This document shows, one piece after another, positions 1 to 32,000 of a stretch of 32,000 bases of DNA. Origin of the DNA: Trichodesmium erythraeum IMS101 (GTDB lineage Bacteria > Cyanobacteriota > Cyanobacteriia > Cyanobacteriales > Microcoleaceae); NCBI RefSeq assembly GCF_000014265.1, contig NC_008312.1, forward strand, positions 4,200,001 to 4,232,000. The letters are read 5' to 3'. The translations under genes and the position numbers were made by a program. Below the pieces are notes generated by a model. It searched no databases. It was not told the DNA's origin and saw nothing but the letters and a program-made list of their open reading frames with translations. How positions within the stretch are numbered: the stretch's first letter is position 1; every line of letters starts with the position of its first letter.

Positions 1-150
1 ATTCTGAATATTTCTGGTTATTGGTGAATTGTAGACTAACCAAGTTATAGCTATTGCCTCGGAAGTTAATTCTGAAAATTCTAACTGGGTTGCTTCTATA
101 ATATCTTTACCCAGAATATTGAGTTGCTCATCTTTATTAAAGAATGTCAT
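1..150 (-). CDS. hypothetical protein, first 50 codons only (gene continues past the left edge)
   Basis: ATG at 150-148 on the minus strand opens a stop-free frame to position 1: MTFFNKDEQLNILGKDIIEATQLEFSELTSEAIAITWLVYNSPITRNIQN. No motif recognised. Absent from the ORF track, probably because it is truncated. Confidence 0.3.
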   Translation of the reverse strand, partial: MTFFNKDEQLNILGKDIIEATQLEFSELTSEAIAITWLVYNSPITRNIQN

Positions 151-1887
151 TTCAGTTATCAGTTACAGGAGATTTCATCTAAGTTTATCTTAGAATGTTG
201 AATATAAATGTAATAGTAAATATCAATAATTTATAGCTCTTGAGAATGCAATTATTTGGGAACTAAAGCAGCAAATAGAATGCATTTACCAATTATTCAT
301 TAAACTTGTAGTTTAATCACCAAAAAAAACTGACTGCTTTTAACTCTAGTATCAGAATTTATAGTTGTAGATTTGCTCACTTTACTACTATCTCACTACA
401 ATACTAATATTCTAATTTTATATGAAAAAAATTTTGTTCCAATGGATGGTTCTACTCGGAACAGTATTTTTATGACTAAAACTCTGAATTAAAAAATTAG
501 TAGCTCTATAGATATAGTGATATTTATAACTAAACTCCTTTGACTCTCAGAAGTCTAATGCCATTTTCAAAAAATTTTGTAGAAATATGGAGATTAACAA
601 TGTAAGAACTTTTTTGATTTGGTATAACTGTAAAAATGACTAGCTGTAAACAAAATTGCAAAAATTGTATAAGCCAATTTTTTTATCTCAGTTAATATGT
701 AATTATTCAGCTATTGAATGCTTACGGTGATATAGTTGATATTCAATATTTTTAATAGGTTTATCTCACCTATAATAAAAAAGGAATAGTTTCCTATTTT
801 ATTGAGTCTTAATTTTATCCTATTGTTTGTACTTTTACAGAATAAATTTTGGAGGTATATGAATATATTAATTTTTCGTTATTAGGGATAGAAAGCAGAT
901 AGCTTTAAATAAAGGAATATTATTATACTATGCTTTTTAAAATCTATGGATTAACGTTTATGATCATCAAGTATGATTGAGAATTATAGATATTATTCTC
1001 GCAGTATTATCTGTATATCTAATCTATAGATTAGGTAATTAATTTTTTTACAAAAAAGTTGGTGTTTTTTCCACATTTTCCCTAACTCTTTCTCGATTAT
1101 TTATCAATCATGCTTAATAAAATAGAGTCTTACTAGTTTTCATATATATGTTAGGCGTTAGTTTGGGTTTAGTAACTTATTATATAACTTCCCAAGGATA
1201 CATGAAAGGATTATATCACTACATATCAATAGTTCAATTGATTGAAATTCAAGATAGAGGTGAAGTAATTATTTACTCTACATTTCATGGTAATTTTTTT
1301 TCTATCAATGGTGATTATTTTCCTCTAGCTTACTATTATTGAGGTTATGATTATGTATATGTTAATAAGATGGAAAAAAAGATAAATTAAATATTCGAGT
1401 GGATTTAAAAAATTGGATTGAAACTTTACCCTCTACAAGCTCACGTATATATTTGATATATTATGGAGAATATATGAATCTTTTTAAGTCTTTATCTGCA
1501 CAGCAATTGATAATTGAATCACAGGAAATTATTGGTAATGCGAATATACTATGGCTGATTCCTAAGCTTAATAAAAAATGACGAATAACTAGATTATTAA
1601 TATCTCGAAAAAAAATTAATAAACTTGATTAGTGTATAGCTATAGTTGAAAAAAATGATGATTAACTAACATATTAATAGCTCAAAAAAAATCAATAAAA
1701 TTGATCATAATTTGCCTATAAACACTTATCATCTTTAAGTATAAACTTTTAATTTTCCCTCGATTTATAAATTACTTTTATTTCCTCCAAAAGCAATATT
1801 TGTTAGCTGAAAACTTACAGATTTTAGAGGGCAAAGACAAATATTCAGCAGTTATAAACAGAGTTAACAGAGTTATTTGTGTACTTT

Positions 1888-2796
1888 ATGAAAAAAGTTT
1901 TGTCGGATATTAAACCTTATCTGCGATGGATTATTTTAGGAGCTACCCTATTTTTTCTAGTTAAAACTCTGAAAGACAACTGGGAACAAGTTCTGCAAAT
2001 TAGGATTAGTGATTCTGGGTGGATAAGTTTAGGAACTGCTTTTCTGATCACAATAATGGCTCATGTCTGGTCTGGATGGGTATGGTTTTGGATTATTAAA
2101 GAATTTAATCAATTAGTTAATTTTCCTTGGGCTATTAGAGTATATCTGCTGACGAATATTGCTAAGTATTTACCAGGAAATATATGGCATTTTTATGGGC
2201 GTATTACTGAAGTAAAAAAAGTAGGAGTACCTATTGAAATTGCTATTTTAAGTGTATTAATAGAACCACTGTTAATGGCAGCAGCAGCTTTAATAGTTGC
2301 TTTAGTTGGCTCTACTCAAGAAAGTTTTTTTTTACAATTATTCTGTTTTTTTTCAGTTATTTGTATTATTCATCCACGAATTTTAAACCCAATCATTAAG
2401 TGTTTAGTTAAAATTAAATTAAAGTTTAAAAAAATTGATTTAGAGCCAGACAATGAATTAGTATTAGAACGTTATCCTATCAAGCCCTTTGTGGGAGAAG
2501 TTTGTTTTGTTCTGCTTCGAGGTTCTGGATTTTTGTTGACAATTTTGGCATTTAATTCTATTGAATTTAATCAAATTTTATTGATATTTAGTGCTTTTAG
2601 TTTCGCCTGGTTATTAGGTTTAGTTGTTCCAGGAGCTCCTGGAGGTGTTGGGGTATTTGAAGCAACTGCTTTAGCTTTATTGGAGCAAAAATTTGCTCCT
2701 GGAATTGTTTTGAGTGCTGTTGCATTTTATCGCTTGATTAGTGTTTTAGCTGAAACTTTTGCTGCTGGTTTAGCTTGGTTAAAACAAAAAATTTAA
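1888..2796 (+). CDS. UPF0104 / lysyl-phosphatidylglycerol-synthase-TM-like (flippase-like) integral membrane protein
   Basis: ORF 1879..2796 (GTG); the ATG at 1888 gives MKKVLSD. It has multiple hydrophobic helices and family-typical motifs: YLPGNIWHFYGR and PGAPGGVGVFE near the C-terminus. Confidence 0.8.
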   Translation: MKKVLSDIKPYLRWIILGATLFFLVKTLKDNWEQVLQIRISDSGWISLGTAFLITIMAHVWSGWVWFWIIKEFNQLVNFPWAIRVYLLTNIAKYLPGNIWHFYGRITEVKKVGVPIEIAILSVLIEPLLMAAAALIVALVGSTQESFFLQLFCFFSVICIIHPRILNPIIKCLVKIKLKFKKIDLEPDNELVLERYPIKPFVGEVCFVLLRGSGFLLTILAFNSIEFNQILLIFSAFSFAWLLGLVVPGAPGGVGVFEATALALLEQKFAPGIVLSAVAFYRLISVLAETFAAGLAWLKQKI

Positions 2797-3101
2797 AACT
2801 AAAAATTTAAAAGTTAAAGCTATAAAATTTAGGAATAATTTATGAGATATTTAAGAAGAATTAAGAGAAATAAAATTCCTTTTATATTTTAACTCCTAAG
2901 GTCTAACATCACTAATATCTCATAACTGAAATATGATTCCAAAAGAAGTAACAAGTCAAGTTATTGTGGTCAGTTATGGAAAAAAACCATGGAGGATAAA
3001 GATATCGGGACAGCGGTTGATATCATGCTAGACTTTTCATATATTGTAATAATCTCTGACTGTTCGCGGTTGGGAGTATATCAACAAAGGTTACAAAATT
3101 T

Positions 3102-4340
3102 GTGAAAGTATTTAAAACACTTGACCCTAAACAACAGCGCAGTCTAATGATTTTATTTTTAGCTGGTTTATTATTTTGGTCAAGTATAACTACTTTATTG
3201 CCAACTTTGCCTCTATATCTAAATTATATCGGAGGCACAAAACAACAAATTGGTTTTGTTTTGGGTTGCTTTTCTATGGGACTATTATTATCACGATTTA
3301 TTTTAGCGCCCATAGCAGATACAAAAAGTCGAAAGTTGGTTCTAATAGTTGGCACAAGTGTAGCAGCGATCGCCCCACTCGGTTATCTACTATTCAAGTC
3401 TTTTCTTTTTTTAATGTTAGTTCGTGCTTTTCATGGCATTAGCATTGCTGGAGTTACCATTGGTTATACTGCTTTAGTAGCTGACTTGTCTCCTCCTGGT
3501 CGTCGGGGAGAATTAATTGGTTATATGAGTTTATGTACTCCAATAGGTATGGCTATTGGACCTACAGTAGGTGGTTTTTTAGTAGAAGCTAATGAGTATG
3601 TGCCTTTATTTATAGTTTGCTCTACTTTAGGAATTGCTAGCTTATTATTTAGTATTCTTGTTTCAGAATCATCTGCAATAGCACAAAAAAATCTCCATTC
3701 CCATCAGTTTGAGCAACAAAAGTTATGGCAAATATTGGGGAGTCGTAGGGTTTTGGTTCCTGTTTTTGTGATGTTGATAGTAGGTTTAATATTTGGCACA
3801 ACTACTACTTTTCTACCACTGTATATTCAGGAAAATAGCATAGCTCTGAATGCTGGAATTTTTTATACTGTAAGGGGCATCACTAATTTGCTCATTCGCA
3901 TTTTTACTGGGCGAGCTTCTGATAAATTTGGTCGTGGCGTTTTTATTAGTAGCGGTCTAGTATTTAGCTTATTGGGTATGTTGACTTTGTGGACAGCAAA
4001 TAGTAGGAATATGATTTTACTGGCAGCTATTTTGGGGGGGTCTTCTAGTGGTTTAATCTTACCAATGATGATTACTTTGATGACTGACCGATGCCCTCCA
4101 GATCAAAGAGGCAAGTTTTTCTCTCTTTGTATTGGTGGCTTTGATGTAGGAATAGCTATAGCTGGACCTACTTTCGGTCTTGTTGCCGAACAAATAGGTT
4201 ATAGAAGTATGTTTGCTATTGATGCTATTCTTGCTTCCATAGCGATCGCTACATTTATTACTTTGTCAAACAGTAACTTGCCCCATTCCATCAGATTTGC
4301 TTTTGGTCGGGGGCAAGATACTTATGCTATTAATCATTAA
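3102..4340 (+). CDS. MFS transporter
   Basis: 412-aa ORF with a GTG start and about 12 predicted hydrophobic helices. MFS loop signatures are present: DTKSRKLVL after TM2 and GRASDKFGRG after TM8. Confidence 0.85.
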   Translation: MKVFKTLDPKQQRSLMILFLAGLLFWSSITTLLPTLPLYLNYIGGTKQQIGFVLGCFSMGLLLSRFILAPIADTKSRKLVLIVGTSVAAIAPLGYLLFKSFLFLMLVRAFHGISIAGVTIGYTALVADLSPPGRRGELIGYMSLCTPIGMAIGPTVGGFLVEANEYVPLFIVCSTLGIASLLFSILVSESSAIAQKNLHSHQFEQQKLWQILGSRRVLVPVFVMLIVGLIFGTTTTFLPLYIQENSIALNAGIFYTVRGITNLLIRIFTGRASDKFGRGVFISSGLVFSLLGMLTLWTANSRNMILLAAILGGSSSGLILPMMITLMTDRCPPDQRGKFFSLCIGGFDVGIAIAGPTFGLVAEQIGYRSMFAIDAILASIAIATFITLSNSNLPHSIRFAFGRGQDTYAINH

Positions 4341-4342
4341 AA

Positions 4343-4415
4343 CGGGCCTGGAGGGATTCGAACCCCCGACCTCATGGTCCGTAGCCACGCACTCTATCCA
4401 CTAAGCTACAGGCCC
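4343..4415 (-). tRNA. tRNA-Arg (anticodon ACG)
   Basis: The reverse complement GGGCCTGTAGCTTAGTGGATAGAGTGCGTGGCTACGGACCATGAGGTCGGGGGTTCGAATCCCTCCAGGCCCG folds as a cloverleaf. It has a 7-bp acceptor stem, D arm, anticodon stem CGTGG/CCATG with loop CTACGGA (ACG), a GGGGG/CCCTC T stem with TTCGAAT loop, and discriminator G. No CCA is encoded. Confidence 0.95.
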
Positions 4416-4509
4416 TTTTGCATATTTTTAGCATCAGATTAAATGAAACTTTTTGGGAATCAGTTTTTCTTTTGCACTTAATAATATAAGTATAGCATAA
4501 ATAAATAGA

Positions 4510-5010
4510 ATGACAAGGGATTTTTCTAAATTTGAGCAAAATTTAACTCATTTGGACTCTGAGGGTGCAGTTAAAATGGTTGATGTCTCTACTAAAGTGC
4601 AGACTATACGTCAAGCTGAAGCAGCGGGACAAGTGCGGATGTTACCTGAAACTTTTGAGGCTATTCAAAGAGGTAATAGTCCAAAGGGTGATGTTTTGGG
4701 TACTGCTAAATTAGCAGGAATTATGGCTGCCAAGCAAACTGCTCAACTTATTCCTTTATGTCATCCGTTGCCTTTACAAAAGATAGACATAGAGTTAATT
4801 CCTGATCCTCATTTACCTGGATATCAGATTCGGGCAATGGTGAAGACTAAGGCGGAAACTGGGGTGGAAATGGAGGCTTTGACAGCGGTTTCTGTGGCTG
4901 CTTTGACTTTGTATGATATGGCTAAGGCTTTGGAAAAGTCTATTTCTATTGAGTTAATTCGTCTTTTGAGTAAGAGTGGCGGGAAGTCTGGGGATTATAT
5001 GGTGAAATGA
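4510..5010 (+). CDS. moaC: cyclic pyranopterin monophosphate synthase MoaC
   Basis: 166 aa. The MoaC hallmark stretches [38 protein letters not shown] and [21 protein letters not shown] are present. Confidence 0.93.
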
Positions 5011-5398
5011 AAACTCAAAAGTCAAAAGTTCAGTCAAAACTAAAATTGAAGTACGCAAAATCAATTTTTAATTTGCTGTTTAATTTATGGCCAGGTAATT
5101 TCATCTGATTCAGGTATACTACTGCTGGGCTTTGTTAAATACTTTGGGAAGGTTTGAATGTTAATACTTTGATTTCATATATTTGTAATTTACTGATTCT
5201 GTTAATTAACTCTAATCTCTAATCCTATAAGGGTCAAAAATGGACTGGTTATTTTTACTGATAGTTATAGCAGTTTTGGTTATGAGGGATTCTATATTTT
5301 TTTAGATAAAGAATATTTTCAAATAATCTCCAAATTACTGAGTTGCCTTTACAATGTTTGAATAAATTGAACAGTAATAAATTTTTTAAGAGTATTTT

Positions 5399-5656
5399 AT
5401 GCCTCCTCGTTGGCCTCGCAAACCTGACCGTAATGATCCAGAGTTCCGGAAGTTGGATGATCGAATGAATTTTGCTATTCATGTAGCTACCTTTGCTGCT
5501 AGTAATTCTGGTTTATGGTTCTTCCGTAATGTCACAGCAGCAAGTTGGCCTTGGGCTATCTGGGTAACAGGTGGTTGGGTATTTTTATTGTTAATTCATG
5601 GATTATATATTTTTGTACTTGCAGATTATACCACCACTTCTAAGGATTCTGGATAA
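5399..5656 (+). CDS. small membrane protein, 2TM-domain-like
   Basis: 85 aa. A basic N-terminus is followed by two hydrophobic helices (NFAIHVATFAASNSGLWFF and WAIWVTGGWVFLLLIHGLYIFV), which resembles the 2TM family layout. Confidence 0.65.
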   Translation: MPPRWPRKPDRNDPEFRKLDDRMNFAIHVATFAASNSGLWFFRNVTAASWPWAIWVTGGWVFLLLIHGLYIFVLADYTTTSKDSG

Positions 5657-5706
5657 GAAAATTAGAGTGATTATGTAGCTTACGAAATTTAGGTTGAATT
5701 ATTATT

Positions 5707-6015
5707 ATGGCTAATGGTAGTACAACACAAATAATTGAAAGTTTGGCAGCAGAAATAGGGGATAAAGTTTATATGGATATTACTGGTTGGCATCTCTATT
5801 TATCTGATGCGAAACTACATTTAAATTTGGCAGAAAAGTTTTATCCTATTCTGACTGAAGAAGTACCTTCAGAGGCTCAGGTTATGGAAATATTACAGGG
5901 TGTTCCTGTTAAGTTAGGTGCTGGTAGAAAGCAGGTTCCTTTGATAGATTTATTGCCAATACATTGTCAGAGTGATCTGATGGAGGTTTTGGCAGAGTTT
6001 CGAGAAAATATTTAA
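5707..6015 (+). CDS. conserved cyanobacterial hypothetical protein (possibly DUF3181-like)
   Basis: 102-aa ORF with an ATG start and non-repetitive composition. The family assignment is from memory of similar N-termini (LAAEIG..VY.D...WHLYL) and is not verified. Confidence 0.6.
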   Translation: MANGSTTQIIESLAAEIGDKVYMDITGWHLYLSDAKLHLNLAEKFYPILTEEVPSEAQVMEILQGVPVKLGAGRKQVPLIDLLPIHCQSDLMEVLAEFRENI

Positions 6016-6029
6016 TTTTAACCAATATT

Positions 6030-6074
6030 CTTAGTAAGCATTCAGCTATTAGCGCTTGCTACTTAAGTTTTTTT
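6030..6074 (+). terminator. candidate intrinsic terminator after the 5707..6015 CDS
   Basis: An imperfect hairpin, cttagtaagc ... gcttgctacttaag (two bulges), is followed by a 7-nt T run at 6068-6074. It begins 15 nt after the stop codon. Confidence 0.3.
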
Positions 6075-6453
6075 GTGAAGTCATTGAAAATCTTTGCTAT
6101 TAACACCTAAGGTTTATGGATTCACTTTAATTTATATTTGATAATGAGAGCTTGAAATCTCTCAATACTTTTTACAAATTTATTTTAGATAAAGTCAACT
6201 GCTGAATGTTTAAAAAGAGGAGCTGAGTGATAAATAATGTCAATTTTAAGAAAGAATAATTGTGACTTTTTTATCATAAAAAATTATCTGAAAAATTAGT
6301 TTGGTTGAAGTTATCTATTAATTCCTTAAGCTTTCAATAACTTTCTGGGTAATCTCAGGATTAATTATTAATTAACTTTAACTCTATAATCTTTTATTTT
6401 GTTAGTTTACTCTCAGTAAAAATCAATAAAAAATTAAGGTCTCAAGCTTCCTC

Positions 6454-9105
6454 GTTGAGCTAATAAATAATCTGCTGGTTTCTCAGAAATTACGGATATT
6501 TTATTGGAAAAGTTTAAGTTGAGCTAATAAATAATCTGCTGATTTTTCAGAAATTACGGATATTTTATTGGAAAAGTTTCAGGGGAAATTTATAAGTAAA
6601 AGGTGGTAGCTATAGTTTAGCGATCGCTATTTTTATCTGAGTTATATTTGAGTTAATATTTTTGATAAAACTTGGGATAAGATAGCCTTAAATATCTATT
6701 TATAAATTTAGGTAACTCCAAGTTGAGCTAATAAATAATCTGCTGGTTTTTCAGAAATTACGGATATTTTATTGGAAAAGTTTCAGGGGAAATTTATAAG
6801 TAAAAGGTGGTAGCTATAGTTTAGCGATCGCTATTTTTATCTGAGTTATATTTGAGTTAATATTTTTGATAAAACTTGGGATAAGACAGCCTTAAATATC
6901 TATTTATAAATTTAGGTAACTCCAAGTTGAGCTAATAAATAATCTGCTGGTTTTTCAGAAATTACGGATATTTTATTGGAAAAGTTTAAGGGGAAATTTA
7001 TAAGTAAAAGGTGGTAACTATAGTTTGGCGATCGCTATTTTTATCTGAGTTATATTTGAGTTAATATTTTTGATAAAACTTGGGATAAGATAGCCTTAAA
7101 TATCTATTTATAAATTTAGGTAACTCCAAGTTGAGCTAATAAATAATCTGCTGGTTTTTCAGAAATTACGGATATTTTATTGGAAAAGTTTCAGGGGAAA
7201 TTTATAAGTAAAAGGTGGTAGCTATAGTTTAGCGATCGCTGTTTTTATCTAACTTATATTTGAGTTAATATTTTTGATAAAACTTGGGATAAGACAGTCT
7301 TAAATATCTATTTATAAATTTAGGTAACTCCAAGTTGAGCTAATAAATAATCTGCTGGTTTCTCAGATAAATAATCTGCTGGTTTTTCAGAAATTACGGA
7401 TATTTTATTTGAAAGGTTTAAGGGGAAATTTATAATTAAAAGGTGGTAACTATAGTTTGGCGATCGCTATTTTTATCTGAGTTATATTTGAGTTAATATT
7501 TTTGATAAAACTTGGGATAAGACAGTCTTAAATATCTATTTATAAATTTAGTTAACTCTAAGTTGAGCTGATAAATAATCTGCTGGTTTCTCAGATAAAT
7601 AATCTGCTGGTTTTTCAGAAATTACGGATATTTTATTTGAAAGGTTTAAGGGGAAATTTATAATTAAAAGGTGGTAACTATAGTTTGGCGATCGCTATTT
7701 TTATCTGAGTTATATTTGAGTTAATATTTTTGATAAAACTTGGGATAAGACAGTCTTAAATATCTATTTATAAATTTAGGTAACTCCAAGTTGAGCTAAT
7801 AAATAATCTGCTGGTTTTTCAGAAATTACGGATATTTTATTGGAAAAGTTTCAGGGGAAATTTATAACTAAAAGGTGGTAGCTATAGTTTAGCGATCGCT
7901 ATTTTTATCTGAGTTATATTTGAGTTAATATTTTTGATAAAACTTGGGAGAAGACATTCTTAAATATCTATTTATAAATTTAGGTAACTCCAAGTTGAGC
8001 TAATAAATAATCTGCTGGTTTTTCAGAAATTACGGATATTTTATTGGAAAAGTTTCAGGGGAAATTTATAAGTAAAAGGTGGTAACTATAGTTTGGCGAT
8101 CGCTATTTTTATCTGAGTTATATTTGAGTTAATATTTTTGATAAAACTTGGGATAAGATAGCCTTAAATATCTATTTATAAATTTAGGTAACTCCAAGTT
8201 GAGCTAATAAATAATCTGCTGGTTTTTCAGAAATTACGGATATTTTATTGGAAAAGTTTCAGGGGAAATTTATAAGTAAAAGGTGGTAGCTATAGTTTAG
8301 CGATCGCTATTTTTATCTGAGTTATATTTGAGTTAATATTTTTGATAAAACTTGGGATAAGACAGTCTTAAATATCTATTTATAAATTTAGGTAACTCCA
8401 AGTTGAGCTAATAAATAATCTGCTGGTTTCTCAGAAATTACGGATATTTTATTGGAAAAGTTTCAGGGGAAATTTATAAGTAAAAGGTGGTAGCTATAGT
8501 TTAGCGATCGCTATTTTTATCTGAGTTATATTTGAGTTAATATTTTTGATAAAACTTGGGATAAGACAGCCTTAAATATCTATTTATAAATTTAGGTAAC
8601 TCCAAGTTGAGCTAATAAATAATCTGCTGGTTTTTCAGAAATTACGGATATTTTATTGGAAAAGTTTCAGGGGAAATTTATAAGTAAAAGGTGGTAGCTA
8701 TAGTTTAGCGATCGCTATTTTTATCTGAGTTATATTTGAGTTAATATTTTTGATAAAACTTGGGATAAGACAGTCTTAAATATCTATTTATAAATTTAGG
8801 TAACTCCAAGTTGAGCTAATAAATAATCTGCTGATTTTTCAGAAATTACGGATATTTTATTGGAAAAGTTTAAGGGGAAATTTATAAGTAAAAGGTGGTA
8901 GCTATAGTTTGGCGATCGCTATTTTTATCTGAGTTATATTTGAGTTAATATTTTTGATAAAACTTGGGATAAGATAGCCTTAAATATCTATTTATAAATT
9001 TAGGTAACTCCAAGTTGAGCTAATAAATAATCTGCTGGTTTTTCAGAAATTACGGATATTTTATTGGAAAAGTTTCAGGGGAAATTTATAAGTAAAAGGT
9101 GGTAG
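6454..9105. repeat. tandem array 1: 204-bp unit, 13 units plus a 64-bp partial unit; two units are 228 bp
   Basis: The anchor gttgagc recurs at 6454 (partial), 6518, 6722, 6926, 7130, 7334, 7562, 7790, 7994, 8198, 8402, 8606, 8810 and 9014. Each unit carries one HIP1 site. No ORF of 60 aa or more occurs in any frame. Confidence 0.97.
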
Positions 9106-10269
9106 CTATAGTTTAGCGATCGCTGTTTCTATCCGACTAATACCTTCGCGAATATTTTCAATAGAATTAGCATAAGACAACCTTAAATATCCATCTCCAA
9201 ATTTTCCATAAGCAGTTCCGGGTAATAAAGCAACTCCAGCTTCAGCTAATAAATAATCTGCCAATTTATTGGAACTTATTGGTAATTGTTTCACATTTGG
9301 AAAAGCATAAAAAGCACCTGCTGGTTTTCGACAATTAATACCTGAAATAGAATTTAAACCATCCACAATAACATCACGTCTTTGTTTAAATTCTGCGAAT
9401 ATTTTTTTGACAAACTCCTGAGAATTTTTGATGGCTTCTATGCCAGCTATTTGAGTAAATGAACAAGCACAGGAATTAGAATTTAACATCAATTTATCTA
9501 ACTTTTCTGCTATTGCTTTGGGAGAAATAGAATAACCTAAACGCCATCCAGTCATAGCATAAGTTTTTGAGTGCCCATCTAATAAAATTGTACGTTCTTT
9601 CATACTAGGAAAACTGATGATACTGGTAAATTTTGAGTCGTAGTTTAAGTGGGAGTAAATTTCATCAGAGAGAACATAAAAATTATGTTTAACTGCTAAT
9701 TTAGCTATGGCTTCTAAATACTCAGGAGTTAACACACTACCAGTAGGGTTATGGGGAGAATTAATAATTAATAATTTTGTTTTTTCTGAAATAGAATTAA
9801 CTAGATTATCTATACTAAATTGAAAATCTAATTCCTCTAACAAAGGTAATGGAATAGGTTTCCCTCCCACTAAATTAATTACTGATTCATAAACAGGAAA
9901 TCCAGGGTTTGGATAAATCACTTCATCTCCTGAATTTATTAATGCTAAAAGAGTAAAAAATATGACTGGTTTTGCTCCTGGCATTACTACTACTTCATCA
10001 GAATTAACTGATATATTTCTAGTTTGAGAAATATGTTCTGCTATGACTTCTCGTAACTTTAATAAACCTGCTGCTGGAGTATAAGTTGTATAGCCATCAT
10101 TCATAGCTTGGAAAGCAGCTTCGCGAATATTTTTAGGAGTCTTAAAATCAGGTTGACCTATTTCTAAATGAATAATATTTCGACCTTGAGATTCTAATTG
10201 TTTTGCTTTAGTAAAAACTTCAATTGCAGCATCTCCGCCTAAGCTATTCATTCTTGTTGCAAAATTCAT
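9106..10269 (-). CDS. pyridoxal-phosphate-dependent aminotransferase, class I/II (aspartate-aminotransferase-like)
   Basis: 387 aa. It has the PLP-lysine motif SKTYAMTGWRLGY, NSPHNPTGSV and a typical fold-type-I layout. Confidence 0.93.
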   Translation of the reverse strand: MNFATRMNSLGGDAAIEVFTKAKQLESQGRNIIHLEIGQPDFKTPKNIREAAFQAMNDGYTTYTPAAGLLKLREVIAEHISQTRNISVNSDEVVVMPGAKPVIFFTLLALINSGDEVIYPNPGFPVYESVINLVGGKPIPLPLLEELDFQFSIDNLVNSISEKTKLLIINSPHNPTGSVLTPEYLEAIAKLAVKHNFYVLSDEIYSHLNYDSKFTSIISFPSMKERTILLDGHSKTYAMTGWRLGYSISPKAIAEKLDKLMLNSNSCACSFTQIAGIEAIKNSQEFVKKIFAEFKQRRDVIVDGLNSISGINCRKPAGAFYAFPNVKQLPISSNKLADYLLAEAGVALLPGTAYGKFGDGYLRLSYANSIENIREGISRIETAIAKL

Positions 10270-10708
10270 CTTAAATAATTGCTGGAGATTCCCACTTTAA
10301 TTTTTGATGATCGTGGTGAAAGGAAAGCAACCAGCATATAAATTACTTTCCTCTAAAGTATTCGAGTAAACTTAATTACTCAAAATGTAAACTATCAATT
10401 TTTTTTACGTTTAGTGCTTTTAGATAATTGTTTAAATTCCGTAAATATTTCAGAAATATCAAATAAGTTTAATTGAACTAGAGTATCTAAAACTTGGGCT
10501 AGTTGAGATTGAAAAATTTTGATATTTTTTTGCTTAACTAACTCACGAAAACTATAGGTATAACCCTCAATTTTATGTGTATCTTTGCCAGACTTGTGAC
10601 TGATACTTTGATTTGCTCTGGTTTTAGATATTTTACAAGAGAAATTTAGCGGAACTGTACCTCATAAACTACTGAATGGGCTGTATTTTTTCTACTTCTA
10701 TTCATTTA

Positions 10709-11614
10709 CTAATCTTCTCGGGTAATTCCTAGGATAGATTCATCCCAATAATCTTTAAATTTAGAACCAGACATCTTTTTTATATATAAGTCATTGAAAT
10801 GCTGATTTTGTTCCTCTGTAAAATAATTACGCCAGTCTCCTACTATTCCTTTTCTTAAATGTGGAGCTTCATTTTGATTAATTCTCATCCAATTACAATC
10901 AGCTTTATCATTTTTTTTCATTTCTTCTAATTTACTATCAATTGCTACTTTGTCTATAACTTCTGCAGACACTTTGATTTCTAAAAAAGCTGCTAATTGG
11001 CTCAGACAAGTTTTGATATTTTTTTTCAATTCTTCGTATGTAAGATATAAGACTTGTTGACGAGATGGTAAAAATTTTTCCCAATGCAAGTGAAAATCAA
11101 ACCAACTTCCATAATGTACCTGACCTGATAAATATAATTCAAAAAAGTCATTCCAATTGTCTTGATAAGATATACTCTTTTTTCTTCTCAAATGATGGTA
11201 CATAGAAACAGCAACATCTTTAGGGTTTCTGAGTAGAAATATGTATTTTGTATTCGGTAGTCCTTCGGGTGTTAAATGAGGCCGGCCATAAAAAGTTAAG
11301 ATTCGAGGAGATGGGAGAGATTAAATATACTCGTAAGAACGTTTTTGAGCAGGCTCTAGACATGGAGACAAACAAAACTCTAGCCTGGAAAAAGCTTCCA
11401 TCATATTTAAATTAGGTTGATTGCCTTGATGATTTAAAAGTAAAAGGATCTGCTTTAGCCAAGTAGATCCAGATTTTATATAACAAACAAAAAAAATATC
11501 CTCATTTCTGGTTTTGAAGCGAGTCAGTATGGTATTTACTTTTTCTTCGGTAACAAATTGAGGATATACTATGCCATCTACTATGGAATACCAAGAAGAA
11601 TTTTGAGTTTTCAT
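10709..11614 (-). pseudogene. sulfotransferase-domain gene interrupted by a single in-frame TAA (11321-11323)
   Basis: N-terminal ORF 11321..11614 carries the 5'-PSB-like loop IKSGSTWLKQIL. C-terminal ORF 10709..11203 carries the 3'-PB-like RKGIVGDWRNYFT. Both are in the same frame, and the 117 nt between them also read open (SLPSPRILTFYGRPHLTPEGLPNTKYIFLLRNPKDVAVS). Total length is 302 codons. Confidence 0.8.
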
Positions 11615-12035
11615 CTGAACAATCTCTATAAACTTTTCAATAGTTTAAAAATAGGATGAATTTTAATTATTGCAATTGGTCTGTTAATTTTTCAAAGGCT
11701 GTTTGAGAAGTACTGCGTGGGATTGTTCATTCCTAAAAACCTAGCTCTTTCCACAACTATTCCATATAAGAGAATTGGGGTTAATAAGCCTATGTCCTGG
11801 TAGGAGATAGGAGATAGGTTTGACGAAATATTTTTGAGAGGTTGAGAAATAATTTCTCAGCAATACTGGACACAAAAATTATAGTTTCTGCTATTCTATG
11901 GCGACTTCTATAAATGTTTAGAATTAAAACATTAATGTAGGGATATTTATAATAGTTGACATATACTTTATATCTTAATACTCTATTTTTTTTGTTTTAA
12001 CTTTTAACTTAAATAGGAAAATATAAATAGTTGAT

Positions 12036-12908
12036 TTAACGCATTGTTAGGGATTTCGCCAGGGTTTTATATGTCGCAGGATGACCAGCAAAATATCCAG
12101 AAAAATAATACCTTGGAGGTTGATAATGATTTTCAGCAGTAAAAGGAGCTAAAAATTTATCAGATACAAGGTCTTTTCTGACAAAAAATGCGTTGACTCC
12201 AGATAAATTACAGCCTACAAGACAATAACCTTTTTTCTCTAAATTTATCTCTAGAAACTTCAATGAAACTCCAAAGCAATCATCTTTTTCCCAAGTATGT
12301 GTTTCATCATAGTCCATACAAAATAAAATTGGCGGTCTAAACTTAGCGTTATATTCAATTATGATTACTCTTGGCTTAATACAGGTTATTGCGCTGAGAA
12401 CATGATAGTCATTTCCATCAATATCAACTGACAATAAATCAATTTCATTGGATTTTATCTGGGAGTAAATCAATTCATTTATATTATCTTTTGTAATAAA
12501 TGATTGAATAAGTTTTAATTGTCCTTTAGTGATTATTTTAGTAAAATGCTTTCTGATTTTCTTGATATAATTTAAAGAAGTATCAATCCATAAACCTTCT
12601 CAATCATCAAAAAGCAGAGAAAGAGTATTATTTTCTAAACCATTACCTATGCCAAATTCTACAAATATTTTATTTGTTACACCAATCCTTCTAAATATTT
12701 CTCTGATAATTCCATCTTCATCAGTTTGTGAGTATATCTTACACCCAAAAGGAATTAAATTTTTTGGTTCTTGATATCGAGAACTTTCCCTAACACGATC
12801 CATTTCCTGAATTATAGGAATTTGTTTAATACGCTCTCTGATTATCAAACTGTATTTTCTTTCTTGAATTATAGAATTGACAAATTTCTTTAGTTTAGCT
12901 ATTTTCAT
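12036..12908 (-). pseudogene. FkbM-like SAM-dependent methyltransferase interrupted by a single in-frame TGA (12600-12602)
   Basis: ORFs 12600..12908 (FVEFGIGNGLENNT, glycine-rich SAM loop) and 12036..12473 (IDLLSVDIDGNDYHVL ... PRVIIIEYN) share one frame. The sequence after the TGA reads open (EGLWIDTSLNYIKK...). Total length is 291 codons. Confidence 0.75.
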
Positions 12909-13177
12909 AAATGAGTTACTATCGCCAATAATTAATAAAGTTGTTACTAAATAGATGAAATAAATCGCTCAAACTTAGACATAAAAATAATGCTAAATAT
13001 TTTTGATTTTAATAGTTACAATTCCTAAATAACAAAGATTCTGAGAATTGTTTCAGCTATAAAGTGACAAGTCCATTCTACTATTCTAGATTTTGTACTT
13101 ATTGTCAAGAGTTAAGACCATGCAGTCTACAATGATAGTAAAACTTAAATTTGAACTCTATTTTTGTTTGTACATAG

Positions 13178-14185
13178 TTATACTTCAGATTGGCGAGGAT
13201 TCCAACGAGAACAAATTTCTTCAATATGCATATTCTTTCGATCCTTTTTAAGATGTCGTGGGTTACTTTCAAAAGATAAAGAGGATGGAAGAGAATCTGA
13301 TTCATATTTCTCTTTAATAAATAATTCTATTTCTTTGTAAGAAACAGAAAAGGGAGCTCCATCAGATATCTTCGACTGATAATTTCTCAATGCAGCAGAA
13401 AATAGGCCAGTACCATCATCAAAAAATCGCTCAGTTGTAGCTCCGTAATTTTCGTATGGATAAAAAGCTAGGTCAGCAGGAGCTTTTGCTGCTACCCATG
13501 AAATGTAAGACCAGTATTCACTAAAGGTTTCAAATTGATTAGCAGAGCGCATCATGAGTAATAACCAGTTTTCCTGTGATTGAAAATAGCTTTTTACTTG
13601 GTTTTTAAATGATTCTAAATGTTCTTTTTTAAACCACATATGATGTGGAACAAAAGTACCTTCCTGGTCTGTAAGTGGTTCAACCCCAAGTACGGAAGTA
13701 ATCCATTCAGCCCATTTGGATACAATATGAGGATTACCATATTGATTGTGTTGCAGAAGGGCAAATTTGTGTTGTGTAGTTTCTTGATGATTACTGATGA
13801 GTGGCCAAGTATTAACAGGAAGTAGGTCGCTATCCCAAACAACAAACCATTCACTTAGGTTATCAATACCTTCGTAAGCACCAAGTTTTAATAACTGCTG
13901 ATAAAACCAACCAGGATTATAAAGTGATTTACCTAAATCAAGTTCTGAACAAATTGCTTCTTTTGTTAGACCATGATTTTGAAAAAAGTATTCTTCTTTG
14001 TGAGCAGAAACTGGAGCAACTTGCCATTCTTTAACTTTCTGTTCTAATAATTGAACTTCGGTTTTTGGGGCTATTATGTGGATAGTCTGAGGTTTGTAGT
14101 GATGACTAATTCCTTCTAGGACAGCTTGGGTATTCCAACGCACTTTGTAGAGGGGGATAACAAAGTCGAATGTTTCTTTTGTCAT
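13178..14185 (-). CDS. hypothetical protein, possibly a GT-A-fold nucleotide-sugar transferase-like protein (DUF6492-like)
   Basis: 335-aa ORF. It has an N-terminal FVIPLY strand, a GWFYQQLLKLG motif and an acidic WDSDLLP (DxD-like) motif. The family call is from memory and unverified. Confidence 0.7.
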   Translation of the reverse strand: MTKETFDFVIPLYKVRWNTQAVLEGISHHYKPQTIHIIAPKTEVQLLEQKVKEWQVAPVSAHKEEYFFQNHGLTKEAICSELDLGKSLYNPGWFYQQLLKLGAYEGIDNLSEWFVVWDSDLLPVNTWPLISNHQETTQHKFALLQHNQYGNPHIVSKWAEWITSVLGVEPLTDQEGTFVPHHMWFKKEHLESFKNQVKSYFQSQENWLLLMMRSANQFETFSEYWSYISWVAAKAPADLAFYPYENYGATTERFFDDGTGLFSAALRNYQSKISDGAPFSVSYKEIELFIKEKYESDSLPSSLSFESNPRHLKKDRKNMHIEEICSRWNPRQSEV

Positions 14186-14708
14186 AATTTTTGGCAGTTT
14201 TCTCTATATAGTACAGACAAGTTAACTTTTTGAGTTTTTCCACTCAGAATACTTTTGATTTTTAGCTAATAAGCTAATATTGGTGCTTTGACTTTTTTCA
14301 AGGATAAAAATACCTATCATTGCTCTTTTGGGGTAAGGAAAATACACAGCTATTGTTGAAAATGGCTCAAAACTAGATATGCTAGGAAACAAGTTGATTA
14401 GATGTTAAATGATTACTATATAAGTGTTTAATACTATTTCTAACATATTTTTGAGAAGGGTACTAATATTCAACAAGGAAGGAAAGTGTTTGATTTGAAA
14501 ATGTTCTGTTTTGTCAAATGTTAATCGTTTTTTATTTTGTATTTTATGGCTGCTTCAAAGAATATAGTTACAGTAAACAGGAAGGGAAAAGGGAGCAGGG
14601 AATAATAAAAATTATTCTCATATTTTCCCAATTTTTCAAGCTCACAGTTTATGACTTTATTGCGGAAAGCCAAGTTTCTATATTTCAAGTCTATGGTAAA
14701 TAAAATAA

Positions 14709-16178
14709 ATGAAAATCTTCTTTATTCCACGAATAATATTTTTTTTTATTTTAATGATATTCGTGCTAATTGTTATTACTTTTTCTTCGATGGCGACTTT
14801 TACAGGAATAGATATTCAACCGAAACGCCTGGAGTTGATGTTAGCTAATATATTAGAATCTGAACGTAGTGAAAGTACATTAAGTCTGCCTGTAAAAATT
14901 CCTTTGGCTAATGTTGAGAAAGCATTAAATCTGAATATTCCCCAGACATTTATGGGTACAGAAGCTGATCCTATAGATTTACTTTCTAATGATAAGCTTA
15001 CCTATAAAATTAATCGCCAAGATTTGATTATTGGTACTCGAAATAATCTGATAACTTTTTCAGTACCAGTATCAGGTACTGCAAGAATAAAGGGTAAAGT
15101 TGATTTAGGTTTTACTAGTATTCCAGTTAGTACGCGTACAGATATTGTGGGTACAATTTTTGGTGATCTTGCTTTAGGAATTGATAATGAATGGAATATT
15201 CAACCTAATCTAAATGTACGGACTAATTTAACTAAAGCAGATGTACCAATAAAAAATATTGGTACTATTAGTATTCGTAGTATCTTGCAAAAACAGGTAG
15301 ATAAAGCTATTAATAAAGAGAAGCCTAAATTAATTGCAAAACTTGTTGAAAAGTTAAACTTAAAAGCAGAAGTAACAAAACAATGGAATAATTTGCATTT
15401 GTCGGAAAAGGTCAATCAAGATCCTTCAATTTGGATTAAAACTGAGCCACAAAGTGTTAGCTTTAAGGAGTTTGATTTGACTGATGGTAAAAATGTTCAG
15501 TCTGGAATTGGGATTAGGATGCTTGTGGATACTTGTATATGCAAAGAAGCTCTTGCTATTAATTTTAAACCATTACCTAATCTGACTATTCAAGAGCAGA
15601 TAATAAATAAATTTTTAATCAATTTACCTGTGCAAGTTTCTCTTGATGAATTGAATAATACTCTTCGCTCTAAAGTTAGGGGTAACTCTTTGTCTATTGA
15701 TGAAAATCTGAAACTCATTGTTAAGGAAATTAATTTGTCTGCATTGGGTGAAAAAATTCTTGTTAAAGTTGATTTTAAGGCTGATAAAAATAGTTTTCTT
15801 CAGGAGGCAGAAGGAGTATTGTATCTTTGGGGTAATATTTTCTATGATCAAGCTTCTAATTATCTTAAAGTGGTTGAACTTGATTATGATGTTGATACGA
15901 AAAATGCTTTAATATTGACTGCGGATTTGCTTTTGAAACCTATTTTACTTCGGAAAATTGAAGAGCGTCTTTCTTTTCCTTTAGACCAACAATTAAGTCG
16001 AGCAAAAGATGAGGCTAATGAATATATTCGGAAGATAAAATTACCTCCTGAGATTGATGCAAATATTGTAGTTAAAACAATTAAAGTTCAAAAGGTTGTT
16101 GTGACAAATAATGATATTTACCTTGTTTTATTAGCAGATGGAAATATGTCGGCTATTTTGAACATTGGAGAGTATTGA
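14709..16178 (+). CDS. membrane-anchored hypothetical protein (possibly DUF4403-like)
   Basis: 489-aa ORF with an N-terminal hydrophobic anchor (IIFFFILMIFVLIVITF) followed by a long beta-rich, polar domain. No catalytic motif recognised. Confidence 0.75.
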   Translation: MKIFFIPRIIFFFILMIFVLIVITFSSMATFTGIDIQPKRLELMLANILESERSESTLSLPVKIPLANVEKALNLNIPQTFMGTEADPIDLLSNDKLTYKINRQDLIIGTRNNLITFSVPVSGTARIKGKVDLGFTSIPVSTRTDIVGTIFGDLALGIDNEWNIQPNLNVRTNLTKADVPIKNIGTISIRSILQKQVDKAINKEKPKLIAKLVEKLNLKAEVTKQWNNLHLSEKVNQDPSIWIKTEPQSVSFKEFDLTDGKNVQSGIGIRMLVDTCICKEALAINFKPLPNLTIQEQIINKFLINLPVQVSLDELNNTLRSKVRGNSLSIDENLKLIVKEINLSALGEKILVKVDFKADKNSFLQEAEGVLYLWGNIFYDQASNYLKVVELDYDVDTKNALILTADLLLKPILLRKIEERLSFPLDQQLSRAKDEANEYIRKIKLPPEIDANIVVKTIKVQKVVVTNNDIYLVLLADGNMSAILNIGEY

Positions 16179-16244
16179 TTTCATCCTAAAATAACGATTT
16201 AATAGCTTAAAAAGCATACTATTATATTGCTAATACTGATAAAT

Positions 16245-17300
16245 AAAATCTGTCATAACTAAGCTTAAACTAAATAATAAGCAGAAAAGCTTGATGCTCA
16301 AAACACAGGTTATAGCAGATGGTGTTATAACTGGGATTAAGTTTGACTGAATGCAGTACATAAAGATGGTGCGCGAATCAATGTCGGTCAACTCAGAGAG
16401 GTTTTTATTAATCACAAAAAACCACTAATACCTTGGATGAAAAAGTTTTATTCTAAAGTGTATCAATACGCTTTTGTCTACTTAGCTGAAGCATTTAAGA
16501 GCTTCTTTTAGTTCGGAATTCTTCGCAAATAATGGTTGGGTAAGTATTCAAGATTTAATAAAAAATGTAAGTCTGATTCTTTTACTGTTGATAGTTGCAG
16601 AAAACTAATATAATTAAACGGATGGAGTTACAAATTATCTTTTATTTGTATTTTTAAAACTTATGAACCCCGGCAGAGGTAACTACAAAATAAATTACCA
16701 TTAGTAGATAAGTAGGTGATTGGTATCTTAGCTTTAGCTATTAATTTGATGCACAACTACACTAAAAAAACTGATGTAGTTAGTGTATATTTAGGATTGA
16801 AAAATTTGGCTAAATTAAGTGTTGCTAAAGTATGTGAAAGTGTGAATTATTTAATAAGATTTGAAGCTAAAGTATCTAGAATACAATACCTAAGTTGTAA
16901 TAAACAGATAGGTTCTGCTAACAGTTGAAAAGCACAACTTAAGATAGCCGAACTACATAGAAAGGTAGCTTTTTATGTCGTGCAGGGAAATCAATAGATG
17001 ACCAAGGATTTTATGAATTTCGCAGATAGCTAGGATATAAATGTCAATGGTACGGTTCTACACTGGTAATGTTCTATATTATGTTTCTGTCATCAAAGAC
17101 TTGCTCCAACTGTGGTTATGTTTAGGATATGCTCTTAAGTTTAAGGAAAATTCATTTGTCCTAACTTTTGTTTGTCAATTTTATTGATACTTAAACCCTA
17201 GTATAAATTTAAGAAATTCGGTGGGCTCGCCTGTGAATGCTTATGGATGAGTAACGCTGACGACCTCAGTTGAGGTAGGAAGTAAACATCAATTTGTTAG
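16245..17300 (+). pseudogene. tnpB: degraded IS200/IS605-family tnpB (orfB) relic
   Basis: TnpB-like peptide patches are scattered over three frames and separated by stops: KLKLNNKQKSLMLK, TGYSRWCYNW, KKPLIPWMKKFYSKVYQYAFVYLAEAFKSFF, GKYSRFNKKCKSDSFTVD, LGLKNLAKLSV, KAQLKIAELHRKV, DQGFYEFRR.LGYKCQWYG, SSKTCSNCGY, PSINLRN and SVEVGSKHQ. There is an internal deletion between the HRKV and GFYEFRR blocks. No tnpA is present. Confidence 0.75.
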
Positions 17301-17356
17301 GTTATGTGAAGCTTTGTATCAGTTTTATAGAGCAGTAATCAGTCATATAAGTAAAT

Positions 17357-18676
17357 AGAGCAACAGTAAATTCATTTTTTTAAGCACTCTAATTTTGCGG
17401 TTGGTGGGAAAATTCCTAACTATTGCGGATAGAGCAACAGTAAATTCATTTTTTTAAGCACTCTAATTTTGCGGTTGGTGGGAAAATTCCTAACTATTGC
17501 GGATAGAGCAACAGTAAATTCATTTTTTTAAGCACTCTAATTTTGCGGTTGGTGGGAAAATTCCTAACTATTGCGGATAGAGCAACAGTAAATTCATTTT
17601 TTTAAGCACTCTAATTTTGCGGTTGGTGGGAAAATTCCTAACTATTGCGGATAGAGCAACAGTAAATTCATTTTTTTAAGCGCTCTAATTGGGCGGTTGG
17701 TGGGAAAATTCCTAACTATTGCGGATAGAGCAATAGTAAATTCATTTTTTTAAGCACTCTAATTTTGCGGTTGGTGGGAAATTCCTAACTATTGCGGATA
17801 GAGCAACAGTAAATTCATTTTTTTAAGCACTCTAATTTTGCGGTTGGTGGGAAATTCCTAACTATTGCGGATAGAGCAACAGTAAATTCATTTTTTTAAG
17901 CACTCTAATTTTGCGGTTGGTGGGAAATTCCTAACTATTGCGGATAGAGCAACAGTAAATTCATTTTTTTAAGCACTCTAATTTTGCGGTTGGTGGAAAA
18001 TTCCTAACTATTGCGGATAGAGCAACAGTAAATTCATTTTTTTAAGCACTCTAATTTTGCGGTTGGTGGAAAATTCCTAACTATTGCGGATAGAGCAACA
18101 GTAAATTCATTTTTTTAAGCACTCTAATTTTGCGGTTGGTGGAAAATTCCTAACTATTGCGGATAGAGCAACAGTAAATTCATTTTTTTAAGCACTCTAA
18201 TTTTGCGGTTGGTGGAAAATTCCTAACTATTGCGGATAGAGCAACAGTAAATTCATTTTTTTAAGCACTCTAATTTTGCGGTTGGTGGAAAATTCCTAAC
18301 TATTGCGGATAGAGCAACAGTAAATTCATTTTTTTAAGCACTCTAATTTTGCGGTTGGTGGAAAATTCCTAACTATTGCGGATAGAGCAACAGTAAATTC
18401 ATTTTTTTAAGCACTCTAATTTTGCGGTTGGTGGAAAATTCCTAACTATTGCGGATAGAGCAATAGTAAATTCATTTTTTTAAGCGCTCTAATTTTGGGG
18501 TTGGTGGAAAATTCCTAACTATTGCGGATAGAGCAACAGTAAATTCATTTTTTTAAGCACTCTAATTTTGGGGTTGGTGGAAAATTCCTAACTATTGCGG
18601 ATAGAGCAACAGTAAATTCATTTTTTTAAGCACTCTAATTTTGGGGTTGGTTCGGAAATTTCTGACTATTGCGGAT
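17357..18676. repeat. tandem array 2: 73/74-bp unit x18
   Basis: Unit starts (agagcaacag) are at 17357, 17431, 17505, 17579, 17653, 17727, 17800, 17873, 17946, 18019, 18092, 18165, 18238, 18311, 18384, 18457, 18530 and 18603. A degenerate partial copy lies just upstream (about 17327-17356). There are no spacers and no ORFs. Confidence 0.97.
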
Positions 18677-18704
18677 GGAACGTAACCTTAAACTAAAGGG
18701 GATG

Positions 18705-20324
18705 TCAAATTCTCAATTTTTGTCTAATTCGACTAATAAAAATATCAACCTCTGGCAAATTCATTTTCATTACTATCAAACCAAAGATACCTAACGCCGA
18801 AAAACTTGCTAAACCAAGTTCTAATAACTGCACAAAAAATCCCTCACTTCCCAACACTAACTGACACCCATAAAGCACACTCCAACAAACAAAACTTGCC
18901 GCCAAAGTTCCAAGAATTAAACCAGCAAAAGGTATCAACCATTCTCCCCAAGGTAAACCCCCTAATTTTTGATCTAATAACCAGAGAAAAATTACCATTG
19001 AAATTAAATTTACCCCCACCGTTGCTAATACTAAACCAGGAGCACCAAAAGTATTGATCAACAAATAATCTAAGAGGGCATTCAGAAAAATATTAAATAC
19101 ACTAACTTTAAAAGGAGTTTCTCCATCTCCCAAAGCATAAAAAACTCTGACTAAAACATCCCTTCCTAAATAAACAAACATTCCTACTGCATAAGCTATT
19201 AATACAGAAGCGACAAATTTTGAAGCGGATAAATCAAAAGCATAACGTTCATAAACTACCCTGACAATAGGCAAAGCTAAGGTCACCATAATTGCACTTA
19301 AAGGCAACATTGTAATTCCTGTTAATACTAAAGCTTGCCGAATTCGATATTTTAAATCTTGCCAATTTTCTGGTGCAGCTAATCGAGAAAATATTGGTAA
19401 AAATGGAACTAAAATTACATTAGAAATAATTCCCAAAGGTGTCTGTACTAATAAACCAGAATAACCTAAGGAAGCGGCAGCTTGGGGAATATAAGAAGCA
19501 AAAAATAAGTCTGTATAAACATTAATATGTAACATTCCAGAAGACAAAGTTGCAGGTATCATTACTTTGGTAATTTCTTGTACTCCTGGGTTGCGAAAAT
19601 TAAATCTGAAACGTAATTTTCCTAAACCTGCTCGCCACAATGAGGGAACTTGAATTAACCATTGTAATATTGCTCCGATGAGGGTACTCCAAGCTAAAAT
19701 TATGCCTCCTATCATGGCATGTTCTGGTTGAGTAATGTTTTCTCCTAGCTGGAAGACTAGTATAAAAATTCCTCCAATGAGAGCTATGCTAGAAAACAAT
19801 GGGCTAATAGAAGGTAGCCAATATATATCTGCAGCATTAAGGGCGCCAAAACCAATGCCTATTAGTCCTGCTAGTAAAGCCATTGGGGCCATAATTTGGA
19901 ATTGTTGGATGGCGATCGCTCGAATTTTTAGACCTGTTGTTGTTTGGCTTAAACCTGGTGCTACTAGGTCAATTAAAGGATCGGCAAAAAAAATCAGACT
20001 AACTGTGACTAACAATAAGACTCCACTGACTAAGGTTGTGATGGTTTCTATTAGTGGTGCTGCTTCTGACTTATCGCGCTTTGCTAAGACACTTACTATG
20101 GCACTATGAAAGGGTCCGTTAATTCCTCCTAGTAAGACCAATAAAAAGCCGGGGATGACGTAAGCGTAATTATAGGCGTCTACTGCTGCACCGACTCCGA
20201 AGGCTGCGGCGATGGCCTGTTGACGTATGAGGCCAAATATTTTACTGATTAATGTGGCTACTGCTACAATGCCAGCTATTTTTGTTAGGGAACGAGAGTT
20301 TTTTTGTGATTTTGATTCAGACAC
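18705..20324 (-). CDS. murJ: lipid II flippase MurJ (MviN family)
   Basis: 539 aa, polytopic. The MurJ-typical N-terminus is present: SRSLTKIAGIVAVATLISKIFGLIRQQAIAAAFGVG ... DAYNYAY. Confidence 0.92.
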   Translation of the reverse strand: MSESKSQKNSRSLTKIAGIVAVATLISKIFGLIRQQAIAAAFGVGAAVDAYNYAYVIPGFLLVLLGGINGPFHSAIVSVLAKRDKSEAAPLIETITTLVSGVLLLVTVSLIFFADPLIDLVAPGLSQTTTGLKIRAIAIQQFQIMAPMALLAGLIGIGFGALNAADIYWLPSISPLFSSIALIGGIFILVFQLGENITQPEHAMIGGIILAWSTLIGAILQWLIQVPSLWRAGLGKLRFRFNFRNPGVQEITKVMIPATLSSGMLHINVYTDLFFASYIPQAAASLGYSGLLVQTPLGIISNVILVPFLPIFSRLAAPENWQDLKYRIRQALVLTGITMLPLSAIMVTLALPIVRVVYERYAFDLSASKFVASVLIAYAVGMFVYLGRDVLVRVFYALGDGETPFKVSVFNIFLNALLDYLLINTFGAPGLVLATVGVNLISMVIFLWLLDQKLGGLPWGEWLIPFAGLILGTLAASFVCWSVLYGCQLVLGSEGFFVQLLELGLASFSALGIFGLIVMKMNLPEVDIFISRIRQKLRI

Positions 20325-20708
20325 AATTATGATTCCAGATATAGCTAAAAATAGTGATGTATTTTCAAGTAAGTTTAGTTAAGATTTCAGTATTAAGTCA
20401 TAGGAAACTGTAGATAAGTTTTTTTCTATTTTTTAGGATTTAACTAAAATTTTAAGTCATATAGTCTTCTAAGAGTTATGATTTGTCAAGAACTTGTGGA
20501 GTAATTAAATCTTGAAGCTGGAACAAGTCTAGAAAGCTAAATCAATCTATGGGTGCGGGGGTATGTTTATTTAGACTCCTAAATTTAGGGTGAAAAATAA
20601 TTATGTCTTCCCCTATTCTCTATTTATGATCTTATTTTTTATATTTTTTGATACATTCAATCTCTGATTCATATTATTAATTCAATTGATAAAATTATTT
20701 AAGTATAT

Positions 20709-21551
20709 ATGTATATGTCAAATAAAAATAGCTTAAAATGTAGTATTTCTGGTGTGTTCATTATTGCTTATAAAGAAGATACAACAATTCTAGAAAAAAC
20801 TTTACAGGAACAAGGTTTTAATTATGAACTTCTTAGGCAAAAATATGAGCCAGAATATAAAAGTTATTCTCCCAGTTATCTGACTCTTCTTAACCATAAA
20901 AATGCTTGGATAAAAGCAAGTGAAGAAGAGAAATCAAGTTTAATTATTGAGGCTGACTTTGTTCCTGTCATAAACTTTGGTTTATTACCTTTACCTTTCA
21001 ATTTAGAAAATTATAATGTTGGTATAGCTTGGCTTTACACTTGTGCTCCTCAAATCTATAGTGTTTCTGATGAAAATTATGCTCAAGGTTTTTCAACTTC
21101 TGCAGTGGCTTATATTGTTACACCACGATCAGCTCTCGAATTAATTGAACTAGAAAATGAAGTTCGTCTGAATTCTGGAACTAATAATTATTCAACATGG
21201 GATTCTACTATTGATGAATTTTTAAGAGGTAGAGGTTTCCAAAATTTTGTTCCTTTTCGGAATTATGGGGAACATGGAGGATTACCTAATTTAGAACATT
21301 ATCGTTATGGTTTAAGTAGAGTTCATAGAGCTGACATTCTTTATGATCGACTAGCTTTTATGCCAATATATGCTGGTAGGGATAAGTTTAAAATATGGAG
21401 ATTATTTAGGGAAAGATTTCAGGGGAGATTGAAAGGTATATTGCGTTTACTTTTTGGTAAATATTTACGATTAAAAATAATCAGGAATTCTAGTTTTCCT
21501 CTCAGGCTAATTCGCTTTGCAGTTTGGCGTCAATTATTTTTGAGAATTTAG
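20709..21551 (+). CDS. hypothetical protein, possibly glycosyltransferase family 25-like, with a basic amphipathic C-terminal tail
   Basis: 280-aa ORF. The pattern LTLLNHKNAWIKA ... SLIIEADFVP ... AYIVTPRSALELIE resembles the GT25 layout (weak, from memory). Its last 78 bp form part of array 3. Confidence 0.65.
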   Translation: MYMSNKNSLKCSISGVFIIAYKEDTTILEKTLQEQGFNYELLRQKYEPEYKSYSPSYLTLLNHKNAWIKASEEEKSSLIIEADFVPVINFGLLPLPFNLENYNVGIAWLYTCAPQIYSVSDENYAQGFSTSAVAYIVTPRSALELIELENEVRLNSGTNNYSTWDSTIDEFLRGRGFQNFVPFRNYGEHGGLPNLEHYRYGLSRVHRADILYDRLAFMPIYAGRDKFKIWRLFRERFQGRLKGILRLLFGKYLRLKIIRNSSFPLRLIRFAVWRQLFLRI

Positions 21552-22561
21552 GGAATAGGTAATTTTAATAGGGAGAAGGAGGAGATGGTAAGGTTTGAAC
21601 TTTAGAACATTTTTTTGTGTTTTATATTAGTATTTAAATTTTTGTTCGGATGATTTTTTGTATTATCTGAACTTTATGGAATTAAGATAAATATGATTTG
21701 TTATCCAATAATTATGAATAATCAACTACAATTCTCTTACAAATAAAAGTAATCAGGAATTCTAGTTTTCCTCTCAGGCTAATTCGCTTTGCAGTTTGGC
21801 GTCAATTATTTTTGAGAATTTAGGGAATAGGTAATTTTAATAGGGAGAAGGAGGAGATGGTAAGGTTTTAACTTTAGAACATTTTTTTGTATTTTATATT
21901 AGTATTTAAATTTTTGTTCGGATGATTTTTTGTATTATCTGAACTTTATGGAATTAAGATAAATATGATTTGTTATCCAATAATTATGAATAATCAACTA
22001 AAATTCTCTTACAAATAAAAATAATCAGGAATTCTAGTTTTCCTCTCAGGCTAATTCGCTTTGCAGTTTGGCGTCAATTATTTTTGAGAATTTAGGGAAT
22101 AGGGAATTTTAATAGGGAGAAGGAAGAGATGGTAAGGTTTGAACTTTAGAACATTTTTTTGTGTTTTATATTAGTATTTAAATTTTTGTTCGGATGATTT
22201 TTTGTATTATCTGAACTTTATAGACTTAAGATAAATATGATTTGTTATCCAATAATTATGAATAATCAACTAAAATTCTCTTACAAATAAAAATAATCAG
22301 GAATTCTAGTTTTCCTCTCAGGCTAATTCGCTTTGCAGTTTGGCGTCAATTATTTTTGAGAATTTAGGGAATAGGGAATTTTAATAGGGAGAAGGAAGAG
22401 ATGGTAAGGTTTGAACTTTAGAACATTTTTTTGTGTTTTATATTAGTATTTAAATTTTTGTTCGGATGATTTTTTGTATTATCTGAACTTTATAGACTTA
22501 AGATAAATATGATTTGTTATCCAATAATTATGAATAATCAACTAAAATTCTCTTACAAATA
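21474..22561. repeat. tandem array 3: 272-bp unit x4, spanning the upstream gene 3' end, the intergenic region and the sfsA 5' end
   Basis: The anchor aatcaggaat occurs at 21479, 21751, 22023 and 22295. The junctions (tacaaata|aaaataatcagg) lie in an aaata microhomology. Copies are near-identical. Confidence 0.95.
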
Positions 22562-23261
22562 TCCTTCTCTTGAACCAGGTATTTTAATTAAACGTTATAA
22601 AAGGTTTCTGGCAGATATAGAGTTAAAGTCTGGAGGAATTATTACTGCTCACTGCCCAAATACGGGTCCAATGACTGGAGTTTCTACTCCGGGAAGTAAT
22701 GTTATGGTTTCTTATAGTAATAATCCAAAACGAAAATTAGCTTACACTTGGGAATTAATTGAAGTAACTGATAATGAACCGACTTGGGTGGGAATTAATA
22801 CGGCTTTACCAAATCGAGTTATTAAGTTGGCGTTGGCCGAAAATTTATTTCCTGAATTGGGAGATTATTATGAAGTTAAAACGGAAGTTGTTTATGGAAA
22901 AGATAGGAAAAGTAGGGTTGATTTTAAGTTAATTAGTGAGACTAAAAATATTTATCTTGAGGTTAAGAATACTACTTGGGCAGATGGAAGAGTTGCTTTA
23001 TTTCCAGATACGGTTACAAAAAGAGGGCAAAAACATTTACGTGAATTAATAGGGGTAGTTGAACAAGGGGAAAGAGCTGTATGTTTGTTTTTGATAAATC
23101 GTGGTGATTGTTATCAGTTTGCTCCTGGAGATGTTGCTGATCATGATTATGGTAAACTTTTGAGAGAAGCTATGATTAAAGGGGTGGAAATTTTGCCTTG
23201 TAGATTTATAGTTACTCCTCAAGAAATTAATTATTTGGGGATAGCAGAATTTATCAATTAG
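22509..23261 (+). CDS. sfsA: DNA/RNA nuclease SfsA (sugar fermentation stimulation protein homologue)
   Basis: GILIKRYKRFLADIEL ... AHCPNTGPM ... RVDF ... LEVKNTT ... KRGQKHLRELI is the SfsA signature layout. The real start is probably the second ATG at 22530 (MNNQLKF). Confidence 0.92.
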   Translation: MICYPIIMNNQLKFSYKYPSLEPGILIKRYKRFLADIELKSGGIITAHCPNTGPMTGVSTPGSNVMVSYSNNPKRKLAYTWELIEVTDNEPTWVGINTALPNRVIKLALAENLFPELGDYYEVKTEVVYGKDRKSRVDFKLISETKNIYLEVKNTTWADGRVALFPDTVTKRGQKHLRELIGVVEQGERAVCLFLINRGDCYQFAPGDVADHDYGKLLREAMIKGVEILPCRFIVTPQEINYLGIAEFIN

Positions 23262-24220
23262 GATATTGATTTTTGGATAAAAAAACTTAATAAAATATTC
23301 AATCGTTTTAAGTATGAGAAGTTGTTTGAGAAGTACTTTTAGAATTTTATTAATGTTTTTAAAATGTACTTTTTTTCAACTATTTTAAAGAATATATTGG
23401 GGGTTTTAAAGTTTATATTATGTTGAAAATAGGTTACGAGATATTTTTTTATAGGTTGATAAGCTGCTTCTGAACTTATGTGATTTTTTTTATCTATAGT
23501 AGGTGATTATAAATTTAGTTTTTACAATAGTTAGATACTTTCTATGACACATACTATAATAGTGGTAAATAAATTTTATTTTTGGAATTGATAATTATGG
23601 TTTACTGATTAACTATCAAATGATTAACTAATATTGATAAGTGCTCTTTTTTTGTTGAAAAAAATGGCGACTTTTCAGTCTATAAAGCTAGCTTATATTA
23701 TTTTTTTTAGCTAACCATGGCAGATGGCAGCAAGGAACAAATATATGTGGATACTTTTTAATTATTTTCTATTTATTCTGGCTCCTAACTCTTGGCTTTT
23801 ACTGTAACTAACACATACTTTTTCAGTAAGCTATAATTAATTTTTTTGGTCGATAGAGATTAATTTATTATAATAGTTTAATCGATGGTAATTAAAGCAA
23901 ATAAGAGTTTTAAAACTTTCCATTTTTTTGTCTGCTAATATTTGGATATGCTAAGTATCATCTTCACGAAGATAGAAAATAAATGTATAGTAAAAAATAT
24001 TTTTTATGCTTTATTTTCAATTTTGTTAATTTATGAAAAAAATATTTTAATGCTTATAAAAACCTGTACTTCTCTAGGCTATAAGTATAAAACTTAATTC
24101 TTCTAATATATTAATATATAAATTTAGTAGTTGCTATAAATCAAGAATAATCTTATATATTTTTTAATTTTGCTGCACCACTAAATTAATCATTATTGAC
24201 TTATTTTGCTGTGCCAAGAA

Positions 24221-24363
24221 TACTTCAATCAATATTTTTTCTCTATCAATATGCAAAAAAAAAGGGTTGCCTAAATTATAATTGTAAGTGGATAAAAATA
24301 CTTTAATCAATATTTTTTCTCTATCAATATGCAAAAAAAGGGTGACTTAAATTATAATTGTAA
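24221..24363. repeat. direct duplication, about 66-bp core with a 78-bp period, x2
   Basis: tactt[c/t]aatcaatattttttctctatcaatatgcaaaaaaa..ggg...aaattataattgtaa occurs at 24221 and 24299, about 160 bp upstream of the nuclease gene. Confidence 0.85.
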
Positions 24364-24521
24364 TCAGTTATCTTTTAGTCGTTTCAAGTCTTCAGACATA
24401 GAATAAATAGCAAATTATATTGAGAAAAGTTTTGACTATTATGTTGAATATTTATTTGATAAATATCTTCTATATAGATACTTCAATACGTTAGTAAGAC
24501 TAACATTATAAAAGAGAGAAA

Positions 24522-25331
24522 ATGCTAATATTACCCCGAAAAATTAATCTAGGAATCATAATAATTTTACTCACATTCAGCAGTGGATGTTCTCTATTCC
24601 TAAAACCATCTCCCAAAGTTCATATCACTTTAGGAAACCCAAGTAATGCCACAACTAATATGGAGAATTCAGATAATTATTTAATAGAAAAATCCCAATA
24701 TGTATTGTCATATAACCGAAATAAAGGAATAGCAAACTGGGTGAGTTGGCAACTGAATAAATCTTGGTTAGGATATGTAGAAAGACAGGATGATTTTCGC
24801 CCAGATGAGAGTTTGCCTGAAGACTGGTATCATGTTAAAACTAATAATTATATAAATAGTGGTTATGACCGAGGACATTTAATTCCTTCAGCAGACCGAA
24901 CTGCTAATGAGAATGATAATTCAGCTACGTTTTTAATGACTAATATAATTCCCCAAAGTCCAAATAATAATCGGGAAACTTGGCGGGAGCTGGAAGAATA
25001 TTCTCGGGAACTTGTAAAGGCAGGAAATGAGCTTTATATTATTGCTGGAGGGTATAGAAAAAAAGGAAATATTGCTGGTGGTAAGGTGACTATTCCTAGT
25101 CGGTTATGGAAAGTTATAGTAGTTTTAAAATCTGGTGTTGGTGTGAGAGGAGTTGATAAAAATACTAGGGTTATTGCAGTGGATATGCCTAATTCTAATC
25201 GAATTAGAAGTGACTGGAAAGCTTACCGAGTTTCTGTAGATAAAATTGAATCTTCTACTGGTTATGATTTTCTTTCAAAAGTTCCAAAAGAAATTCAAGA
25301 TGTGATCGAAAGTCGAGTTGATAATAGGTAA
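24522..25331 (+). CDS. nucA: secreted DNA/RNA non-specific endonuclease (Serratia/Anabaena NucA family)
   Basis: 269 aa. It has an N-terminal signal peptide with a possible lipobox (LLTFSSGC), the beta-beta-alpha-metal motif DRGHLIP and the downstream NIIPQSPNNNRETW. Confidence 0.9.
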   Translation: MLILPRKINLGIIIILLTFSSGCSLFLKPSPKVHITLGNPSNATTNMENSDNYLIEKSQYVLSYNRNKGIANWVSWQLNKSWLGYVERQDDFRPDESLPEDWYHVKTNNYINSGYDRGHLIPSADRTANENDNSATFLMTNIIPQSPNNNRETWRELEEYSRELVKAGNELYIIAGGYRKKGNIAGGKVTIPSRLWKVIVVLKSGVGVRGVDKNTRVIAVDMPNSNRIRSDWKAYRVSVDKIESSTGYDFLSKVPKEIQDVIESRVDNR

Positions 25332-25652
25332 ATAATAGGTAAATTATATCTCAATTTGAAAGGTAAAGAAGTCATAAGTTAGATTTATTTGATTACGTTT
25401 AATATAGATGTTTTGATTAGGGCGATCGCTAATTATAATTAAAGAGGAAGATATGTAAGTATTCAGCTATCAGCTATAAGGAAAAATTAGCTCCCAAGAA
25501 TAATTAAAAGTTCTACACTGAAAAGATGACAAGCTTTATTTAGTAATTTTGAATTTCATGTATTTTTTTGTGCAGTATGACCAGGGAAAAGCGCTCAAGC
25601 TGAATACTAATAGCTGAATTTTTCCTTTAGTACGGGTAATAATAACTAATAT

Positions 25653-26056
25653 TTAAGTCTCAATATAAACTGTAGCTAAACCAGCATAATTTCCAGTATT
25701 AGTCCTACCAATTATATCAATATAAATTTCAATTCTACCAACTTTATATACTTTTAAATCACTTAAATATTGCTGCATTTTCTTAACATTTTTTTGATAT
25801 CTTTTAACCCTCTCATACTCTTTAGAATTATACCTAAAAGTTAGTATAATTTATAATTGAAAAAGCCATCAAATTCTATGACTTTAATTGAAGTATCCAA
25901 ATAATATCTAGTAATTTTCAAAACAACTTCATTATCCAGTAAAACTTTTTCAGCCAATTCCCAGTTCAAAACTTCAAAAGGATAATCAAATTCACTCATC
26001 CATAGTAAACCCTTGAACGCTTCATCTAGGAGCTCAAAAACTTCTAAATTAGTCAT
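25653..26056 (-). pseudogene. nuiA: nuclease A inhibitor (NuiA)-like gene with a 1-nt frameshift
   Basis: N-terminal ORF 25841..26056 (LLWMSEFDYPFEVLNWE, NuiA-like). The C-terminal part continues in another frame to the TAA at 25653-25655 (YERVKRYQKNVKKMQQYLSDLKVYKVGRIEIYIDIIGRTNTGNYAGLATVYIET). The frame switch must lie within about 25841-25853. The total of 404 nt is about 134 codons once one base is restored. Confidence 0.8.
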
Positions 26057-26412
26057 AAAGATTTTCCAACTTTCTTCTTACTTCTTCTCTTATCAATAGT
26101 TTATTGAGGTAGAATATCTAACCTACATTTACTAACCCAACATTCAACAATTTTATCATTTCTCCAATAATACCTATTTATAATCATAATCCTAATGTTG
26201 CTTAGGGATAATCATATTAACTCTCAATAGCTACCCGTTAATATTTTTTTGTGAATAAGCGATCGCTATTTTAATTATCAGTTATCCCTTGTAAAATCTA
26301 GATTTCAAAACTGCGAACATCAAGTAATATTAATACTTAAGCTTTTTCCTTATTTTTTTGATTATAAGTTGTCTAAAATACAATCATAAACTGTAAAGTG
26401 GAGCGATCGCTT

Positions 26413-27732
26413 ATGACAATGACCATGGTAGAAAAAATCCTGGCCAAAGCATCAGGAAAATCTACTGTTAACCCTGGAGAAAATATTTGGGTGAATGTTG
26501 ATGTATTAATGACCCATGATGTTTGTGGTCCTGGTACCATTGGCATTTTCAAACGAGAATTTGGTGAAAATGCCAAAGTTTGGGACAAAGAAAAAATTGT
26601 CCTGATACCAGACCACTATATTTTTACTGCCGACGAACGGGCAAACCGCAACGTAGATATTTTGCGAGACTTTGCCCAAGAACAAAACATCAAATATTTC
26701 TACGACATTATTGAACGGTCAAACTTCAAAGCCAACCCAGACTACAAAGGAGTTTGCCATGTAGCCCTGGCCCAAGAAGGTCATACTCGTCCGGGAGAAG
26801 TCCTATTTGGTACTGACTCCCACACTTGTAACGCAGGAGCTTTTGGAGAATTTGCTACAGGTATCGGTAATACAGATGCTGCCTTTATTGCAGGTACAGG
26901 CAAACTATTGGTCAAAGTGCCAGCAACTATGCGCTTTATCTTGAATGGGGAAATGCCCAATTATTTATTAGCAAAAGATTTGATACTTCAAATTATTGGA
27001 GATATTTCTGTATCAGGTGCTACTTATAGAACAATGGAATTTGCTGGGGAAACTGTTGGACAAATGACCATGGAAGAACGGATGACCCTATGCAATATGG
27101 TTATTGAAGCGGGGGGTAAAAATGGAGTTATTGCTCCCGATGAGATGACCTTTGAATATTTGCGGGGTAGAACCGATAAACCATTTGAGTCATTTTATTC
27201 TGATAAAAATGCCGAATTTTATAGCGATCGCTCCTATGATGTCACAAAATTAGAACCTGTAGTAGCTAAACCCCATTCTCCAGATAATAAGGAACTTGCC
27301 CGTAACTGTCAGGATGTTAAAATTGACCGAGTTTATATTGGTTCCTGTACTGGAGGAAAAACTTCTGACTTTCTTCATGCAGCGAAACTTATTAAAGATC
27401 ATCAAGTGAAAGTTCCGACTTATTTAGTACCAGCAACTCAGAAAGTTTATGAGGATTTATTTATTATTAAACATGATGGAAAAACTCTCTCAGAAATATT
27501 TTTAGATGCTGGTTGTATTGAACCTGCAGCTCCATCTTGTGCCGCTTGTTTAGGAGGACCAAAAGATACATTTGGGCGATTAAATGAACCGGAAATTTGT
27601 GTGTCTACAACTAATCGTAATTTTCCTGGTCGAATGGGAAATAAACAGGCACAAGTCTATTTAGCTTCTCCCTATACAGCAGCAGCTTCAGCTTTAACTG
27701 GATATGTTACTGACCCAAGAGAATTTATGTAA
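26413..27732 (+). CDS. leuC: aconitase-family dehydratase large subunit, short (archaeal-type) LeuC/HacA-like 3-isopropylmalate dehydratase
   Basis: The ORF opens at GTG 26398; ATGs at 26413, 26419 and 26425 give MTMVEKILAK. Fe-S and active-site blocks DSHTCNAGAFG, GSCTGG and CAACLGG are present, as is NRNFPGRMG. Confidence 0.88.
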   Translation: MTMTMVEKILAKASGKSTVNPGENIWVNVDVLMTHDVCGPGTIGIFKREFGENAKVWDKEKIVLIPDHYIFTADERANRNVDILRDFAQEQNIKYFYDIIERSNFKANPDYKGVCHVALAQEGHTRPGEVLFGTDSHTCNAGAFGEFATGIGNTDAAFIAGTGKLLVKVPATMRFILNGEMPNYLLAKDLILQIIGDISVSGATYRTMEFAGETVGQMTMEERMTLCNMVIEAGGKNGVIAPDEMTFEYLRGRTDKPFESFYSDKNAEFYSDRSYDVTKLEPVVAKPHSPDNKELARNCQDVKIDRVYIGSCTGGKTSDFLHAAKLIKDHQVKVPTYLVPATQKVYEDLFIIKHDGKTLSEIFLDAGCIEPAAPSCAACLGGPKDTFGRLNEPEICVSTTNRNFPGRMGNKQAQVYLASPYTAAASALTGYVTDPREFM

Positions 27733-27749
27733 ATTTCCTGTTTATGGGA

Positions 27750-28071
27750 GATGAACTTTTATGTTGTATCTTTGTAAATTAAGAATTTGTTAGTTATTTA
27801 GGAGTTAAAAGGTAGGGATAAATAATTTAGGAAGAAGCTTAAAAAATCCTTCAATATTCCCTATCTATCCTATTTATTAAAATATATCTTTTCTGGAATT
27901 AGCTCCAATTGATGAGACTTGATGTTGTATATTTGTGAATTGAGAATCTATTAGTTATTTAGGAGTTAAAAGGTAGGAATAAATAATTTAGGAAAAAGCT
28001 TGAAAATTTCTTCAATATTCCCTATCTATTCTATTTATTAAAATATATCTGTTCTGGAATTAGCTCCAATT
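27750..28071. repeat. tandem duplication, 161-bp unit x2
   Basis: gatga[a/g]ac.t..atgttgtat.tttgt.aatt.agaat ... ttaggagttaaaaggtagg ... ttcaatattccctatcta ... tggaattagctccaatt occurs at 27750 and 27911. There are several substitutions between the copies. Confidence 0.85.
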
Positions 28072-28455
28072 ATTGATATGCTTTTACATCCTCCTTAAGT
28101 TCAAATTTAAGTGAGTTATCTATGGGTCATGCCTGGGAAATATTTAGCTAAACTTGTTACATATATGATCAATATTAATATGATCAAAAAGTCGAATTAT
28201 TAAAGGGGGATAAAAAGCGATGTCTATGTTCTTAGATTAAATAAACAAGTAGACAAAATTAATTACGTATTTTGTCAACCTAAATTTATTATACTGTACA
28301 TCTCCCATAAAATTAGGCGAGGGTTACAATTAAGTTTTTAGTGGTTATGACGATCTGCAATTTATCAGAATTTATCTAATGACTAATTTTTTTTAATTGA
28401 TTGATATAAACTATGTGAGTAATCTTGAATTTAAAAATAAATCAACATTAATATC

Positions 28456-28489
28456 AGGGTGTCGGTTAGCAATGCTCAAGCGACACCCT
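28456..28489. other. isolated GC-rich perfect hairpin (9-bp stem, 16-nt loop)
   Basis: agggtgtcg (28456-28464) and cgacaccct (28481-28489) pair perfectly in an otherwise AT-rich, ORF-free spacer between convergent genes. Confidence 0.3.
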
Positions 28490-28934
28490 TACTAATATAA
28501 TAATTATTATCATTTTTATTATTTATCATCATTTTTAATGGTTGCTTATATTCTTTAAATCCTTAGAATACAATTTTTTGAGGCATTGTTACTATGACAT
28601 GTAGCATCCTAGGAAAGGTCAAAGTTCTTTTAGGCTTAGACTTGGCAGGAAAGCATATCTAATATCTGGGGAAGATATCAATAGAATTTTTATCAAGTGA
28701 ATTAGAGTTAGTACTAAAAAAAAAGGAACAGAAATGAAAATTTCAGATTTTAGATTTATTTTACAGATATTTTATATCTATATCTAAATATCTATATTTA
28801 ATCTTTAAGGAATATTTCCTTATTAACCAATACAGTTTGAATAATACCAAAATTCAGGTATATATAGAGCCATTATATGAGCTTTTCAGATGACATAATT
28901 ACCAAAAAAAAATCCTTAACTAAACCCCATTATT

Positions 28935-31900
28935 TTATTCCCCATCTTTCAATTCTTCTATCAACTTAGATTCATCAAAACGCCGAATATAAAATTGTGC
29001 AACTTTGTCTTCTGGGTTGATTTGTAAAATTTCAATCATTATTTGTTTAGCTGTAGCAAACTTTTGTTGAAAATAAAGAAAAACTGCTTGTTCAAATTTA
29101 GTTTTAGTTTGTTTTTTTAATTCTTTTTGTTCTTCAGGATCTCCATCAAAAATTTCAAAAAGTCCAACGGCTTGTTTTTTTCCCTTCACTTTTACTTTAT
29201 CAAGGAAACGATAATTATATTTATATGCTTCTTCCAGATTCAATAAAGTATTTTCACTAATTAAAATATTCACTCCATATAACTTAGTTAAACTTTCTAA
29301 GCGAGAGCCTAAATTAACAGCATCACTAATCACTGTACCATCAATTCTTCTCTCTCCTCCCACAATTCCCAACATCAAATCTCCTGTATTAATACCAATA
29401 CCAATTTTAATCATTTCCTGTGATAATTTTTGACGTTCCTGATTAAAATCAGCCAAGTTTTTCAACATATTAATTGCTGCCTGAACTGCATCATCTGCCT
29501 TTCTGATAAAAATAGCCATAATGGCATCACCAATATATTTATCGATAAACCCTTCATTATCTAAAATGGCAGGTTCCATTCGGGATAAATAAGCATTAAT
29601 AAACTTAAAGTTTTCTTCTGGAGTCATACTTTCACTTAAAGTTGTAAAAGAACGAATATCAGAGAACAAAATAGACATTTTTTGCTTAATACTATCTCCC
29701 AACTTTACATCTACAATACTCTCAGAATTCAATAATTGCACAAAATTATGGGGAACAAAACGATTATAAGCAGAACTTATTTTACTAAGACGAATATGAA
29801 TTTTTATTCTGGCAAGTAATTCTTGTTTAGAAAAAGGTTTGATTAAGTAATCATTCGCTCCAGAAACAAAACCTTCCACCAAATCAGAAACTAATGGTTT
29901 TGCTGTTAACATAATAATGGGTAATTCAATATGTAAATATTTTTCCCGCAGTTTTTTTGCCACTTCATAACCAGTCATGTGAGGCATCATTACATCAAGT
30001 AAAATTAAATCTGGCATCAGGCCTTTTTCAATCATTTCTAATGCTTCAATTCCATTATTAGCTTCAGTAATAGCATAATTTTGTAAAGCCAAATTATTTC
30101 TAATAACTTGTAAATTAACTGGTTCATCATCTACAATTAAAACTGTAAAATCTCCCATTTCTGCTTCTAAATATTGTAGTTTAACGTCCTTACTTTTTGG
30201 TTCAAAATCTGTAACTAATGGTATTGATGGAGATAATGTAACTTGTGGAAAATTAACTACTTGAGTTTTAGAGATTGGAATAGTAAATTTAAACTGAGAA
30301 CCCACACCTACTTCTGATAAAACGCAGAGAGAACCTTTGTGTAATTCTACTAACTTTTTAGTAATAGCTAAACCCAAACCAGTACCACCATATTCTCTAG
30401 AAGTAGAGCCATTTGCTTGTTCAAATGATTCAAAAATTTGATCTAATTTATCTGATGGAATGCCAATACCTGTATCACTAACAGTAATCTCTAATAAAGA
30501 AACGTTATTACTAGAGTTTTCTAGTTGATTTTCTAAGACTTTAGCCGAGACCTCTATTTTACCTGAGTCAGTAAACTTAACTGCATTACCAACTAAATTA
30601 TAAAAGATTTGCTGAAGTCGATTTTCATCAGCATCAACAAAAGGTATATCATAACTAATAGAATTAATTATTTGTAAAGGCTTTGTACCAATCATGGAAC
30701 TAGAAAGATTAATTACTATCTCTGCTACTTCTCTCACCCCTACTGGTTTTAATTTTAATTCGATATTGCGATGTTTAAGTTTATAAAAATCAAGAATATC
30801 GTTAATTAAATTTGATAATCTTTTGCCAGAAAAAATCACTAGATAAAGATTATTTTTAACCTCAGAAGATAATTCTCCTGCTACCCCATCTATTAATGAT
30901 TCTGTAATCCCAATAATTCCATTCAAAGGAGTACGAAGTTCGTGAGATGTATTAGCTAAAAATTCGTCTTTTAATTTATCTAAATTTTCTAATTGTTTAT
31001 TCTTAATTGTCAGTAAATTAAAGGAATTTTGTAATTGAAAAGCCATAGAATTAAAAGCTTTAGCAAGTTCCCCTACTTCATCATCACGATTAAGTTCAAT
31101 TTTCTGATTAAATTCTCCTTCAGATAAGGCAGTAGCTACATCTTTTAGTTTTAAAATAGGTTGCACAACCCAACGAGATGTTAAGATACCAATTACTGTT
31201 GCTAAAACTAATGCCAATAGACAAAGTATAATCGTGATTTTAGTTTGTTTATAAATATTATCTAGAAAGTCTATTTCTGGAATTACTATTACTATTAACC
31301 AGTCTAAACCATACTGATCTTGGAAAGGTTTTATATTAAGAAATTGTCGTTGATTATTAATCTTAAATTGCAGATATTTTCCATCATTAATTAATTTATT
31401 TAAGTCAAATTCTGTGCTTAAATATTTGGCTGTAGCTTGAGTCAAATCATTATAACTTTCAATGGCTTGAACTCTCTCAGCTCCGTATGCTTTATTTATC
31501 GTACGAAAAGGCTTTTCTCCTGTAGAAGTTGCCACTAACATTCCCGAACGCTCAAGAATAAAAATTTGTCCAGTTTTACCAATTTCTAGACTCCCTAAAA
31601 AGTCACCAATTTGTGATAGATTAATATTTGTTAATAGTACACCCTGCAATTTTCCCTGGTCATTATAAAAAGCCTTAGATGCGCCAAGATAAGCAGTGAG
31701 ACCAGCAGTATTAGGATAAATTTCACTCCAAGTAGGTTGACCACTAGCTACAGCAGCTTTGTACCAAGGTCGAGTGCGTGGGTCGAATTTAATACTATTT
31801 AATAGTTGGACTCGCTCACCAAATTGATTTGTGGAATAAGTTTCAAAAATATAATTGCTTTCTTGGGTTGAAATTCTCAGATGTAGAGTATCCTGAGTAA

Positions 31901-32000
31901 GTCTTTCGGCCCCCAAATTAACTTTATTTTCTAATCCTAATCCTGTAAAACCAAGAACATCAAATATTTGTAGTTGTTGCCAAAAGTAATTTTCTAATTG
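28935..32000 (-). CDS. multidomain sensor: dCache - TM - HAMP - histidine kinase (HisKA/HATPase) - receiver - class III adenylate/guanylate cyclase; 5' end outside the window
   Basis: FDPRTRPWYKAAV (Cache); a TM helix at about aa 226-246; FLANTSHELRTPLNGI (H-box); GTGLGLAI (G2 box); VLIVDDEPVN...LLDVMMP...LTAK (receiver); SILFSDIRSFTTLSE...GDAIMAIF...GINTGDLMLGIVGG...VISDAVNLGSRLE (cyclase). The frame stays open from 31916 to 32000. Confidence 0.9.
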   Translation of the reverse strand, partial: QLENYFWQQLQIFDVLGFTGLGLENKVNLGAERLTQDTLHLRISTQESNYIFETYSTNQFGERVQLLNSIKFDPRTRPWYKAAVASGQPTWSEIYPNTAGLTAYLGASKAFYNDQGKLQGVLLTNINLSQIGDFLGSLEIGKTGQIFILERSGMLVATSTGEKPFRTINKAYGAERVQAIESYNDLTQATAKYLSTEFDLNKLINDGKYLQFKINNQRQFLNIKPFQDQYGLDWLIVIVIPEIDFLDNIYKQTKITIILCLLALVLATVIGILTSRWVVQPILKLKDVATALSEGEFNQKIELNRDDEVGELAKAFNSMAFQLQNSFNLLTIKNKQLENLDKLKDEFLANTSHELRTPLNGIIGITESLIDGVAGELSSEVKNNLYLVIFSGKRLSNLINDILDFYKLKHRNIELKLKPVGVREVAEIVINLSSSMIGTKPLQIINSISYDIPFVDADENRLQQIFYNLVGNAVKFTDSGKIEVSAKVLENQLENSSNNVSLLEITVSDTGIGIPSDKLDQIFESFEQANGSTSREYGGTGLGLAITKKLVELHKGSLCVLSEVGVGSQFKFTIPISKTQVVNFPQVTLSPSIPLVTDFEPKSKDVKLQYLEAEMGDFTVLIVDDEPVNLQVIRNNLALQNYAITEANNGIEALEMIEKGLMPDLILLDVMMPHMTGYEVAKKLREKYLHIELPIIMLTAKPLVSDLVEGFVSGANDYLIKPFSKQELLARIKIHIRLSKISSAYNRFVPHNFVQLLNSESIVDVKLGDSIKQKMSILFSDIRSFTTLSESMTPEENFKFINAYLSRMEPAILDNEGFIDKYIGDAIMAIFIRKADDAVQAAINMLKNLADFNQERQKLSQEMIKIGIGINTGDLMLGIVGGERRIDGTVISDAVNLGSRLESLTKLYGVNILISENTLLNLEEAYKYNYRFLDKVKVKGKKQAVGLFEIFDGDPEEQKELKKQTKTKFEQAVFLYFQQKFATAKQIMIEILQINPEDKVAQFYIRRFDESKLIEELKDGE

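Follow-up and report, generated by a model that had tools for sequence, protein, structure and literature searches.

The tandem array that lies directly downstream of an aminotransferase gene in Trichodesmium erythraeum IMS101 is probably a by-product of genome dynamics rather than a dedicated element. In the most plausible account, a near-neutral duplication that spanned the stop codon of the gene decayed, was recently amplified or homogenized, and has been exchanging sequence with the last codons of the gene. Positions refer to the window, the whole 32-kb stretch of DNA that was analyzed, in which the gene and the array are arranged as follows.

9106 to 10269, minus strand: intact class I/II aminotransferase gene (PF00155), 387 aa, ABG51905.1 / WP_011612267.1 of T. 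erythraeum IMS101
6610 to 9105, minus strand: 12 full pseudo-3'-end units, each terminating in a pseudo-stop codon (CTA on the plus strand)
6454 to 6609, minus strand: distal array end, made up of a partial unit of 92 nt (6518-6609), part of which is duplicated as 64 nt at 6454-6517
7343 to 7391, no strand assigned: 24-nt internal duplication (ATAAATAATCTGCTGGTTTCTCAG twice) in the unit starting at 7222
6016 to 6453, no strand assigned: unique spacer between the array and a convergent DUF3181 gene (5707-6015, plus strand)

The array (6454-9105) comprises 12 full units, of which ten measure 204 nt and two 228 nt, together with 156 nt of partial unit, and its register matches the stop codon of the minus-strand gene (9106-10269) exactly. 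The anchor CTATAGTTT recurs from 6610 to 9106 at a spacing of 204 nt, except in the two 228-nt units (7222 and 7450), both of which carry an added 24-nt internal duplication; in the second of them it lies at 7570-7619. The final anchor, at 9106, is the true stop codon of the aminotransferase gene. TRF called the array at 6516-9191 with a period of 204, 12.9 copies, and 92% matches, as well as a 64-nt partial repeat in two copies at 6454-6579 and a higher-order period of 408 nt. Both TRF and the anchor spacing thus confirm the 204-bp period, and the unbroken run into the true gene end at 9106, that a first-pass annotation of this DNA had described. Its statement that every unit starts with the last codons and stop of the gene is exact for seven of the 12 units, which carry the complete 19-mer; the other five have a G at position 10. 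The near-identity that it claimed between units is also borne out, with a mean of 98.4% and a minimum of 97.1% among the ten 204-nt units. Eighteen positions vary among the units, and the variants are distributed as a mosaic. The edge copy of the array is more diverged, and the distal edge falls within the gene-derived part (…AGCTCAAC). The spacer beyond this edge contains two plus-strand terminator-like hairpins, at 6145-6164 and 6343-6360.

The units can be traced to two adjoining stretches around the stop codon.

9106 to 9300, minus strand: terminal ~195 nt of the gene, stop codon included, from which the gene-derived part of the units stems (cross-species alignment)
9071 to 9105, minus strand: 35 nt left over from the ancestral 3' flank, immediately past the true stop, sense CTACCACCTTTTACTTATAAATTTCCCCTGAAACT (matched to the flanks of Okeania SIO2F4 and L099)

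The consensus unit aligned with 9106-9405 at a score of 103, compared with 4.7 ± 3.3 for dinucleotide shuffles (z about 30). After removal of its first 19 nt, the unit scored 65 against the gene and the shuffles 5.2 ± 3.2 (z = 18.7), so the similarity past the first 19 nt lies far above that of shuffled sequence. Unit and gene tail are 76% identical, with 41 mismatches over 169 aligned gene-derived positions, which agrees with the earlier estimate that one position in four differs. The indels that separate them are one 23-nt deletion block, one 6-nt deletion block, and one 1-nt insertion, and these replace the two deletions of about 15 and 8 nt given before. More than half of the changes (22 of 41) are from GC to AT, and the GC content drops from 34% in the gene to 27% in the unit. 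The translation reported for the pseudo-tail, FIKNINSNITQIKIAIAKL followed by a stop, was read directly from the sequence and is correct.

Overall, a unit is composed of ~169 nt of gene tail and 35 nt of ancestral 3' flank, and the flank remnant is present in every unit. The last ~70 nt of the unit had been likened to 9262-9340. In the IMS101 genome alone, the resemblance of this part to 9262-9345 is marginal, as its score was reached by 96 of 2000 shuffles, and the proposed match of 'ctgctggtttt' to the gene is spurious. Cross-species alignment showed that the gene-proximal ~35 nt of this part is indeed gene-derived, back to about 9300, and that the final 35 nt is ancestral flank. When these 35 nt were compared with the gene, 815 of 2000 shuffles reached the score, whereas none of 2000 did so when they were compared with the true 3' flanks of Okeania SIO2F4 and L099. 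A derivation of the whole unit from gene sequence up to 9340 was ruled out because its last 35 nt match the orthologous flanks instead. As the unit includes former 3' flank, its source was a duplication across the stop codon and not gene sequence only. Anchor register, alignment, and cross-species comparison together support the original description of the array as a decayed and homogenized copy of the gene's 3' end, in register with it.

The orthologous gene is likewise followed by pseudo-3'-ends in other Trichodesmium, Dapis, and Okeania, with unit lengths of 193-273 nt and differing assembled copy numbers. They were found behind the gene in Dapis BLCC M172, in Okeania KiyG1 and scaffold L092, and on the metagenome contig L107; Okeania SIO2F4 has a single near-complete pseudo-copy, and at least three units are seen in related species. 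Unit type and assembled copy number vary between species, the latter read from short-read assemblies that collapse repeats, and L101 has a hybrid array of A-type and B-type units. The 6-nt deletion is common to the Trichodesmium A and B units and to the copies of Okeania SIO2F4 and L107, implying that the founding duplication is older than the split of these genera. Moreover, the related genera have their own versions of the array, which argues for an old tandem duplication that was repeatedly re-amplified. An early MAFFT alignment had Dapis units sharing the 23-nt deletion and a 'CAGATT' block with the gene; this reading was dropped, as the Okeania SIO2F4 flank revealed that part of the Dapis unit to be flank sequence. 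A scan of JGI metagenomes with a unit-specific pattern, which does match the window and the fetched loci, gave 0 matches, and a literature search with the protein accessions found no citing paper.

The A-type units of IMS101 differ by 3-4% from those of L099 and L101 (96-97% identity), where the dS of the gene is 0.024, and they are 82-85% identical to B-type units. The divergence of units between species is about the synonymous rate, on a neutral-rate estimate drawn from a small number of sites and from a gene recently exchanged between species. The raw distance of 24% between unit and gene is comparable to, or larger than, half of the between-genus dS (0.32-0.39). As concerted evolution predicts, the IMS101 units are closer to each other than to those of related genomes, and the differences from other Trichodesmium A-type units are fixed in all IMS101 units. 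The first-pass annotation had left a choice between concerted evolution and a recent amplification from an old pseudo-copy, and both elements hold. Sequence comparison indicates that the pseudo-copy is old, as it shares the 6-nt deletion with the Okeania pseudo-copy and retains AAA ATA, the ancestral codons, at a place where GAA ACA stands in the present IMS101 gene. By the same kind of evidence, the IMS101 units are young or homogenized, being 98.4% alike and separated from other A-type units by fixed differences.

Comparative anatomy suggests that the first step was a tandem duplication of ~365-400 nt before Trichodesmium, Dapis, and Okeania split, which would have taken in the gene's final ~195 nt, the stop codon, and 3' flank. 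The downstream copy would have had no start and been dead from the outset, and the upstream copy would have stayed attached to the gene body and so left the gene intact. The alignments record a second step, in which the dead copy accumulated AT-biased substitutions and the 6-nt deletion and its flank shortened to 35 nt, with a further 23 nt lost in the T. erythraeum type. In the third step, whose pattern is visible in the arrays, unequal crossing-over or replication slippage presumably expanded and homogenized the copies lineage by lineage, with 12 full units, 98.4% alike, as the outcome in IMS101. The mosaic of variants, the 408-nt period, and the hybrid array of L101 all bear the marks of recombination. 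Finally, exchange may extend into the last ~19 nt of the gene, so that its final codons and the units would co-vary between species. The penultimate codon is AAA in both the gene and the units of IMS101, and CAA in both the gene and the units of L101 and in the gene of L113, where only a truncated unit is available for the comparison. In Okeania and Dapis, a hairpin-plus-U tract follows the stop codon; it is absent from the Trichodesmium unit, and aminotransferase transcripts may thus read through into the array.

Two observations speak against this by-product account. Tandem direct repeats are normally lost fast, and a pseudo-tail array has persisted or re-expanded at this locus in at least six lineages; such a long-lived array could reflect selection for its retention. 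In addition, the only comparable array of this genome that has been studied experimentally, that of Tery_0080, is its most highly transcribed ncRNA locus.

The longest ORF in any frame of the array is 22 aa, in agreement with the claim that all frames are closed, and this ORF is a TTG-initiated remnant of the pseudo-tail. No start-codon ORF is conserved in each unit, as would be the case for tandem precursor-peptide or small-protein genes, and tblastn with the proteins of the window did not recover the units because their frame is broken. The Rfam gathering scan of the window gave a tRNA at 4343-4415 as its sole match, with none in the array. Folding of the units showed no excess structure over shuffles on either strand (z about -1), and no terminator-like sites were found within the units. 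Promoter-like sites in the array were not in excess either (18, compared with 18.2 ± 3.9 in shuffles); they include the following.

7409 to 7436, also 7637 to 7664, plus strand: promoter-like TTGAAA-16-TATAAT, 11 of 12 consensus positions, in two units only

The remaining units have TTGGAA-17-TATAAG in its place, where the flank remnant meets the gene fragment. These candidate plus-strand sites are oriented antisense to the pseudo-tails, and such weak promoter-like junctions could give rise to antisense RNA.

It is conceivable, although unlikely, that the array is a multi-copy ncRNA locus in which each unit has a plus-strand promoter and is transcribed antisense to the pseudo-tails. The RNA of the last unit would then be antisense to the 3' end of the real gene, and RNAs from the array might have the aminotransferase mRNA as their regulatory target or have other targets. 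The precedent is the Tery_0080 array of IMS101, in which each repeat contains a copy of the Tery_0080 3' end (Pfreundt et al. 2014, Sci Rep 4:6187, PMC4143802). Its seven repeats, of 736-973 nt and mostly without similarity to anything, share more than 96% identity, with the outermost more diverged, and have one TSS each for an ncRNA of ~260 nt that is the most abundant of the genome (PMC4143802). The geometry is the same, with forward-strand transcription of an array that adjoins a reverse-strand gene; the aminotransferase array has TTGGAA-17-TATAAG on the plus strand of its units, or TTGAAA-16-TATAAT in two of them, and has persisted across three genera, and 26.7% of the mapped TSS in the genome are intergenic. 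However, the promoter-like matches are at the level of shuffles, in the common variant the -10 box does not end in its conserved T, and the putative -10 reads TACAAC, by eye, in B-type and Okeania units. Neither folding energy on either strand nor Rfam speaks for a structured RNA, and since unit boundaries differ between genera and units evolve at about the synonymous rate, no common RNA is conserved.

A broader version of this idea strikes us as improbable. Pseudo-3'-end arrays would be a selected, recurrent device of Trichodesmium, Okeania, and Dapis, in which a duplicated tail and a promoter born at the junction yield dosage-tunable antisense or decoy RNAs that act on the 3' end of the parent mRNA. 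The Tery_0080 and aminotransferase arrays would both belong to a larger class, to which the clade owes some of its 40% non-coding DNA.

Very little probability attaches to the view that the pseudo-tails are a donor reservoir from which gene conversion rewrites the C terminus in the manner of silent cassettes. The last 19 nt of the gene do equal most IMS101 units, the penultimate residue co-varies between gene and units (K in IMS101 and Q in L101), orthologue C termini are variable, with one Okeania protein truncated at 370 aa, and the final 195 nt have a somewhat higher dS than the remainder of the gene. Nevertheless, units that are frame-broken and nearly identical have no diversity to donate, and changes specific to the IMS101 gene (GAA ACA; CCAATAAATT) are absent from them. 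A variable tail would bring no obvious benefit to a housekeeping-type PLP aminotransferase, and passive unequal recombination would be expected to produce just the kind of exchange that is seen.

Finally, inflation of one or two units to 13 by the assembler is hardly credible: the copy number of 13 comes from the IMS101 assembly alone and every short-read assembly collapses or breaks at the locus (independent ones from many samples break 11-230 nt past the stop or collapse, leaving 0-1 unit, and two have N gaps), but 18 variable positions in a structured mosaic and a 24-nt insertion in two adjacent units are not assembler inventions, related species have three or more units, and the pseudo-stop/flank junction in independent samples implies that the repeat exists in nature.

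The window contains two further tandem arrays. One, at 21465-22561, duplicates both flanking gene ends and is a second case of gene-end duplication in this DNA, and the other is a 73-nt repeat next to murJ, whose derivation from the murJ end was ruled out because 8 of 500 shuffles reached the score. Together, the three arrays make up 16% of the 32-kb window. The protein-coding share of the Trichodesmium genome is only about 60%, and that of Dapis is similar. If the by-product account is right, the aminotransferase locus is one concrete source of non-coding DNA, in which duplications straddling a gene end spare the gene, decay, and are re-amplified. The series from the single duplicate of Okeania SIO2F4 to the 13 homogenized units of IMS101 would provide a dated trajectory of such DNA. 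The array also appears to trade sequence with the final codons of a working gene, and it served as an end-point for recombination between species. Should it be transcribed in the way of the Tery_0080 repeats, it would provide another, simpler model for the origin of abundant repeat RNAs.

Comparing the array with known systems, we find that it is of a kind already reported once in the IMS101 genome: a tandem array at a gene's 3' end whose repeats contain the duplicated 3' part of that gene. The first-pass annotation was therefore wrong that no gene-end-seeded array had been described, as Pfreundt et al. 2014 (PMC4143802) had reported that of Tery_0080. Both arrays lie in the same genome directly downstream of a reverse-strand gene. 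However, the aminotransferase array consists of 12-13 units of 204 nt that are nearly all gene tail and flank, and it is known here from its sequence, whereas the Tery_0080 array has a demonstrated ncRNA. A CRISPR array was ruled out, as whole 204-nt units repeat with no unique spacers. Trichodesmium has a DGR with 12 targets (PMC4143802), and the array resembles the template and variable repeats of such an element in that a non-coding, imperfect version of a gene's 3' end lies close to that gene. Unlike a DGR, the array has many tandem copies and indels of 23 and 6 nt, and a DGR was ruled out because just 17 of the 41 mismatches have A in the unit and are thus not adenine-restricted; no reverse transcriptase domain was found in window ORFs of at least 80 aa. 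The silent cassettes of pilE/pilS and vlsE are similar in that promoterless partial copies adjoin an expressed gene whose end bears signs of exchange, but the copies here are nearly identical, frame-broken, and AT-decayed, and the target is a metabolic enzyme. Tandem duplication with concerted evolution, as in satellites and rDNA, matches the head-to-tail units, the 408-nt higher-order period, the mosaic variants, the diverged edge copy, the apparent lineage differences in assembled copy number, and a homogeneity within the array far above the identity between species. What sets this array apart from ordinary arrays of that type is that its seed spans a stop codon, that one edge copy is a functional gene end under selection, and that copies have been kept at the locus in three genera.

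Tandem Repeats Finder placed the array downstream of the aminotransferase gene at 6516-9191 with a period of 204 nt (12.9 copies, 92% matches), together with a higher-order period of 408 nt and a 64-nt repeat in two copies at 6454-6579. The motif CTATAGTTT recurs at 6610, 6814 ... 8902 and 9106 with a spacing of 204 nt, two 228-nt units excepted, and its final occurrence is formed by the stop codon and last codons of the aminotransferase ORF, the product of which is identical to ABG51905.1 / WP_011612267.1 of Trichodesmium erythraeum IMS101. The ten 204-nt units share 98.4% mutual identity, and only 18 positions vary across all 12 units, with the variants distributed as a mosaic.

Features of the gene and its array
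9106-10269, minus strand: class I/II aminotransferase ORF (PF00155, E = 2.6e-72)
7222 and 7450: 228-nt units, each with a 24-nt internal duplication

The first-pass annotation had derived the array from the 3' end of the gene, and both the array and this origin are borne out. The consensus unit aligned to 9106-9405 with a score of 103, against 4.7 +/- 3.3 for 1000 dinucleotide shuffles, and the similarity persisted beyond the common first 19 nt, the exclusion of which left a score of 65 against 5.2 +/- 3.2 (z = 18.7). Unit and gene are 76% identical across 169 aligned gene-derived positions; 22 of the 41 mismatches are GC to AT changes, and the GC content falls from 34% in the gene to 27% in the unit. 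All frames are closed, as had been stated, with nothing open in the array beyond a 22-aa remnant.

Multiple alignment of the gene with the units of relatives divides the IMS101 unit into two parts. The first, of ~169 nt, descends from the terminal ~195 nt of the gene and differs from it by two deletions, of 6 and 23 nt, and by an insertion of 1 nt. The second comprises 35 nt that once lay directly 3' of the ancestral stop codon: its score against the true 3' flank of Okeania SIO2F4 and of the Trichodesmium contig L099 was reached by 0 of 2000 shuffles, and no match was found to 9295-9400 of the gene (815 of 2000 shuffles). The array was thus founded by a duplication that crossed the stop codon, and not by a copy of coding sequence alone. 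Patchy matches to the gene had also been claimed for the last 70 nt of the unit. The block ttggaaaag holds and gives the actual upstream boundary of the homology, near 9300, while the ctgctggtttt match is spurious; inside IMS101 only, the 70-nt comparison is marginal (score reached by 96 of 2000 shuffles).

Pseudo-3'-ends follow the orthologous gene in most relatives compared.

Orthologous loci in relatives
Dapis sp. BLCC M172 (aa identity 93%): unit length 193-255 nt, three units and a partial one; each has ~125 nt of flank joined to the gene's final 70-90 nt
Okeania sp. KiyG1: multiple copies, among them a 273-nt x3 array; the last copy nearly complete, then ancestral flank
Scaffold L092: 266-nt x2.9 array, with ~45 nt of flank and the gene's final ~235 nt in each unit
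Okeania sp. SIO2F4: ~175 nt of flank, one near-complete pseudo-tail, then flank again
Metagenome contig L107: complex fragment set
Other Trichodesmium, A-type unit (the IMS101 type): length 204 nt; identity to the units of IMS101 96-97%
Other Trichodesmium, B-type unit: length ~229-235 nt; lacks the 23-nt deletion

The arrangement in Okeania SIO2F4 is simply that of one tandem duplication. In Trichodesmium, contig L101 carries the gene, then A units, then B units, and L113 has a B-type unit directly 3' of the stop codon. No pseudo-copy was found in L104 (Okeania SIO2C2) or L112, the downstream region being replaced in both.

Consistent with unequal exchange are the mosaic distribution of variants, the higher-order period of 408 nt, the 24- and 64-nt sub-duplications, and the hybrid A and B array of L101. 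Exchange also seems to have reached the gene. Its last 19 nt and flank in IMS101 are identical to 7 of the 12 units, and the penultimate codon is AAA in gene and units alike; it is CAA, the older pseudo-copy state, in the L101 and L113 genes and in the L101 units (the L113 contig ends before the unit tail). These states suggest that conversion crossed the border between gene and array both ways. Moreover, the gene and adjacent A units (8795-10467) are 97-99% identical between IMS101 and the two Trichodesmium lineages L099 and L101, whereas the neighboring MFS/MoaC, DUF3181, DUF4403, and DUF6492 genes are only 87-93% identical, so the segment of gene and A units is a recent recombination tract between Trichodesmium species, with one end-point inside the array.

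Among aminotransferase orthologues (P0124, P0002, P0005, P0131), the C-terminal ~15 residues differ markedly (...IETAIAKL, ...IKMAIAQL, ...IKTAIVKL, ...MKIAVEKFS) and the rest is 90-93% conserved; one Okeania RefSeq orthologue is truncated to 370 aa, ending ...GYLRLYTRKFH. Recombination with deleted pseudo-copies may have left its mark in such termini. The sulfotransferase upstream of the aminotransferase gene is split in IMS101 into ORFs of 164 and 97 aa (10709-11203 and 11321-11614, minus strand), intact (301-306 aa) in L104 and L113, and 197 aa long in strain GBRTRLIN201; the IMS101 copy is probably a pseudogene.

The 6-nt deletion is common to Trichodesmium A and B units and to the Okeania SIO2F4 and L107 pseudo-copies, and is absent from the last KiyG1 copy and the L092 copies. 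At two codons that read GAA ACA in the IMS101 gene, the IMS101 units retain AAA ATA; the first of these codons is AAA in Dapis and Okeania genes too, and the second is ATA, ATG, or GTG by lineage. With gene synonymous divergence of 0.32 (IMS101-Dapis) and 0.39 (IMS101-Okeania SIO2F4), the 24% raw unit-gene distance would be expected for a neutral copy somewhat older than the between-genus split. A-type units differ by 3-4% between IMS101 and L099/L101, against a gene dS of 0.024, and thus show no sign of constraint. All IMS101 units contain the HIP1 octamer GCGATCGC, which is disrupted in the other Trichodesmium A and B units and in Dapis.

The main rival, which we consider rather improbable, is that the array would be a noncoding RNA array of the kind known at Tery_0080 in the same genome. 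Each unit carries a plus-strand TTGGAA-17-TATAAG where the flank remnant meets the gene fragment, with TTGAAA-16-TATAAT in two; B-type and Okeania units have TACAAC at the TATAAG/TATAAT place. Promoter-like sites in the array are not in excess (18 versus 18.2 +/- 3.9 in shuffles), nor is folding energy on either strand (z = -1.0 and -0.95); no Rfam family matches the array, and no terminator-like sites were found inside units. A 10-13-bp AU-rich hairpin with a U-rich tract, its pairing preserved by G-U/A-U differences between species, follows the stop codon in Okeania and Dapis and is likely a terminator. It is lost from the Trichodesmium unit, so the aminotransferase transcript may run into the array.

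Hairpin and U-rich tract in the true 3' flank of the aminotransferase gene, Okeania and Dapis
L105 (contig of a relative): 4155-4234
L091 (contig of a relative): 10794-10873
L011 (Dapis): 7165-7244

An assembler artefact is unlikely, as the structured variants among units argue against it. The same aminotransferase protein occurs on contigs from many samples; all short-read contigs end 11-230 nt past the stop codon or have the array collapsed to zero or one unit, and the collapsed ones still contain the pseudo-stop/flank junction. The repeat is therefore real in natural populations, and copy number alone depends on the IMS101 assembly.

Two further large arrays lie in the window. A 272-nt x4 array (21465-22561, copies 98% identical) has a unit made of the last 28 codons of the ORF at 20709-21551, the entire intergenic region, and the initial 17 codons of sfsA, joined at a common AAATA; its first copy completes the upstream gene and its last starts sfsA.

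Gene at the 272-nt array
22509-23261: sfsA

The 272-nt array is the second tandem duplication with gene ends as its seed, and the younger one. A 73-nt x18 array (17355-18676, units 98% identical) lies just downstream of murJ; its derivation from the murJ end was rejected. Homologous 72-75-nt arrays occupy the corresponding position in two other Trichodesmium and in Dapis (L011 2491-3279; L099 1-664; L101 917-1956), with far more diverged units (69-78% matches). They contain a conserved block with a potential 8-bp hairpin on the murJ-sense strand, ACUGUUGC-N7-GCAAUAGU, for which no compensatory changes were seen among five consensus units. There are also smaller repeats of two copies each (1573-1720, 24219-24363, and 27761-28071). 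The three large arrays (5.1 kb) make up 16% of the window, and ORFs of at least 80 aa cover only about 52%. The window encodes no reverse transcriptase, transposase, or recombinase. Low coding density is common to Trichodesmium and Dapis, and Trichodesmium genomes are known as repeat-rich.

The best-supported account, which we hold to be probable, is that an ancient tandem duplication spanned the aminotransferase stop codon, that the duplicated copy decayed at a neutral rate, and that it would have been repeatedly re-expanded and homogenized via unequal recombination, with some exchange between the array and the last codons of the gene. The value of the locus lies in a comparative series over three genera; together with the 272-nt array, it shows one way in which the non-coding DNA of the clade arises.

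Pfreundt et al. 2014 (PMC4143802) mapped 6,080 TSS in IMS101 and found its most abundant RNA to come from an array of >6 kb at Tery_0080, with seven repeats of 736-973 nt downstream of that reverse-strand gene, each repeat including a duplicate of its 3' part; transcription was from the forward strand, and each repeat had a single TSS. The geometry of that array is the same as that of the aminotransferase array; gene-end-seeded arrays have thus already been described for the IMS101 genome.
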